Virus record (IMG/VR): IMGVR_UViG_638341087_000020
Coordinates: 1 to 26,634 of that record
Origin: a virus
Taxonomy: Duplodnaviria; Heunggongvirae; Uroviricota; Caudoviricetes
Length of the DNA: 26,634 nt
Reading direction: 5' to 3' (one strand)
Both the position numbers and the translations under genes were made by a program. Positions 1 through 26,634 of the stretch are shown here, piece after piece. How positions within the stretch are numbered: the stretch's first letter is position 1; each line of letters begins with the position of its first letter. The notes under the pieces are model-generated. The model saw nothing but the letters and a program-made list of their open reading frames with translations. It was not told where the DNA came from and ran no database searches.

Positions 1-436
1 TCAAAACATGTAAAGCCTTGCAAGCCATTGCGAGGCCTTATGTGTCTCAGTTTTGTCCCACCTTGTATTACGACTTGCATAGCCAATGAAGATAAACGTG
101 ACGACAAACGGCGCAGCGGTCTTCTTTTCCTTTATACTTTCCCCACCCAGCATGCATACCTTCTACCATAACTGTAGTGAATGTCTGTTATGGGCGAAGA
201 GCGGAAAAAGCATACTGAGATCGCCCGGAATATGTCCCATACTTTTGATGAGCTAATTGTGTACCTCAAGGTGGATGTCGAGGCTTAACCTCGTAGTTAT
301 CATCTGCGCGTACCTTTTCAAACAGTTTGTTATCGCTAGCAAATAACATCTAAGGCTTCAGGGCCAATAGATAGATATTGACTAAGCTAAATAGTTTGAT
401 TACTCTTCGAAAATTGATTAAATAAATTTTAATTGG

Positions 437-1225
437 ATGGTAAACATGGAAAACAAAAAAAGTTGCGTTTATTGTAAAAGCACAACAAACTTAACTAAAG
501 AACATATTTTCCCTTCAGCAATAATTAAAAGTTTTAATGTTGAACTTTTATCGATGACTGATAAGAGTGACTACCATTTTAAAGGCGATCCAGTTATTGG
601 GGATGTATGCGCTGAGTGTAATAATGGAATACTGTCGCAACTAGATGCTGATTTCGTAACTTGTTTTAAAAATCAGATGCTAACACCTTTAAAACCCGGA
701 AATGAAATAACATTTGAATATGAATATGATTTATTATTACGTGAACTTCTAAAGATATCATATAATTCAGCGAGGGCATCAAATGGTGGTTATAATGCCA
801 GAGCCATTTTAGAAAAATACATACCATTCATAATCACTGGCAATAAAAACAAAAATGTAGATAGTATAATTCTTTCCCTTCTAATTGTAACTTCTGCAAA
901 TATGGTTAATCTGGAAACTGGTAAACATGAAGAGCCTTTAGAACCATATCTATTAAGAAGCGCATCGATTGGTGGTTTAAACCTCAACCCTAACAATTAT
1001 ATTGTTAGGATGGTTGCATTTAATAGCTTTTGGTTTTTCTTGTTAATTCCAAAGAGGCCAGTTACATCCAAAGTGAAAAAAGAATTTTGGGATGAATTTA
1101 AAAGAAAAAATCATCTGCATGGAGTTTTGTTAAAAAGAAACAACACGTCAATAAAGATCACAAAAGATAAAACGACATATTTGCATCCTGACTTAATAGA
1201 AAAGATGTGGCGAAAAATAAAGTAG
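437..1225 (+). CDS. HNH-nuclease-domain protein (N-terminal HNH motif, about 190-aa C-terminal region of unknown function); AT-rich cargo gene
   Basis: 262-aa ORF. Translation shows C10-x2-C13, E22-H23 and C58-x2-C61-N62, the arrangement of an HNH/His-Me finger nuclease. Visibly AT-rich, Lys/Asn/Ile-rich coding unlike neighbouring phage genes. GGATGG precedes the second ATG (446), which may be the true start. Confidence 0.6.
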   Translation: MVNMENKKSCVYCKSTTNLTKEHIFPSAIIKSFNVELLSMTDKSDYHFKGDPVIGDVCAECNNGILSQLDADFVTCFKNQMLTPLKPGNEITFEYEYDLLLRELLKISYNSARASNGGYNARAILEKYIPFIITGNKNKNVDSIILSLLIVTSANMVNLETGKHEEPLEPYLLRSASIGGLNLNPNNYIVRMVAFNSFWFFLLIPKRPVTSKVKKEFWDEFKRKNHLHGVLLKRNNTSIKITKDKTTYLHPDLIEKMWRKIK

Positions 1226-1578
1226 AACAAATTTTCCAGTTGACAATACCAAAAATAATTAATGGGGACTAGGTTAAATGACGCAGTGGAACAAACTCAC
1301 CAGAGAAGAAAATTAATGGTATTAATGTTCAATGTATTCATTACTGTAACCTAGCCCCTACTAATTTATTCACTATATTGCTGAGTATGTCCGCATCTGG
1401 CACATAGCAGCCCTAGAGATAGGAGCACACAGTCATAGATGGTCGGTGGGAGGTAGTGAAAATCCTCTCATACAATAAATACGTAAAATCGATAACGGCC
1501 GGAAATCATTCAATTCCCGCACTATCGAACGTTCACCAGCCAACCGCAGCACGTTCTTGCATACGACGTGCTACGGTT

Positions 1579-2133
1579 TCATTTATCTCCGACCGGAAAC
1601 TTCTTATACAGTGTCGATATACCAACATCATAGATGATCGCCACCTTCTGGCGAGGAACGCCTGATGCAATTAATCGCCCGGCCTGCGCCCATTGTTCTG
1701 GTGTAAGTTTGGGACGACGTCCACCAATTCGTCCCTGTGCGCGAGCAGCTTCCAGTCCAGCTTTTGTTCGTTCAACAATCAGTTCTCGTTCCATTTCAGC
1801 CAGGGCACCCATGACATGAAAAAAGAAACGGCCCATTGGGGTACTGGTATCAATACTGTCAGTCAGGCTTCGGAAATTCACGCCACGCTGGCGCAACTCT
1901 TCTATCAGCGTAACAAGATGCCGCATACTGCGCCCTAACCTGTCCAGCTTCCAGACAACCAGAGTGTCACCTGCCGATAATGTCCTGAGCAGTTTTTTCA
2001 GTCCGGGCCTTTCGGACTTCGTACCGCTTATCTTGTCTTCAAAAATCAGTTCACATCCTACACAGTTCAACGCATTACGTTGTAGATCGGTGTTCTGGTC
2101 ATTTGTTGATACGCGTACATAGCCAATAAGCAT
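1579..2133 (-). CDS. pin: Serine-recombinase DNA invertase, Pin/Gin/Hin family
   Basis: ORF-track frame trimmed to the internal ATG at 2133 (MLIGYVRVSTNDQ...), with AGGGAG 7 nt upstream. N-terminal catalytic motif YVRVST..Q and C-terminal helix-turn-helix (GVPRQKVAIIYDVGISTLYK) are typical of this family. Lies directly beside an invertible tail-fibre segment. Confidence 0.9.
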   Translation of the reverse strand: MLIGYVRVSTNDQNTDLQRNALNCVGCELIFEDKISGTKSERPGLKKLLRTLSAGDTLVVWKLDRLGRSMRHLVTLIEELRQRGVNFRSLTDSIDTSTPMGRFFFHVMGALAEMERELIVERTKAGLEAARAQGRIGGRRPKLTPEQWAQAGRLIASGVPRQKVAIIYDVGISTLYKKFPVGDK

Positions 2134-2187
2134 GGTGGATCTCCCTGACAAAAGCAGGAATGATGCCATTTGCTCGTTATTTCTGCA

Positions 2188-2213
2188 TTTTCATAAACGT
2201 TGGTTTGGGAGAA
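2188..2213. repeat. Invertase crossover site, left (pix/gix/hix-like 26-bp site)
   Basis: TTTTCATAAACGTTGGTTTGGGAGAA; its reverse complement matches the site at 4067-4092 at 21 of 26 positions. Imperfect dyad around a central TT, with AAAC..GGTTT half-sites as in hix/gix sites. Confidence 0.75.
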
Positions 2214-2711
2214 GGTTCGGCATTACCCGTTGGCGTGCCTGTTCCGTGGCCTTCCGCCACTCCGCCAACAGGCTGGCTGAAATGCAACGGTGCCGCTTTT
2301 TCTGCTGAAGAATACCCGGAACTGGCAAAGGCTTATCCGACAAATAAATTGCCTGATTTACGTGGTGAGTTTATTCGTGGCTGGGATGACGGGCGTGGAG
2401 TGGATAGCGGTCGTACTTTATTAACGAATCAAGAGCATGCAGTAATTTCTCATAATCATGGAATACCTACAAAAGTGGGGTCAGTTACTAATATCCCGTA
2501 TGGAATAGAACAGGTTATATCTGATGAAACCATTTTTTCATCAGCAAAAACAGTTGGTGTGGATTACTGGTCTAACAGTGAGCGAGTTTTTACTTATACC
2601 ACTGGTGGAAGAAATGGTGCTGAATCAGTGAGTTCACCTGATGCCTCCTCTTTAATTAAAGAAACCAGACCACGGAACCTGGCATTTGCGTATATCGTGA
2701 GGGCTGCATAA
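2202..2711 (+). CDS. Alternative tail-fibre C-terminal (receptor-binding) cassette, silent in the present orientation; no start of its own
   Basis: The frame is open from the left crossover site and reads ..NVGLGEGSALPVGVPVPWPSATPPTGW.., in the same phase relative to GGTTTGGGAGAA as the expressed fibre. Inversion would fuse it to the constant N-terminus. The ATG at 2160 in the ORF track is probably fortuitous. Confidence 0.6.
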   Translation, partial: GLGEGSALPVGVPVPWPSATPPTGWLKCNGAAFSAEEYPELAKAYPTNKLPDLRGEFIRGWDDGRGVDSGRTLLTNQEHAVISHNHGIPTKVGSVTNIPYGIEQVISDETIFSSAKTVGVDYWSNSERVFTYTTGGRNGAESVSSPDASSLIKETRPRNLAFAYIVRAA

Positions 2712-3313
2712 TGGATTACGCTGTATTAAATAACGAATTTATCGCCACCCAAGCAGGAAATATTACGGTTTATAACTATGATGGTGAAACACGGGAATAT
2801 ATTTTCACATCAACTGAATATCTTGCTGTGGGTGTCGGCATTCCGGCATGTTCCTGTTTAGATGCTCCTGGCTCATACAAAACTGGGTATGCAATCTGCC
2901 GTTCTGCAGATTTTAACTCATGGGAATATGTGCCAGACCATCGTGGTGAAATCGTCTTTAGCACAGAAACAGGAGAATCAAAAGAAATCAAAGCTCCGGG
3001 TGATTACCCTGAAAATACAACCACTATCGCCCCTTTATCTCCATACGATAAATGGGATGGTGAGAAATGGGTAACCGATACTGAGGCACAGCATAGCGCC
3101 GCAGTAGACGCGGCAGAAGCACAGCGCCAGTCACTGATTGATGCTGCAATGGCTTCCATCAGTCTGATTCAGCTGAAATTACAGGCCGGACGGAAACTGA
3201 CGCAGGCAGAAACAACCCAGCTTAACGCTGTGCTGGATTACATTGACGCGGTGACGGCAACAGATACCAGCACCGCGCCGAATGTCATCTGGCCTGAACT
3301 GCCGGAGGCGTAG
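2711..3313 (+). CDS. Tail-fibre assembly chaperone (Tfa), alternative cassette copy
   Basis: 200-aa ORF starting in a TAATG overlap with the preceding cassette. C-terminus (..LDYIDAVTATDTSTAPNVIWPELP) carries the conserved Tfa C-terminal motif also seen in the 3285-3725 copy. Confidence 0.7.
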   Translation: MDYAVLNNEFIATQAGNITVYNYDGETREYIFTSTEYLAVGVGIPACSCLDAPGSYKTGYAICRSADFNSWEYVPDHRGEIVFSTETGESKEIKAPGDYPENTTTIAPLSPYDKWDGEKWVTDTEAQHSAAVDAAEAQRQSLIDAAMASISLIQLKLQAGRKLTQAETTQLNAVLDYIDAVTATDTSTAPNVIWPELPEA

Positions 3314-3725
3314 GCCATTCAATATCTGGAGCACTGGAGGGATCAACCAGTTCCAGTGCGTCCAGATAATCCAGCCATAAATTATATTGCGCCAGTTCCT
3401 CACCTTTCAGACGACCAATAGCTGCTTTACCTGGCCATTGCCTGTTATTCATGTGCTCATTGGCAGTATCTATGCGCCGCTGACGCTCGTATTCTGCCAT
3501 CTTTATCAGTTCTTCAGGTGCCAGTGGCGGAATATCACTCCATACGGGATAACCATCATCACCCGCAATCCTCATTTTTCCCTCCGGTGGCTTCTGAAAT
3601 GCAGAAAAAGTTTCTTCATCAACCTCCACGCCTTTTTCTGGCCATAACCCCACGGATTCATAATGTAATTTCAAAGCCAACGGATAGAAGGCGTTAGTTT
3701 TTGCATCATAAATATATTTGTTCAT
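3285..3725 (-). CDS. Tail-fibre assembly chaperone (Tfa), expressed-orientation copy
   Basis: 146-aa ORF immediately downstream of the tail-fibre gene. C-terminal motif ..LDYLDALELVDPSSAPDIEWP. Converges on and overlaps the other Tfa copy by 29 bp. Confidence 0.8.
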   Translation of the reverse strand: MNKYIYDAKTNAFYPLALKLHYESVGLWPEKGVEVDEETFSAFQKPPEGKMRIAGDDGYPVWSDIPPLAPEELIKMAEYERQRRIDTANEHMNNRQWPGKAAIGRLKGEELAQYNLWLDYLDALELVDPSSAPDIEWPTPPAVQAR

Positions 3726-3727
3726 TT

Positions 3728-4369
3728 TTATTTCCCTATTGCAATCCAGTTAGCGCCAGCACCCGTTCCGCCAGTACGAGAACTCATTAAATAAAATGCA
3801 AGTAGTCCGCCTCCTGCCGGAGTTGTCGCAAAGGCAGGGCAATCTGTCGCACCGTTAATTGCACTGTCAAAAGACGTGGCAATACGATAACCAGATGTAA
3901 AAGGAATCGGGAAGTTAACAGTTGTTGGATAGCCGATTGGCCCTGCAATACTGACGCCAAACTGTATGATTGTACCATCCGGAAATTTCATCCAGCCTGG
4001 CCCCGACGTGAAGCTAGCCATATCCGAGATCTGATTTACCCCGGTTCCAACCTCCCGTTTTGCCGCTTCTCCCAAACCAAGGTTTTCGAGAGCCGTTTTC
4101 ACCGTGCCGTCCGATTTGATATCGCCAAACGGATTTTTGCGGCTTAACAGTAGCGCCCGAAGCGCGGTAAGCAACTGGTCGTGCCGCGCCTTCTCCAGGC
4201 TGGCACCGGATGCCTCCACCACGCTGCAAAGTTCCTCCTGCAACATGTCAAAGTAGTCATCATCCAGATCGGTGGCAGGCGTGCCTGTCTGGGGGTTACC
4301 ACGGGTAAAACCGTTCTTACCCGCGCCGAACTTATCCTTTTGCGCGGTTTTCGTGTCTATACGATGCAT
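3728..4369 (-). CDS. Tail-fibre protein (constant N-terminus plus currently selected variable C-terminus)
   Basis: 213-aa ORF with GGAG 6 nt upstream of the ATG. N-terminus [22 protein letters not shown].. resembles side-tail-fibre N-termini of Mu/P2/e14-type phages. The crossover site lies at about residues 93-101. Confidence 0.8.
4067..4092. repeat. Invertase crossover site, right (pix/gix/hix-like 26-bp site) inside the tail-fibre gene
   Basis: TTCTCCCAAACCAAGGTTTTCGAGAG, inverted relative to 2188-2213. Lies in the tail-fibre frame at the conserved ...[10 protein letters not shown]... junction. Confidence 0.75.
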
Positions 4370-4372
4370 GGA

Positions 4373-4957
4373 TTACTCCGGATATTTAAAAATTACGTAG
4401 GTATGCGATGGGCAGAGTTTGTTAAGCACGCACTCGATAACGGTGTCCCCCCAGATACGCAGTGCGGAATCGCAGGGATCGCCACATGTCATCCAGGTGG
4501 TGTTGGTGGCAGCTGGCATATTGACCTGCCAGTAATACCGCCATTCCGGCGCATTCACCGCGTCAGTACAGGCCGATGAGCAGGTGAACGTGCTTTTGTC
4601 GTATCGCGTGATGGTGGCATCTGGTCTGCCCAGGGCAGCAAGCTGTGCAAGATAAAAATCCTCGTTGATGCCACCCGCCAGGTTAACCTTCGCATCCAGC
4701 CGTTGCTGACGCTGGCGAAGGGTCTGTGTCCCTGCGGGAATACATTCATCCGGCAGGCCACACAGACGCTCCCAGCGATTTATCAGCTCGGTGGTGGTGC
4801 GCGGATCAAGCTCCCGCATCAGGGCATCCGCACGCTGATGAACGCGGGTTAATGAAGGTGCCGCACCGGCAATCGCCGGATCGCTGGCTGACCATGCAGG
4901 ACCGGGCGGCAACAGTGCCGATAACAGGCGGATGTAATCATCGTTTGTCACGTCCAT
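4373..4957 (-). CDS. Baseplate/tail protein, Mu gp48-like (YmfQ-like)
   Basis: 194-aa ORF in a tightly packed baseplate cluster between the J-like gene and the tail fibre. Family assignment from remembered similarity. Confidence 0.65.
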
Positions 4958-6006
4958 GAAATCGTCCCCAGAACCGCCAGCTCATTTTTCGCAATGGAGA
5001 TATTGTCCACCGGTGCAAGCAACTGATGGCTGTATTCCCCGTTCGCACCGGAAATCGCCTCACTGATACGCGATACCTTCAGTTCTCCCTGCGGATAACC
5101 ATCACGCAGCAGGAACGAACGCAACTCCGCGGTAATGGCAGCCCGTATTTCTGGTGTGTCCGGCGTCACGCGGATATGAAAATCCACCGTATGTGCCACC
5201 GGCCTGAATACATACAAATCAGAGCCTGCCACCGGGGCCAGTGGCTCAATGTGTTGTCTTGCCGCCGTTTCCGTTGATTCTTCCGGAATGGGATTAATCA
5301 GGTCACTGCTGGCAATCATCACACCGACAGTTCCCGTTCCCATCCAGTGACGGTATGTCCATGCGCGGGTAATGCCGGACACTTCTTTAGCCCAGACGAC
5401 ATAGTCCCCGTCAGCCCCGCCCTGAGGCGTCCAGTAATACCGCTCAATGACGCGGGCGCGCCACGTTTCCAGCTCTTCAGTATCAAATCCACCTGTCAGG
5501 GTATCTGCCACGCCGGAAGACGGCAGACCATTAACCGGCGTGACCAGGATTAATGACGTACCGTCGTCAGCGTTACCGACCGCGCCTGCACTTGAGCAGG
5601 CGATCGGCACGCGCAGGACACCACCGGAGCTGGTTGCATCGGCAGTTGCCGTGTACTGAACCAGGTCATCGCGCTGAATAACACTCCCGGCAGTCACCTT
5701 CAGGCCATCGCTGACACCTTCCCAGCGCATATACCCGCTGGCAGCCGTGGCCCCCTTGCGCGGACACCGTTTCATCGCAGCATGTCGCGCCAGCCAGGAC
5801 TCATCGCACAGGTCAGGCAGCATGTTCATTGCCAGATAATCGATGTACCCGTAAACCGTATGCAGCGCCGCCGCATACACCTTTGCCCGCACGTCTTCAT
5901 CCATGCGCCGGAGCGTGTCGCTGACGTCCAGCCTGGCGAATAAATCGTTACGGAGCATACTGATATTTTCTGCCAGCGTCGGGCGCTGAAATTCACTGTC
6001 CGCCAT
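4948..6006 (-). CDS. Baseplate J-like protein (Mu gp47-like)
   Basis: 352-aa ORF. Size and position (after the gp45/gp46 homologues, before the gp48-like gene) fit baseplate J. Confidence 0.75.
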
Positions 6007-6418
6007 GCGTTATCGCACTCCACAGATCATCAAAAGAAATCATTACCGGTCCGTCACGACGCCAGAGAGTGATACTGTTACCCAGTTCATTAATCCCGGT
6101 GCGGCGGATATCCAGATCAATACGGGACACCACGCCGTCATCAATCATCCATTGCAGGCATTCGCGGATATACCCCCTTACTGTCTGCACCAGCTGATTG
6201 GTCAGTTTGCTGCGCTGAAGCAGCCACAGTCGGGAGCCGTAACGGTCATTCTGTACCGCAGGCCAGGTATCCCCCCACCATCCCATCGGGACGTCGGCAT
6301 TGTCATCAGGCTCCGCCCGCCGCCAGGTGAACAGGGAAATCACCACAGCGCGGGTCAGCGGCTCCAGCGGTGCGCTGGCGCAGGTGCGTTTACCGTTCAC
6401 CGTCAGCCACAGTTCCAT
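5993..6418 (-). CDS. Baseplate protein, Mu gp46-like
   Basis: About 141-aa ORF. Tandem ATGs overlap the stop of the upstream gene; GGAGG upstream favours the second ATG (6418). Confidence 0.6.
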   Translation of the reverse strand: MELWLTVNGKRTCASAPLEPLTRAVVISLFTWRRAEPDDNADVPMGWWGDTWPAVQNDRYGSRLWLLQRSKLTNQLVQTVRGYIRECLQWMIDDGVVSRIDLDIRRTGINELGNSITLWRRDGPVMISFDDLWSAITHGGQ

Positions 6419-6966
6419 CATGCCTCCATCGCTTTATCAGGTTTGTCGGTGTTACTGCCCTGACCGTTCTCTCTGTGACGATGCCCGTTATAGGCAAGCC
6501 GCATCGCTGACATGGTGGTGCCGCCGGAGTCGCACAGGTCTTTCACCTGTCCGGTCACTTCCAGGTCCATTTCAAAACGTGCTCTGGGCGCATTGCGAAA
6601 CGTGATCGTTTTACCTGCACCGTCCACCACGATACCCGCCCGGGTCAGCGTCACGGACTGCCCCTGATCGTCATAGACAGCCACCTCACCCGTCTGCAGC
6701 CCTTTCAGGCGGTAGCGCCGGTCCGACACCGTAACAACCACCGCATGAGAACGGTCGCCATCCGGAAACAACACCACCGCTTCCGCACCGCTGTTTGCCC
6801 TTGCGGTAAAACCGTAGGGTTCAAGATGTTCAACCCCGGCTTTGGGTTCACCGGCAATCAGGGACACATCCACGGTCTGACATTTCGTGGCGGCACTGAT
6901 GCTTTTCACCACGGCCCGCCCAATCAGGCCGAGGAGTTGTCGCTGCATGGCTTCAATCGTCCTCAT
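6418..6966 (-). CDS. Baseplate assembly/spike protein V (Mu gp45-like)
   Basis: 182-aa ORF; position and size fit the gpV spike family. Confidence 0.7.
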   Translation of the reverse strand: MRTIEAMQRQLLGLIGRAVVKSISAATKCQTVDVSLIAGEPKAGVEHLEPYGFTARANSGAEAVVLFPDGDRSHAVVVTVSDRRYRLKGLQTGEVAVYDDQGQSVTLTRAGIVVDGAGKTITFRNAPRARFEMDLEVTGQVKDLCDSGGTTMSAMRLAYNGHRHRENGQGSNTDKPDKAMEA

Positions 6967-8045
6967 CAGAACGGGTCCTCCTGTACTCTGGCTTTTTTCT
7001 TTTTCCGCGCGCCGGGGGCTTCGGGTTCAGGCAGATAAGCATCAGGTGGGCCGACACGGATTTCCGTCAGGGTGCCGTTCTGGTCCTGAGTAAACGTGAC
7101 TTCCGAGACAAGCAGTTCGGTATTGTCGAAACCACAGACCGGATCGAAGACAATCACCCGCTGGTTGGGCTGCCACAGCGTACCGTTACCCTGTCGCCAG
7201 CCCTGCACCACATAGGTGGTTTCATCCGTCCGCGCCGCCCGTTGTCGGGCTTCAAAGTCAGCACGCGCAATACAGCCTGCCCCCGTAGCCTGCCCTGTCT
7301 GCCTGATATACATCGGACGGTAACGGGCAATAAATGCGTCCTCTGTGCGGGCCCGCAGCGCAGTTGTGGTGGCCTCACCGAAATCATCGTCGTTTCCGGC
7401 ACGCTGCCCCGCCACCTGGTAAACAGAAAACCGCTCCCGGATACTCTTCTCCGTATCGCAGGAAAGGATGTTTTCCCCGAGTACCAGCGCGGTATGTGCC
7501 CGCGTTGAGCCAATACCGCCAATCACCAGCCTGCCGTGCGGGTCGTCATAAGCCAGCGCCTGCTGCTGACCGAGTATTTTGTTAATCACCTCGATCACCG
7601 TTTCACCGTGATCAGGCTGGACATCAGGAATAACACCCGACGGCGCACCGCTGTTCACCACCTCAATGCCGAAGGGCGCAGCAAGCGCCTGCGCAATCTG
7701 TACCAGTGATCGTCCGTTAAACTGTGTCGGTTCGGCTGCACAATCAATCAGGTCAGCGGTCAGACTGCGTCCGGCAATACCGGTGCTGACCGAACGGGCA
7801 TCGTAACGAACGGGCGTCGCCTCCACCCAGCCGGTGATCACCAGCTCATCACCAATCAGCACCTCCACTTTTGAACCGTTTTTAATGCGCGGCTGAAGCG
7901 TGGTGATACCCTCATCACCCGGCCACTGGCGGGTGATCTCCACACTGAAATCCCGCGCCAGTCGTTCAACACCGGCACCGATGCGCACCGATGTCCAGCC
8001 ATTCCACTCCCGGCCATTTACCCGTAGCGTGACATTGTCGTTCAT
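6966..8045 (-). CDS. Baseplate hub/tail protein (Mu gp44/P-like)
   Basis: 359-aa ORF between the DNA-circulation-like and gpV-like genes. Confidence 0.65.
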   Translation of the reverse strand: MNDNVTLRVNGREWNGWTSVRIGAGVERLARDFSVEITRQWPGDEGITTLQPRIKNGSKVEVLIGDELVITGWVEATPVRYDARSVSTGIAGRSLTADLIDCAAEPTQFNGRSLVQIAQALAAPFGIEVVNSGAPSGVIPDVQPDHGETVIEVINKILGQQQALAYDDPHGRLVIGGIGSTRAHTALVLGENILSCDTEKSIRERFSVYQVAGQRAGNDDDFGEATTTALRARTEDAFIARYRPMYIRQTGQATGAGCIARADFEARQRAARTDETTYVVQGWRQGNGTLWQPNQRVIVFDPVCGFDNTELLVSEVTFTQDQNGTLTEIRVGPPDAYLPEPEAPGARKKKKARVQEDPF

Positions 8046-9370
8046 TGCACTGGCACCTTCAGAGGGATCACCGGCACAAAGCCGGGATGCGTAATGGCAT
8101 TACGCCGGATAATGTCCGCATCACGCGCCGCGTTATCAAACCAGGTCGCCGCCAGCACCAGCGCGGGTAAAACCTCATCCGGTGTGCGCTGAATGATCCG
8201 TGCAGACTGTTCAAGGCGCGTGTTGATATCCGCATTCAGATCTGCTTTCACCCGGCGCAGTGCCAGAAACAGCGCATCACTGGTTGTACGGGACAACTCC
8301 TTATCAATTGCCGTATTCAGTGTGTCGCGAATGTCAGTCAGTTCTTCCCACGTTGGCAGGTCAACCGTGTTTTTCACCGCCGGTGCATTGTTCAGTGCCG
8401 GATGCGTGACGGAAGGCCAGCCAGTGCTCTGCGCAGGTGTTGTTGACTGCCCCACTGCGGCATTCTGCATCACCGCGGAAGTTGTTGGCGCAGGCAATCG
8501 GGTGACGGCATACGCCGCTTCGCTGATTGCGGTCGTACGAAGGGTGCTGGCAACCTCGTTACGCTGATGCGTCGCCGTGGCGGTGGTTTTACTGTCCGTT
8601 TTCCAGACGCCGCGCGGTTGCAGATCGCTGCCGAGGCTGACACCGGAAAGCGTTTTGATCATGGTGACCAGGTCGCTGGCGTTACCATAAAGGCGTTTCC
8701 CGGTACGCCACATTTTCTGCACCTGCTCAACGAAATTTTTGCCTGACGATGGTGGCGGCAGAAGTACCGAGATATCCCCCTGCAACAGCCTGGCAGCATC
8801 CGATACGGCAGAATCCACCACTTTCATCGCATCAGAAACATACCCAAGCATTGTGCTGGCATTACCGACGACGTCGTTCTGCACAAAATCCGCCACGCCA
8901 TCGATACTGAAACCGCTGAAGCTGTCACTGATGCAGTCATCCAGTGCAGAACAGGATGACATCAGCGTCTGCGCCGTCGCCGCACCTGATGTGGGGTAAG
9001 AGAGTTCTCCCGCTTCGACAAACTTCAGGTCAAAGCGGACAATACGCCCTTCACTCTTCGATGTGCTGACCCGAACCTCTCCGTCAACACAGACTTTCAG
9101 CTCACCGTAAGTCGGATGGACAAGCGTGCCGGGACCGGGTTTATTCAGCGCGTCAATCAGGCGATCGCGCTGGTCAAAGCAGTCATCTCCCACCACATAA
9201 GCCGTGATGGACGGGCGGAAAGTGATTTTCCCCAGGTCTTCGGTATAGGGTTTGTCGCGGTTCGGGTATTCGTGCGTTTCCACACGACGACCGATTCCCG
9301 CACTTTCTTCTTCAACCTTAAACGGCACACCGCGAAATGACGCGTCCTGAAGTCTGTCTTTCCACGTCAT
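8042..9370 (-). CDS. Mu gp43-like protein (DNA circulation protein N family)
   Basis: ORF-track frame trimmed to the ATG at 9370 (MTWKDRLQDASFRGVPF..), which has GGAG 5 nt upstream. The upstream in-frame extension begins with a non-ATG codon and overlaps a terminator hairpin. Confidence 0.65.
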   Translation of the reverse strand: MTWKDRLQDASFRGVPFKVEEESAGIGRRVETHEYPNRDKPYTEDLGKITFRPSITAYVVGDDCFDQRDRLIDALNKPGPGTLVHPTYGELKVCVDGEVRVSTSKSEGRIVRFDLKFVEAGELSYPTSGAATAQTLMSSCSALDDCISDSFSGFSIDGVADFVQNDVVGNASTMLGYVSDAMKVVDSAVSDAARLLQGDISVLLPPPSSGKNFVEQVQKMWRTGKRLYGNASDLVTMIKTLSGVSLGSDLQPRGVWKTDSKTTATATHQRNEVASTLRTTAISEAAYAVTRLPAPTTSAVMQNAAVGQSTTPAQSTGWPSVTHPALNNAPAVKNTVDLPTWEELTDIRDTLNTAIDKELSRTTSDALFLALRRVKADLNADINTRLEQSARIIQRTPDEVLPALVLAATWFDNAARDADIIRRNAITHPGFVPVIPLKVPVQ

Positions 9371-9385
9371 ATAAACTCCGTACAT

Positions 9386-9408
9386 AAAAAATCCCACCGG
9401 AGTGGGAC
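9386..9408 (-). terminator. Candidate intrinsic terminator/attenuator between tape-measure and baseplate genes
   Basis: On the minus strand a 6-bp stem (TCCCAC/GTGGGA), 4-nt loop, then TTTTTT, followed directly by the RBS of the next gene. Confidence 0.45.
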
Positions 9409-9430
9409 TCATTAACAGATTAATTTTTCA

Positions 9431-11266
9431 TTACCTGCCAAAGCGCGTATAGCCAACATCATGGCTGACATCAAAACCGCTGGATCGCGTTTCCATAACC
9501 CGCATACCCGGAGGCGAATTCACAAAAGAGACCTTGATCTCACCATCAACTTTTGGCGCAGTAGCTTTATTAATCATGAAGGGATTCGGGCCTGTGGCAT
9601 CGGAGGCGTTGTTTGACTGAGCCAGATCTACCGCCGGATAAGGTGTGTATCCCCGTGCCGGTATTCCCGTCCCATAAGCATCATAAGCACCCGCGCCCCA
9701 CTGCGCAGAGTTAATGGCATCGACCGTGTCTCCGGAACTGTCGGTAAACCACTCAATAATTGGCTTCAGCTTGTCCCACATATCCTGAAACCACTTAACA
9801 ACCGGCCCCCAGTTATTGATCACCATCCCCAGCGGCGACCAGGCAAAAACTTTCTTAAGGAGTTCCCAGCCAGCCTCAAAATAAGGACCAATGGTTTCCC
9901 AGAGCTTCTTGAAATAAGGTCCGACAACATCCCAGTTAGTGATAATTAATCCCGCAGCCAGGGCTATCGCCGTCGCAATCATGCCAATCGGCGTCATCGA
10001 CATGATCCTGCTGACAATGCTGATGGCACTGCCCACGCCCATCAATCCCAGTTTCAGAATCGCAAGACCGGCAGCAAGCCCGACGACGCCGCGAATAACC
10101 CGGGGATTTTCATCCGCAAACTTCGTGAATTTTTCCCCCAACTCCCCCAGCCATTGCGTGATATTTTTAGCGTCACCAGAAAATGCGCCGCCAATAGCTG
10201 CAAGACCGTTAGTTGCGGTCCCCGTCATTGCCTCCCACAGGTTGGACAGCGTACCAAGCTGTGCCTGAACACGTTTATTCAGGCTGGCCTGTTTATGCAT
10301 CTTCTGCTGGATCTGATCGTAACCATCCTTTCCTTTATCGATCAGAGCATTGACCACCTGAAGGGTTTCGGCATCATCACCAAATATTGCCTTAAGTACA
10401 CCGGTTCGCTTAACGTCGGTCAGTTTTCGCAGCTTTGCCAGTTGCCTGAACATGTTATCAAGACCGCCAAAACTCCCTTTGCCATCAGTAAAATCGAGCT
10501 GTACCCCGAGTTTCTGGCGGGCCATGATTTTATTGACGTCCCTGATTTTCTTAACGCTTAATCCGGACTGGATAACTTTTCGCAGGGCATTACCTGCCGA
10601 CTCCCCGTTCATCCCCATCTGATCCATCATGACACTGATGGGGGCAAGACTCTGTGCAGCCTGAAGACCGTCCTTATTCACCATCTTCAGAACAGAGCTG
10701 GTTTTAGTGAAGAATGACAGCATGTTGGTGTCGTCAACGCCCAGATAAAACGCCTTCTGAATTGTGTCGAACAGCCCCATCATGTCTTCTGAGGCCGTTC
10801 CGGTAGCATCCTGCATCTTTGCGGCAAACTCGGCAGCCGCTTCCGGTGTTTTTTTCAGTTGTACCGCAAGATAAGCTGTCGCTTTACCCACACCACCCAG
10901 AATGTTTTCTGCCGGGATCCCCTGACGCACCAGCATCTGCATCATGTTCTGGAAATCAGCCGTTGTACCGGGTAGCTGGTTACCCAGGCCAATAGCCAGT
11001 TTATTGATGTCCTGAAAGCTCTTTCCGACCTCACCGTTCGCATCCATCATGGCAACTTTCAGCCCGGTGGCGGCGTTTTCCTGATCGGCATAAGATTTCA
11101 GGGAAAGCGTCAGACCCGCAGCCAGTCCGCCACCAAGCGCCAGCCCACCCTGTGACGCTTCTTCCGCCTGGCGTTTAAATCCCCGGATTTTCTTTTGCAT
11201 TTTCGACAGCGCGGGAGAAAGCCTGTCGACACCGGTGATCAACGCCTTAAGCTCAAATTCAGCCAT
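9431..11266 (-). CDS. Tail tape-measure protein
   Basis: 611-aa ORF, Ala/Gly/Leu-rich with a C-terminal hydrophobic region; follows the chaperone pair and precedes baseplate genes. AGGAGA 9 nt upstream of the ATG. Confidence 0.8.
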   Translation of the reverse strand: MAEFELKALITGVDRLSPALSKMQKKIRGFKRQAEEASQGGLALGGGLAAGLTLSLKSYADQENAATGLKVAMMDANGEVGKSFQDINKLAIGLGNQLPGTTADFQNMMQMLVRQGIPAENILGGVGKATAYLAVQLKKTPEAAAEFAAKMQDATGTASEDMMGLFDTIQKAFYLGVDDTNMLSFFTKTSSVLKMVNKDGLQAAQSLAPISVMMDQMGMNGESAGNALRKVIQSGLSVKKIRDVNKIMARQKLGVQLDFTDGKGSFGGLDNMFRQLAKLRKLTDVKRTGVLKAIFGDDAETLQVVNALIDKGKDGYDQIQQKMHKQASLNKRVQAQLGTLSNLWEAMTGTATNGLAAIGGAFSGDAKNITQWLGELGEKFTKFADENPRVIRGVVGLAAGLAILKLGLMGVGSAISIVSRIMSMTPIGMIATAIALAAGLIITNWDVVGPYFKKLWETIGPYFEAGWELLKKVFAWSPLGMVINNWGPVVKWFQDMWDKLKPIIEWFTDSSGDTVDAINSAQWGAGAYDAYGTGIPARGYTPYPAVDLAQSNNASDATGPNPFMINKATAPKVDGEIKVSFVNSPPGMRVMETRSSGFDVSHDVGYTRFGR

Positions 11267-11677
11267 GTGTGCGTTTCTCCTGCTCTATCCTGTTTGCCTG
11301 ACTGACCAGCAAGGGAATTTCACTGATCGGCATATTCAGCAATTCGAAGGGATTAATGCGCCAGTAACTGGCGCAGTCAAAGAAGCGATCAGTGAGGTAT
11401 TCAGCCGTCAGCCCTGGAGGAAAAAACCGGCCACAAGCCACGCCGCTGCATTCAGGTCTGCCGGAGACATCTGGTCGACAGAGCTTTGCGGCACTTTCGC
11501 CAGCCGCACAATGTATTTCGACACCACATGCGCCAGAAGTCTGACGGACTCATCCTGATTCATCTGGTAGGGATACCCCAGCTCGCGGACATCCTTCCCG
11601 GTGGGTTCATCAAACTCCAGTACGGAGAGTGTCTCACCATGAGCGATAATCGGTTTCTTTAACTCAAGCTCTTTCAT
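11259..11677 (-). CDS. Tail assembly chaperone, long form made by programmed -1 frameshift (gpGT / E+E' analogue)
   Basis: The downstream ORF (11259-11441) has no ATG, sits in the -1 frame and overlaps the short form exactly at T_TTT_TTC. Its product would be about 85 aa of the short form plus about 52 aa. Confidence 0.5.
11408..11677 (-). CDS. Tail assembly chaperone (short form; lambda gpG / P2 gpE analogue)
   Basis: 89-aa ORF between the tail tube and tape-measure genes. Its 3' end overlaps a -1 frame ORF across a TTTTTTC slippery heptamer. Confidence 0.65.
   Translation of the reverse strand: MKELELKKPIIAHGETLSVLEFDEPTGKDVRELGYPYQMNQDESVRLLAHVVSKYIVRLAKVPQSSVDQMSPADLNAAAWLVAGFFLQG
11420..11426 (-). 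other. Slippery heptamer T_TTT_TTC for -1 ribosomal frameshifting
   Basis: The minus strand reads ..GCC GGT TTT TTC CTC CAG GGC TGA in the zero frame; a -1 slip gives ..TTT TTT CCT CCA GGG.., continuing the 11259-11441 ORF. Confidence 0.5.
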
Positions 11678-12033
11678 TACTGGTAATCCCCTTCTTCACC
11701 GTGGAACTCAAGATCAACCGTGCCTTCTTCGGCATTATGGTTCGCTTCTCCGTGCAGCCAGGCGGACGACAATACATAGACCTGACCGTTCGCCAGCTCG
11801 GCAGTGATGGTCATCTCATCAGACGAGGTGATTTTGCTCACCGGAAAATTCTTCGGCACCTTGAAGGTCCCTTTGACATAAGGCGCACGGTGAGTTTCCT
11901 TGCGGTCCACTGAACCGTCCAGGCCGATGATGTCATCATTGACCGTCCTGTTCATGGGCACCTCAATGCCGCCGGTCAGCGATAGCTGCTGACCGTCAAT
12001 TTTGAAATAACAGGTTCCCCCGATACGGGCCAT
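11677..12033 (-). CDS. Tail tube protein (contractile tail)
   Basis: 118-aa ORF immediately downstream of the sheath gene, with the start overlapping the sheath stop. Confidence 0.7.
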   Translation of the reverse strand: MARIGGTCYFKIDGQQLSLTGGIEVPMNRTVNDDIIGLDGSVDRKETHRAPYVKGTFKVPKNFPVSKITSSDEMTITAELANGQVYVLSSAWLHGEANHNAEEGTVDLEFHGEEGDYQ

Positions 12034-13529
12034 TATGCAGACTCCTCTGAATACTGAAGACGGAACTGGTTAACCACGGCAAAAACACGCAACTGGTTAA
12101 CATAGTCAGGCGGGAACAGCGTGTTCAGGCGGTTCGGATCGCTGGCATCACGCTCCACAACCAGGTACTGCTTAAACAGTTCGTAGTTTTCCACGATCCC
12201 CGCACGCTCAAGCTGACGGTAGGTTGCCAGCAGTTCCCCTTTGATTACCGCCGGGGTGACAATCGCCTGACCGGGACCAAAGCGGGTACCGTCGCTGGCA
12301 AGCTTGTGACGCCCGTACTTACTGGTAATGACGGATTTCAGTTTGCGCAGTACATACGCACTGGTATGCAGCGTCTCGCTGTCGAGGTAGCTGTTATCCG
12401 CAACCCCGTAAGCGTTTTTCCTGTACGTGGTGACATCACGCTGAATGCGCAGCACCCCGCTTTCGACATACGCCGTTGCCACGCCATGAGACAGCAGGGT
12501 CTGCTGCTCGGTCATCGTGAACCGTTTCCCCTTCGGCGCAGGCAGCATACCCACCAGCTCACCGGTCTGCGTGGGACGTGCCGGATCGTTGCGGATAAAC
12601 ACCGCTGCGCGGGCGGTACGGCTTGCCGCCAGCTCGTCGGCAGGCGTCTGGGTCTCTTTTTCGTACCCCGCCAGGGTAATGTGCTGCTGGTTAAACTGGT
12701 CACCTGCGGTCACCAGTTCTGACAGCGTGCCGATCTTTGCCGTATACACATGACCATACAGCTGACGCGCATAGCTCCAGCGACCGCTGGTATCGTTCAT
12801 CTCGGTCACCAGTGTGTTAACGGAGGCCGTGTCGTTGAACGGCAGGCCGATATAATCAAACGGCTCATCCGCCATTGCAGCCACCGCGCCGGTGAGAACA
12901 GGAGAGCCCGTTCCGGCGGTCCCCGTCGCCACGGCAATCTGTACGCCCGCAGGCAGCACTTCGCCCCCACCAAAGCCGTAGTAATTGAGGCTGACAGGAA
13001 TTTCATTCCCGCAAAGCCCCTTATGACGCGCGGTCAGTGTGACCACGCCAGCCGAAGATGAGGCCGTAAACGGCAGGGCCGGAGCGGCATTGATGGCATC
13101 CTGGATACTGCTGGCAATCGTCGTGACGTTATCGCCGTTAGTCACCGGTGCCTGCACGCGGGTACGTCCCACATAAACATTCACCGTGCCGGTTTCGGTT
13201 GCCGCCCCGGTCACCGTCAGCGTAACTGTTGCCGCCGCGCCCGTGGATTCAGGAACGGCAATTACATACAGTTCACCAAACGGGTCGGTCTGGCGATAAG
13301 CCTCGACCATACGCGCCAGCTGACTTCCCGCACCACAAATCTGGCGTGCATAGTCTGCCGACGGCATCAGCAACAGACTGTTGGCAACAATCTCTGCACC
13401 GTTATTGGCATGACCAATCAGCAGCGATGCTCCGCTGTCCTGTGCAGTATTCGCCGCCTGGTTATCCATTTCCGCATAAAACAGCGGAACCAGCGTATTC
13501 GACGGAATGGTGTTAAAGCTTATCGTCAT
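12033..13529 (-). CDS. Tail sheath protein (contractile tail)
   Basis: 498-aa ORF; size, composition and position upstream of the tube gene are typical of myovirus sheath proteins. Confidence 0.85.
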   Translation of the reverse strand: MTISFNTIPSNTLVPLFYAEMDNQAANTAQDSGASLLIGHANNGAEIVANSLLLMPSADYARQICGAGSQLARMVEAYRQTDPFGELYVIAVPESTGAAATVTLTVTGAATETGTVNVYVGRTRVQAPVTNGDNVTTIASSIQDAINAAPALPFTASSSAGVVTLTARHKGLCGNEIPVSLNYYGFGGGEVLPAGVQIAVATGTAGTGSPVLTGAVAAMADEPFDYIGLPFNDTASVNTLVTEMNDTSGRWSYARQLYGHVYTAKIGTLSELVTAGDQFNQQHITLAGYEKETQTPADELAASRTARAAVFIRNDPARPTQTGELVGMLPAPKGKRFTMTEQQTLLSHGVATAYVESGVLRIQRDVTTYRKNAYGVADNSYLDSETLHTSAYVLRKLKSVITSKYGRHKLASDGTRFGPGQAIVTPAVIKGELLATYRQLERAGIVENYELFKQYLVVERDASDPNRLNTLFPPDYVNQLRVFAVVNQFRLQYSEESA

Positions 13530-13683
13530 CGGTGTTCACCTTTTTATTCACGCGCCGGATATCACCCGCTGCTTCACGGCGCAGCCAGTAGTTGTTCTCG
13601 TCAACATTTCGCCCCTCGGCGGGCAAAAGGTCACCGCGGGCAGGGTCAGGCACTGACCGCCCTTTAACAGGTTTCACAAACAT
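13513..13683 (-). CDS. Small hypothetical protein (56 aa) upstream of the sheath gene, not in the ORF track
   Basis: Hand-translated ATG-to-TAA frame MFVKPVKGRSVPDPARGDLLPAEGRNVDENNYWLRREAAGDIRRVNKKVNTDDDKL. Fills the gap between two structural genes and overlaps the sheath start by 17 nt; no strong RBS. Confidence 0.35.
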   Translation of the reverse strand: MFVKPVKGRSVPDPARGDLLPAEGRNVDENNYWLRREAAGDIRRVNKKVNTDDDKL

Positions 13684-13691
13684 GAAGATTC

Positions 13692-14252
13692 TCAGGAAGG
13701 AAGGGTTATTTCGGTGTGATGTTCGATATCGCCGTCAGGCCCGTTACCGGGATCGAGATAATCAACATCAATCGCCAGCGTTCGCAGTTCATCCAGACTG
13801 TTCAGGTCATCCTGCTGGCGGGTATCGTCTTCAGTCAGCTCGCTGATGATCGAAAAATCGAACTGATAAATCAGCTCATGACGATTCAGATCCAGCAGCG
13901 TGCCGCCGTCATAGTTAATCGGGTTACCGCACTCTTCCGGGTTCCAGCCCAGCAGGGCCTTAAAGAGCATCTGCCGGACATCGTCCACCACATCATACGA
14001 AGCAAACTGACCGCGCTCATCACGCCCGTTACTCAGTATGACAACCACGGAGAAGCCCTCTTTCAGCTCCTGCCAGTAGTCGGTCTGGCTTTTGTTTTCT
14101 CCCGGAGAATCATCCCCCGGTACCACATACGCCGCCGGGAGTCTCAGCTTTCCGACCTCCGGCAGATTTTTGAACTGTGCCGCGCCTGCCACCCGGTTTT
14201 CAAAATACGGGCAGCGGGCACGCAGCGCAGCAATAACAGGCGTCAGTTTCAT
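13692..14252 (-). CDS. Tail-proximal structural protein (Mu gp37-like; tail terminator/completion candidate)
   Basis: 186-aa acidic ORF immediately upstream of the sheath gene in the structural operon. Confidence 0.5.
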   Translation of the reverse strand: MKLTPVIAALRARCPYFENRVAGAAQFKNLPEVGKLRLPAAYVVPGDDSPGENKSQTDYWQELKEGFSVVVILSNGRDERGQFASYDVVDDVRQMLFKALLGWNPEECGNPINYDGGTLLDLNRHELIYQFDFSIISELTEDDTRQQDDLNSLDELRTLAIDVDYLDPGNGPDGDIEHHTEITLPS

Positions 14253-14755
14253 CTGTGTCGTCGCTCCGGCTTCAGTGATTTACGCAATTCCCGCGCCAGA
14301 AAATAGCGTGTCCAGCTGCGGTTCTTTTCAAGAGTTTCCACCATGAAGTTATTACGTGGAGCCAGTCGCCAGCCGCTGCCACCGGATGCACCACGATGAT
14401 GGCTGCGACGACGCTTTGCCCCTCGCCTCACGCCATAGAACAAAAAAGCCGGATAAAAATCACCGGTGATACGGCGGTTTCCCTCTCCATTACGCTGGTT
14501 AGGGGCTATACGTGCCATAAAACCAGGGCGATGTTTACTGGCTCTGGGTACCATGTAACCAATCGAACGAGCCAGGCGTCCGGTCTGATAACCGGGGTTT
14601 TCACCCGGTGCCGACCGCGCACGGCGCATCACCAGCCGACGGGCATCACGCATATGACGCTGACCAATCGTGACAAACGCCCGCCGGACACGGGCGCGGT
14701 TAAAGCGCATCTCCGCGGGCTGCTGAAAATCAACGTGCAAAAAGGAAGTCGTCAT
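14249..14755 (-). CDS. Virion morphogenesis/neck protein (HK97 gp10-like candidate)
   Basis: 168-aa, very Arg-rich ORF in the head-tail joining block. Confidence 0.45.
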   Translation of the reverse strand: MTTSFLHVDFQQPAEMRFNRARVRRAFVTIGQRHMRDARRLVMRRARSAPGENPGYQTGRLARSIGYMVPRASKHRPGFMARIAPNQRNGEGNRRITGDFYPAFLFYGVRRGAKRRRSHHRGASGGSGWRLAPRNNFMVETLEKNRSWTRYFLARELRKSLKPERRHR

Positions 14756-15140
14756 TGTTGCCTCCGTGACTCTGCCTACATTCGCCCAGCTCCGTACACT
14801 CCAGCAGCAGAAAGCGCCGCGCCCCGTTCAGATCGCGCTGACGTTTCACCCGGTACACACTGTCACCGCAGACCACCTCATAATCAGCGGTGATCCCCCG
14901 GCGGTAACGAATGGTGATGTAATGGGTGATGGCGTCCCCGGTCTGCGCGGTTTCCTGCCAGGTGGTGGCACTGGTCTGGACAACCTTCGCCCATGTCCGG
15001 AACGCAACCGGGTATTGAGGCTCCACGCCAAAGTTATCCGCGGGCATATCCACCCGCTGGCGGATCAGGACGCGTTTATTCAGTTCACCGGGGTCCGGCA
15101 GAATGTAGGTTGCGCTGGTCTGCGCCTGACGAATTTTCAT
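14730..15140 (-). CDS. Head closure / head-tail adaptor protein candidate
   Basis: 136-aa ORF in the head-tail joining block downstream of the connector-like gene. Confidence 0.5.
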   Translation of the reverse strand: MKIRQAQTSATYILPDPGELNKRVLIRQRVDMPADNFGVEPQYPVAFRTWAKVVQTSATTWQETAQTGDAITHYITIRYRRGITADYEVVCGDSVYRVKRQRDLNGARRFLLLECTELGECRQSHGGNNDDFLFAR

Positions 15141-15460
15141 TGCGGGAAATACCTGTACGGGCCGACAAGCCAGTTAAAGCTCATTGGCAACTCCATTTTC
15201 TCAACGTCTGTAACCGACGAGCGATTTTCGTAAAAATGGCTGATAAGCATCAGCATCCCCAGACGAATATCATCCGGCAGGTGCAGCCCGTCCGGATCGC
15301 TGTCCGGAATGGTTTCATCCGGAGCATAGAGCTTCCGGTTCAGATACGTTTCCGTCCGCTTTTGCGCCGCACAGGCCAGCAGTTGCAGATGGCGGTCATC
15401 AGCATCGAAATCCTCATCCAGCCGGAGTTGGGCTTTAATCTCTTCCATTGTCAGAAGCAT
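15137..15460 (-). CDS. Head-tail connector protein (gp6-like candidate)
   Basis: 107-aa acidic ORF shortly downstream of the major capsid gene. Confidence 0.55.
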   Translation of the reverse strand: MLLTMEEIKAQLRLDEDFDADDRHLQLLACAAQKRTETYLNRKLYAPDETIPDSDPDGLHLPDDIRLGMLMLISHFYENRSSVTDVEKMELPMSFNWLVGPYRYFPQ

Positions 15461-15462
15461 AC

Positions 15463-15663
15463 TCAGCCCTCTTTACTGGTCGTGGCTTTTTTCTCTTTTG
15501 TCGCTTTACTGCTTTTTGCACTGGTTCCGCGCTCTGCTAACCCGGCCTGAAGTGCAATCTCCTGCACCCGGGCAGGAAGCGCCCCGTCGTCATACTCACC
15601 GGCCCGAATGACCTCAACACGCATACCGTCCGGTGACCATTTCAGATCTTGTTTCAGGATCAT
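15463..15663 (-). CDS. Small hypothetical protein with Lys/Ser/Thr-rich tail
   Basis: 66-aa ORF filling the gap between the major capsid and connector-like genes. Confidence 0.35.
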   Translation of the reverse strand: MILKQDLKWSPDGMRVEVIRAGEYDDGALPARVQEIALQAGLAERGTSAKSSKATKEKKATTSKEG

Positions 15664-15712
15664 GATTCTTCACCCGTCAGAACAGGGGGCGCGGTTCCGC
15701 GCCCCTGAGTGA

Positions 15713-16918
15713 TTACGCCGCAGCAATCTTCAGCAGTTTGATGGCCTGCGAATCGACCAGCATGCCGCCGGTGCGCTTGGTGGTATAAAAACCGACAAAC
15801 GGTTTATTGGTGTACGGATCGCGAAGAATGCGGGTACCGATACGGTCAACGATGGTGTAACCCCGTTTGAAGTTACCAAATGCAATGGCTTTCGCATCCG
15901 CGGCAATATCCGGCATCTGCTCGTTTTCAGCGATACCGTAACCCGCCAGAGAGGATGGCTGCCCCAGTTCCAGCCCAGGACGCCACAGATAGTTACCCTC
16001 GGTGTCTTTCAGCAGACGGATGGCAAACAGGCTGTTGTTGTTCATCATGAACTTCGCGCCAGTGCGGTGTGCCTTACGCAGCGTGTAAATCAGTTTGATA
16101 ATGGCGTCTGCGGTCACCGCGGTCGCTTCGCCGGATACAATATGCTGAAGTTTGCCGAACGCCCGGACCTTGTCGGTTTCATCAGTGGATTCATACGCCA
16201 GGAACCCTTTCGGCTTCTTGGTGCCATCGCCTGAGGTAAAGGCAATTTCTTCCTGTTCGGCAAATTCGGTTGCCAGCTCGCTGTTGATCCAGGCCTCCAC
16301 GTTGAAGAAGGCATCGTCCAGCATTTTCTGGGTAGCCTGCGGGTTGCCGTAAATTTCCCCCATGAGAGGTTCAATCAGCTCCAGTCTGGAGGTGGCAGTC
16401 TGGGATCGCGTATCCGTTTCCCCCACCCATCCGGAAGCCGTACCGCCCAGATTCACCAGTTTTTTGTAGTCGGAACCGCCAACGGTGATCACCGTGGCTT
16501 CCTGACGCATCACTACTTCATCTTTCAGCAGGTTAAGAATGTTGCGATCCAGTTCTTCCGGCACGGCGTAGCCACCGTCTTCATCGGTACCCACCTGCAA
16601 TGCCTTACGCTCCAGATCGCGCAGACCGTCTTCACGGCCCTTACGCAGGAAGCCCACAAACGCCTCTTTATGCTCGGTGGCCAGTTTATTTTGCGCTCCA
16701 CCAGCCGGACGTTTCAGCTCAAGCAGCTCTTTTTCAAGGTCGCTTTTGAGATTTTCCAGCTCGCTGAGTTTCCCGTTCAGGGTTTCCACCTGCCCGGCAA
16801 GCTTGCCTTTTTCCTGCTCAATCGCATCCACGCGCTTGTCGTTCTTTGCTTTGAAGTCGTCAAACTTCTGCTGCAGCTCCTGCGCGACCTGTTCGACATC
16901 TTTAATATCAACCGCCAT
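15713..16918 (-). CDS. Major capsid protein, HK97 fold, with N-terminal coiled-coil delta (scaffold) domain
   Basis: 401-aa ORF with AGGAGA 6 nt upstream. N-terminal about 100 aa is a heptad-rich coiled coil (..LAGQVETLNGKLSELENLKSDLEKELLELK..) as in HK97-type capsid precursors; follows protease and portal. Confidence 0.85.
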   Translation of the reverse strand: MAVDIKDVEQVAQELQQKFDDFKAKNDKRVDAIEQEKGKLAGQVETLNGKLSELENLKSDLEKELLELKRPAGGAQNKLATEHKEAFVGFLRKGREDGLRDLERKALQVGTDEDGGYAVPEELDRNILNLLKDEVVMRQEATVITVGGSDYKKLVNLGGTASGWVGETDTRSQTATSRLELIEPLMGEIYGNPQATQKMLDDAFFNVEAWINSELATEFAEQEEIAFTSGDGTKKPKGFLAYESTDETDKVRAFGKLQHIVSGEATAVTADAIIKLIYTLRKAHRTGAKFMMNNNSLFAIRLLKDTEGNYLWRPGLELGQPSSLAGYGIAENEQMPDIAADAKAIAFGNFKRGYTIVDRIGTRILRDPYTNKPFVGFYTTKRTGGMLVDSQAIKLLKIAAA

Positions 16919-16932
16919 CGTATTTCTCCTGA

Positions 16933-17583
16933 TTAGAAGTTCAGATTTTTCAGTGCATTCAGTGCAGAGCCCACATCCTCAGCGTCGCGCAGGGACAGTG
17001 CGCCATAGCCCCCGGCCATGAATGCTTTGGCCTGGGTACGGGAGAGTCCGACATCACGCAGGACTCTTTCGATTTTTTTCTGTTCGGGGATTTCCCCGCG
17101 GGCCAGTGCGTTCTTGACGTCGCTGATCCGCGCCTCGTCGTTAGACGGGAACGTCACCAGGCTGACTTCCCAGAGGTCGATTTCTTTCAGCAGAAAGGCT
17201 TCTTTGCTCCGGTCGTATTCCCAGTCTTTCAGGACGTACCCAATAGAAAGGCCGGTTAACGAACCGGCCTTCATGTGTGCATGTGCGCGTTTTGCGAGGG
17301 GATCATCATCAATAAGCAACCGTCCCCTGACGTAAAGCCCGACATCGTCTTCCTTCATTTCGGTGTAAACACCGATGGGTTCATCCATGCGGTGCTGCCA
17401 GAGCAGCGCAGGTAACGCTTTTCTGTCACTCCACGCCCGCAGGGAAGCAGCAAATGCCCCGGACATCACCACATCATCGTGGCTGTCCTTTACACCAAAG
17501 ACGGAGCCATACCCTTCAAACTCACCGGAGTCACTGACAGATTTCAGACTCAGCGGTACATCAAGACGTTGTTTCGTCTGCAT
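16933..17583 (-). CDS. Prohead protease (HK97 family)
   Basis: Frame trimmed to the ATG at 17583 (MQTKQRL..), which has AAGGA 8 nt upstream; the upstream ATG at 17619 has no RBS. Lies between the portal and major capsid genes. Confidence 0.8.
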   Translation of the reverse strand: MQTKQRLDVPLSLKSVSDSGEFEGYGSVFGVKDSHDDVVMSGAFAASLRAWSDRKALPALLWQHRMDEPIGVYTEMKEDDVGLYVRGRLLIDDDPLAKRAHAHMKAGSLTGLSIGYVLKDWEYDRSKEAFLLKEIDLWEVSLVTFPSNDEARISDVKNALARGEIPEQKKIERVLRDVGLSRTQAKAFMAGGYGALSLRDAEDVGSALNALKNLNF

Positions 17584-18802
17584 TGGCGTTATCCTTCTGC
17601 TTACCGGCTTTACTGCCATCGGAGGGTTTCGTGGTCATGTTCATCGGTGTGAGATAGACATCACCACCGGGACGCGGATTCATATCTTCCAGGTCGCGGC
17701 AGTCATTGGGAGAGTAAATTCCCCAGTTGATCCCGGTGGCGTAGGCTTCAAAACGGGACTTCATATCCCCGCGCAGTAACGCCCCGGCGTTAAATTTGGC
17801 GTAATAAACGCCCTGCTTACTTTTTCGTACCAGTCCGGTGTTGATCCGCTGTTCGATGCGGGTCAGATACGGCACCAGTGAATAGTTGATAAATCCCAGC
17901 CCCAGCTCTTCGATATTGTTGAAGGTGGCGCGATCGGTGTTCTGCACCATGTGCAACGGCACCCGGAACAGACGACAGATTTCTTCAAGCTGAAACTTGC
18001 GGGTTTCCAGGAACTGGCTGTCCTCGGCGTTCAGCGCCATCGACTTCCAGTCCAGCCCCATCTCAAGGATCATCGGGCGGTGAGCATTGCCAAGCCCGGT
18101 GTGACGCTCCTCAAAATCTTTCTTCAGGCGCTCATAAGCCTGATCTGACAGCGTCTGCTCTGTACGCAACACACCCGACGTCACCGCGCCATTGCTGAAC
18201 AGTCTGGCCCCGTGCTCTTCGGTCGCTGCCGCCAGCGATATTGCCTCGCGGGCATAGGCGATGGGATTCAGCCCCACCACTCCGTCCAGCGTCAGCGTGC
18301 GCACATGCCAGATATCCTCCTGGCTCAGTACATCCGTGGAGCCATCCGGGAATGTGACCTGATAGATCGGCTCCCAGCTACTGTTAAGCTTCGGTACCAC
18401 ACAGCCGGGATCGACGGGCAGCAGTTCAGCCACTTCGCCAAATGCTTTCACTTTGTAGGCGTAAAAGTTTCCCCGCAGGCACAGACAGGTGACCACCAGC
18501 TCCCAGAACTCCTGCGGCGTCATATAGCCATTGGGATGCGTGGAGATCAGTTTATGCAGACGTTCGCCGGTGGCTCTCTGCTTCAGGCTGCCGTTCAGGT
18601 GATACAGATTGCAGGGCAACATCCCGACCGACTCTGCCAGCACTCTGACGCAGGAAAAAACCGCCGTCAGTCGCATGGCCCGCTGACTGCTGATCTGCTT
18701 TCCGGTATAGGTGTCGTAGGACAACCCGATGGCATCCGCCAGCTCTGCTGGCGTGGTCACCGGTGCGTCACTTTTTCGTTGAAATAATCCCGAAAAGAAC
18801 AC
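17561..18802 (-). CDS. Portal protein (HK97 family)
   Basis: 413-aa ORF. Starts with GTG preceded by a strong GGAGG 6 nt upstream. Follows the large terminase gene. Confidence 0.85.
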   Translation of the reverse strand: MFFSGLFQRKSDAPVTTPAELADAIGLSYDTYTGKQISSQRAMRLTAVFSCVRVLAESVGMLPCNLYHLNGSLKQRATGERLHKLISTHPNGYMTPQEFWELVVTCLCLRGNFYAYKVKAFGEVAELLPVDPGCVVPKLNSSWEPIYQVTFPDGSTDVLSQEDIWHVRTLTLDGVVGLNPIAYAREAISLAAATEEHGARLFSNGAVTSGVLRTEQTLSDQAYERLKKDFEERHTGLGNAHRPMILEMGLDWKSMALNAEDSQFLETRKFQLEEICRLFRVPLHMVQNTDRATFNNIEELGLGFINYSLVPYLTRIEQRINTGLVRKSKQGVYYAKFNAGALLRGDMKSRFEAYATGINWGIYSPNDCRDLEDMNPRPGGDVYLTPMNMTTKPSDGSKAGKQKDNANADETTS

Positions 18803-18984
18803 TATTTACCTCCACCAACAGACAGCTGTGTACGGTCGAGATATCGCGCTACCAGCCACGACCAGAACAGGCACAACGCCCCGGCAACAACAAACCCCGC
18901 CGGGGGATAAATCAGCCAGGCACCATACGCCAGCAAAAGCGCCCCCAGCACGCCCACCAGAGGCGCGAGAATCAGCATGATCAT
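18802..18984 (-). CDS. Small predicted membrane protein (two hydrophobic helices)
   Basis: 60-aa [52 protein letters not shown].. with GAGGT upstream. Exactly fills the gap between TerL stop and portal start. Confidence 0.4.
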
Positions 18985-18995
18985 AATTACCTCAG

Positions 18996-20729
18996 TTAAA
19001 GCGAGCGGATCCCATAGGACTCAATGTGGTCAGACAGCGTGTCTTCTTTCTCGTACAGCATGGCTCTGCCAACCGCCATAATCAGCGCAACTGCACCGTC
19101 AATTTTGTTTTCCGCCTGCTCTTTGACGGGTTTCACCACATCATCGTTACCCGGAATGGTTTTGCCGACCACATTGCCGATACACCAGGTCATGATGGGA
19201 TTGCCATCATGATGAAAGCGCCCCGATTCAATTGCCGCTTCCAGCTCTTTCATCGGGTCGGACATGTTGGTGTAGTTCTGAATGATAGTGACGGGATTCA
19301 GGTCTTCATCAGCAAGGTCATGTGACAACCCGGTCGCCCCGAAGGGGTCGATGGGTGACTCACTGACCGGGCTGATTTTGTTCGCCGCTTTGGCCTCCTC
19401 GAGGATGTAGCGATAATCCACCTCCGCACCATCGGTAACGGTCAGAACGCCCATTTCCACCCATTTCTGAAAGCGTTCGGCTGTCCGGCGATCTTCATTT
19501 TTCTCGACGCTGTACACCGTGTCATACGGTACCCAGAAGCGCGGAGCCACACTGTAGTAATGCGTTTTACCGTCAATCTCGCGGGTATAAAGTCGCGCCA
19601 TGCTGTTCATATCCAGCTTACGCGCCAGGTCAAAGGCCAGAATGCACGGCTGCCCCTCGAACTGCTCAAGGGTCAGTGATTTATCCTCGCAGCTCTGCCA
19701 GCTCACCAGGTTGAAATACGCCGAACGCGCCGACACCCAGATATTGAGGTGTTTTGTTTTAAAGACGTTTGCCAGACGGGCGTTATTTTTCGCACGCTGC
19801 TGCTGACTTAACAAAAATTCGCGATAAACCGACACGCCAATATTTGGATTGGCTTTTTCCAGCACCTGCGGGTCGGTCCAGTCATCGCCTTCGTCAACGG
19901 TATAGATGATCCCGAACAGTTCATCGTTGGGTACCGAACCGTTGAGCATCTCGATAACTTCCCGCCGCTTGTCGTAGCACGGCCCCTCAATGTTGTACCC
20001 GGCGGTGGTGATGGCCCACATCAGTGGCTGACGTCGCGCGCCCATCCCGGTAAGCATCGTGGTATAAAGCGCATCGGTGGCGTGCTCGTGATATTCATCC
20101 ACCACGGCACAGTGGGGTGATGAACCATCACCGGGGTTACCGATCAGCGGTTCAAACCGCGCGCCATCCTCCGGACGGTTCATGTTTGAGGCGTTAACCT
20201 CAATCCCGAACGCTTCCGTCAGCATGGGTGTGCGTTTACACATCAGTCGCGCCGGGCGAAAGACTTCCCACGCCTGTTTCTCTGTCGTGGCACCGGAATA
20301 CACTTCCGCGCCAAACTCGTTATCACAGGCAAAACAATACAGGGCAACACCGGCAGAGATTGCCGATTTGCCGTTCTTACGGGGGATTTCGGTATACACC
20401 TCCCTGAAGCGGCGCAGCCGGGAGCCTTTATTGACCCAGCCAAACGCACAGCAGATCACAAAGAGCTGCCACGGTTCCAGCGTGATGGGCATCCTCTTGA
20501 ATGCCCACTCCCCCTTGGTGTGTGGCAACAGCTGAATAAATTTCGCGGCCCGTTCAGCCAGGTCCTTGTCGAAGCGGTAACGAAACGACTTACTTTTTTC
20601 CGCCATCAGGTCATCAAGATGGCGCTGGCAGGCCTGAATCACAAACTGGCAGGCCACAATCTTTCCGCGCACGACATCACGGGCATACTGATTGGCAGCA
20701 TTTACGTTGGGGTAAGATTTCCGGCTCAT
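18996..20729 (-). CDS. Terminase large subunit
   Basis: 577-aa ORF with an N-terminal ATPase region (..[14 protein letters not shown].. Walker A-like) and C-terminal nuclease region. Its ATG overlaps the TerS stop as ATGA, implying translational coupling. Confidence 0.9.
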
Positions 20730-21220
20730 GATTCGATGATTTTCAGAAACGGGTTAGTGGCTTTCTTCTGCCCCGCCAGGCCAATCAGACGCTGGCGGCT
20801 GCTGGGGTCGAGTCCGAGCATTGCCCCCGTGCTGCTCATCTCGGACTCCTGTTCTTTCTTGGCGGTCAGCTCCGGATTTTTGACCATGCCACCCATTGCA
20901 CCGGTGATGGTGTTGCCCTGTCTGGCAATATTTTTCACGGCACGCCGCCAGAACTCGTAGGCCACGCACCACCGCTCAAGCACCGCGAGGTCAGTCACGC
21001 ACAGCAGGCCCTGACCGCAGAGTTCTTTGGTTGTCAGTTGCCACATGATCGTGGCGAGAGGGAGATCTTCTTCAGCGAACCACTCCGGTGGCTCAACACC
21101 TTTGATGGGCGTAAAAACAGGTTCATCTTTATTCAGGGCTCGCTTGCCGGGGTTTCCGGCCAGCGCCTTGCGCGCCGTTGGCTTGGGGCGACGCCCGGAA
21201 CGCCCCGCCGTTCCAGCCAT
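20726..21220 (-). CDS. Terminase small subunit (P27-family-like)
   Basis: Frame trimmed to the ATG at 21220 ([14 protein letters not shown]..), which has AGGAG 8 nt upstream. Basic N-terminus; immediately upstream of TerL. Confidence 0.7.
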
Positions 21221-21270
21221 ATGCGGCACTCCTGGTTAAATTTCATTTTTCGCGGGTATAAAAAAACGAT

Positions 21271-21319
21271 GGGGCGGGCAGTCCGGAAGACGTCAGGTCA
21301 CAGAGATTTGACCCGCCCC
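21271..21319. other. Candidate cos region: GC-rich inverted repeat GGGGCGGG(N33)CCCGCCCC
   Basis: Lies in the 116-bp gap between the packaging HNH gene and TerS, where HK97-type phages place cos. GGGGCGGGCAGTCC recalls the lambda cohesive-end sequence GGGCGGCGACCT. Confidence 0.3.
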
Positions 21320-21345
21320 TCCCCTCAGACAGTTGAGAGGTATTA

Positions 21346-21696
21346 TCACTTAAGCCGTTCACGGGCCGTCTTCGCCTTATGACACGGCCAGCACAGACTC
21401 TGCAGATTACTGTCAGCATCAGTGCCGCCATGTGCTTTAGGGATGATGTGGTCAACGGTTTTCGCTTCACGCGCCACACCAGCACGCAGACATAACAGAC
21501 ACAGGCCTTTGTCACGCTTCAGGACACGCACCCGGATACCGTCCCACTTCGAACCATAACCACGCTGATGGCGGGACTGGCCCGGCTTGTATTGCTTCCA
21601 GCCTTCACTTTTGTGGCTTTCGCAATAGCCTGACGGGTCAGTCGTGGTATGGCGGCAACCGCGGACGCGGCAGGCTTTTGGTGTTCGTGGTGGCAT
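21346..21696 (-). CDS. HNH endonuclease (packaging-associated, HK97 gp74-like)
   Basis: 116-aa ORF with Cys-rich zinc motifs and an HNH core (..DHIIPKAHGGTDADSNLQSLCWPCHKAKT..), immediately upstream of the TerS/TerL genes. Confidence 0.85.
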   Translation of the reverse strand: MPPRTPKACRVRGCRHTTTDPSGYCESHKSEGWKQYKPGQSRHQRGYGSKWDGIRVRVLKRDKGLCLLCLRAGVAREAKTVDHIIPKAHGGTDADSNLQSLCWPCHKAKTARERLK

Positions 21697-21837
21697 TGTA
21701 AGATTCTCTTCGGTAGTGTATATGCAATAAACAAATGACCTGTATGAGATCTCATTCTGGATAGATAATGAGTGACCATCACAAACCTAAGGTTGTAAAT
21801 GTTACTTTGAAATCAACTTAAAATTGGTGGACATCAA

Positions 21838-22233
21838 ATGAGTAAAGACAAAAATGCACCTTCTCTGCCCTCTACAGGGATTTATATTGAAAAGGGTTTT
21901 GGAAATCAGCTTTCTAACATAACATCGGTAGGATATGACGTAGGCATTCGCTTCGATGAAGCTTACAATAATAAGTTTTCTTCAGTTCAAGTTATCAGCT
22001 TAGACGCGCTAACTGTGTTAGAACAAACTAAAATTCAATTATTAAACTTGAACATTGATGAAAAATTAAAAAATGAAATTAATAACAAACTTGACGAAAT
22101 TAAAACGGCTCCATCTAAAGAGAGCGCCTCAAACTCATACATTAAATTAATGTCATCACTATCAGATCATGTCACTGTTCTTACGCCACTCTGGCCGCAT
22201 TTATGTACATTAGCTGGTAGCCTCATTGCGTAA
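21838..22233 (+). CDS. Hypothetical protein; opposite-strand AT-rich moron
   Basis: 131-aa ORF on the plus strand inside an otherwise minus-strand late operon. Visibly AT-rich with GGTGGA upstream of the ATG; no recognisable motif. Confidence 0.5.
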   Translation: MSKDKNAPSLPSTGIYIEKGFGNQLSNITSVGYDVGIRFDEAYNNKFSSVQVISLDALTVLEQTKIQLLNLNIDEKLKNEINNKLDEIKTAPSKESASNSYIKLMSSLSDHVTVLTPLWPHLCTLAGSLIA

Positions 22234-22524
22234 CATTATCGCAGGTACTCGGTGAATGCCTGCTGTAATGCCTGCCACACTCTCGCAGTGGCCGCGCTCA
22301 TGCCCTTGAGACCATGTGTCAGGGGTATCTCGTGAATCCCTCACCACTAACCGAAAGCTGACCGGCGATCAACCTGGGGCACCAGCGCGCTTCTTCCCGT
22401 TAACCCTCACCAGCGCGCTATCAGCTTTTTACCTGAAACTGGCTACCAGCAACTTTGGGTATTCGGGGCAGCGTAATTACTGCTGCATTGGCACTACTTG
22501 CCGCGGTCTTTCCGCTTTACAGCT

Positions 22525-22782
22525 TTATGGCCAGCTCCTCTCTGCCTCAATTTTATGAATATCAGCTTTATCCCTATTACAGGCAGCCAGAGCCGACAAC
22601 AGACTCACATTCAAATCCAAGCTTCCACCGTAGGTCAATGGATCAGGAATAACCGGTTGAGGGGTTTCAGCGGTTAGGTTCGCCGGTAGTGGTACCGCCG
22701 GAACTGGCTCGTAAACTGTCCGCGTACTTCCGCAACCGGTCAGCAGCGGTAGCAGGCACAGGACGTGAAGCGCAATCATCAT
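22525..22782 (-). CDS. Rz1: o-spanin (Rz1-like outer-membrane lipoprotein)
   Basis: Start set at internal ATG ATG (22782). Signal peptide MMIALHVLCLLPLLTG followed by lipobox Cys, then a proline-rich mature region. Begins in the +1 frame inside Rz and extends past its stop. Confidence 0.65.
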   Translation of the reverse strand: MMIALHVLCLLPLLTGCGSTRTVYEPVPAVPLPANLTAETPQPVIPDPLTYGGSLDLNVSLLSALAACNRDKADIHKIEAERSWP

Positions 22783-23059
22783 TCGCAATAGCCACTTTGA
22801 TATCTTCCTGGGTTCTCTGTGACTCCAGTGCGATCTGCTGTTTTGCATGCTGGTTAGCCTCCAGTACTGTATTGACGATTTGCAGTGATTGCAGGATGTT
22901 ATTGGTAATGGCAGTTGCCAATTTGGCATTTTGTACAGCCTCATCAGCACGTTTCTTTTCGTACTGATATTTGCTGTAGTAGTGGTTGGCTGACCAGATG
23001 AAAGAACCAATGACAGTAACGAAGAAAGCAGAGATAACCAGCTTATAGCTCAACTTCAT
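22667..23059 (-). CDS. Rz: i-spanin (Rz-like)
   Basis: 130-aa ORF with an N-terminal transmembrane helix and coiled-coil-like remainder, immediately downstream of the endolysin gene. Confidence 0.7.
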   Translation of the reverse strand: MKLSYKLVISAFFVTVIGSFIWSANHYYSKYQYEKKRADEAVQNAKLATAITNNILQSLQIVNTVLEANQHAKQQIALESQRTQEDIKVAIANDDCASRPVPATAADRLRKYADSLRASSGGTTTGEPNR

Positions 23060-23519
23060 TTACCACCCCACCAGCCTCTTTAAACCGGGAAATCAGGTCG
23101 CCAATTTTATGTTCATACTGACCGTAACCTGCACCAGGTAAAGACGCCCAGATATTGCTGCAACGGTCGATTGCCTGACGAATATTGCCGCGATCAATCA
23201 TCGGTAAAGCGCCACGCTCTTTAATCTGCTGTAATGCCACTGAGTCCTGGCTTCTGGGAGAGAAGTCTTTCAGCCCAAGCTGCTTGCGGTAAGCATCCCA
23301 CCAACGTGAAAGAAGTTGATAACGGCCTGCAGCTGTTGATTTGAGTTTCGGGTTTAGCGTGACAAGTTTGCGAGGGTGATCGGAGTAATCAGTGAAGAGT
23401 TCGCCACCGACAATAACGTCATAACCGTGGTTACGTGTCGGTTGTCGCCCGTTATCCGTTCCTTCTGACCATGCCACCATATCCAGGAAAGCTTTACGCT
23501 GGGAATTTAGTACCTGCAT
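23043..23519 (-). CDS. R: Endolysin, lambda R-type lytic transglycosylase
   Basis: 158-aa protein that is near-identical over most of its length to phage lambda R as I remember it (..QRKAFLDM.AWSEGTDNGRQ.TRNHGYDVIVGGELFTDYSDHPRKLVTLNPKLKST.AGRYQLLSRWWDAYRKQLGLKDFSP..). Confidence 0.9.
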   Translation of the reverse strand: MQVLNSQRKAFLDMVAWSEGTDNGRQPTRNHGYDVIVGGELFTDYSDHPRKLVTLNPKLKSTAAGRYQLLSRWWDAYRKQLGLKDFSPRSQDSVALQQIKERGALPMIDRGNIRQAIDRCSNIWASLPGAGYGQYEHKIGDLISRFKEAGGVVNEVEL

Positions 23520-23522
23520 AAA

Positions 23523-23858
23523 TTACTCCTTAGAGCCACCAAACTTGTTACCGATTACTCTCATTGCAGCCCCACGAATAGCATCGACACCGATCAACCC
23601 AACGCCACCACCAATGGCAACAGAAAGCGATTTAGGCCATCCGACATACTCAAGAGCGGATGCAAAAGTCAGCGTCAGAGCGCCGCAGAGCAAAATCTCG
23701 AGCGTTTTTCGCTTCCAGCCACCACCACCGCCAAAATAGGCGATGCGCAAACCAGCCATAACGATCGACATAATCACTGCACCCAGCGGTGTGTCTCCAC
23801 GCCACCAGCTCTGAAACAACTCCAGCCAGTCCGGCCAGGTATTTGGGTTATGAGGCAT
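23523..23858 (-). CDS. Holin (three predicted transmembrane helices)
   Basis: Start set at the first ATG (23858; MPHNPNTW..); the longer ORF-track frame begins with GTG and overlaps a terminator hairpin. Three hydrophobic segments; immediately upstream of the endolysin gene. Confidence 0.6.
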   Translation of the reverse strand: MPHNPNTWPDWLELFQSWWRGDTPLGAVIMSIVMAGLRIAYFGGGGGWKRKTLEILLCGALTLTFASALEYVGWPKSLSVAIGGGVGLIGVDAIRGAAMRVIGNKFGGSKE

Positions 23859-23903
23859 TTCGTCATCTCTCACCTCGCGATATTTGCGGGTGCTGTGTTG
23901 GAA

Positions 23904-23927
23904 ATAAAAAGGCCACGCAACGTGGCC
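23904..23927 (-). terminator. Candidate intrinsic terminator just upstream of the holin gene
   Basis: On the minus strand a 7-bp stem (GGCCACG/CGTGGCC), 3-nt loop, then TTTTTAT, about 45 nt upstream of the holin ATG. Confidence 0.45.
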
Positions 23928-23934
23928 ACCAGAA

Positions 23935-24309
23935 TTATTTCCCCACCAGTTCACTTACCTCTTTCACCGTCTGATTAAACCGCTCTGACTCAAGTTCAAC
24001 ACCTAACGCCCGACGCCCCAGCGCCATTGCTGCTTTTATTGTGGAACCTGATCCCATAAAGAAATCAGCAACCAGATCACCTGGTCGACTACTGGCATTG
24101 ATTATTTGCCGGAGCATATCCGCCGGTTTCTCGCACGGATGTTTACCCGGGTAGAACTGAACGGGCTTATGCGTCCTGACATCGGTATAAGGCACGGAGA
24201 CTGATACGGAGAAATAGCGCCGGAGAGATTTAAACTCATCCAGCAATTCAGAAGATTTGCAATTCAGTGAATCATGAGATACCACCAACTGGTGGTAGGA
24301 TTGTCTCAA
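23935..24309 (-). pseudogene. 5'-truncated DNA methyltransferase remnant (beta-class N6-adenine/N4-cytosine type)
   Basis: Open frame with no ATG until residue about 64, opening right after an in-frame TAG. Carries the ..HPCEKP.. and FFMGSGST (SAM-binding F-x-G-x-G) motifs but lacks the catalytic (D/S)PPY region normally N-terminal in this class. The AT-rich insert starts where the N-terminus should be. Confidence 0.6.
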
Positions 24310-24483
24310 CTAGTGAGCTTTATACATTTAAGTGCGATGCACAGATAATAACCACGCCAATGGAATATCACACACAAAATTGATAGAACACTAACAATAA
24401 GCCATGAAATAATTCACGATTTATTTTTACAATGGATAAGTAGCAAAGTAGTGAATGTGAATAACGGCTAACTAAGATGAAAC

Positions 24484-24510
24484 AAAAAGCCCCACAATCT
24501 GTGGGGCTCC
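24484..24510 (-). terminator. Candidate intrinsic terminator downstream of the small Gns-like gene
   Basis: On the minus strand an 8-bp stem (AGCCCCAC/GTGGGGCT), 5-nt loop, then TTTTTGTTT. Confidence 0.5.
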
Positions 24511-24566
24511 TTCGCGACTTATAGTAAAATAATCGATTCTCTAGCTGAAAAAATCTTTAAAAATTA

Positions 24567-24752
24567 TCAGCAATACGCAAGTTTTTTACCGTCATCCGGT
24601 ACTAGTTTGATCACTACACCAGGATTCTTACGCTCTAACATCTGAGTTTGACTCCATGTAATACCAAAGGTTTCCATTGGAGATGCATTGCCAGCAAAGA
24701 GTTCGGCGACGACTTTAGCTGCCTCAATCTCTATCTGCTCATGATGTTTCAT
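24567..24752 (-). CDS. Small protein (61 aa), possibly GnsA/GnsB-like
   Basis: Start set at the ATG with AAGGGGA 6 nt upstream (MKHHEQIEIEAAKVVAELFAG..VVIKLVPDDGKKLAYC). Length and helix-then-strand pattern recall the Gns family from remembered sequence only. Confidence 0.45.
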   Translation of the reverse strand: MKHHEQIEIEAAKVVAELFAGNASPMETFGITWSQTQMLERKNPGVVIKLVPDDGKKLAYC

Positions 24753-24943
24753 AAAAATCCCCTTGTTCAGCACTAAGCTGTAGTTGCTTCTTTGAAGCAT
24801 AAAGGCAACAAAGTTTGTTACCTGAAGATGTATAAAGTAAAGCGTAGTACATTTTGTGTGTGCTTTGTGTGGATCCAGATTGCATCAACTAAAAGAGGTT
24901 TTCAATACTTTTGTAATGATTCTGGAGAAATTAAGAATCTAAC

Positions 24944-25486
24944 TCACACTGATTGGTTAGGTAAAACACTCCTAAGCACCATTGCGCAACCACCTCGTTC
25001 GTAATCAGCAATGTACTCAAAACCACTTTCAGTATAGTATCTTATTGCCCCATCAACTGGACTAACTAAAGCTATCGAATCAATAGATTCACCCTGAAGG
25101 TTCAGAAATCGTGCATATGCAGAGAAGCAATCCAAAACGATACCAAGCATCTGATGGTCTAGGTCTTCATGTGCATCATTACGTTTTTCCATCCAGCAAA
25201 TATGCACCGCATTTTTCGGCTTACAGTAACACCCAAATGCAAATCCAATAGGCTCCCCACGATAATAAACAACTAGTTTTATCGGGTGTTCTTCCATCAT
25301 ATCCATAAACACTCGCGACTTTAGTCCGGGATCCCACCGCAGTTTATTGTTCGCCTTGAGGAACTCCATATCTTTTAGTACCAGCTCGTCGGCATATACG
25401 AGCCCTAACGACTTATGAGGGAAGCGCCCTTTTAAATACTCTGCAACATTTTTAAATACTGCTGTTTGGAAGGCTTGAAACATCAT
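24944..25486 (-). CDS. Hypothetical protein, possibly GNAT-fold (acyl-CoA N-acyltransferase-like)
   Basis: 180-aa ORF in AT-rich DNA between the Q-like gene and the lysis cassette. C-terminal ..PVDGAIRYYTESGFEYI.. resembles the GNAT motif-B signature; the upstream Q-x-x-G-x-V segment is only a weak motif-A match. Weak RBS. Confidence 0.45.
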   Translation of the reverse strand: MMFQAFQTAVFKNVAEYLKGRFPHKSLGLVYADELVLKDMEFLKANNKLRWDPGLKSRVFMDMMEEHPIKLVVYYRGEPIGFAFGCYCKPKNAVHICWMEKRNDAHEDLDHQMLGIVLDCFSAYARFLNLQGESIDSIALVSPVDGAIRYYTESGFEYIADYERGGCAMVLRSVLPNQSV

Positions 25487-25562
25487 GTCGATCCAGACGA
25501 GACGAAAGTTTAAATTCTACCTACTCGCCGAATACCATTTCAATGCCACACATCTAAAATTC

Positions 25563-25600
25563 CGAAAAAAAACCCGCACATCAGCGGGTTTTCTACTTTT
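25563..25600. terminator. Intrinsic terminator hairpin flanked by A- and T-tracts (candidate tR'-like late terminator; potentially bidirectional)
   Basis: AAAAAAAA-ACCCGC-ACATCA-GCGGGT-TTTCTACTTTTT on the plus strand. On the minus strand the hairpin is followed by TTTTTTTT, about 100 nt downstream of the Q-like stop. Confidence 0.5.
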
Positions 25601-25637
25601 TATTAAAGCCGGACACACAATGCCCATCATTGAGAAA

Positions 25638-25666
25638 ACATTATCCATTTTTTTTGAAAAATGCAA
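25638..25666 (-). promoter_or_regulatory. Candidate late promoter (pR'-like) downstream of the Q-like gene
   Basis: Minus strand TTGCAT, 17-nt spacer, TAATGT (alternatively TGgATAAT), between the Q-like stop and the terminator hairpin. Weak match, placed mainly by position. Confidence 0.25.
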
Positions 25667-25697
25667 GCATCATGTCGCCATTTTCGTCGAAAATCAT

Positions 25698-26450
25698 TCA
25701 TCTCGTCACTTTCCTCAATTGTGTCTCAGCATACGCTTCTTCCTGCCAGCACTTTGTAACCAGTTTATCAATGACATTTGCATATCCTTTGTACCACTGA
25801 TAATCAGTCAGGTCCGGTACCAGCTTCTGGACATGATGCCGCGCCAGTGTTGTTGGTAAACGACTAAACCGTTTTCCATTGCAACGCCCACAAATCTTAT
25901 AAACAGGTGTGCCATGAAGCCGGGTCCTTTTTTCATCCAGGACAATACCTTTACCCTTACACCCTCTGCACGCTGTGCTGACTTCTCCCTTACCATGACA
26001 ATGCTGACATAGTTCCTTCACCCACTCTTCCTTGATAACAGATTCCCCGCTTCTGGAGTGCTTCACCACTTCGCGCAATACATTCTGAAATCCAGTACCA
26101 GCACAATGCTCACAGCGAGCCTTACTTGCCGCAGACCTGGAATAATCAGCAAAGGCAAAATTCACAAGGTAAGGGATGATCTGTAACCGGATTTCTTCAC
26201 TCAATTTGTTCAATGTCGGGTTATCCAGTGCCATCGCGTAATTGAGCAGACCTTCAATCGCAAACTGAGGATCCTGAACGCCAACTTTTGCCAGGAATAA
26301 GGCAAACCCAAGCGGTGCTTTCGACTGCACCATCCCCTGTGCAGCCATCACATCCGTAATCGTTAAACCACCTGAGCCTGTCGCCGGTGCGTCATCACTC
26401 AATTTTGGAGATTTTGGGGAGTAATATTTTGGTAAGGCTTCAAAGTTCAT
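25698..26450 (-). CDS. Late antiterminator Q-like protein candidate (zinc-finger protein, about 250-aa Q class)
   Basis: 250-aa ORF with GGAG 7 nt upstream. Four CxxCxGxG/R zinc-finger-like repeats (CEHCAGTG, CQHCHGKG, CRGCKGKG, CGRCNGKR). Located immediately upstream of a promoter/terminator pair and the lysis cassette, where lambdoid phages carry Q. Confidence 0.5.
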   Translation of the reverse strand: MNFEALPKYYSPKSPKLSDDAPATGSGGLTITDVMAAQGMVQSKAPLGFALFLAKVGVQDPQFAIEGLLNYAMALDNPTLNKLSEEIRLQIIPYLVNFAFADYSRSAASKARCEHCAGTGFQNVLREVVKHSRSGESVIKEEWVKELCQHCHGKGEVSTACRGCKGKGIVLDEKRTRLHGTPVYKICGRCNGKRFSRLPTTLARHHVQKLVPDLTDYQWYKGYANVIDKLVTKCWQEEAYAETQLRKVTR

Positions 26451-26463
26451 GCTCGTTCTCCAC

Positions 26464-26634
26464 TTACGCCAGTACGCCTATTGCCAGCGCACGATCGATA
26501 AAACGAAATATCAGCTCCAGCTGGGAGCCATACTTCTCTTCAAATGCCACGGTATCCGCATGCAGCTCGTCGTGATGCTTTCTGCACAAAGGCAACACAA
26601 AGAGGTCATGCGCTTTTGTACCCATTCCACCCTG
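26464..26634 (-). CDS. C-terminal fragment of a nin-region-like gene (truncated by window edge)
   Basis: Hand-translated frame open to the window edge: ..KAHDLFVLPLCRKHHDELHADTVAFEEKYGSQLELIFRFIDRALAIGVLA, ending at TAA 13 nt before the Q-like start. Confidence 0.4.
   Translation of the reverse strand, partial: QGGMGTKAHDLFVLPLCRKHHDELHADTVAFEEKYGSQLELIFRFIDRALAIGVLA

What the first reader, a model, noticed from the sequence alone, without database searches (positions are those of the whole stretch)
437..1225. AT-rich HNH-domain cargo gene at the prophage terminus beside the Pin invertase: candidate single-gene restriction/defence module
Seen in sequence: a 262-aa ORF with a complete HNH motif in its first 65 residues (C10-x2-C13, E22-H23, C58-x2-C61-N62) and about 190 further residues with no motif I recognise. 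Its AT-rich composition and its position outside the structural operon, distal to the invertase, mark it as cargo. Established knowledge: in E. coli K-12 e14 the equivalent slot next to pinE holds mcrA, an HNH-family modification-dependent restriction enzyme, and prophage termini are recurrent sites for anti-phage genes. Inference: this protein is not McrA-like in architecture (HNH is N-terminal, not C-terminal) and may be an uncharacterised nuclease-based defence or exclusion factor.
Basis: partly seen in the sequence, partly recalled or inferred. Interest (0 to 1): 0.7.

Follow-up and report, generated by a model that had tools for sequence, protein, structure and literature searches.

The report
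Stand-alone HNH nuclease prophage cargo gene
An AT-rich, self-contained gene for an uncharacterised HNH-type nuclease occupies the first gene slot at the end of a prophage, a slot that holds proven anti-phage genes such as McrA in related prophages, so it is a good but untested candidate for a new single-gene phage-defence family.

Summary
It carries an invariant CxxC...EH...CxxCN HNH core. Its ~185-aa C-terminal domain matches no Pfam family and no solved or viral structure.

The gene (31% GC against 53% for the prophage) lies inside the att-bounded prophage, next to pin. It belongs to a discrete ~1.1-kb cassette with its own conserved upstream region. This cassette or its homologs turn up in unrelated settings:
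- other e14-like prophages, a P2-like prophage and lambdoid prophage ends;
- a Vibrio integron cassette;
- defence islands and isolated chromosomal sites.

No partner gene is conserved across 58-85 loci. In E. coli the same slot alternatively holds mcrA, PD-T4-3, type II R-M or AbiL; this gene is in only 14 of 5,426 genomes. dN/dS is 0.11-0.23. It is not the packaging HNH (the prophage has its own), not McrA-like, and shows no homing-endonuclease features.

Most likely it is a stand-alone nuclease defence module. Neither the defence function nor how it distinguishes self from foreign DNA has been tested. It matches no PADLOC model and no name in the literature I could search.

The parts
446..1225 (+). 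Coding sequence of the cargo protein (259 aa plus stop).
   Evidence: ORF. Start fixed by the alignment of five cassette copies (TTG in relatives at 446, SD upstream) and by the RefSeq annotation WP_000428315.1. dN/dS 0.11-0.23.
464..646 (+). HNH (beta-beta-alpha-metal, His-Me finger) core with a Cys4 zinc ribbon: C7, C10, E19-H20, P23, D53-V54-C55, C58-N59-N60, L63, D67. A ~30-aa insertion separates the two halves.
   Evidence: Pfam HNH_5: 23.9 bits for this protein, 38 of 43 members, one member at 28.2 bits above the cut-off. The residues are at least 97% conserved in 200 diverse members. In the AF2 model the strand at residues 16-20 ends in H20, and a strand at 50-55 is followed by a helix at 56-77.
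671..1222 (+). Family-specific C-terminal alpha/beta domain (about residues 76-259) with conserved basic and polar residues: R99, K103, N107, R110, R171, R188, F197.
740..775 (+). Signature helix LLRxLLKISYNSARA. R99, K103, N107 and R110 lie on one helical face (i, i+4, i+8, i+11). Inferred to be a nucleic-acid-binding or interface surface.
   Evidence: Invariant block. Helix at residues 94-110 in the AF2 model. The role is inference.
435..440 (+). Shine-Dalgarno-like GGATGG, 5 nt upstream of the ATG at 446 (AGGTGA or GGGTGA in relatives).
   Evidence: Sequence and alignment A2.
378..406 (+). Promoter-like element, TTGACT-17 nt-TACTCT, conserved in five cassette copies. It lies in a leader that diverges 2-2.5 times more slowly than synonymous sites.
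   Evidence: Alignments A2 and A3; divergence figures. It was not picked up by the consensus promoter scan, so it is only putative.
207..1385 (.). Variable cargo cassette. ECOR29 shares only window 1-206 and 1386-2214 and has a different gene in between. The Hafnia P2-like prophage shares 191-1259 (81%) and the E. kobei prophage shares 315-1232.
   Evidence: blastn of the window against fetched loci. The cassette is present in 14 of 5,426 E. coli genomes.
1..206 (.). Conserved prophage-terminal sequence between the att site (off-window, about 66 bp to the left by homology) and the cargo slot.
   Evidence: 94.7% identity to ECOR29. The ECOR29 att is a 48-bp copy of the tRNA-Thr 3' half at L100 709-756, and window position 1 maps to L100 822.
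1257..1366 (.). Imperfect inverted repeat (20-nt arms, 85% complementary, 70-nt spacer) at the right edge of the cassette, between the convergent cargo gene and pin. Role unknown.
   Evidence: the repeat finder pair I1.
1579..2133 (-). pin (pinE-type serine invertase), the conserved anchor that flanks the cargo slot. The ORF lister extends it to 2169.
   Evidence: ORF. 90-96% DNA identity to annotated pinE genes.

Best explanation
The gene encodes a stand-alone, metal-dependent HNH (His-Me finger) DNA nuclease. A Cys4 zinc-ribbon catalytic core (general base H20 with E19, metal ligand N59) is fused into one compact globule with a family-specific ~185-aa domain that carries a conserved basic surface. 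That domain most likely recognises the target nucleic acid or holds the nuclease in check.

The gene travels as a self-sufficient ~1.1-kb cassette with its own promoter region. It is carried as cargo in the polymorphic slot between pin and the att end of an e14-like, thrW-integrated prophage, and is expressed from the lysogen independently of the late operon.

Its most likely role is single-gene defence of the lysogen against other phages or mobile DNA. It has no methyltransferase, antitoxin or ATPase partner. It must therefore tell self from non-self on its own, either by recognising a feature of foreign DNA (modified bases or a replication/packaging structure, in the manner of a type IV enzyme) or by staying inactive until infection.

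Shown: the gene, the motif, the conservation, the cassette mobility, the slot polymorphism and the lack of a partner. Inferred: nuclease activity, defence function and the mode of discrimination.
For: HNH core:
- HNH_5 hits in 38 of 43 members; one member is above the gathering cut-off.
- C7, C10, E19, H20, C55, C58 and N59 are at least 97% conserved in 200 members.
- The predicted strand-strand-helix arrangement fits the HNH fold.

Functional gene: dN/dS 0.11-0.23.

Cargo and hotspot:
- GC is 31% against 53% and the cassette has discrete borders.
- It lies inside the att-bounded prophage.
- The slot alternatively holds mcrA, PD-T4-3 at E 4.7e-140 plus type II R-M, AbiL, and DUF4365 or other unknown genes.
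- Genome counts for the occupants are 838, 340, 30, 14 and 1.

Independent mobile or defence contexts of homologs:
- A P2-like intra-tail accessory locus beside DUF4238. DUF4238 is a validated P2-hotspot defence (PMC9122126), and intra-tail hotspots in P2 are documented (PMC13586616).
- The last gene of a lambdoid prophage at icd in Proteus, and between tail fibre and integrase in Morganella.
- The order pin, umuDC, this gene, yedK in Enterobacter.
- A single-gene attC-flanked integron cassette among Mrr, ParE/Phd, Shedu and TIR cassettes.
- Next to Gabija plus a Schlafen-like gene and next to AbiE plus a ResIII helicase.

Stand-alone:
- No neighbour family recurs in more than 4 of 58 loci.
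- No conserved small ORF within 700 bp in 85 loci.
Against: - No experiment exists and no PADLOC model matches.
- The Pfam score of this member is below threshold and covers only the first half of the motif.
- Several homologs sit among housekeeping genes with no visible defence neighbours.
- Hotspot residence is only guilt by association: the same slots also carry non-defence cargo such as umuDC.
- The way the protein would spare the host chromosome is unknown.
Confidence: 0.55

Rival explanations
1. Abortive-infection or toxin-type nuclease. The protein is kept inactive in the lysogen, by its own C-terminal domain or by tight repression of the AT-rich cassette. A phage cue switches it on, and it then degrades host and phage DNA indiscriminately, killing the infected cell.
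For: - There is no methyltransferase or immunity gene, so some form of latency is needed.
- Slot-mates include the Abi system AbiL.
- The compact single globule (pTM 0.91) has the catalytic core packed against the extra domain.
- The conserved leader suggests regulated expression.
- A decayed copy exists in K. oxytoca, as expected for a potentially toxic gene.
Against: - No sensor-type domain (STAND, ATPase, nucleotide-binding) is recognisable.
- No partner is present to gate the nuclease.
- Single-domain nucleases without a partner in this same slot (McrA; PD-T4-3) are not established Abi effectors. That point rests on my own knowledge for McrA, which is a direct type IV enzyme.
Confidence: 0.2
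2. Selfish free-standing homing-type endonuclease cassette. The nuclease cuts cassette-free target sites and spreads by repair, with no benefit to the host.
For: - HNH is a classic homing-endonuclease fold (PMC5714182).
- The gene moves as a discrete ~1.1-kb unit between unrelated backbones.
- It often sits alone between housekeeping genes.
Against: - No copy occurs in 50,697 phage genome records.
- The flanks at different insertion sites are unrelated, so there is no conserved homing target.
- No NUMOD, IENR or AP2-type DNA-binding module is present.
- One copy is an attC-bounded integron cassette, which moves by integrase rather than by homing.
- The gene is rare in E. coli (14 of 5,426 genomes) although thousands of potential recipient prophages exist.
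Confidence: 0.1
3. A phage housekeeping nuclease, such as a terminase-associated packaging HNH or a replication/recombination nuclease, needed by the prophage itself.
For: - HNH proteins are common phage packaging cofactors.
- The gene lies within the att-bounded prophage.
Against: - The prophage has its own canonical 116-aa packaging HNH (PF01844, E 5.6e-15) beside the small terminase at 21346-21696; ECOR29 has the same arrangement.
- The cargo gene is absent from nearly all related prophages.
- It has foreign base composition.
- It lies outside the structural operon and is convergent with it.
Confidence: 0.03
4. Not a nuclease at all. On this view it is a zinc-ribbon DNA- or RNA-binding regulator, or an anti-defence protein, in which the HNH-like motif is structural only.
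For: - The Pfam match is weak and partial.
- No fold-level confirmation of a beta-beta-alpha-metal site was obtained.
- The conserved basic helix would suit a binding protein.
Against: - The catalytic pair E19-H20 and N59 are 97-100% conserved in 200 members from at least 8 phyla. That level is not expected if only the zinc ligands mattered.
- 38 of 43 members hit HNH_5 and no competing family appears.
Confidence: 0.07

Closest known systems
EcoKMcrA (type IV modification-dependent HNH restriction enzyme of prophage e14)
   Same: - It occupies the same genomic slot, as a single gene between pinE and the att end of an e14-type prophage.
- It has an HNH-superfamily catalytic domain.
- It has no methyltransferase partner.
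   Different: - The domain order is reversed: McrA has an N-terminal 5mC-binding domain and a C-terminal HNH.
- There is no detectable profile similarity (hhalign probability 1.2%).
- The non-catalytic domain here has no known relative, and modification dependence is untested.
PD-T4-3 (single-gene GIY-YIG defence, Vassallo et al. 2022, PMC9519451)
   Same: - It is an alternative occupant of the very same pin-adjacent slot, present in 838 E. coli genomes.
- It is of similar size (257 aa).
- It is a stand-alone nuclease-domain protein with no partner.
   Different: - The nuclease superfamily differs (GIY-YIG against HNH) and there is no sequence relationship.
- PD-T4-3 has an experimentally shown phenotype. 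This gene has none.
Septu PtuB / retron-associated HNH (HNH_5-type nucleases gated by an ABC ATPase)
   Same: - It has the same Pfam-level HNH flavour. PF14279 is used to annotate these partners in PMC11464382.
- Three family members show marginal PADLOC PtuB hits (E about 0.03).
- It is of similar small size.
   Different: - No PtuA-like ATPase or any other conserved neighbour is present.
- The PtuB models do not match this protein.
- The C-terminal domain is different.
Modular single-polypeptide type IV enzymes (SRA/EVE/YTH-HNH enzymes, GmrSD, END nucleases; PMC12191111)
   Same: The logic is the same: a nuclease domain plus one extra domain in a single methylase-less protein, found in defence islands or mobile elements.
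   Different: - The two parts form one compact globule rather than two beads on a string (pTM 0.91).
His-Me finger 'Group 8' of Jablonska et al. 2017 (PF14279 only; 158 bacterial proteins, no viral ones, no described function)
   Same: It is an uncharacterised, bacteria-only, HNH_5-only group, which fits this family's profile.
   Different: Identity of the two sets could not be checked, because the accession lists are in a supplement I did not open. The family here is far larger: 1,849 clusters at 50% identity.

Membership tests
HNH / His-Me finger superfamily (Pfam HNH_5, PF14279) | Catalytic His at the end of the first beta strand, preceded by an acidic residue | tested here: met
   E19-H20 are 97-99% conserved in 200 members. 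In the AF2 model the strand at residues 16-20 ends at H20.
HNH / His-Me finger superfamily (Pfam HNH_5, PF14279) | Metal-binding Asn or His at the start of the helix that follows the second strand | tested here: met
   C58-N59 is 100% conserved and is followed by a helix at residues 56-77. Assigning N59 as the metal ligand is inference by analogy with the CxxC(H/N) arrangement of HNH domains.
HNH / His-Me finger superfamily (Pfam HNH_5, PF14279) | Two CxxC pairs forming a structural zinc site around the beta hairpin | tested here: met
   C7, C10, C55 and C58 are 97-100% conserved.
HNH / His-Me finger superfamily (Pfam HNH_5, PF14279) | Score above the curated Pfam gathering threshold | tested here: inconclusive
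   This protein scores 23.9 bits against a 27.5 cut-off, and only the first half of the motif aligns. 38 of 43 members hit HNH_5 at E 0.1 or better, and member P0172 scores 28.2 bits.
HNH / His-Me finger superfamily (Pfam HNH_5, PF14279) | Three-dimensional beta-beta-alpha-metal fold superposable on solved HNH nucleases | tested here: inconclusive
   [not shown]
HNH / His-Me finger superfamily (Pfam HNH_5, PF14279) | Divalent-metal-dependent nuclease activity | not testable with these tools
   This needs a biochemical assay with H20A and N59A controls.
McrA-type / type IV modification-dependent restriction enzymes | Recognisable modified-base reader domain (McrA N-terminal domain, SRA, EVE, YTH, winged helix and similar) fused to the nuclease | tested here: not met
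   hhalign against EcoKMcrA gives probability 1.2%. No reader domain was found by Pfam or by fold search.
McrA-type / type IV modification-dependent restriction enzymes | Cleavage that depends on DNA modification, with no cognate methyltransferase | not testable with these tools
   Absence of a conserved methyltransferase neighbour was shown. Dependence on modification needs plating or transformation assays.
Septu (PtuAB) | HNH protein PtuB encoded next to the ABC-type ATPase PtuA | tested here: not met
   No conserved neighbour in 58 loci. PADLOC PtuB models do not hit this protein and hit only 3 of 43 members, at E 0.028 or weaker. The AAA ATPase next to the gene in F467 is AbiLi, an independent insertion on the opposite strand.
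Free-standing HNH homing endonucleases | Residence in phage genomes, introns or inteins next to a conserved target gene, with NUMOD/IENR/AP2-type DNA-binding modules | tested here: not met
   No tblastn hit in 50,697 phage records. No such Pfam domains are present. The flanking genes differ at every insertion site.
Terminase-associated packaging HNH (HK97 gp74 type) | Small (about 100-120 aa) HNH protein encoded beside the terminase genes and conserved with the packaging module | tested here: not met
   That role is filled by window 21346-21696 (-), 116 aa, PF01844 at E 5.6e-15, next to Terminase_4. The cargo gene is 20 kb away and absent from sister prophages.
Type II restriction-modification | Adjacent cognate DNA methyltransferase | tested here: not met
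   No recurrent neighbour family, and none is present in the window next to the gene.
Toxin-antitoxin (protein antitoxin) | Small conserved adjacent antitoxin gene | tested here: not met
   No ORF of 30-160 aa within 700 bp is conserved beyond near-identical syntenic loci (85 loci). An RNA antitoxin is not excluded, but the leader shows no conserved fold.
Catalogued anti-phage defence systems (PADLOC-DB v2.0.0) | Match to a curated defence-protein model | tested here: not met
   0 hits for this protein. Members give only noise-level hits. DefenseFinder and newer catalogues could not be run.
Integron gene cassette (applies to the Vibrio parahaemolyticus homolog) | Single ORF bounded by attC recombination sites within a same-orientation cassette array | tested here: met
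   VCR-like repeats of about 129 nt (10 copies) bracket the gene at L079 5537-5666 and 6454-6588.

The most novel reading that the evidence does not exclude
This is the founding, still unnamed member of a large family (at least 1,849 clusters at 50% identity, at least 8 phyla) of single-polypeptide defence nucleases. In this reading an HNH core is fused to a previously unseen fold that acts as a new kind of sensor for foreign DNA, for example a new modified-base or DNA-structure reader. The family is spread as a minimal cassette by prophage hotspots, integrons and defence islands.
Probability: 0.4. Interest if true: 0.6.

Novelty: new variant of a known kind. Interest (0 to 1): 0.45.

Why it matters
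If the prediction holds, three things would follow.
- A compact (259 aa), partner-less nuclease family would join the catalogue of bacterial immune genes.
- A second domain with no known structural relative would be offered as a possible new DNA-feature sensor.
- The pin-to-att slot of e14-like prophages would be documented as a defence hotspot comparable to those of P2 and P4. Its alleles (McrA, PD-T4-3, R-M, AbiL, this gene and others still unknown) could be mined systematically.

The practical value is a short, easily cloned candidate with clear point-mutant controls. The limitation is that hundreds of such candidates are now predicted routinely. Without a phenotype, this one is a well-supported lead and not a discovery.

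Tried and rejected
- **Sequence searches against the PDB.** The family profile gave 0 hits at E up to 10. The N-terminal 78 aa gave only spurious CxxCH heme motifs.
- **C-terminal extensions.** The ~430-aa family variants were scanned for clues, but the extension has no Pfam domain.
- **RNA element in the leader.** RNAalifold gave -5.3 kcal/mol with no covariation, and Rfam gave only a sub-threshold CssrB fragment near pin. I rejected a structured RNA.
- **Small upstream ORF.** Frames are broken by indels between cassette copies and no small ORF is conserved. Rejected.
- **Terminal repeats of the cassette.** Only one imperfect inverted repeat lies at the right edge, with no flanking direct or inverted pair. 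There is no evidence of transposon-like ends.
- **Literature.** No paper mentions WP_000428315. END nucleases have a different architecture. Neither the DefensePredictor paper, the P2/P4 hotspot papers, the integron-cassette screen nor the metagenomic selection paper describes an HNH gene of this type. Brenes & Laub 2025 (Cell Host Microbe) on E. coli prophage defences is not held, so prior naming there cannot be excluded.
- **AAA ATPase next to the gene in F467.** I considered it as a possible partner. I rejected that because it is AbiLi/AbiLii on the opposite strand and is absent from the window.
Full report
**1. Observation.**
It lies in a 32-35% GC stretch at the left end of a window that otherwise averages about 53% GC (gene 31.3% GC, GC3 25.5%; rest of the window 52.8%).

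The start codon needs correcting. In an alignment of five cassette copies from different genera, the position of the window's second ATG (446) is a TTG start in all relatives. The first ATG (437) falls inside a Shine-Dalgarno-like GGATGG/AGGTGA block 5 nt upstream. RefSeq also annotates the 259-aa form (WP_000428315.1). The gene is therefore 446..1225, and the motif is C7-x2-C10, E19-H20, C55-x2-C58-N59.

**2. Is it a real gene?**
Yes. A word-indexed search found 87 relatives, nearly all 250-270 aa and aligned end to end, all called 'hypothetical'. An exhaustive profile search found 1,849 clusters at 50% identity with E up to 1e-3, and 445 with E up to 1e-30. A scan of species-representative genomes found 53 loci. 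These span Gamma-, Beta- and Alphaproteobacteria, Bacteroidota, Cyanobacteria, Bacillota, Myxococcota, Planctomycetota, Bdellovibrionota and Desulfobacterota. dN/dS against six orthologs is 0.11-0.23. One copy, in K. oxytoca, is frameshifted.

**3. What the protein is.**
- **Profile libraries.** Pfam gives only HNH_5 (PF14279). The score is below threshold for this protein (23.9 against 27.5 bits) and only the first half of the motif aligns. Across the family, 38 of 43 members hit HNH_5 with no competing family, and one long member passes the cut-off (28.2 bits). PADLOC and NCBIfam give nothing. PHROGs gives only a weak hit to an unknown-function family.
- **Conservation.** In 200 diverse members the zinc ligands C7, C10, C55 and C58, the catalytic pair E19-H20, and N59 are 97-100% conserved. 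So are D53, V54, L63 and D67. A second set lies in the C-terminal part: R99, K103, N107, R110 (one face of a helix, the 'LLRxLLKISYNSARA' signature), R171, R188 and F197.
- **Structure.** AlphaFold2 with the family alignment gives a confident single globule (pLDDT 90.7, pTM 0.91). A strand at residues 16-20 ends in H20, and a strand at 50-55 is followed by a helix at 56-77, as expected for a beta-beta-alpha-metal site with a ~30-aa insertion. The remainder is an alpha/beta domain.
- **Conclusion.** The HNH assignment rests on sequence motif, family-wide Pfam hits and predicted secondary structure. It does not rest on a three-dimensional superposition. The C-terminal domain is unassigned.

**4. 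Where it sits.**
The window is a myovirus-type prophage. It has an HK97-type head, a P27-type small terminase, Mu-like baseplate genes, a Pin-invertible tail-fibre segment and a Q antiterminator.

ECOR29 carries the same backbone integrated at tRNA-Thr (thrW). The integrase is at one end and pin at the other. The 48-bp att duplication lies at L100 709-756, and window position 1 maps to L100 822. The window therefore begins about 66 bp inside the att-bounded element, and the cargo slot is the first gene position from that end. The cargo gene is convergent with pin.

**5. The cassette and the slot.**
- **Borders.** ECOR29 shares only window 1-206 and 1386-2214 and has a different 280-aa gene in between. 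A Hafnia P2-like prophage shares window 191-1259 at 81% identity, and an E. kobei prophage shares 315-1232. This defines a ~1.1-kb cassette consisting of the gene plus about 250 bp of upstream DNA.
- **Leader.** The upstream DNA contains a conserved TTGACT-17-TACNCT element and the SD. It diverges 2-2.5 times more slowly than synonymous sites (JC 0.26-0.30 against dS 0.59-0.78). It has no conserved RNA fold.
- **Frequency.** The cassette occurs in 14 of 5,426 complete E. coli genomes, all at 99.7% identity. In the one of these that I examined (F467), an AbiL pair is inserted between the cassette and pin; the other 13 lose similarity to the window at the same point just before pin. The pin region itself matches in 4,228 genomes.
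- **Other occupants of the slot.** K-12 e14 and strain 10 have mcrA. O103:H2, GPEC1210 and 2021CK-01361 have a GIY-YIG protein that is PD-T4-3 (E 4.7e-140), and the first two also carry a type II R-M pair. GF3-3 has an unknown 208-aa gene plus DUF4365.
- **Genome counts.** PD-T4-3 is in 838 genomes, mcrA in 340, the GF3-3 gene in 30, this gene in 14 and the ECOR29 gene in 1.
- **Conclusion.** The slot is a polymorphic hotspot whose identified alleles are validated defence genes.

**6. Contexts of homologs.**
- Hafnia: inside a P2-like prophage between tail genes S and V, next to a DUF4238 gene. A DUF4238 protein from a P2 hotspot protects against T7 (PMC9122126), and intra-tail hotspots in P2-like phages are documented (PMC13586616).
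- E. kobei and E. hormaechei: the order is pin, umuDC, this gene, host yedK.
- Morganella: between the tail fibre and the integrase of a lambdoid prophage.
- Proteus: the last gene of a lambdoid prophage integrated at icd.
- V. parahaemolyticus: a single-gene integron cassette bounded by VCR-like attC repeats, in an array that also carries Mrr, ParE/Phd and Shedu cassettes. A second Vibrio copy lies next to a TIR protein.
- Halopseudomonas: beside Gabija, a Schlafen-like gene and transposases.
- Thioalkalivibrio: with an integrase, AbiE and a ResIII helicase.
- P. aeruginosa: beside IS110 and prophage genes.
- Shewanella and Aeromonas: isolated between housekeeping genes.
- IMG/VR: 18 loci, two of them 100% identical to the window's protein and lying at the extreme end of the viral contig.
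- INPHARED: no copy in 50,697 phage records. PLSDB: five plasmid records.

**7. Partner test.**
I clustered all ORFs of at least 70 aa within 5 kb in 58 loci. No neighbour family occurs in more than four loci, and those few vary in position and strand. They are a mix of housekeeping and mobile or defence genes. A second test used ORFs of 30-160 aa within 700 bp in 85 loci. It found nothing conserved beyond near-identical syntenic loci. The protein therefore works without a dedicated methyltransferase, ATPase or protein antitoxin.

**8. Mechanism.**
Shown:
- a conserved, selected, partner-less protein with an intact HNH catalytic set and a conserved basic surface;
- carriage as a self-contained cassette in hotspots that otherwise hold defence genes.

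Inferred:
- It is an active metal-dependent nuclease used by the lysogen against other phages or mobile DNA.
- Because nothing protects the host chromosome in trans, discrimination must be intrinsic. One option is recognition of a foreign DNA feature by the C-terminal domain (type IV-like direct restriction), which I favour slightly because McrA occupies the same slot and the protein is compact. The other is latency until infection (abortive infection).

I put the defence reading at about 0.55-0.6, and the specific type IV-like mode at about 0.3.

**9. Rivals.**
- **Packaging HNH.** Excluded. The prophage has its own 116-aa PF01844 HNH next to the small terminase at 21346-21696.
- **Homing endonuclease.** Unlikely. 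There are no phage-genome copies, the flanks at different sites are unrelated, no homing-type DNA-binding modules are present, and one copy is mobilised as an integron cassette.
- **Classical R-M, Septu or toxin-antitoxin.** These fail their partner requirement.
- **McrA family.** Membership fails (hhalign probability 1.2%).
- **Non-catalytic zinc-ribbon protein.** Unlikely, given 97-100% conservation of E19, H20 and N59.

**10. Novelty.**
The protein is unnamed in every source, absent from PADLOC v2, and not found in the literature I could search. One directly relevant paper, Brenes & Laub 2025, is not held. The 2017 His-Me finger survey lists an uncharacterised, bacteria-only, HNH_5-only 'Group 8' that may overlap this family.

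The kind of thing is familiar: a single-gene nuclease carried as prophage cargo in a defence hotspot. What is new is the family and its second domain. I therefore rate it a new variant of a known kind with moderate interest (0.45). It is a clean, cheap candidate to test, but it has no phenotype yet and many similar candidates exist.

Noticed in passing
window 21346-21696 (-), beside 20726-21229 (-) and 18996-20729 (-): The prophage has a second, canonical HNH gene: 116 aa, PF01844 at E 5.6e-15. It lies directly upstream of the P27-type small terminase and TerL, which is the usual packaging-cofactor arrangement.
   Followed up: yes
window ~2195-4066: The Pin-invertible tail-fibre segment is in the opposite orientation to F467 and ECOR29. 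Window 2195-2392 and 2691-3464 match those loci in reverse, while 4066-4500 matches forward. The switch has been captured in its other state.
   Followed up: partly
window 1474-1566 (overlaps 1545-1601, -): A ~100-nt element just downstream of pin recurs near ykgJ in ECOR29 (L002 825-917, 87%) and at unannotated sites in many E. coli genomes. It overlaps a sub-threshold Rfam CssrB (Shigella sRNA) match, 37 bits against a gathering score of 76.
   Followed up: partly
L001 13836-15640 (-), E. coli F467: In F467 an AbiL system (AbiLi E 2.5e-66, AbiLii E 1.5e-9) is inserted between the HNH cassette and pin, so the slot can stack several cassettes. The other 13 cassette-bearing E. coli genomes lose similarity to the window at the same point but were not annotated here.
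   Followed up: yes
L002 8617-9459 (ECOR29); L017 4180-4806 and 2360-3355 (GF3-3): Other occupants of the same slot are also uncharacterised. One is a 280-aa protein with a weak restriction-endonuclease-like PADLOC match, found in 1 genome. Another is a 208-aa protein with no match, found in 30 genomes. A third is a DUF4365 protein. They are further candidate defence genes.
   Followed up: partly
window 1257-1276 and 1347-1366: An imperfect 20-nt inverted repeat (85% complementary, 70-nt spacer) sits exactly where similarity to the Hafnia cassette ends, between the convergent cargo gene and pin. Its function is unknown; it could be a terminator or a recombination scar.
   Followed up: no
window 316-445: The leader upstream of the gene is conserved across genera (JC 0.26-0.30) more than synonymous sites are (dS 0.59-0.78). 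It shows no conserved RNA structure or ORF. It is probably a promoter/operator region.
   Followed up: partly
L023 8001-8790 (Klebsiella oxytoca NBRC 105695): This 85%-identical copy is frameshifted, with the first stop at codon 32. It is an example of decay of the cassette.
   Followed up: partly
proteins P0172, P0178, P0194, P0201, P0210, P0213, P0229, P0231, P0234: A subset of family members is 411-439 aa long. They carry a ~170-aa C-terminal extension with no Pfam match.
   Followed up: partly
L079 3500-10600 (Vibrio parahaemolyticus): This is a superintegron array with 10 VCR-like attC repeats. Its cassettes include Mrr_cat, ParE/PhdYeFM, acetyltransferases and a Shedu SduA_C protein alongside the HNH homolog.
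   Followed up: yes
L009/L010 1315-1872 and L008 10845-11402: In Halopseudomonas-type loci a 185-aa protein with a weak DUF6650 match always follows the HNH homolog on the same strand. It is lineage-specific and not conserved elsewhere.
   Followed up: partly

Follow-up and report, generated by a model that had tools for sequence, protein, structure and literature searches.

The window, by which we mean the whole 26,634-nucleotide stretch of DNA that was analysed, carries a complete and co-oriented late operon on its minus strand, in which a Q antiterminator (~26450) is followed by lysis, head, tail and baseplate genes and, at the far end, by a tail fibre gene. The constant N-terminus of this fibre lies outside, and two alternative C-termini lie inside, a segment bracketed by two short inverted sites (Table 1). 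The two C-termini face each other and each is followed by a chaperone gene of its own, so arranged that tfa and tfa' overlap convergently by 29 nt, and an invertase gene (pin) is situated just beyond the segment.

Table 1. Features of the fibre locus and their positions in the window.
Feature	Position	Strand	Description
pin, serine DNA invertase	1579-2133	-	184 aa; Ser9 nucleophile; C-terminal HTH; GGGAG Shine-Dalgarno at 2141-2145
Candidate recombinational enhancer	2049-2112		two Fis-type 15-mers in the 5' end of pin: GTATCAACAAATGAC (2098-2112) and GTGTAGGATGTGAAC (2049-2063)
pin-proximal crossover site	2188-2213		TTTTCATAAACG-TT-GGTTTGGGAGAA; core TT at 2200-2201; same as the site that separates stfE' from pinE in K-12 e14 (L006, 6606-6631)
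Invertible segment	2200-4080		1879 bp between cores; L090, L092, L093 and L095 have it inverted with the flanks identical
Sv', silent alternative fibre C-terminus	2214-2711	+	phage tail collar domain (Pfam Collar, 1e-15)
tfa', tail fibre assembly chaperone for Sv'	2711-3313	+	200 aa; silent in the present orientation; Pfam Caudo_TAP 2.4e-32; tfaE in relatives
tfa, tail fibre assembly chaperone for the expressed Sv	3285-3725	-	146 aa; Pfam Caudo_TAP 9.5e-32
Sv, currently expressed fibre C-terminus	3728-4066	-	gp53-like C-terminal domain (Pfam Gp53-like_C, 4.4e-10)
Distal crossover site, within the fibre gene	4067-4092		TTCTCCCAAACC-AA-GGTTTTCGAGAG; core AA at 4079-4080; encodes ALENLGLGE; same as the K-12 e14 site inside stfP (L006, 4779-4804)
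Sc, constant fibre N-terminal part	4093-4369	-	residues 1 to ~92, plus site-encoded 93-101; ends the minus-strand late operon
Mu gp48-like baseplate gene	4373-4957	-	Phage_Mu_Gp48 6.9e-27; directly upstream of Sc

This is the architecture of the Mu G, P1 C and e14 P segments to which the initial annotation had likened the locus, with crossover sites, Sc outside, two Sv-plus-chaperone cassettes inside and a Gin/Pin-family invertase outside, and the stretch of about 1.9 kb that it placed between the sites measures 1879 bp from core to core. Scans of positions 1200-4600 returned three sigma-70 promoter-like sites, compared with 5.1 in shuffled sequences, none of them sensibly placed for pin, and a chance-level count of intrinsic terminators, none sensibly placed for the end of the operon.

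The invertase, its crossover sites and a candidate enhancer

The pin product combines a Resolvase domain (Pfam, 2.6e-52) with an HTH_7 domain (4.6e-13), is identical to K-12 PinE at 173 of 184 positions (94%) and matches the Mu Gin structures 3UJ3 and 4M6F over its full length (1.9e-93); within MLIGYVRVSTNDQ of the product, Ser9 aligns to Gin 4M6F. The list of open reading frames also offers a 196-aa invertase with a start at 2169, the 184-aa start (MLIGYVRVS) being the one common to PinE and Gin. A GGGAG motif is found 7 nt upstream of the ATG, in agreement with the earlier description of a serine invertase with its own ribosome-binding site just outside the segment, and the centre of the crossover site is ~67 bp from the invertase start.

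The two inverted 26-bp sites that had been reported are present with their letters exact and agree at 21 of 26 positions after reverse complementing. Their central dinucleotides (TT and AA) are identical with the sites in inverted register, the half-sites agree mutually at 8-9 of 12 positions around the 2-bp core, and a repeat finder returned a 20-nt inverted repeat (95%) at 2195-2214 and 4066-4085. By chance, a 21/26 match is expected ~1.4 times in 26.6 kb and 0.018 times in a 3.1-kb region, while the expectation for a 19/20 match is ~0.02 across the window. A degenerate pattern derived from both K-12 e14 sites is found at exactly these two places with no mismatches, compared with no matches in 100 shuffles, and no third crossover site was found in the 26.6 kb even when three mismatches were allowed. 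Alignment to known sites, as the initial annotation had advised, reveals base-for-base identity with both sites of the K-12 e14 P segment and agreement at 18 of 26 positions with Mu gix. Multiple-inversion systems have more than two crossover sites and adopt several permutations, and shufflons use the tyrosine recombinase Rci; such a system (p15B Min, shufflons) was rejected for this locus on the basis of just two sites in 26.6 kb and a serine-type recombinase.

A Fis enhancer, the fourth part required and one on which the initial annotation was silent, probably lies in the 5' end of pin (Table 1), as suggested by patterns of codon use among its homologues. A scan of pin, pinE and gin for Fis sites (G-N13-C, KNNYRNNWNNYRNNM) gave many equal scores and no consistent 48-bp pair, and an analysis of synonymous constraint took the place of this degenerate consensus. 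Among 80 distinct pin homologues the synonymous entropy is 0.51-0.63 at nucleotides 1-45 and 61-105 of pin, compared with ~0.85-0.9 elsewhere, and third-codon-position conservation is 0.88-0.97 at codons 9-12 and 0.66-0.95 at codons 25-31, the two patches of suppressed synonymous change together spanning 64 bp (pin nucleotides 22-85). The candidate Fis-type 15-mers have centres 49 bp apart, and 95.5 bp separate the proximal one from the left site, centre to centre. As a sequence signature, this geometry agrees with that of the hin enhancer, which is 65 bp long, has a Fis site at either end and lies ~100 bp from hixL (PMC3798978); it is the geometry, as the text of that source gives it, and not the sequence that is compared.

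Fusion products and the proposed mechanism

As had been annotated, the distal site lies inside the fibre gene, where a 213-aa frame (3728-4369, minus strand) reads A93-L-E-N-L-G-L-G-E101 through it. The plus-strand frame that follows the left site is likewise in the expected phase, but the description of this frame as start-less does not hold, since an incidental ORF of 183 aa (129 aa after inversion) runs into Sv' from in-frame ATG codons at 2160 and 2163. When the segment is flipped in silico at the core, Sc and Sv' form a single uninterrupted ORF of 266 aa, which is the in-frame fusion that had been foreseen, and this product is identical at 266 of 266 residues to the annotated fibre of an E. 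coli genome (AMSHJX01, L004). Sc is the same in the 213-aa and 266-aa fibre products, and the structural matches of Sv' are to a short tail fibre (9CUY, 2.8e-16) and to T4 gp37 (2XGF, 3.2e-15).

The mechanism of DNA inversion switches has been textbook knowledge since the 1980s. Applied to this locus, Pin dimers would bind both 26-bp sites, and host Fis on the enhancer inside pin would bring the Pin-bound sites together in an invertasome, with cutting at the central TT/AA (2200-2201, 4079-4080), rotation and religation then flipping 1879 bp. The fixed part of the fibre gene comprises only the first ~100 codons (Sc, 4369-4067). In the present state these are joined to the gp53-like C-terminal domain to give a 213-aa fibre, followed by the 146-aa chaperone, and in the flipped state to the tail-collar domain to give a 266-aa fibre, followed by the 200-aa chaperone. 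The two fibre states have different C-terminal domains, so that a lysogen population would release virions of two receptor specificities. Switches of this family depend on host Fis and on DNA supercoiling; for the switch in the window the Fis dependence and the switching rate are inferred, and an orientation-dependent host range is predicted from the differing receptor-binding domains.

Orientation of the segment in public genomes

Loci of the prophage were located via an exact-protein index, and both orientations occur in nature: among the ten matches listed, six are in the present orientation (L089, L094, L096 and L098 among them) and four are inverted. The locus L089 is 100% identical to positions 1-8725 of the window and has the present orientation. 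L093, which has the same host flank as L089, matches the window at 100% over 1-2214 and at 99.975% over 4066-7995 and has the interval 2195-4085 inverted, and L092 is similar, with the same prophage and flanks and the same inverted interval. The inversion breakpoints (2195-2214 and 4066-4085) coincide with the 20-bp core common to both sites, and opposite orientations are found between assemblies that have 0-1 substitutions in ~6 kb of flanks. The earlier expectation that an element with intact parts is probably still switching is thereby strengthened, near-identical public assemblies having both orientations at one and the same place in the chromosome, and breakpoints that fall within the sites.

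Most of these loci are short-read draft assemblies, in which assemblers can be misled by inverted repeats, and draft contigs with pin homologues often break off inside the crossover site. It is nonetheless extremely improbable that the differences in orientation are assembly artefacts, or that they result from RecA-mediated recombination at short inverted repeats and not from catalysis by Pin. Both arrangements are present in complete (closed) E. coli genomes (pin-site-Sv'-tfa' in 397 and tfa'-Sv'-site-Sc-ymfQ in 450), the breakpoints fall at canonical serine-invertase sites that adjoin an invertase, and the shared repeat is just 20 bp, a length too short for efficient RecA recombination. For the exact element, no record among 5,426 complete E. 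coli genomes spans at least 80% of positions 1400-4500, because the Sv and tfa cassette (3455-4015) is rare and occurs in 2 genomes only.

Some relatives are clearly frozen, with pin truncated in L004 and split into 115 and 65 aa in L095, and the window might by analogy hold a relic whose parts look intact, in a strain where inversion has ceased, the orientations in the databases then recording ancient events. This is very unlikely in view of the 0-1 substitutions that separate the flanks of oppositely oriented segments, a full-length Pin with the catalytic Ser9 present, and sites identical to the experimentally active sites of e14 (PMC4272514). Clonal cultures of K-12 contain the e14 P segment in both orientations (PMC4272514), and its inversion is carried out by PinE (PMC12529663). 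Some or all of the flipping could be the work of invertases that act in trans from other prophages (PMC12529663).

We consider it highly probable that the prophage in the window, an SfV/e14-like myovirus of E. coli, has an active site-specific inversion switch of the Pin type (Hin/Gin/Cin/Pin family) where its late operon ends. The switch is a working one of the e14 Pin and Mu Gin type, in which the tip of the tail fibre is exchanged, and it is real but ordinary.

The pin-side reading frame and relation to known systems

The ATG codons on the pin side of the segment bear on a different role, in which the switch mainly serves the host and not the phage: inversion would change which truncated or chimeric Stf the lysogen produces, a protein that masks outer-membrane receptors and blocks superinfecting phages. 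When the P segment of e14 inverts, StfE2 is reported to arise with its start at the pin-proximal ATG, and to block T2 adsorption (PMC12529663). The window, L001, L002, L004, L006 and L008 have the same or almost the same 54-nt leader with ATG ATG, and gene callers report a 129-aa gp53-like ORF beside pin in inverted loci. We nevertheless regard this role as unlikely here. Of 50 distinct loci in which the site can be recognised, only 15 have an open frame with an ATG in phase, and the AGGA-to-ATG spacing is poor (0-3 nt). The hexamer ATGCCA persists at loci whose frame is interrupted by stops (~12 of 18 are open, about the neutral expectation), and its conservation therefore looks like a DNA-level signal and not a coding one. 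The presence of a complete late operon, moreover, means that the classical virion role applies. Coding selection on the leader that carries the in-frame ATG, ahead of the silent cassette, was not supported across the 50 distinct loci.

The host-serving and virion roles of the switch are not mutually exclusive. It is conceivable, if distinctly unlikely, that the pin-side cassette is not silent and that an N-terminally truncated receptor-binding protein is made from the conserved ATG at 2160/2163, in which case each flip would toggle a receptor-masking anti-phage phenotype together with the virion host range; the protein would be of the collar type now and gp53-like after inversion. If true, what the 2025 report on StfE2/PinQ describes for a cryptic remnant would hold for an intact prophage as well.

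As an exchanger of virion fibre tips, the switch in the window shares with the e14 P segment both 26-bp sites (identical), the invertase (94% identical), a nearly identical Sc and the gene order ymfQ, stf (Sc and Sv), tfa, tfa' (inverted), stf' (inverted), pin and cargo gene. The segment is 1879 bp long in the window compared with 1797 bp in e14, blastn finds no counterpart in e14 for the expressed Sv and tfa cassette of the window (3455-4056), and Sv' is different in part (2442-2659). Furthermore, e14, situated at icd, is a remnant of 15 kb and defective, whereas the prophage in the window has a complete late operon and lies by pao/yagP-type genes. The cargo gene of the window is an HNH-like ORF, where e14 has mcrA; a PADLOC scan of this ORF and two further unassigned ones gave no match.

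The mechanism is also that of Mu G/Gin (and P1 C/Cin), with Sc outside, Sv-U and Sv'-U' inside and the invertase just outside, its start likewise ~67 bp from the centre of the site, and in addition to the full-length match of the invertase to the Gin structures, the baseplate genes are Mu-like. In contrast, the gix sites and those of the window disagree at 8 of 26 positions, the window pin shares only 152 of the 5' 220 nt of gin, and Mu has a G segment of ~3 kb and much longer fibres (~500 aa). The Hin/H segment of Salmonella has in common with the window the invertase family, the 26-bp site and, as far as the candidate enhancer goes, the geometry of a 65-bp Fis enhancer within the 5' end of the recombinase gene (PMC3798978), but Hin lies inside its segment and flips a promoter for flagellin genes, whereas the invertase in the window lies outside and coding cassettes are swapped.

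The discovery value of the locus is small, the mechanism being long known and the sites being those of K-12 e14, and only the cassette combination, carried on an apparently complete SfV/e14-like late operon, is new. It does provide a clean positive control, in which a complete inversion switch was read correctly from raw sequence and both states of the prophage are found in public assemblies. The apparently complete late operon, unlike defective e14, also leaves the effect of the switch on virion host range open to testing.

The phages SfV, SfII, SfIV and SfI have the same virion module, and the fibre in the window is ~64% identical over its full length to the short tail fibre of SfV, SfII and SfIV; these phages differ from the window in having a fixed short tail fibre, with no invertase, second site or alternative cassette. 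In E. coli 181.1 this very Sc-Sv-tfa recurs at 99.9% identity, with the 26-bp site present as part of the coding sequence, and relative to this strain the window contains a 1.68-kb insertion (pin, site, Sv' and tfa'). Set against this non-invertible sister prophage, the window shows that a fixed fibre turns switchable on gaining a single 1.68-kb module (pin, one site and one cassette), which suffices because the coding sequence of the fibre already includes the second site.

The crossover sites and the fibre fusion

Two 26-bp crossover sites in inverted orientation, one beside the serine invertase gene pin and one inside the fibre gene, are identical at 21 of 26 positions after reverse complementing, as the initial annotation had reported with exact positions and sequences. 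Each has the 12-2-12 layout of serine-invertase sites, and the central TT and AA are identical in the inverted register; religation by serine invertases requires such identical central dinucleotides. An inverted 21/26 match is not rare in 26.6 kb (ca. 1.4 expected) but is rare in the 3.1-kb region (0.018 expected); the 20-nt core common to both sites, found independently by a repeat finder (2195-2214 and 4066-4085, 95%), is a 19/20 match with 0.02 expected window-wide. Furthermore, a pattern derived from the two K-12 e14 sites matches both window sites exactly (0 mismatches; 0 matches in 100 shuffles), and scanning the window with it yielded no third crossover site.

Features of the invertible segment and of the adjacent invertase gene
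Feature	Position	Strand	Sequence or domain	Remark
pin, 184-aa serine invertase	2133..1579	minus	Resolvase + HTH_7 domains	
G-N13-C 15-mer, pin	2049-2063		GTGTAGGATGTGAAC	coincides with patch of low synonymous variation
G-N13-C 15-mer, pin	2098-2112		GTATCAACAAATGAC	coincides with patch of low synonymous variation
Left crossover site	2188-2213		TTTTCATAAACGTTGGTTTGGGAGAA	core TT at 2200-2201
Sv' tail-collar domain frame	2214-2711	plus		silent
tfa' chaperone, 200 aa	2711-3313	plus	Caudo_TAP	silent cassette
tfa chaperone, 146 aa	3725..3285	minus	Caudo_TAP	comes after expressed fibre
Expressed fibre, 213 aa	4369..3728	minus	Gp53-like_C at C-terminal end	
Right crossover site	4067-4092		TTCTCCCAAACCAAGGTTTTCGAGAG	core AA at 4079-4080

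The plus-strand Sv'/tfa' cassette faces the expressed minus-strand fibre and its chaperone. Judged from gene orientation, transcription would enter the invertible segment from the side of the constant fibre N-terminus (Sc), and the minus-strand cassette alone would be expressed. After in-silico inversion of 2200-4080 the fibre reads without interruption as 266 aa in place of 213 aa; both proteins have residues 1-101 in common and differ from the end of ..ALENLGLGE onwards. E. coli AMSHJX01 has an annotated tail fibre protein (L004 5070-5870) identical to the predicted one at 266/266 positions, so that the in-frame fusion initially proposed exists as an annotated protein. The silent frame had also been described as start-less, which is incorrect, since ATG codons occur at 2160 and 2163 and begin an ORF of 183 aa, called 'phage tail protein' by annotation pipelines.

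Pin matches the Mu Gin crystal structures over its full length, Ser9 nucleophile included, and shares 173 of 184 residues with K-12 PinE; its MLIGY start is preceded by GGGAG at 7 nt, and the 196-aa ORF of the mechanical ORF list is pin with an upstream in-frame extension. Together with crossover sites that are base-for-base identical to those of e14, this bears out the original interpretation as a Mu G/e14-type switch. The element is a real member of the e14 Pin/Mu Gin class, which is already known, making the finding an ordinary one; what is new is its combination of cassettes, carried by a prophage that appears intact. Compared with e14 of K-12 MG1655 (gene order ymfQ, stfP, tfaP, tfaE (inverted), stfE' (inverted), pinE, mcrA), which is a 15-kb remnant, the window holds a full late operon, and its invertible segment measures 1879 bp versus 1797 bp (PMC12529663). 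The expressed Sv-tfa cassette (3455-4056) has no nucleotide match in e14, part of Sv' (2442-2659) also differs, and beyond pin an HNH-like ORF stands in place of mcrA.

Both orientations in deposited genomes

A public-assembly look-up of the exact 146-aa chaperone returned ten places. One locus (L089) is 100% identical to window 1-8725, and three others (L094, L096, L098) have the window orientation with 1-2 bases different, whereas L093 matches at 100% over 1-2214 and 99.975% over 4066-7995 with 2195-4085 inverted (99.8%), and the same holds for L092. Loci of both orientations share a host flank of XdhC/PaoD-type and molybdopterin oxidoreductase genes, at the breakpoints of the inverted loci the alignments overlap by 20 bp, the core of the sites, and gene calling in these loci gives the collar fibre of 266 aa and, beside pin, a gp53-like fragment of 129 aa. 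The occurrence of the same prophage, at the same host flank, in both orientations supports the earlier view that the segment is probably still switching. Frozen relatives do exist, with pin truncated in L004 (3266-3610) or split in L095 (4026-4579); these are decayed switches, both locked with the collar-type fibre expressed. That the present segment is likewise a relic that no longer inverts is, however, contradicted by the opposite states of near-identical isolates.

Among 5,426 complete E. coli genomes, pin-site-Sv'-tfa' is present in the window arrangement in 397 and the inverted junction tfa'-Sv'-site-Sc-ymfQ (synthetic query) in 450, the best match to the latter being 98.9% over 1501/1501 bases in a single piece. 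The orientation differences could alternatively be ascribed to assembly artefacts or RecA recombination, but closed genomes show both arrangements and the shared repeat is merely 20 bp long, which contradicts this explanation.

Assemblers break contigs at such sites when reads hold both orientations. The 83 pin homologue genes analysed comprise 80 loci across Enterobacterales, the window and the loci compared before; 18 of them have a contig end 63-112 nt before their start codon, most such contigs beginning inside the crossover site. In 22 of 43 index blocks the chaperone is carried solely on contigs of <2 kb, approximately the segment size; both observations suggest, but do not prove, that the segments switch. 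Contig ends inside crossover sites can serve as a bioinformatic sign of segments that actively invert. Draft contigs of this kind span many Enterobacterales genera (L014, L015, L017, L023, L033, L037, L040, L042, L044, L055, L070, L073), and some invertase genes stand alone on 0.7-1.2-kb contigs. For e14, clonal MG1655 cultures contain both orientations (PMC4272514), and the segment is inverted by PinE, PinQ and PinR and found inverted in 33% of 562 deposited genomes (PMC12529663).

Candidate control signals in and upstream of pin

Fis-consensus scanning was uninformative for enhancer sites, and the enhancer was sought instead by synonymous variation along pin in 80 distinct homologues. Relative synonymous entropy drops to 0.51-0.55 over nt 1-45 and to 0.59-0.63 over nt 61-105, compared with 0.85-0.9 in the remainder of the gene, and third positions are near-invariant at codons 9-12 and 25-31. 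The centres of the two 15-mers are 49 bp apart (span 64 bp), the nearer one lying 95.5 bp from the left-site centre, a geometry that fits the hin enhancer, which is 65 bp long, has a Fis site at each end and lies ~100 bp from hixL (PMC3798978). The 5' patches fit a candidate recombinational enhancer, with Fis binding predicted from sequence.

Some 21-29 nt upstream of the pin start, the pin strand carries the motif TGGCAT(C/G)AT (TGGCATCAT, window 2157-2165; ATGCCA opposite), kept from e14 to Mu and several other genera. Because it is retained even in loci whose opposite-strand frame is closed, a role as a DNA signal is more likely than one in coding; it resembles an extended -10 element and may be such a promoter element for pin, in which case the adjacent crossover site could allow autoregulation. 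This persistence also speaks against a host-defence role, in which chimeric Stf proteins mask receptors (PMC12529663), as does the lack of detectable coding selection on the in-frame ATG leader; an open in-frame ATG occurs in only 15 of the 50 distinct loci whose site is recognisable. Such a role may nevertheless apply, and is compatible with the classical virion role.

Origin of the module and genomic setting

The prophage of E. coli 181.1 (L003) carries the same Sc-Sv-tfa at 99.9% identity without an invertase, the 26-bp site being present as coding sequence in its fibre gene. Relative to it, the window has an extra 1.68 kb (1580-3264: pin, second site, Sv', tfa'), bounded by the chaperone gene on one side and, on the other, by a conserved ~108-nt element with a hairpin (AGCACGT..ACGTGCT), located just past the pin stop (1474-1580; L003 4217-4324; L004 1726-1833). 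Because this element directly follows the chaperone gene in 181.1, pin, one site, Sv' and tfa' behave as a single inserted module, the gain of which makes a fixed fibre switchable. Over pin-Sv'-tfa', the window is 98.8-99.6% identical to strain 90-1 (L001), whose expressed cassette differs. At a mosaic joint (3264-3454), the left side is 98.8% identical to 90-1 and the right 97.7% to 181.1; since the joint falls where the two convergent chaperone genes have a conserved 3' end in common, reassortment of cassettes by homologous recombination is suggested.

The position beside pin appears to be a hotspot of variable cargo, with nuclease or defence-like genes. In the window it holds a 262-aa ORF (437-1225, plus strand) whose HNH_5 match is weak and below threshold (23.9 bits versus a cutoff of 27.5) and which had no match in a PADLOC scan; 90-1 has a GIY-YIG protein, L090, L091, L095 and L097 have GIY-YIG, Dcm-type methylase and EcoRII-like genes, and in L008 an AAA ATPase pair is inserted between the 262-aa-type ORF and pin.

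The minus strand holds all genes from 26450 down to 3285, which read as a complete late region with Q-like antiterminator, holin/endolysin/spanin, HNH, small and large terminase, portal, protease and major head protein, followed by connectors, sheath, tube, tape measure and Mu-type baseplate genes (gp44-48 homologues); the fibre shares ~64% identity with its short-tail-fibre counterpart in phages SfV, SfII, SfIV and SfI. A 131-aa ORF (21838-22233, plus strand) between the lysis and packaging modules, opposite to the late operon direction, had no match in PHROG and PADLOC searches, and a 180-aa ORF (24944-25486, minus strand) matches solely phrog_11949, of unknown function; both could be moron-type genes. 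The HNH endonuclease gene (21346-21696, minus strand) immediately precedes the small terminase gene, a neighbourhood usual in HK97-like cos-packaging phages.

Follow-up and report, generated by a model that had tools for sequence, protein, structure and literature searches.

The AT-rich, plus-strand gene located between the lysis and packaging genes of the 26,634-nt stretch of prophage DNA analyzed here (hereafter the window) is well supported as a moron by sequence comparison, and its 131-aa product is an orphan two-domain member of a sparse, unnamed protein family. The genomic context of its relatives suggests that this cargo gene most likely encodes a single-gene anti-phage protein of the superinfection-exclusion or abortive-infection type, a reading to which we would give close to an even chance. 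In the sense of Juhala and Hendrix, a moron is reportedly a gene of patchy presence and deviant composition, which has its own promoter and terminator and whose transcription in lysogens does not depend on the late operon.

The cargo gene lies in an E. coli prophage that resembles SfI/SfII; its early region is lambdoid, its head is of the HK97 type and its tail is contractile. The terminase, HNH and lysis genes flanking the cargo gene are all minus-strand (Table 1). The preliminary description of this DNA had placed an AT-rich, opposite-strand gene of 131 aa between the lysis and packaging genes, which was borne out by the ORF, its GC content and its neighbors. It had also called this gene the only plus-strand gene in the late operon, a statement that holds only between the Q-like antiterminator and the tail genes, because further plus-strand ORFs occur in an invertible tail-fiber segment of the window. 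On the right side of the slot, the 85-aa LysC protein (from MMIAL..., with lipobox LLTGC) is encoded convergently with the cargo gene, and 290 nt separate the cargo stop codon from LysC. Part of the intervening backbone DNA (22276–22413) resembles a stretch found 3′ of Q in other lambdoid phages, and an Rfam scan of the entire window matched no family. On the left side, the SfI record ends 75 bp past the HNH stop codon, and since phages of this type have their cos site immediately past HNH, the cargo slot is an analogue of the bor position in phage lambda, bor being an opposite-strand moron located between Rz and cos.

Table 1. Positions of the cargo gene, its signals and its neighbors in the window, and of the modeled domains in the 131-aa protein.
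Feature	Position	Strand	Basis or remark
Plus-strand ORFs, invertible tail-fiber segment	2160–3313	+	Adjoin Pin/Gin-type invertase
TerL	18996–20729	−	Packaging
TerS, P27 family	20726–21229	−	Packaging
HNH endonuclease, left slot flank	21346–21696	−	Pfam HNH, E 5.6e-15
AT-rich cargo segment (moron cassette), roughly 0.58 kb	21697–22275		Composition, three-way alignment, distribution
12-nt palindrome ATGAGATCTCAT	21744–21755		Sequence, repeat search
Alternative −10 GATAAT	21764–21769	+	
Candidate sigma-70 promoter, weak	21772–21800	+	−35 GTGACC 21772–21777, 17-nt spacer, −10 GTAAAT 21795–21800
Shine-Dalgarno-like GGTGGA	21826–21831	+	6 nt 5′ of ATG, sequence read
Cargo CDS, 131-aa protein	21838–22233	+	ATG start, ORF call
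Imperfect long hairpin, without U-tract	22234–22270	+	Starts directly 3′ of cargo stop codon
GC-rich non-coding spacer	22276–22524		Phage backbone, outside cassette; common to sister prophages
LysC/Rz1-like lipoprotein, right slot flank	22525–22782	−	Pfam LysC, E 2.4e-16; gene calls in identical loci
Rz-like i-spanin (DUF2570)	22667–23059	−	
Endolysin	23043–23519	−	
Holin	23523–23954	−	
Beta-solenoid (PbH1-like) coils	Residues 13–53		AlphaFold2; strands 13–18, 24–31, 35–40, 46–53
Four-helix bundle	Residues 55–130		AlphaFold2; helices 55–70, 75–89, 94–109, 112–130, pLDDT about 80–86

The cargo ORF is a real gene under purifying selection. An ORF of 131 codons in DNA of 35% GC is already unlikely by chance (the ORF has GC 0.35 and GC3 0.30, and the whole window has 52% GC), and reading of the sequence revealed that an in-frame TGA at 21808 blocks its extension on the 5′ side. 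Among 5.8 billion clustered proteins, two close clusters were found, of which one contains the identical protein from E. coli on 51 contigs and the other a 60% identical protein from Pseudescherichia vulneris. Comparison of the E. coli and P. vulneris coding sequences, which are 68% identical at the nucleotide level, gave a dN/dS of 0.21 with a dS of about 1.3, and identities of 0.74, 0.82 and 0.49 at the three codon positions. Over the last 31 codons, corresponding to residues 101–131, the dN/dS was 0.057.

The boundaries of the cassette were defined by base composition and alignment. In the composition scan, GC was 0.31–0.36 over 21700–22199, compared with 0.54–0.60 in both flanks, and had returned to 0.555 in 22200–22399. 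An abrupt GC switch right after the cargo stop codon, as described previously, was thus seen in the composition, whereas the right homology junction of the cassette was found 42 nt beyond this switch, at 22275/22276. A three-way alignment showed that homology to a sister prophage of E. coli APEC E19025 is lost at the start codon of HNH and regained from 22276 onward, and that the region of about 21737–22275 is homologous to the cassette of a P. vulneris prophage; positions 21697–21736 are present only in the E. coli version of the cassette. The left junction coincides with the HNH start codon, at about 21697–21711 (megablast junctions at query 297–311 and 1–111, and the alignment). These comparisons indicate that the cargo gene and its 3′ hairpin form a discrete, horizontally moved module.

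The whole cargo segment was detected in two of 5426 complete E. coli genomes, from strains of cattle and duck origin. Lysogens that carry the cassette include E. coli UTAK-5 (NZ_CP157152) and a7 (NZ_CP122496). The neighboring HNH gene, at 90–93% identity, is present in 939 E. coli genomes, and similarity ends at the HNH start in all the matches listed. This distribution together with a variable slot, and a GC content of 35% against 54–59% in the flanks, are the presence/absence pattern among otherwise homologous phages and the deviant base composition of a moron. In the sister prophages, the slot is empty in one (L038, where the LysC stop and the HNH start are 26 bp apart), holds a Rha-family regulator in another (L037), and contains two plus-strand hypothetical genes (L036) or a single plus-strand hypothetical gene of 93 aa (L002) in two more. 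As a separate observation, a handful of sister prophages display an empty slot plus at least four alternative cargos. Within E. coli, the cargo gene accompanies at least two lysis cassettes, one of the GH19/LysC type and the other of the lambda-R-like/holin_3_1 type.

Beyond E. coli, the P. vulneris prophage is an unrelated phage, whose terminase is of the Terminase_2/6 rather than the P27 type, and its cargo gene lies on the opposite strand between the Terminase_2/Terminase_6 pair and the lysis genes. A search with a six-sequence alignment further identified relatives on three IMG/VR contigs (L028, L029 and L030; 53, 43 and 37% identity, respectively). On all three, the gene is located between the lysis cassette and the terminase genes and is convergent with Rz, their stop codons being 3–14 nt apart, and on L028 and L029 about 50 nt lie between it and a divergent gene. 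No match was obtained by tblastn of the 131-aa protein and two of its relatives (P0005 and P0008) against the INPHARED phages, or of the 131-aa protein against the PLSDB plasmids. The proposal that this is a moron in a bor-like position and orientation is consequently upheld by the deviant GC content, the patchy occurrence in sister prophages and the movement into unrelated phages.

As to its own upstream signals, the Shine-Dalgarno-like GGTGGA supports the earlier claim of a ribosome-binding site, and the promoter is a weak consensus match only. This candidate came from a position-weight-matrix scan of five upstream regions, in which the site in the window scored about 4; promoter-like sites were found equally far from the ATG in the P. 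vulneris, L028 and L030 cassettes, and the site in L030 is strong (TTGATA-17-TATATT). A separate consensus promoter scan of the upstream region yielded nothing convincing. The 12-nt palindrome, of which the core AGATCT is kept in the P. vulneris copy, is a possible regulator site. Downstream, the 42-nt tail (22234–22275) shows only two differences between E. coli and P. vulneris, against 68% identity in the coding sequence, and the hairpin within it has a folding energy of −17.4 kcal/mol in the window, with a z-score of −2.1, and of −28 kcal/mol in the P. vulneris copy, with a z-score of −4.9, suggesting that it probably serves as a 3′-end stabilizer or a weak terminator of the cassette. The idea that the tail is the end of a widespread mobile element was rejected, as in E. 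coli it occurs only with the cassette and it is absent from L028–L030. A 17-codon mini-ORF at 21768–21821 was likewise dismissed as a partner or leader peptide, its ATG not being kept in P. vulneris; apart from this mini-ORF, no adjacent co-oriented partner gene that could make up a toxin-antitoxin pair was found.

Searches with the 131-aa protein returned no significant match in Pfam, NCBIfam or PADLOC, with none in PADLOC even at E ≤ 1, and only weak PHROGs matches, the best being phrog_5677 at E 0.008. The sub-threshold matches to HEAT_ECM29, phrog_5677, MnuA and Nhe were regarded as chance, and the Gifsy defense protein GiPD474 was discarded as a relative, since it is an unrelated ATPase. 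A literature search found no paper on WP_054627256 or PDC-M14. The absence of a recognizable motif noted in the preliminary description thus persisted through homology and structure searches, the latter returning only generic folds.

Among 1.84 billion cluster representatives, searched exhaustively with HMMER, 31 relatives reached E ≤ 1e-3; 25 of these are 117–138 aa long, with a conserved N-terminus of the M-x-K/D-K type. Two residues, Tyr101 and His111, are invariant across the family alignment, and they belong to the family signature Y..FMS..SDH.TVL.P..P.L, also written Y101...S-D-H111-V-T-V-L-T-P..P.L. The N-terminal half consists of 22-residue repeats (GI.I..G..N.F.N....G), and in eight of the 31 relatives it is matched by Pfam Beta_helix/NosD (best E 2.5e-7), the 131-aa protein remaining below the threshold. 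Five family members match phrog_16834 (best E 5e-30), which means that part of the family has already been clustered among (pro)phage proteins; this phrog is without annotation and the 131-aa protein does not match it.

The AlphaFold2 model, built from 26 sequences with a mean pLDDT of 78.8, comprises a short right-handed beta-solenoid of two coils at the N-terminus, which caps a four-helix bundle. Fold searches against solved structures and viral models found nothing alike beyond generic four-helix bundles, and comparison of the profile with PDB sequences returned only artefacts (RecA fusion constructs and Tako8) and a marginal NosD match. The N-terminus (MSKDKNAPSLPSTG) is hydrophilic, without a signal peptide or lipobox. 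The sole hydrophobic stretch is the C-terminal helix 112–130, whose 19-residue Kyte-Doolittle mean of 1.35 is borderline (family range 0.7–2.2), which makes action at a membrane speculative; holins, antiholins and membrane exclusion proteins such as SieB, RexB and Imm have at least one clear transmembrane helix. Based on the alignment and the model, the conserved core of the family is the last helix-turn-helix, with the invariant Tyr101 and His111 followed by a hydrophobic, Pro-containing C-terminal helix.

A profile search added proteins of 190–430 aa that share only the C-terminal domain, preceded by the motif I.VSG.NSRVN..S.D.S.N and a different N-terminal domain. One of them (P0063) carries an N-terminal AbiTii domain (Pfam E 2e-27) before the shared C-terminal module, is followed by an AAA_15 ATPase and adjoins an integrase fragment; AbiTii is otherwise known as an N-terminal domain that precedes HEPN effector domains (PMC3710099). 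Other relatives adjoin Hachiman HamA/HamB in Shewanella and a prophage integrase in Photobacterium damselae, or lie near a caspase-WD40 gene. One follows an HTH gene, ThsB-TIR and an uncharacterized gene on a ParAB replicon, on which AbiEi and TacAT are likewise encoded, and one is located directly 3′ of an EcoRII/Vsr/MvaI restriction-modification cluster with TIR_2 and RelA_SpoT nearby. Of two more, one is located near an integrase and a CHAT protease, and the other directly adjoins an integrase. About four to five of the 31 relatives match the PADLOC models of PDC-M14B through their C-terminal domain (E 1e-5 to 4e-3), PDC-M14B being a phage defense candidate proposed through “guilt-by-embedding” (bioRxiv 10.1101/2024.01.29.577857). 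The link to defense thus consists of neighborhoods in about eight loci, given without statistics, one fusion and weak profile matches of relatives. Defense islands, integrases, the AbiTii fusion and the PDC-M14B matches lead us to lean toward the defense or exclusion option among those raised in the preliminary description.

The 131-aa protein was also compared with named systems. The arrangement is like that of lambda bor in being a small accessory gene, oriented against the late operon, in a slot that follows Rz/Rz1 and precedes the packaging end of the genome. The cargo protein is unlike Bor, a secreted lipoprotein, in having no sequence or domain kinship with it, a hydrophilic N-terminus and no lipobox, and at E ≤ 0.1 no Pfam family, Bor included, matches the 131-aa protein except for the chance HEAT match, in agreement with the earlier statement that it is not Bor-like. 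The 22-residue repeats modeled as two solenoid coils recall the PbH1 helices of tailspikes and NosD, but two coils are far too few for a tailspike or an enzyme, and here they are joined to a helical bundle. With PDC-M14B, the likeness lies in the C-terminal helical domain of the relatives, which aligns to positions of about 150 to 260 in the 267-position profiles, whereas the 131-aa protein and most relatives are unmatched. PDC-M14 is moreover a multi-gene candidate, whereas the cargo gene stands alone, and no adjacent gene in the window could be the PDC-M14A partner.

The AbiTii fusion and the lone conserved His led us to consider a HEPN-like RNase and to try an assignment to the c2405 family of AbiTii-linked HEPN proteins that lack the conserved Arg (Anantharaman et al., 2013; PMC3710099). 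Both families show a helical bundle and a conserved His without a conserved Arg, and the four-helix up-down bundle of HEPN proteins is present in the model of the 131-aa protein, this fold being generic. The cargo family differs in the terminal helix that comes after the His, which is hydrophobic and contains proline. The HEPN motif Rx4-6H, expected where the last helix begins, was not found, as the invariant His111 starts helix 4 and no conserved Arg lies 5–7 residues before it (S-S-L-S-D-H), and the Pfam HEPN models matched none of the 31 family members. The c2405 gene of strain CFT073 was located as the AbiTii plus HhH “ComEA family” protein adjoining tcpC, and hhalign against it gave a probability of 0.2–0.3%, a weak test with a single-sequence template. 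The assignment was abandoned.

Several other functions were weighed against an anti-phage role. The gene might be a host-fitness or virulence moron, that is, a Bor-like lysogenic-conversion factor acting on host physiology, stress tolerance or host interaction. The slot and orientation match those of lambda bor, and the gene is AT-rich, horizontally acquired and confined to some strains, the carriers being from cattle and duck. Against this, the protein has no signal peptide, lipobox or other surface-protein feature and no match to Bor or another Pfam family, and its relatives in environmental Shewanella, Photobacterium and soil metagenomes have restriction-modification, Hachiman and TIR genes as neighbors and not virulence loci, and we regard this function as unlikely. 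Slightly less probable still is an accessory role in lysis or packaging on the side of the phage, either as a modulator of lysis timing or through a convergent transcript that regulates Rz/Rz1. Location at the Rz end of the lysis cassette in five phage backbones speaks for such a role, and since the stop codons are 3–14 nt apart in three backbones, the 3′ transcript ends of the gene and Rz must overlap there. However, the cargo gene is missing, or its slot empty, in sister prophages whose lysis and packaging genes are the same, it occurs with two or more different lysis cassettes in E. coli, relatives occur in non-phage defense islands, and in the window 290 nt lie between it and LysC.

A counter-defense protein neutralizing a host immune system could also be a small, phage-borne and patchily distributed orphan, with a helical bundle and no enzymatic motif. 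The orientation against the late operon, far from the early region where anti-defense genes are usually found, and the relatives in bacterial defense islands, one of them fused to the abortive-infection domain AbiTii, make this explanation improbable. The least probable explanation is a non-functional relic, either what is left of the C-terminus of a longer beta-helix protein after truncation or hitch-hiking selfish junk DNA. It could draw on a 268-aa relative (P0023) with extra N-terminal beta-helix coils, and on Shewanella and P. damselae, where a beta-helix ORF precedes the homologue in the same frame, like a split long form. This explanation is opposed by the strong purifying selection on the cargo coding sequence and by the conserved N-terminus of the 25 representatives of 117–138 aa, the commonest form in the family. 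In addition, an upstream exon or other further coding sequence would not fit between the HNH start at 21696 and the in-frame stop at 21808, and a divergent gene lies only about 50 nt away on L028 and L029. Hence the gene is not a fragment of a larger disrupted gene, an alternative that the preliminary description had raised.

For the favored anti-phage role, we infer the timing of expression, the defense function and the division of labor between the two domains as follows. The lysogen would make the 131-aa protein as a candidate anti-phage factor. Its variable N-terminal part may serve in recognition, being a beta-solenoid here and another beta-rich domain or AbiTii in distant relatives, and the conserved C-terminal bundle may be the effector or a partner-binding module, possibly acting at the inner membrane via the hydrophobic last helix. 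After induction, Q-dependent late transcription would run antisense through the cargo gene and shut it off; expression during lytic growth is probably suppressed, because late transcription must cross the gene in antisense direction to reach the HNH and terminase genes. A bolder proposal, which we consider rather doubtful, is that the proteins constitute a new single-gene anti-phage family, represented in E. coli prophages by the 131-aa protein, with an undescribed C-terminal four-helix effector module, its last helix hydrophobic and proline-kinked, and interchangeable N-terminal sensors (a mini beta-solenoid, a beta-rich domain or AbiTii). The tail-to-tail placement with Rz/Rz1 in at least five temperate-phage backbones might then mean that the protein works jointly with the lysis cassette of the resident prophage, for instance by making lysogens lyse early when they are superinfected.

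In E. coli, the morons of prophages are a main source of strain-specific resistance to phages, and many small orphans among them are still uncharacterized. The gene described here offers a compact test case, with a single 131-aa gene, clear boundaries and two invariant residues, and its family, one member of which is an AbiTii fusion, extends to the defense islands of distant bacteria. If the protein is inert, it would be one more ordinary moron. If it is protective, the known repertoire of bacterial immunity would gain a new effector domain, and the Rz-to-terminase junction of lambdoid and HK97-type prophages would be a defense hotspot worth mining.

The interval between the HNH gene and the LysC/Rz1 gene, which separates the packaging genes from the lysis genes, was compared among sister E. 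coli prophages. The results showed that this slot is filled by different uncharacterised cargos, or is empty (see the table below), and it looks like a hotspot. In two related IMG/VR viral contigs that carry a homologue of the 131-aa cargo protein, L028 and L029, two minus-strand ORFs precede the homologue and lie between it and HNH (3865-5951 and 3883-5951, respectively). Judged by eye from their sequences, these look like putative glycosyltransferases, which may represent serotype-conversion cargo occupying the homologue's slot.

Analysis of the loci with a homologue in Shewanella (L017, 7593-8396) and Photobacterium damselae (L019, 7764-8393) revealed an upstream beta-helix ORF that is in frame with the homologue and divided from it by a stop codon. 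Combined, the two ORFs match the single 268-aa protein P0023, a family member with extra N-terminal beta-helix coils. Each ORF pair resembles a long form of the cargo family that has been split or interrupted by a nonsense codon.

Features of the slot in sister E. coli prophages, the late leader and the tail-fibre segment
Feature	Locus	Position	Strand	Remark
Two hypothetical genes (111 and 189 aa)	L036	2948-3953	plus	slot cargo
One 93-aa gene	L002	3651-3932	plus	slot cargo
Rha regulator	L037	3211-3729		slot cargo
Empty slot	L038	2797-2824
Q-like antiterminator	window	25698-26450	minus	upstream of AT-rich block
Strong hairpin and T-run	window	~25565-25595		upstream of AT-rich block
180-aa ORF	window	24944-25486	minus	inside AT-rich block
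~62-aa ORF	window	24570-24758	minus	inside AT-rich block
Another hairpin and T-run	window	~24480-24515		inside AT-rich block
Pin/Gin-type serine invertase	window	1579-2169	minus	in invertible segment
Tail-collar ORF	window	2160-2711	plus	in invertible segment
Tail-fibre assembly gene	window	2711-3313	plus	opposed to 3285-3725 gene
Tail-fibre assembly gene	window	3285-3725	minus	opposed to 2711-3313 gene

Elsewhere in the window, a second AT-rich cargo block lies within the late leader (24310-25500, GC 0.33-0.42), and neither the 180-aa nor the ~62-aa ORF inside it had a match in Pfam. Of an N6/N4 DNA methylase, the minus-strand ORF at 23935-24309 retains only the ~124 C-terminal residues, which cover positions 156-220 of the 221 in the Pfam model, and it is therefore a truncated remnant; a full-length methylase of 351 aa is located at the equivalent place in L028 (8074-9129). 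The holin ORF (23523-23954, minus strand) comprises 143 aa when counted from the first GTG, whereas in identical loci the holin was called as 111 aa (window ~23523-23858), its start codon being uncertain. At the other end of the window, positions 1579-3725 form an invertible tail-fibre segment.

The stretch from 22276 to 22413, between the AT-rich cargo segment and the LysC stop, is non-coding and is ~81% identical to a non-coding stretch of phage mEp237 located 250-390 nt downstream of gene Q. A 43-nt core of it shows 98% identity to sequence downstream of Q in the Klebsiella phages RothC and RothD. This stretch, in which the two copies of a 12-nt direct repeat (CACCAGCGCGCT) are located at 22380 and 22408, may represent a boundary or regulatory sequence common to lambdoid late regions.

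Follow-up and report, generated by a model that had tools for sequence, protein, structure and literature searches.

The window, that is, the whole stretch of 26,634 nucleotides analysed here, raises the question of what an open reading frame (ORF) of 124 codons plus a stop (positions 23935 to 24309, minus strand) represents and how it came to lie between AT-rich DNA and the lysis genes. The initial annotation took it for the C-terminal half of a beta-class DNA methyltransferase. The profile of the N6_N4_Mtase family (PF01555 in Pfam) does match the ORF with 79.9 bits (cut-off 26.7), and only profile positions 156-220 of 221 are covered. "C-terminal" is correct, therefore, but "half" is not, as the ORF corresponds to just 124 of the 350 residues (35%) of an intact prophage methyltransferase. 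When this 350-aa protein was compared with the whole window by tblastn, residues 227-350 were matched at 93.5% identity (E 1.5e-73) and nothing else appeared at E <1; residues 1-226 have no match anywhere in the window. The alignment to the full-length enzyme that the annotation proposed thus places the onset of homology at residue 227 and the break at about codon 227.

Both motifs named in the annotation are present. HPCEKP (24124..24141, minus strand; residues 57-62 of the ORF) is the conserved HPxxKP that lies N-terminal to motif I in PF01555 enzymes, and it aligns with the HPTQKP of a solved beta-class methyltransferase. FFMGSGST (24040..24063, minus strand; residues 83-90) is the AdoMet-binding motif I (FxGxG). 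The (D/S)PPY catalytic motif IV is absent from the 23935-24309 ORF, as had also been stated. Of the features expected of a functional beta-class methyltransferase, the ORF has the profile match and the HPxxKP and FxGxG motifs and lacks both motif IV and a complete polypeptide preceded by a ribosome binding site.

The edges of the ORF are equally informative. As the annotation described, the frame opens directly after a stop codon, TAG at 24312-24310 (minus strand), at the border of the AT-rich DNA; the GC content is 0.48 in the ORF versus 0.33 in the adjoining 174 nt and 0.39 across the AT-rich cassette as a whole. The claim that the frame has no start codon is right in that there is no ATG or GTG with a ribosome binding site, but the first codon, TTG, is a formally permitted start. 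We consider this TTG fortuitous, and there is no Shine-Dalgarno sequence in AAAGCTCACTAG, the sequence 5' of it. At the other end, the frame closes with TAA at 23937-23935 (minus strand).

A hairpin, GGCCACG-TTG-CGTGGCC at 23927->23911, begins 7 nt past this TAA and is followed by TTTTTATTT. The complete intrinsic-terminator-like element (hairpin plus TTTTTATTTC; 23901..23927, minus strand) has a 7-bp stem with 6 GC pairs and a 3-nt loop. By folding, the hairpin with its T-tract (UUUUUAUUU) gives -19.1 kcal/mol (z -2.9); it has the sequence of a terminator and is predicted to act as one. The element is conserved behind the intact methyltransferase genes of two other prophage loci (L005 and L006) and belongs to the original 3' end of that gene. 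The first lysis gene, encoding a lambda-family holin (PF05106; 23523..23858, minus strand), has its ATG at 23858, 42 nt beyond the T-tract; this start agrees with the PGAP call, which is a 336-nt coding sequence in homologous loci. The holin gene is followed by a GH24 lysozyme gene and then an Rz-like gene. The order of stop codon, hairpin with T-tract and holin is therefore the one originally reported.

The annotation also predicted that a methyltransferase gene once lay upstream of the lysis genes, and comparison with prophages that keep the gene bears this out. The comparator, L005, is a prophage in Escherichia coli CP8-3_Sichuan (NZ_CP053736), and it has an intact 350-aa methyltransferase (WP_000799659.1) with TDPPY at residues 33-37. 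Its gene order is KilA-N, DUF968, Q, a tR'-like terminator, a 67-aa gene, the methyltransferase, a terminator, the lambda-family holin, GH24 lysozyme, HNH and P27-type terminase; the intact gene is thus located between Q and the same holin. Window positions 26634-25567 correspond to L005 1267-2333 with 95% identity, and window positions 24304-22592 correspond to L005 3493-5205 with 94% identity. Between these flanks, window 25566-24305 (1262 bp) stands for L005 2334-3492 (1159 bp), a stretch that contains the 67-aa gene (phrog_331) and the first 683 nt, or about 227 codons, of the methyltransferase gene. The annotation had the gene "decapitated" by an AT-rich insert; the 5' part was indeed displaced by foreign DNA, but the event was a replacement (1159 bp out and 1262 bp in, with the 67-aa gene lost as well) and not a pure insertion. 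A survey of 5426 complete E. coli genomes found the intact gene, with >=80% coverage, in 1158 of them and the truncated, cassette-linked form in 98, i.e., the intact arrangement is about 12 times more common.

Comparison of the intact protein with solved beta-class enzymes (M.RsrI, M.MboIIA, CcrM and others) aligns two stretches, residues ~9-114, which is the catalytic half, and ~281-340, which holds HPxxKP and FxGxG. Only the second of these is retained in the window. The feature is the 3' 35% of a methyltransferase gene, the 5' 65% having been exchanged for other DNA. Relatives (L005 and L006) that have an intact orthologue in the corresponding context, together with disabling lesions among the truncated copies, are what is expected of a pseudogene. 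A nearly identical locus is found in E. coli O157:H7 and other E. coli, and in these strains PGAP labels the gene [quoted passage not shown]. This is a mosaic-junction pseudogene in a lambdoid prophage of the textbook type, already known in the sense that automated annotation has flagged it. The literature has general mentions of a methylase between Q and stx, and we found no paper on this particular remnant.

We are highly confident that the ORF no longer functions and is the 3' remainder of an orphan beta-class DNA methyltransferase gene, the front of which was replaced by a foreign AT-rich moron. The ancestral lambdoid late operon would have had a cargo slot with the order Q, pR', tR', 67-aa gene, methyltransferase, terminator and holin, and the intact enzyme was presumably an orphan methyltransferase expressed late from its position between tR' and the lysis genes. 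The self-contained moron, which comprises a GNAT-fold gene and a 61-aa gene together with a promoter-like site and a terminator, was probably brought in by a single recombination event. On the left, the crossover would have been at the T-tract of tR', and the right one, presumably illegitimate, inside the methyltransferase gene near codon 227. This swap would have removed the catalytic DPPY half and the target-recognition region. With the catalytic half gone and no start preceded by a ribosome binding site, the remnant should be unable to methylate DNA. After Q-mediated antitermination, it is probably transcribed and nothing more, within the lysis-gene leader RNA. The retained terminator, together with that of the cassette, probably prevents cassette transcripts from extending into the holin gene in the lysogen. 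Later, the remnant would have drifted neutrally and served as a patch of homology for exchange of the cassette between prophages with different lysis modules.

The replacing cassette (24305..25566, minus strand; 1262 bp, GC 0.39) displaced the 67-aa gene and methyltransferase codons 1-227. It has a sigma-70-like promoter (25514..25543, minus strand; TTGAAA-18-TAGAAT, 10/12 matches), which is a pattern match only, and two genes. The first (24944..25486, minus strand) encodes a 180-aa protein of phrog_11949, and the second (24567..24752, minus strand), which is always paired with it, a 61-aa protein of phrog_11292. A predicted terminator (24484..24512, minus strand) with a 13-pair stem and T5 (-20.5 kcal/mol, z -4.0) follows, and the cassette also includes the 174-nt spacer of 33% GC. 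The two proteins have no match in Pfam, NCBIfam or PADLOC, and PHROGs places them in families of unknown function only. An AlphaFold model of the 180-aa protein, built from 27 homologues, has a pLDDT of 87 and a pTM of 0.85, and the top 50 Foldseek matches of this model in the PDB are essentially all GNAT-superfamily acetyltransferases or GNAT domains. On the strength of this model, the protein has a GNAT fold, although inspection by eye did not reveal the customary Q/RxxGxG/A motif behind strand 93-101.

Where, then, did the joints form? The left junction falls exactly at the end of the T-tract of a tR'-like hairpin (25592->25569 followed by T8; the whole element is at 25561..25592, minus strand), 105 nt downstream of the late-gene antiterminator Q (25698..26450, minus strand; 250 aa, PF03589, annotated as an antitermination protein). 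Because its stem is conserved in L005, this hairpin fits a tR'-type terminator. By eye, a candidate promoter, TTGCAT-17-TAATGT, is located about 45 nt upstream of it. The right junction zone (24296..24309, minus strand), which is where homology to the intact alleles sets in, includes the TTG after the TAG at 24310-24312. In 10-nt bins, identity to the intact alleles rises from 3-5/10 through 7/10 to 9-10/10 between 24309 and 24296, and megablast and blastn place the boundary at L005 3501 or 3493. All 17 copies that were read at the base level, which include four E. coli complete-genome or phage records and 12 IMG/VR contigs, have an identical junction, and the genomes that span the junction region at >=80% coverage are the same 98 that carry the cassette. 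Since the cassette is also >=99.3% identical in those 98 genomes, the cassette-remnant junction would appear to have a single origin.

Just inside the right junction is a degenerate palindrome, CCACCAGTTGGTGG (24282..24295, minus strand). The intact alleles of L005, L006 and L009 read CCACCAGCTGGTGG here, a perfect 14-bp palindrome that contains the E. coli Chi sequence GCTGGTGG on both strands. RecBCD digests DNA inward from a double-strand end until it meets Chi; it then cuts 4-6 nt to the 3' side of this site and leaves what lies beyond intact. As a refinement of the main explanation, one could imagine that RecBCD resected the methyltransferase gene up to this palindromic double Chi and that the end was then joined illegitimately to the cassette, so that Chi set the truncation point. 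The palindrome is the only Chi pair in the L005 gene and lies 1-9 nt 3' of the homology boundary. Furthermore, an independent fusion of a replication-protein N-terminus to the methyltransferase C-terminus (P0006/L009, from three samples) breaks at L005 3494, <=8 nt from the window junction. However, the observation was made post hoc, and Chi is dense in late regions, with nine sites per 7.4 kb of L005. The window has no GCTGGTGG at the breakpoint, where its two strands read GTTGGTGG and ACTGGTGG; all of the remnants likewise have CCACCAGTTGGTGG rather than Chi, and the parent allele may never have been Chi-bearing. The methyltransferase gene is also broken at many other places (aa 193, 207, 251, 255, 266, 274-281 and 316), and a junction at nearly the same codon occurs in a divergent allele type whose one full-length example examined (L003) has no Chi there. 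We therefore regard the Chi refinement as doubtful, if attractive.

A broader version is slightly less probable still. It holds that RecBCD halting at a bidirectional Chi fixed the stump boundary and made it a recurrent breakpoint (two independent junctions <=8 nt apart), that the retained 370 bp plus terminator serve as a portable homology arm by which the moron passes between lambdoid prophages that differ in their lysis cassettes, and that Chi-ended stumps are a general device in the shaping of module boundaries in prophage mosaics. Two related ideas were discarded. A cluster of C-to-T changes cannot be explained by deamination of a RecBCD 3' tail, as the bottom-strand Chi predicts G-to-A on the coding strand and C-to-T is observed. 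An apparent cluster of breakpoints at aa 225-228 in a list of proteins was unreliable, because several of the ORFs are frameshift products or have alignments that start where divergent alleles become alignable.

The sequences of the remnants themselves display a peculiar pattern. Five that were compared (the window, L001, L002, L007 and L012) have eight substitutions in common, at nt 5, 7, 8, 17, 24, 29, 44 and 51 (position 1 being window 24304), and none in the remaining 319 nt. Such a placement has a chance probability of about 1e-7, or 2e-5 when the first three positions are left out. The 3' part of the remnant is L005-like in the window and in the O157 type and L006-like in five other copies (L007, L012, L022, L026 and L028); these five are joined to lysis genes of the essD/rrrD type and not to a lambda-type holin. 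The simplest reading is that the first ~50 nt stay linked to the cassette and preserve the original, unsampled allele, while the rest has been swapped with intact alleles by homologous recombination. If the stump is exchanged in this manner, it would also be the homology arm by which the cassette moves between prophages. The alternative for the remnant-specific 5' patch is a local burst of mutation at the joint. No intact parent allele with the 51-nt opening specific to the remnants came to light: the 12 IMG/VR matches to the patch are all cassette-linked, and two exact-pattern scans of GTDB representative genomes gave zero matches.

The initial annotation used the stump to date the AT-rich DNA as a later acquisition. 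This is supported on grounds of parsimony, rather than proven, by the lower GC content of the cassette, its near invariance and its occurrence elsewhere without the remnant. Copies of the methyltransferase remnant that could be aligned are 95.2-98.4% identical to each other, and one (MLI105) shares about 92% identity with the intact allele of L005. Because the cassette is nearly invariant (>=99.3%) while the adjoining remnant varies, it fits a recent arrival that spread by recombination. Cronobacter malonaticus (L017) and a metagenomic enterobacterial prophage (L013) also have the cassette gene pair behind Q, with 70-74% nucleotide identity, and neither of these has the methyltransferase remnant. 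By the definitions of morons that we applied (PMC8065619, PMC3594210), the cassette has a deviant GC content (0.39, and 0.33 in the spacer, versus 0.52 in the whole window) and a presence/absence polymorphism at one slot (98 genomes with the cassette and 1158 with the methyltransferase at >=80% coverage), with copies behind Q in other genera as well. Its promoter-like site and T-tract hairpin are supported by pattern and folding evidence only. Taken this way, the AT-rich segment looks like the newcomer.

The order of events could also be reversed, i.e., the cassette was the resident cargo and the lysis module came later and brought a piece of the methyltransferase gene with it, in which case the remnant would not date the cassette. 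The Cronobacter-like and metagenomic prophages, with the cassette directly behind a related Q and 70% homology that extends from within Q through both cassette genes, would suit this order, and so would the finding that the 3' part of the remnant has demonstrably been exchanged together with differing lysis modules. However, the E. coli flanks on both sides (Q-tR' on one, the methyltransferase 3' end and holin on the other) are 94-95% identical to those of prophages with the intact gene, and the cassette alone is both compositionally foreign and almost invariant (>=99.3%). The excess of the intact arrangement (1158 versus 98 genomes) also argues against it. Therefore, we consider the reversed order improbable; moreover, the same single illegitimate joint made the truncation either way, so that the difference is mostly one of viewpoint.

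Less probable still is that the 124-codon ORF encodes a working small protein in its own right, made by initiation at the TTG or at an internal ATG, which might, for example, bind AdoMet as a separate module, serve as a regulator or act as a dominant-negative partner of other methyltransferases. Both the window copy and the L007-type copies have an open frame, motif I is intact, and PHROGs has a 181-aa "C-terminal half" family, phrog_6952. However, the TTG directly follows a TAG and has no Shine-Dalgarno sequence, and the 17 remnant copies, which represent five alleles, include badly damaged ones. The most common allele, found in 10 of the 17 (O157:H7 and phage vB_EcoM-689R6), has a stop at codon 105, S87F in the FxGxG motif (giving FFMGFGST) and L29H. 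In the L020 copy, the loss of 1 nt causes a frameshift at codon 16, and the L012 copy has N71S and P76Q. The window allele has only W45R, at a Trp that is kept in Aeromonas phage phiO18P and in the alleles examined from E. coli and from an Stx2c phage. Solved beta-class enzymes have the counterparts of the two sequence halves within a single polypeptide. A natural family of about 124 aa, which would have undermined the annotation, does not exist among the database homologues: the short ones are contig-end partials, frameshifted ORFs or fusions, with many fusion ORFs among them.

With these lesions, no catalytic half and no proper start, the remnant has the pattern of a decaying pseudogene. Some comparisons of remnants with intact alleles gave dN/dS <1 (0.08-0.5), and this would largely be divergence inherited from intact alleles through recombination. 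We did not accept dN/dS over 124 codons as evidence of selection, as there are too few differences and recombination with intact alleles confounds them. Still, a residual peptide may be made from the window copy, because its 124-codon frame is open, motif I is intact, the TTG is formally a start and some of the dN/dS values are <1.

An artefact of sequencing or assembly, in which a frameshift or misjoin conceals a full-length gene, has only the abrupt change of composition at the junction in its favour and is scarcely credible, since the same junction occurs in four E. coli complete-genome or phage records and 12 IMG/VR contigs, 98 complete genomes span the region, none of the complete genomes or phage records read across the junction has the 5' part of the gene, and no frame of the 1.26 kb upstream resembles the missing 226 residues.

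Taken alone, the remnant has little weight; it is a common scar of mosaic prophage evolution that the annotation read correctly, and the NCBI pipeline already labels the truncated methyltransferase. Its value is that it marks the cassette of GNAT-fold and 61-aa genes as a recently spread moron of the cargo slot between Q and holin. This is the slot that holds stx (and tRNAs) in Stx phages, and the cassette is present in O157:H7 and in about 2% of complete E. coli genomes. The mark that the intact enzyme leaves on DNA is expected to be missing from lysogens of this prophage, a point to consider when methylomes are interpreted. The Chi-flanked break and mosaic 3' stump also provide a small, testable case of how homologous and illegitimate recombination together set module boundaries. 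The only points with a claim to mild novelty, and a tentative one, are the double-Chi palindrome at the break and the use of the stump as a recombination handle.

Several known systems resemble this locus. The prophage that encodes WP_000799659.1 is the closest, with the last 124 residues of its methyltransferase 93.5% identical, the same downstream terminator, holin, GH24 lysozyme, HNH and P27-type terminase, and the same upstream DUF968-Q-tR'; it differs in that the window is without residues 1-226 (the TDPPY motif IV and the central region) and the 67-aa phrog_331 gene and has the GNAT cassette instead. In Stx phages, a methylase is variably present between Q and stx (PMC3491183 Fig. 5; PMC8456039). 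For example, Stx2c phages have an intact 352-aa methyltransferase between Q and the tRNA/stx genes, and Stx2a phage 933W has only the last 35 codons (AF125520 20966-21070) of a gene of the same family, with about 70% amino acid identity. The 933W stump, like that in the window, is in the slot downstream of Q/pR'/tR', is truncated at the 5' end and keeps its 3' end beside the next module. However, its break is at codon ~316 versus ~227, the displacing DNA is different, and the next module consists of tRNAs and stx rather than holin. Unlike this Stx-phage version of the slot, the whole window has no RNA families (Rfam at gathering thresholds) or tRNAs (ARAGORN). PHROGs has fragment families for the methyltransferase as well, i.e., the N-terminal half as phrog_6025, the C-terminal half as phrog_6952 and the last 50 residues as phrog_14488. 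Truncation is thus recurrent at this gene, as seen in 933W, in the PHROGs fragment families and in the fusion ORFs.

The cassette resembles the lambda bor/lom and stx morons in its deviant composition, promoter-like site, terminator, late-region position and presence/absence polymorphism, but it replaced resident cargo and left a gene stump rather than simply adding DNA. With respect to the enzyme, the HPxxKP and FxGxG segment of the remnant aligns with the C-terminal AdoMet-binding part of M.RsrI (1eg2/1nw5), M.MboIIA and CcrM; in those enzymes the catalytic (D/S)PPY half precedes this segment, whereas the remnant has none. The intact phage enzyme differs from all three by an extra insertion of ~165 residues (~115-280) between the conserved halves. 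Finally, the met gene of Aeromonas phage phiO18P encodes a 358-aa protein that is 55% identical over the remnant and is likewise located among the lysis genes, between holin and muramidase, but this gene is not truncated, and the phage is P2-like and has another gene order.

The intact alleles of the methyltransferase gene contain a perfect 14-bp palindrome, CCACCAGCTGGTGG, which is Chi on both strands and lies right where the remnant in the window is truncated. The site is at 24282-24295 on the minus strand, which corresponds to 3502-3515 in L005, a syntenic E. coli prophage with an intact gene. An independent fusion of a replication gene to the methyltransferase gene, at locus L009, is broken no more than 8 nt from the same point. 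All eight of the substitutions common to every remnant copy compared fall in the first 51 nt past the junction (24254-24304, minus strand), and none of this kind is present in the remaining 319 nt of the stump. Beyond the patch, the stump is a mosaic of two intact-allele types, and different lysis cassettes are linked to this mosaic part.

Fragments of this gene are common, so much so that they have PHROG families of their own (6025, 6952 and 14488 are seeded by them). For example, Stx2a phage 933W (L008, AF125520) has an unannotated remnant of the same methyltransferase, consisting of only the last 35 codons (20966-21070), with a terminator on one side and the tRNA promoter pT on the other. 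In numerous other cases the C-terminus is fused in frame to the N-terminus of an unrelated phage protein, namely a replication HTH protein, RusA or a Cro/YdaS-like protein; the set of fusions and deletions (P0003, P0005, P0006, P0106, P0114 and P0117) also includes a protein that has lost an internal segment at a short NQW/SQW repeat. Assembly of archived reads may have produced some of the fusions as chimeras.

Between the late antiterminator gene Q and the stump lies an AT-rich, two-gene moron (24305-25566, minus strand). Besides a promoter-like TTGAAA-18-TAGAAT and a strong terminator, it has genes for a 180-aa predicted GNAT-fold protein and for a protein of 61 aa. Pfam, NCBIfam and PADLOC gave no match for the 180-aa protein, and the usual Q/RxxGxG/A CoA-binding motif was not evident by eye past strand 93-101. 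The 61-aa protein is always paired with it, and the two may act in defence or in the manner of a toxin and antitoxin. The gene pair is also present behind Q in Cronobacter and in one enterobacterial prophage from a metagenome. Proteus and Pragia have homologues of the 180-aa protein itself.

Downstream of Q (25561-25700, minus strand), a promoter-like TTGCAT-17-TAATGT was found by eye at about 25665 to 25637, and a terminator hairpin with T8 follows some 45 nt further on; therefore, a short, constitutive pR'-tR' RNA of roughly 65 nt would result. Rfam has no match for this region. The predicted RNA would be an analogue of the lambda 6S RNA and of the StxS sRNA (PMC7547250).

A second AT-rich island (21700-22600, GC 0.37) separates the Rz-like gene from the HNH gene and has the same position and orientation as bor in lambda and iss in the O157 prophage. 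Its 131-aa ORF (21838-22233, plus strand) has no family match, and of 5426 complete E. coli genomes only two contain the island in full.

Follow-up and report, generated by a model that had tools for sequence, protein, structure and literature searches.

A mobile prophage cassette pairing a GNAT-fold protein gene with a 61-codon gene is a candidate phage-defence or toxin-antitoxin-like module

Described GNAT modules and the cassette

GNAT toxins of the TacAT/AtaRT type acetylate aminoacyl-tRNA and arrest growth, and are neutralised by their antitoxins. The roles can be swapped: in the YjhX(TopAI)/YjhQ pair, encoded by the KpLE2 element of E. coli, a small toxin is combined with a GNAT antitoxin, a precedent for a GNAT protein acting as neutraliser instead of toxin. 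Gene order can vary too, since in reverse-order toxin-antitoxin systems the effector gene comes first and an internal promoter serves the second gene. For GNAT toxin-antitoxin systems, the partner is described as a DUF1778/ribbon-helix-helix antitoxin (PMC9177977).

Here, we analysed a two-gene cassette in 26,634 nucleotides of Caudoviricetes DNA (IMG/VR record IMGVR_UViG_638341087_000020, positions 1 to 26,634; the window, numbered from its first letter). Like TacAT, AtaRT, KacAT and ItaRT, it is a two-gene module located on mobile elements, in which a GNAT-fold protein of about 175 residues, with Glu and Tyr at the usual catalytic positions, accompanies a small partner. It departs from these systems in that the partner is not of the DUF1778/ribbon-helix-helix type, having no Pfam match and a predicted structure of three helices and a disordered tail, and in that the partner gene lies downstream, not upstream, of the enzyme gene. 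Moreover, the two genes do not overlap, being separated by a leader with its own candidate promoter, and the enzyme has no GNAT Pfam match and a degenerate candidate motif A. The YjhX/YjhQ pair likewise joins a GNAT protein of about 180 residues to a small protein on a prophage-like element; its gene order, however, is the opposite, and as compared through Pfam, in which neither cassette protein matches a model, homology is unsupported. Finally, the cassette enzyme shares only about 10% sequence identity with RimI and NatD/Naa40, and has an additional helix at its N terminus, while its loop between beta4 and alpha3 contains inserted residues.

A replacement segment between Q and the holin gene

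The original prediction placed an AT-rich insert of about 1.25 kb at 24310-25562, in the slot between the Q-like antiterminator and the lysis genes where Stx phages carry stx. We compared the window by BLASTN with the corresponding allele of a sister E. coli prophage (L039), which consists of Q, a 67-aa ORF, an intact 350-aa methylase gene and the holin gene. Homology covered 23041-24304 and 25566-26634, so the window-specific segment is 24305-25565 (1,261 bp, read on the minus strand), a slight refinement of the predicted borders. Its GC content is 0.393, against 0.496 and 0.465 in the flanks and 0.518 in the entire window, and just 3% of 1,261-bp windows match it in AT content. Extra DNA relative to a close relative, with atypical composition, is what is expected of a moron. 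The core of the cassette, at 24563-25631, and a further copy of the cassette (L024) share 81% identity.

On alignment with L039, the cassette has here taken the place of the 67-aa ORF and the 5' two-thirds of the methylase gene. The left junction cuts the latter, leaving a C-terminal remnant of 124 codons (23935-24309, minus strand) of an N6/N4 DNA methyltransferase: its PF01555 match covers profile positions 156-220 of 221, RefSeq labels it 'incomplete, missing N-terminus', and the gene is intact, at 348-360 aa, in L039 and two further loci (L010 and L003). The identity of this 124-aa ORF had gone unnoticed in the original prediction. Next to it, within the segment, lies a non-coding AT-rich tail of about 180 nt (24305-24483, minus strand; GC of 24305-24566, 0.336), which holds no ORF that is kept elsewhere.

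The neighbours agree with the predicted placement, downstream of the late promoter and terminator region and upstream of the holin gene. Upstream lies a Q-type late antiterminator gene (25698-26450, minus strand; PF03589 Antiterm, E 1.3e-53; phrog_127), common to the window and the cassette-less L039 allele, followed at the right edge of the cassette by a tR'-like GC hairpin with T runs on both strands (25569-25592; minus strand AAAACCCGCTGATGTGCGGGTTTTTTTT). Downstream is a lambda-S-type holin gene (23523-23858, minus strand), for which PF05106 matches residues 35-137 of a 143-aa ORF whose start was set by eye at the Met33 codon; a second terminator-like hairpin (23911-23927, minus strand) directly precedes it. 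In this, the cassette resembles the Q-to-S morons of lambdoid phages (stx, tRNA and cold-shock genes), with which it shares the slot here, and HK97-type morons: its GC content is below that of the backbone, it has its own candidate promoter and terminator, and it is present or absent between near-identical prophages. As in lambdoid morons, late read-through by Q would be expected on induction. It differs from all of these in its new gene content and in occupying at least five other prophage positions.

A GNAT-fold protein and its co-inherited partner

The larger gene of the cassette (24944-25486, minus strand; phrog_11949) encodes a sequence orphan of 180 residues; because its homologues start with MFQAF, translation probably begins at the second of its ATG codons (25483). 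RefSeq annotates both this ORF and the 61-aa ORF as intact hypothetical proteins. Structure prediction gave a confident model with the topology beta1-alpha1-alpha2-beta2-beta3-beta4-alpha3-beta5-alpha4-beta6-beta7 and similarity to solved GNATs, the best matches including ArsN, PaiA, SpeG and glucosamine N-acetyltransferases. By this model the protein has a GNAT fold, as a GNAT-like C-terminal signature had led the original prediction to propose, so that the signature holds at the level of fold.

In the alignments, Glu100, at the end of beta4, and Tyr151 fall at the usual catalytic positions and are kept in the Enterobacterales clade; the most distant family members are without Tyr151. Motif B (beta5-alpha4) is found at residues 142-156, SPVDGAIRYYTESGF, with a Tyr at the usual general-acid position and the consensus SPVxGAxRYYxxSGF around Tyr151. 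In alignment A1, P143, Y151 and F156 are invariant and G146 and Y150 at least 90% conserved; in alignment A2, P143 and G155 are at least 90% conserved. In the case of motif A, both alignments were read by eye against the pyrophosphate-binding loop Q/R-x-x-G-x-G/A that runs from beta4 to alpha3. The candidate, Q112-M-L-G115-I-V117, agrees save at its final position and is preceded by a conserved charged insertion, EKRNDAHEDLDH. In distant members Gly115 is replaced by Pro or Ser and the loop is weakly conserved. With so atypical a loop, following a charged insertion and poorly conserved at a distance, use of acetyl-CoA is not assured.

At the level of sequence the protein matched nothing in Pfam or NCBIfam, and PF00583, the Pfam model for GNATs, was touched by just one of 35 family members (E 0.19). 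For both cassette proteins, profile searches of PDB sequences returned chance matches only (AhpC, a designed knot protein and GCN4 coiled coils). Since hhalign gave no significant match between the family profile and E. coli RimI (probability 1.8%), the mapping of the motifs relies on the secondary structure of the model and on our own reading. Two other assignments were considered and set aside: an acyl-ACP-dependent synthase of the LuxI (AHL) or FeeM (N-acyl amino acid) type, for which there was neither a family-model match nor preferential structural similarity, and a metal site in the NDAHEDLDH loop, where His106 and His111 are not kept across the wider family.

The smaller gene (24567-24752, minus strand; phrog_11292) encodes 61 residues and has AAGGGG 6-7 nt ahead of its ATG, in keeping with the good ribosome-binding site originally described. 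AlphaFold 2 predicts three short helices and a disordered tail, with Cys61 as the last residue (pLDDT 76). The protein has no family or fold match, none of 35 homologues has a Pfam match either, and it contains no recognisable DNA-binding domain for autoregulation. Its helical core is much better conserved than its tail, L18, P25, M26, F29 and W33 being invariant. A Cys lies within the last 10 residues in all 33 full-length partners of the set, usually as the only Cys of the protein, and in none of six short variants. Five of these six tail-less variants occur in GNAT-less Xenorhabdus contexts or match the variants found there, and DNA homology of the Xenorhabdus forms is limited to codons 1-41, that is, to the core. 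We did not take the short forms as proof that the core functions independently, because homology over codons 1-41 equally fits recombination scars.

All 41 loci searched for both genes contain the two together, in a constant order and with 107-238 nt between them. Among 5,426 complete E. coli genomes, 98 (about 2%) are carriers, many of them O157:H7 cattle isolates, and all 98 have both genes. The pair persists in Vibrio, Salinivibrio, Aeromonas and Psychrosphaera at 20-34% GNAT identity. Across at least four gamma-proteobacterial orders, the ORFs are intact and co-linear in every locus searched for both, from 100% to about 20% identity, with conserved lengths and motifs. By these genome comparisons, the two genes are inherited together as a unit throughout the gamma-proteobacteria examined. 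Both computational tests of the original prediction, co-occurrence elsewhere and a GNAT fold, therefore came out in its favour. These data also bear on the reading that the segment holds two unrelated hitch-hiking ORFs, or decaying leftovers of recombination in a variable region. The severed methylase gene and the AT-rich non-coding tail are what it would lead one to expect; however, co-linearity over so wide a range of identity and the confident fold of the larger protein leave it highly improbable, and the conservation data effectively refute it.

Searches of known systems likewise returned nothing that named either protein. PADLOC-DB v2 gave no match at E<=1 for the two window proteins, nor at E<=0.1 for their Vibrio and Aeromonas homologues, and PHROGs returned only two families of unknown function. 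Literature searches on the accession, the phage name, the PHROG identifiers and GNAT combined with defence or toxin-antitoxin found no characterisation of either protein, and neither is mentioned in the DefensePredictor paper and its supplements or in a 2026 domain-centric screen. The view that the insert carries an uncharacterised cargo pair, neither member of which belongs to a family that can be named, is thus borne out by co-occurrence, by the GNAT fold and by the lack of matches to curated families (Pfam, NCBIfam, PADLOC).

The tail Cys raises the possibility, though a doubtful one, that the small protein exists to serve the enzyme as substrate or carrier. On this reading, the GNAT protein would acylate its tail, on the Cys thiol or a nearby Lys, or would use the Cys-tailed protein as an acyl carrier, and the modified small protein would be the active agent, for example by inhibiting a factor of the host or of a rival phage through its helical core. 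The usually solitary Cys, which every full-length partner of the set has and the short GNAT-less variants lack, is consistent with this, as is the restriction of short-variant homology to codons 1-41, by which core and tail behave as separable parts. The stronger conservation of the core is as expected of a surface that binds another partner, and a separate candidate promoter would suit an abundant substrate. Against this, thiol acylation is unusual among GNAT enzymes, the Xenorhabdus short forms may be recombination scars and not functional proteins, and no fold or family match ties the core to a target.

Many GNATs acetylate small molecules, and enzymes of this kind are among the structural matches listed above. 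The cassette might accordingly serve lysogenic conversion, the enzyme detoxifying or modifying a metabolite, an antibiotic or a bacteriocin-type compound to the benefit of the host, with the small protein as regulator or chaperone. Genes for resistance or competition do adjoin some loci, namely one for a chloramphenicol-acetyltransferase-like protein, recognised by eye, and pyocin S. A resistance enzyme would, however, have no need of an obligate 61-aa partner with a conserved Cys tail, and, unlike successful resistance genes, the family occurs very rarely, with 37 clusters (50% identity) in a set of 1.84 billion representatives. We consider this explanation quite unlikely.

Transcription, prophage positions and proposed role

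The cassette carries candidate transcription signals of its own. A sigma-70-like promoter, P1, is predicted for the GNAT gene at 25514-25543 (minus strand; TTGAAA-18-TAGAAT, 10/12 matches), and a promoter-like site lies 43-77 nt ahead of the GNAT start in 19 of 26 distinct upstream flanks. The 191-nt spacer, or leader, between the genes (24753-24943, minus strand) was studied by alignment (A5) and by scans; its length is 107-238 nt among 23 distinct versions. Within it, TTGAAA at 24905-24900 is conserved and is followed after 15 nt by TGCAAT, which together form a second candidate promoter (24905-24879), at the GNAT stop codon; further on, the hairpin at 24823-24803 has a weak T run. Candidate promoters at the GNAT stop are likewise present in Vibrio (TTGACC-16-TATAAT), Aeromonas and Photorhabdus. 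T-run hairpins recur in 15 of the 23 spacers, a feature of the small-gene leader that a simple 'antitoxin in excess' model leaves unexplained. Folded as RNA, the spacer was unremarkable (z = -1.8), and Rfam models applied to 24250-25750 came nowhere near gathering score, with weak terminator-like matches at the tR' hairpin only.

A strong intrinsic terminator ends the cassette. It had been placed at 24484-24510 and was found at 24484-24512 (minus strand), with a 13-bp stem and a T run; a terminator follows the small-gene stop within about 60 nt in all 22 distinct downstream flanks. The region has seven terminator-like sites, compared with 1.7 expected from shuffles. As read from these signals, the layout is promoter, GNAT gene, second promoter with leader, partner gene and terminator; at the level of consensus, the promoter and terminator are the cassette's own, as in a moron. 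With such signals, and with locations that lack Q (the tail operon, the int/att edge and the P2 gpA-gpQ hotspot), the cassette resembles a moron expressed in the lysogen and additionally transcribed late by read-through, and its expression is probably not solely late or Q-dependent.

At least six prophage positions are occupied. The commonest is the Q-to-holin slot, alongside two different Q families. Other copies lie after Rz, adjoining pyocin S; between the lambda tail genes K and I; between tRNA-Ser and integrase, at the int/att edge; and next to HicAB. Some copies are possibly in non-phage neighbourhoods. In two P2-like prophages, of Vibrio vulnificus and Salinivibrio, the pair sits in exactly the gpA-gpQ interval that holds old/tin-type cargo, once beside a putAbiC gene, although unlike cargo of that type it has no sequence relation to any PADLOC system. 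This interval is an anti-phage hotspot (Rousset et al. 2022, PMC9122126). Comparison of these loci shows the cassette to be a mobile unit that moves among prophage accessory slots. The predicted Stx-type moron slot is thus the right location in this window, but the cassette is not tied to it.

The prevalence of the Q-to-holin slot, where Q read-through guarantees late expression, fits a further reading, in which the cassette would benefit the phage itself on induction: the GNAT enzyme would acetylate a host protein or a defence component during Q-driven late transcription, with the small protein as co-factor. In Xenorhabdus, a protein with a Tad2-like (Thoeris anti-defence) domain is encoded in this slot, beside a fragment of the small gene. 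Nevertheless, such a late lytic or counter-defence role is unlikely, as phages usually express counter-defence genes early, the att/int edge, the P2 hotspot and the possible non-phage neighbourhoods provide no Q timing, and candidate sigma-70 promoters with insulating terminators are the design of a lysogen-expressed moron. Phage GNATs that modify host machinery do exist, an example being Rac of phiKMV-like phages (PMC7552054).

Among the options first raised for the pair (a GNAT-type toxin with a partner, a host- or phage-modifying acetyltransferase, or an abortive-infection module), the location evidence favours a defence or toxin-antitoxin-like role, hotspot location being circumstantial evidence of defence. 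We therefore tentatively propose, with a probability of roughly 40%, that the segment constitutes a self-contained prophage moron, mobile by horizontal transfer, that encodes a two-component, lysogen-expressed, toxin-antitoxin-like defence module. The cassette would be expressed in the lysogen, with additional late read-through by Q-modified polymerase on induction, and the pair would act in biological conflicts in the manner of toxin-antitoxin or abortive-infection systems. As the effector, the GNAT enzyme would acylate a cellular or phage target, for which translation components offer a precedent. The small protein, produced in excess from its own promoter, would be the cognate neutraliser or regulator, its disordered, basic, Cys-bearing C-terminal tail engaging the enzyme, which would be released when a phage infects or the element is lost.

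A more speculative proposal, which we regard as a long shot, is a novel two-component system in which the GNAT-fold enzyme acts on or through the tail-Cys thiol of a dedicated 60-aa protein, an encoded 'mini carrier' or suicide acceptor replacing the pantetheine arm. An anti-phage response, mounted from prophage hotspots across gamma-proteobacteria, would then depend on whether that tail is charged.

If the pair turned out to comprise no more than an ordinary acetyltransferase and a chaperone-like protein, the cassette would be a well-documented but routine moron. The association of the tail Cys with the GNAT protein, or the promoter, leader and hairpin ahead of the partner gene, could on the other hand reveal an unusual enzyme-partner mechanism. 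Lying in the slot that holds stx in Stx phages, the cassette would share its regulation with the lysis genes when the prophage is induced. With no model matched by either protein, the module would escape current catalogues and screens that rely on Pfam. Taken together, these data make the cassette a good candidate phage-defence or toxin-antitoxin-like module of a new kind, and if it is one, the immune repertoire of prophages would gain a GNAT-based effector whose partner is of a new type.

A replacement in the Q-to-holin interval

The window is an E. coli lambdoid prophage, in which every gene relevant to the two-gene cassette lies on the minus strand; this region is 100% identical in chromosomes such as NZ_CP029973 and in the partial genome of phage vB_EcoM-689R6. 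A Q-type antiterminator (25698-26450, minus strand; PF03589, E 1.3e-53) is followed by a tR'-like GC hairpin with flanking T runs (25569-25592, from the terminator scan and the sequence) and then, all on the minus strand, by a sigma-70-like promoter found by consensus scan (TTGAAA-18-TAGAAT, 25543-25514), the 180-aa GNAT-fold ORF (25486-24944), a 191-nt spacer, the 61-aa ORF (24752-24567, with AAGGGG 6-7 nt 5' of its ATG) and a terminator with a 13-bp stem (24512-24484). On the same strand, about 180 nt of AT-rich non-coding DNA separate this terminator from the C-terminal 124 codons of an N6/N4 DNA methylase (24309-23935; matching the last third of the PF01555 profile only), and a lambda-S-type holin, a lysozyme and an Rz-like gene follow. 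In the gap separating the methylase remnant's stop codon from the start of the holin gene, a second small, terminator-like hairpin (GGCCACGTTGCGTGGCC and a T run, 23927-23911, minus strand) would act as a second insulator before the lysis genes. The candidate late promoter, sought between the Q stop codon and the tR'-like hairpin (25593-25697, minus strand), did not pass the consensus scan; TTGCAT (25666-25661) and GATAAT (25645-25640) can be picked out there by eye, with a spacer of just 15 nt.

In a sister E. coli prophage allele (L039, strain 2017.18.02CC), the order is Q, a 67-aa phrog_331 ORF, an intact 350-aa methylase and the holin, the two middle genes occupying 3576-4982 of that locus. 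When the window was compared with this allele by BLASTN, 23041-24304 and 25566-26634 aligned at 93-95% identity, and nothing aligned between 24304 and 25566. Because homology stops on both sides with nothing aligning between, segment 24305-25565 is specific to the window. Its limits lie no more than 5 bases from the insert at 24310-25562 of the original prediction, and the AT-richness claimed for that insert was recovered as well, with a GC content of 0.393 in the segment versus 0.518 in the window, a value equally low in only 3% of equal-sized windows. The segment is a replacement, at the cost of the 67-aa ORF and of the methylase gene's 5' two-thirds. A cassette copy in another prophage (L024) shows 81% identity across 24563-25631 and none beyond; the conserved mobile core therefore begins at the tR'-like hairpin and ends with the small gene's stop codon. 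DNA resembling the methylase remnant was found in 1,163 of 5,426 complete E. coli genomes, versus 98 for the cassette.

Elsewhere in the window, a second AT-rich patch (21750-22250, GC 0.35), flanked by the HNH endonuclease/small terminase genes on one side and the Rz-like gene on the other, holds a 131-aa ORF (21838-22233, plus strand) on the strand opposite to all its neighbours. This ORF, with no match in PHROG or PADLOC and only a sub-threshold one in Pfam, looks like another orphan moron, an autonomous cargo unit. The most AT-rich part of the window is 1-1500 (GC 0.35), where a 262-aa ORF (437-1225, plus strand) gave only a sub-threshold N-terminal HNH_5 match and weak matches to PHROGs of unknown function; adjoining a DNA invertase where the tail-fibre region ends, it is possibly further cargo. 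The invertase gene (1579-2169, minus strand; phrog_125) adjoins a tail-fibre C-terminal segment with a tail-fibre assembly gene (2160-3313, plus strand), which a second tail-fibre set faces (3285-4369, minus strand; Caudo_TAP, Gp53-like_C). The arrangement of these genes matches that of a Gin/Cin-type invertible host-range switch.

The GNAT-fold protein and its small partner

The GNAT-like signature first noticed in the 180-aa protein was borne out as a fold. An AlphaFold2 model built from a 21-sequence alignment (pLDDT 86, pTM 0.84) has an N-terminal helix followed by beta1-alpha1-alpha2-beta2-beta3-beta4-alpha3-beta5-alpha4-beta6-beta7, and Foldseek matched it to 328 PDB chains at E<=1e-3, the best 50 of the 328 being GNAT enzymes without exception. 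Given the plateau in Foldseek scores, the GNAT fold is certain and no subfamily is pointed to. The protein, which had no match in Pfam, NCBIfam or PADLOC, is a member of phrog_11949 (function unknown), and its family is small, with 28 clusters in a collection of 5.8 billion proteins. A profile search of 1.84 billion representatives yielded 37 clusters at 50% identity, all of about 180 aa, and drew in no ordinary GNATs. The named members, annotated as ‘hypothetical protein’ in every case, come from Escherichia, Cronobacter, Erwinia, Proteus, Photorhabdus, Pragia, Limnobaculum, Vibrio, Salinivibrio, Aeromonas, Psychrosphaera and Alteromonas. In alignments inspected by eye, motif B (SPVxGAxRYYxxSGF) is well preserved, Glu100, which closes beta4, is conserved family-wide more strongly than any other polar residue, Tyr151 occupies the usual position of the general-acid tyrosine, and motif A, recognisable only in part (Q112-x-x-G115-x-V), has a conserved charged insertion, EKRNDAHEDLDH, in front of it. 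It is plausible that the protein uses an acyl-CoA. A small-molecule-modifying conversion gene could have such a fold, a reading that we consider improbable for a gene that is accompanied by the second one in every locus searched for both.

This second gene encodes a 61-aa protein of phrog_11292 that, beyond that family, had no match in any family or fold library searched. Its own profile search gave 43 clusters from the same genera as the GNAT family, and in at least 12 cases the longest contig has an identical length for both proteins, which suggests that they are encoded on the same contigs. The conserved part spans residues 8-44 (consensus IExxAExLVAELFAxGxTPMEQFGIxWxQAEMLER), with L18, P25, M26, F29 and W33 invariant in the alignment, and the AlphaFold2 model (pLDDT 76) consists of three short helices with a disordered tail. 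As originally proposed, the two genes form a pair: both are present in all 41 fetched loci searched for both, in constant order and orientation, separated by spacers of 107-238 nt (23 distinct versions), and among complete E. coli genomes each occurs in 98 of 5,426, always in single copy and at >=99% identity. The pairing persists to the limit of detectable homology. The Vibrio vulnificus GNAT has 34% identity to the window protein and a partner reading MKNVQATRSDIKGFVEGLFSNGKSPSERFGVTWKQLSELEKQ..., and the pair is also present in Salinivibrio, Psychrosphaera and Aeromonas (about 20% identity, partner homology judged by eye); a partner was not found beside the most marginal GNAT homologue only, on an Alteromonas-like contig (E 8e-4). 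Set against these counts, a chance association of the two genes is very improbable.

Within the final 10 residues of its disordered tail, every one of the 33 full-length partners in the set has a cysteine, which is usually the sole cysteine of the protein and typically has a lysine or arginine just before it. The Psychrosphaera partner ends in KEAC, and in Salinivibrio the cysteine lies 13 residues from the end. Xenorhabdus prophages have, in the Q-to-S slot, short variants of the small protein lying 3' of genes that do not encode GNATs: a DUF7823 protein, a Tad2-like (Thoeris anti-defence) domain fused to DUF7823 (one or other of these at 3211-3882 in locus L041 and 3395-3859 in L045-L047), or a 104-aa orphan. 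In these four loci a 5' fragment of the small gene, codons 1-41, is followed by a different C-terminus; DNA similarity of the short variants to the cassette covers codons 1-41 only, and they have neither the tail nor the cysteine. Since the cysteine is found in 33 of 33 full-length partners and is absent from the short variants, it goes with the GNAT. The Xenorhabdus forms are either functional or recombination scars. This residue also bears on the main rival explanation, in which the enzyme would act on the small protein as its dedicated substrate or carrier, with the tail cysteine or lysines as acyl acceptor. We regard this as unlikely; a conversion gene, a chance association and a lytic or counter-defence role are less likely still.

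Predicted transcription signals

The promoters and terminators of the cassette are consensus-level predictions. A sigma-70-like promoter is predicted 43-77 nt 5' of the GNAT start in 19 of 26 distinct upstream flanks, and an intrinsic terminator no more than about 60 nt 3' of the small gene in all 22 distinct downstream flanks, its sequence differing from flank to flank. A second predicted promoter is located at the GNAT stop codon, reading TTGACC-16-TATAAT in Vibrio (11/12 matches), TTGACC-17-TAGAAT in Aeromonas and TTGAAA-17-CATATT in Photorhabdus; in E. coli a conserved TTGAAA box (24905-24900) is accompanied by a poorer -10 element. Within the small-gene leader, 3' of this promoter, 15 of 23 distinct spacers contain a GC hairpin with a T run, where fewer than 0.1 per spacer would be expected (estimated from shuffle rates). 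The hairpins vary in sequence and keep their pairing; the one in the window lies at 24823-24803 (minus strand), and others occupy the equivalent place in L003, L004, L005, L006, L007, L009, L024, L028, L029 and L036. The hairpin had no Rfam match and could be an attenuator.

At the level of these predicted signals, the cassette is an autonomous promoter-to-terminator unit. Lysogens would express it and, where it sits between Q and S, Q-modified polymerase would additionally transcribe it late in induction. Such late transcription would suit a late lytic or counter-defence role, which we consider doubtful for a pair that also sits in other positions.

Positions of the pair and its possible function

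Between Q and the holin, the pair accompanies two unrelated Q families (PF03589 and PF06530) and several holin families, with an intact methylase 3' of it in L010, 5' in L003 and none in L024 or L026. In Pragia it follows Rz/LysC, adjoins a pyocin-S gene and precedes the terminase genes, and in Erwinia it lies between lambda tail genes K and I. It is also found within a block of large structural-looking genes (L030), none of which Pfam confirmed, at a prophage edge between tRNA-Ser and an integrase, next to HicAB, and, in Limnobaculum and Photorhabdus australis, in neighbourhoods without a phage-like look. In two P2-like prophages it lies between gpA/ogr and the portal gene gpQ, with putAbiC adjacent in one; the P2 gpA-gpQ interval is an anti-phage hotspot housing old and tin (Rousset et al., PMC9122126). 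The cassette moves between prophage accessory slots. Directly after the pair in the Pragia fontium prophage (L009, 7444-9037) stand the S-type pyocin gene and an ORF of 100 aa, which by its position alone is a candidate immunity gene.

We tentatively favour a toxin-antitoxin-like defence or exclusion module, at a probability of roughly 0.4, because of the hotspot locations and the HicAB, AbiC-like and pyocin neighbours, because the putative effector gene comes first and an internal promoter is predicted for the second gene, and because GNAT toxins offer a structural precedent. The GNAT would act as effector, and the small protein, separately and probably more strongly expressed, would be a neutraliser or regulator acting via its cysteine tail. 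The cassette differs from the known GNAT/DUF1778 toxin-antitoxin systems in partner type, gene order and gene coupling, and on all three counts it falls outside that family.

The sequences are not new, since both proteins are unnamed PHROG families and RefSeq ‘hypothetical proteins’; a characterisation of either was not found in the literature searched or in PADLOC. Taken together, a sequence-orphan GNAT-fold enzyme and its obligate 60-aa partner form a cassette of a known general type, in which prophage cargo would combine a GNAT effector and a small partner. The candidate is clean, well delimited and testable, and its two unusual features are the tail cysteine and the promoter-leader-hairpin arrangement.
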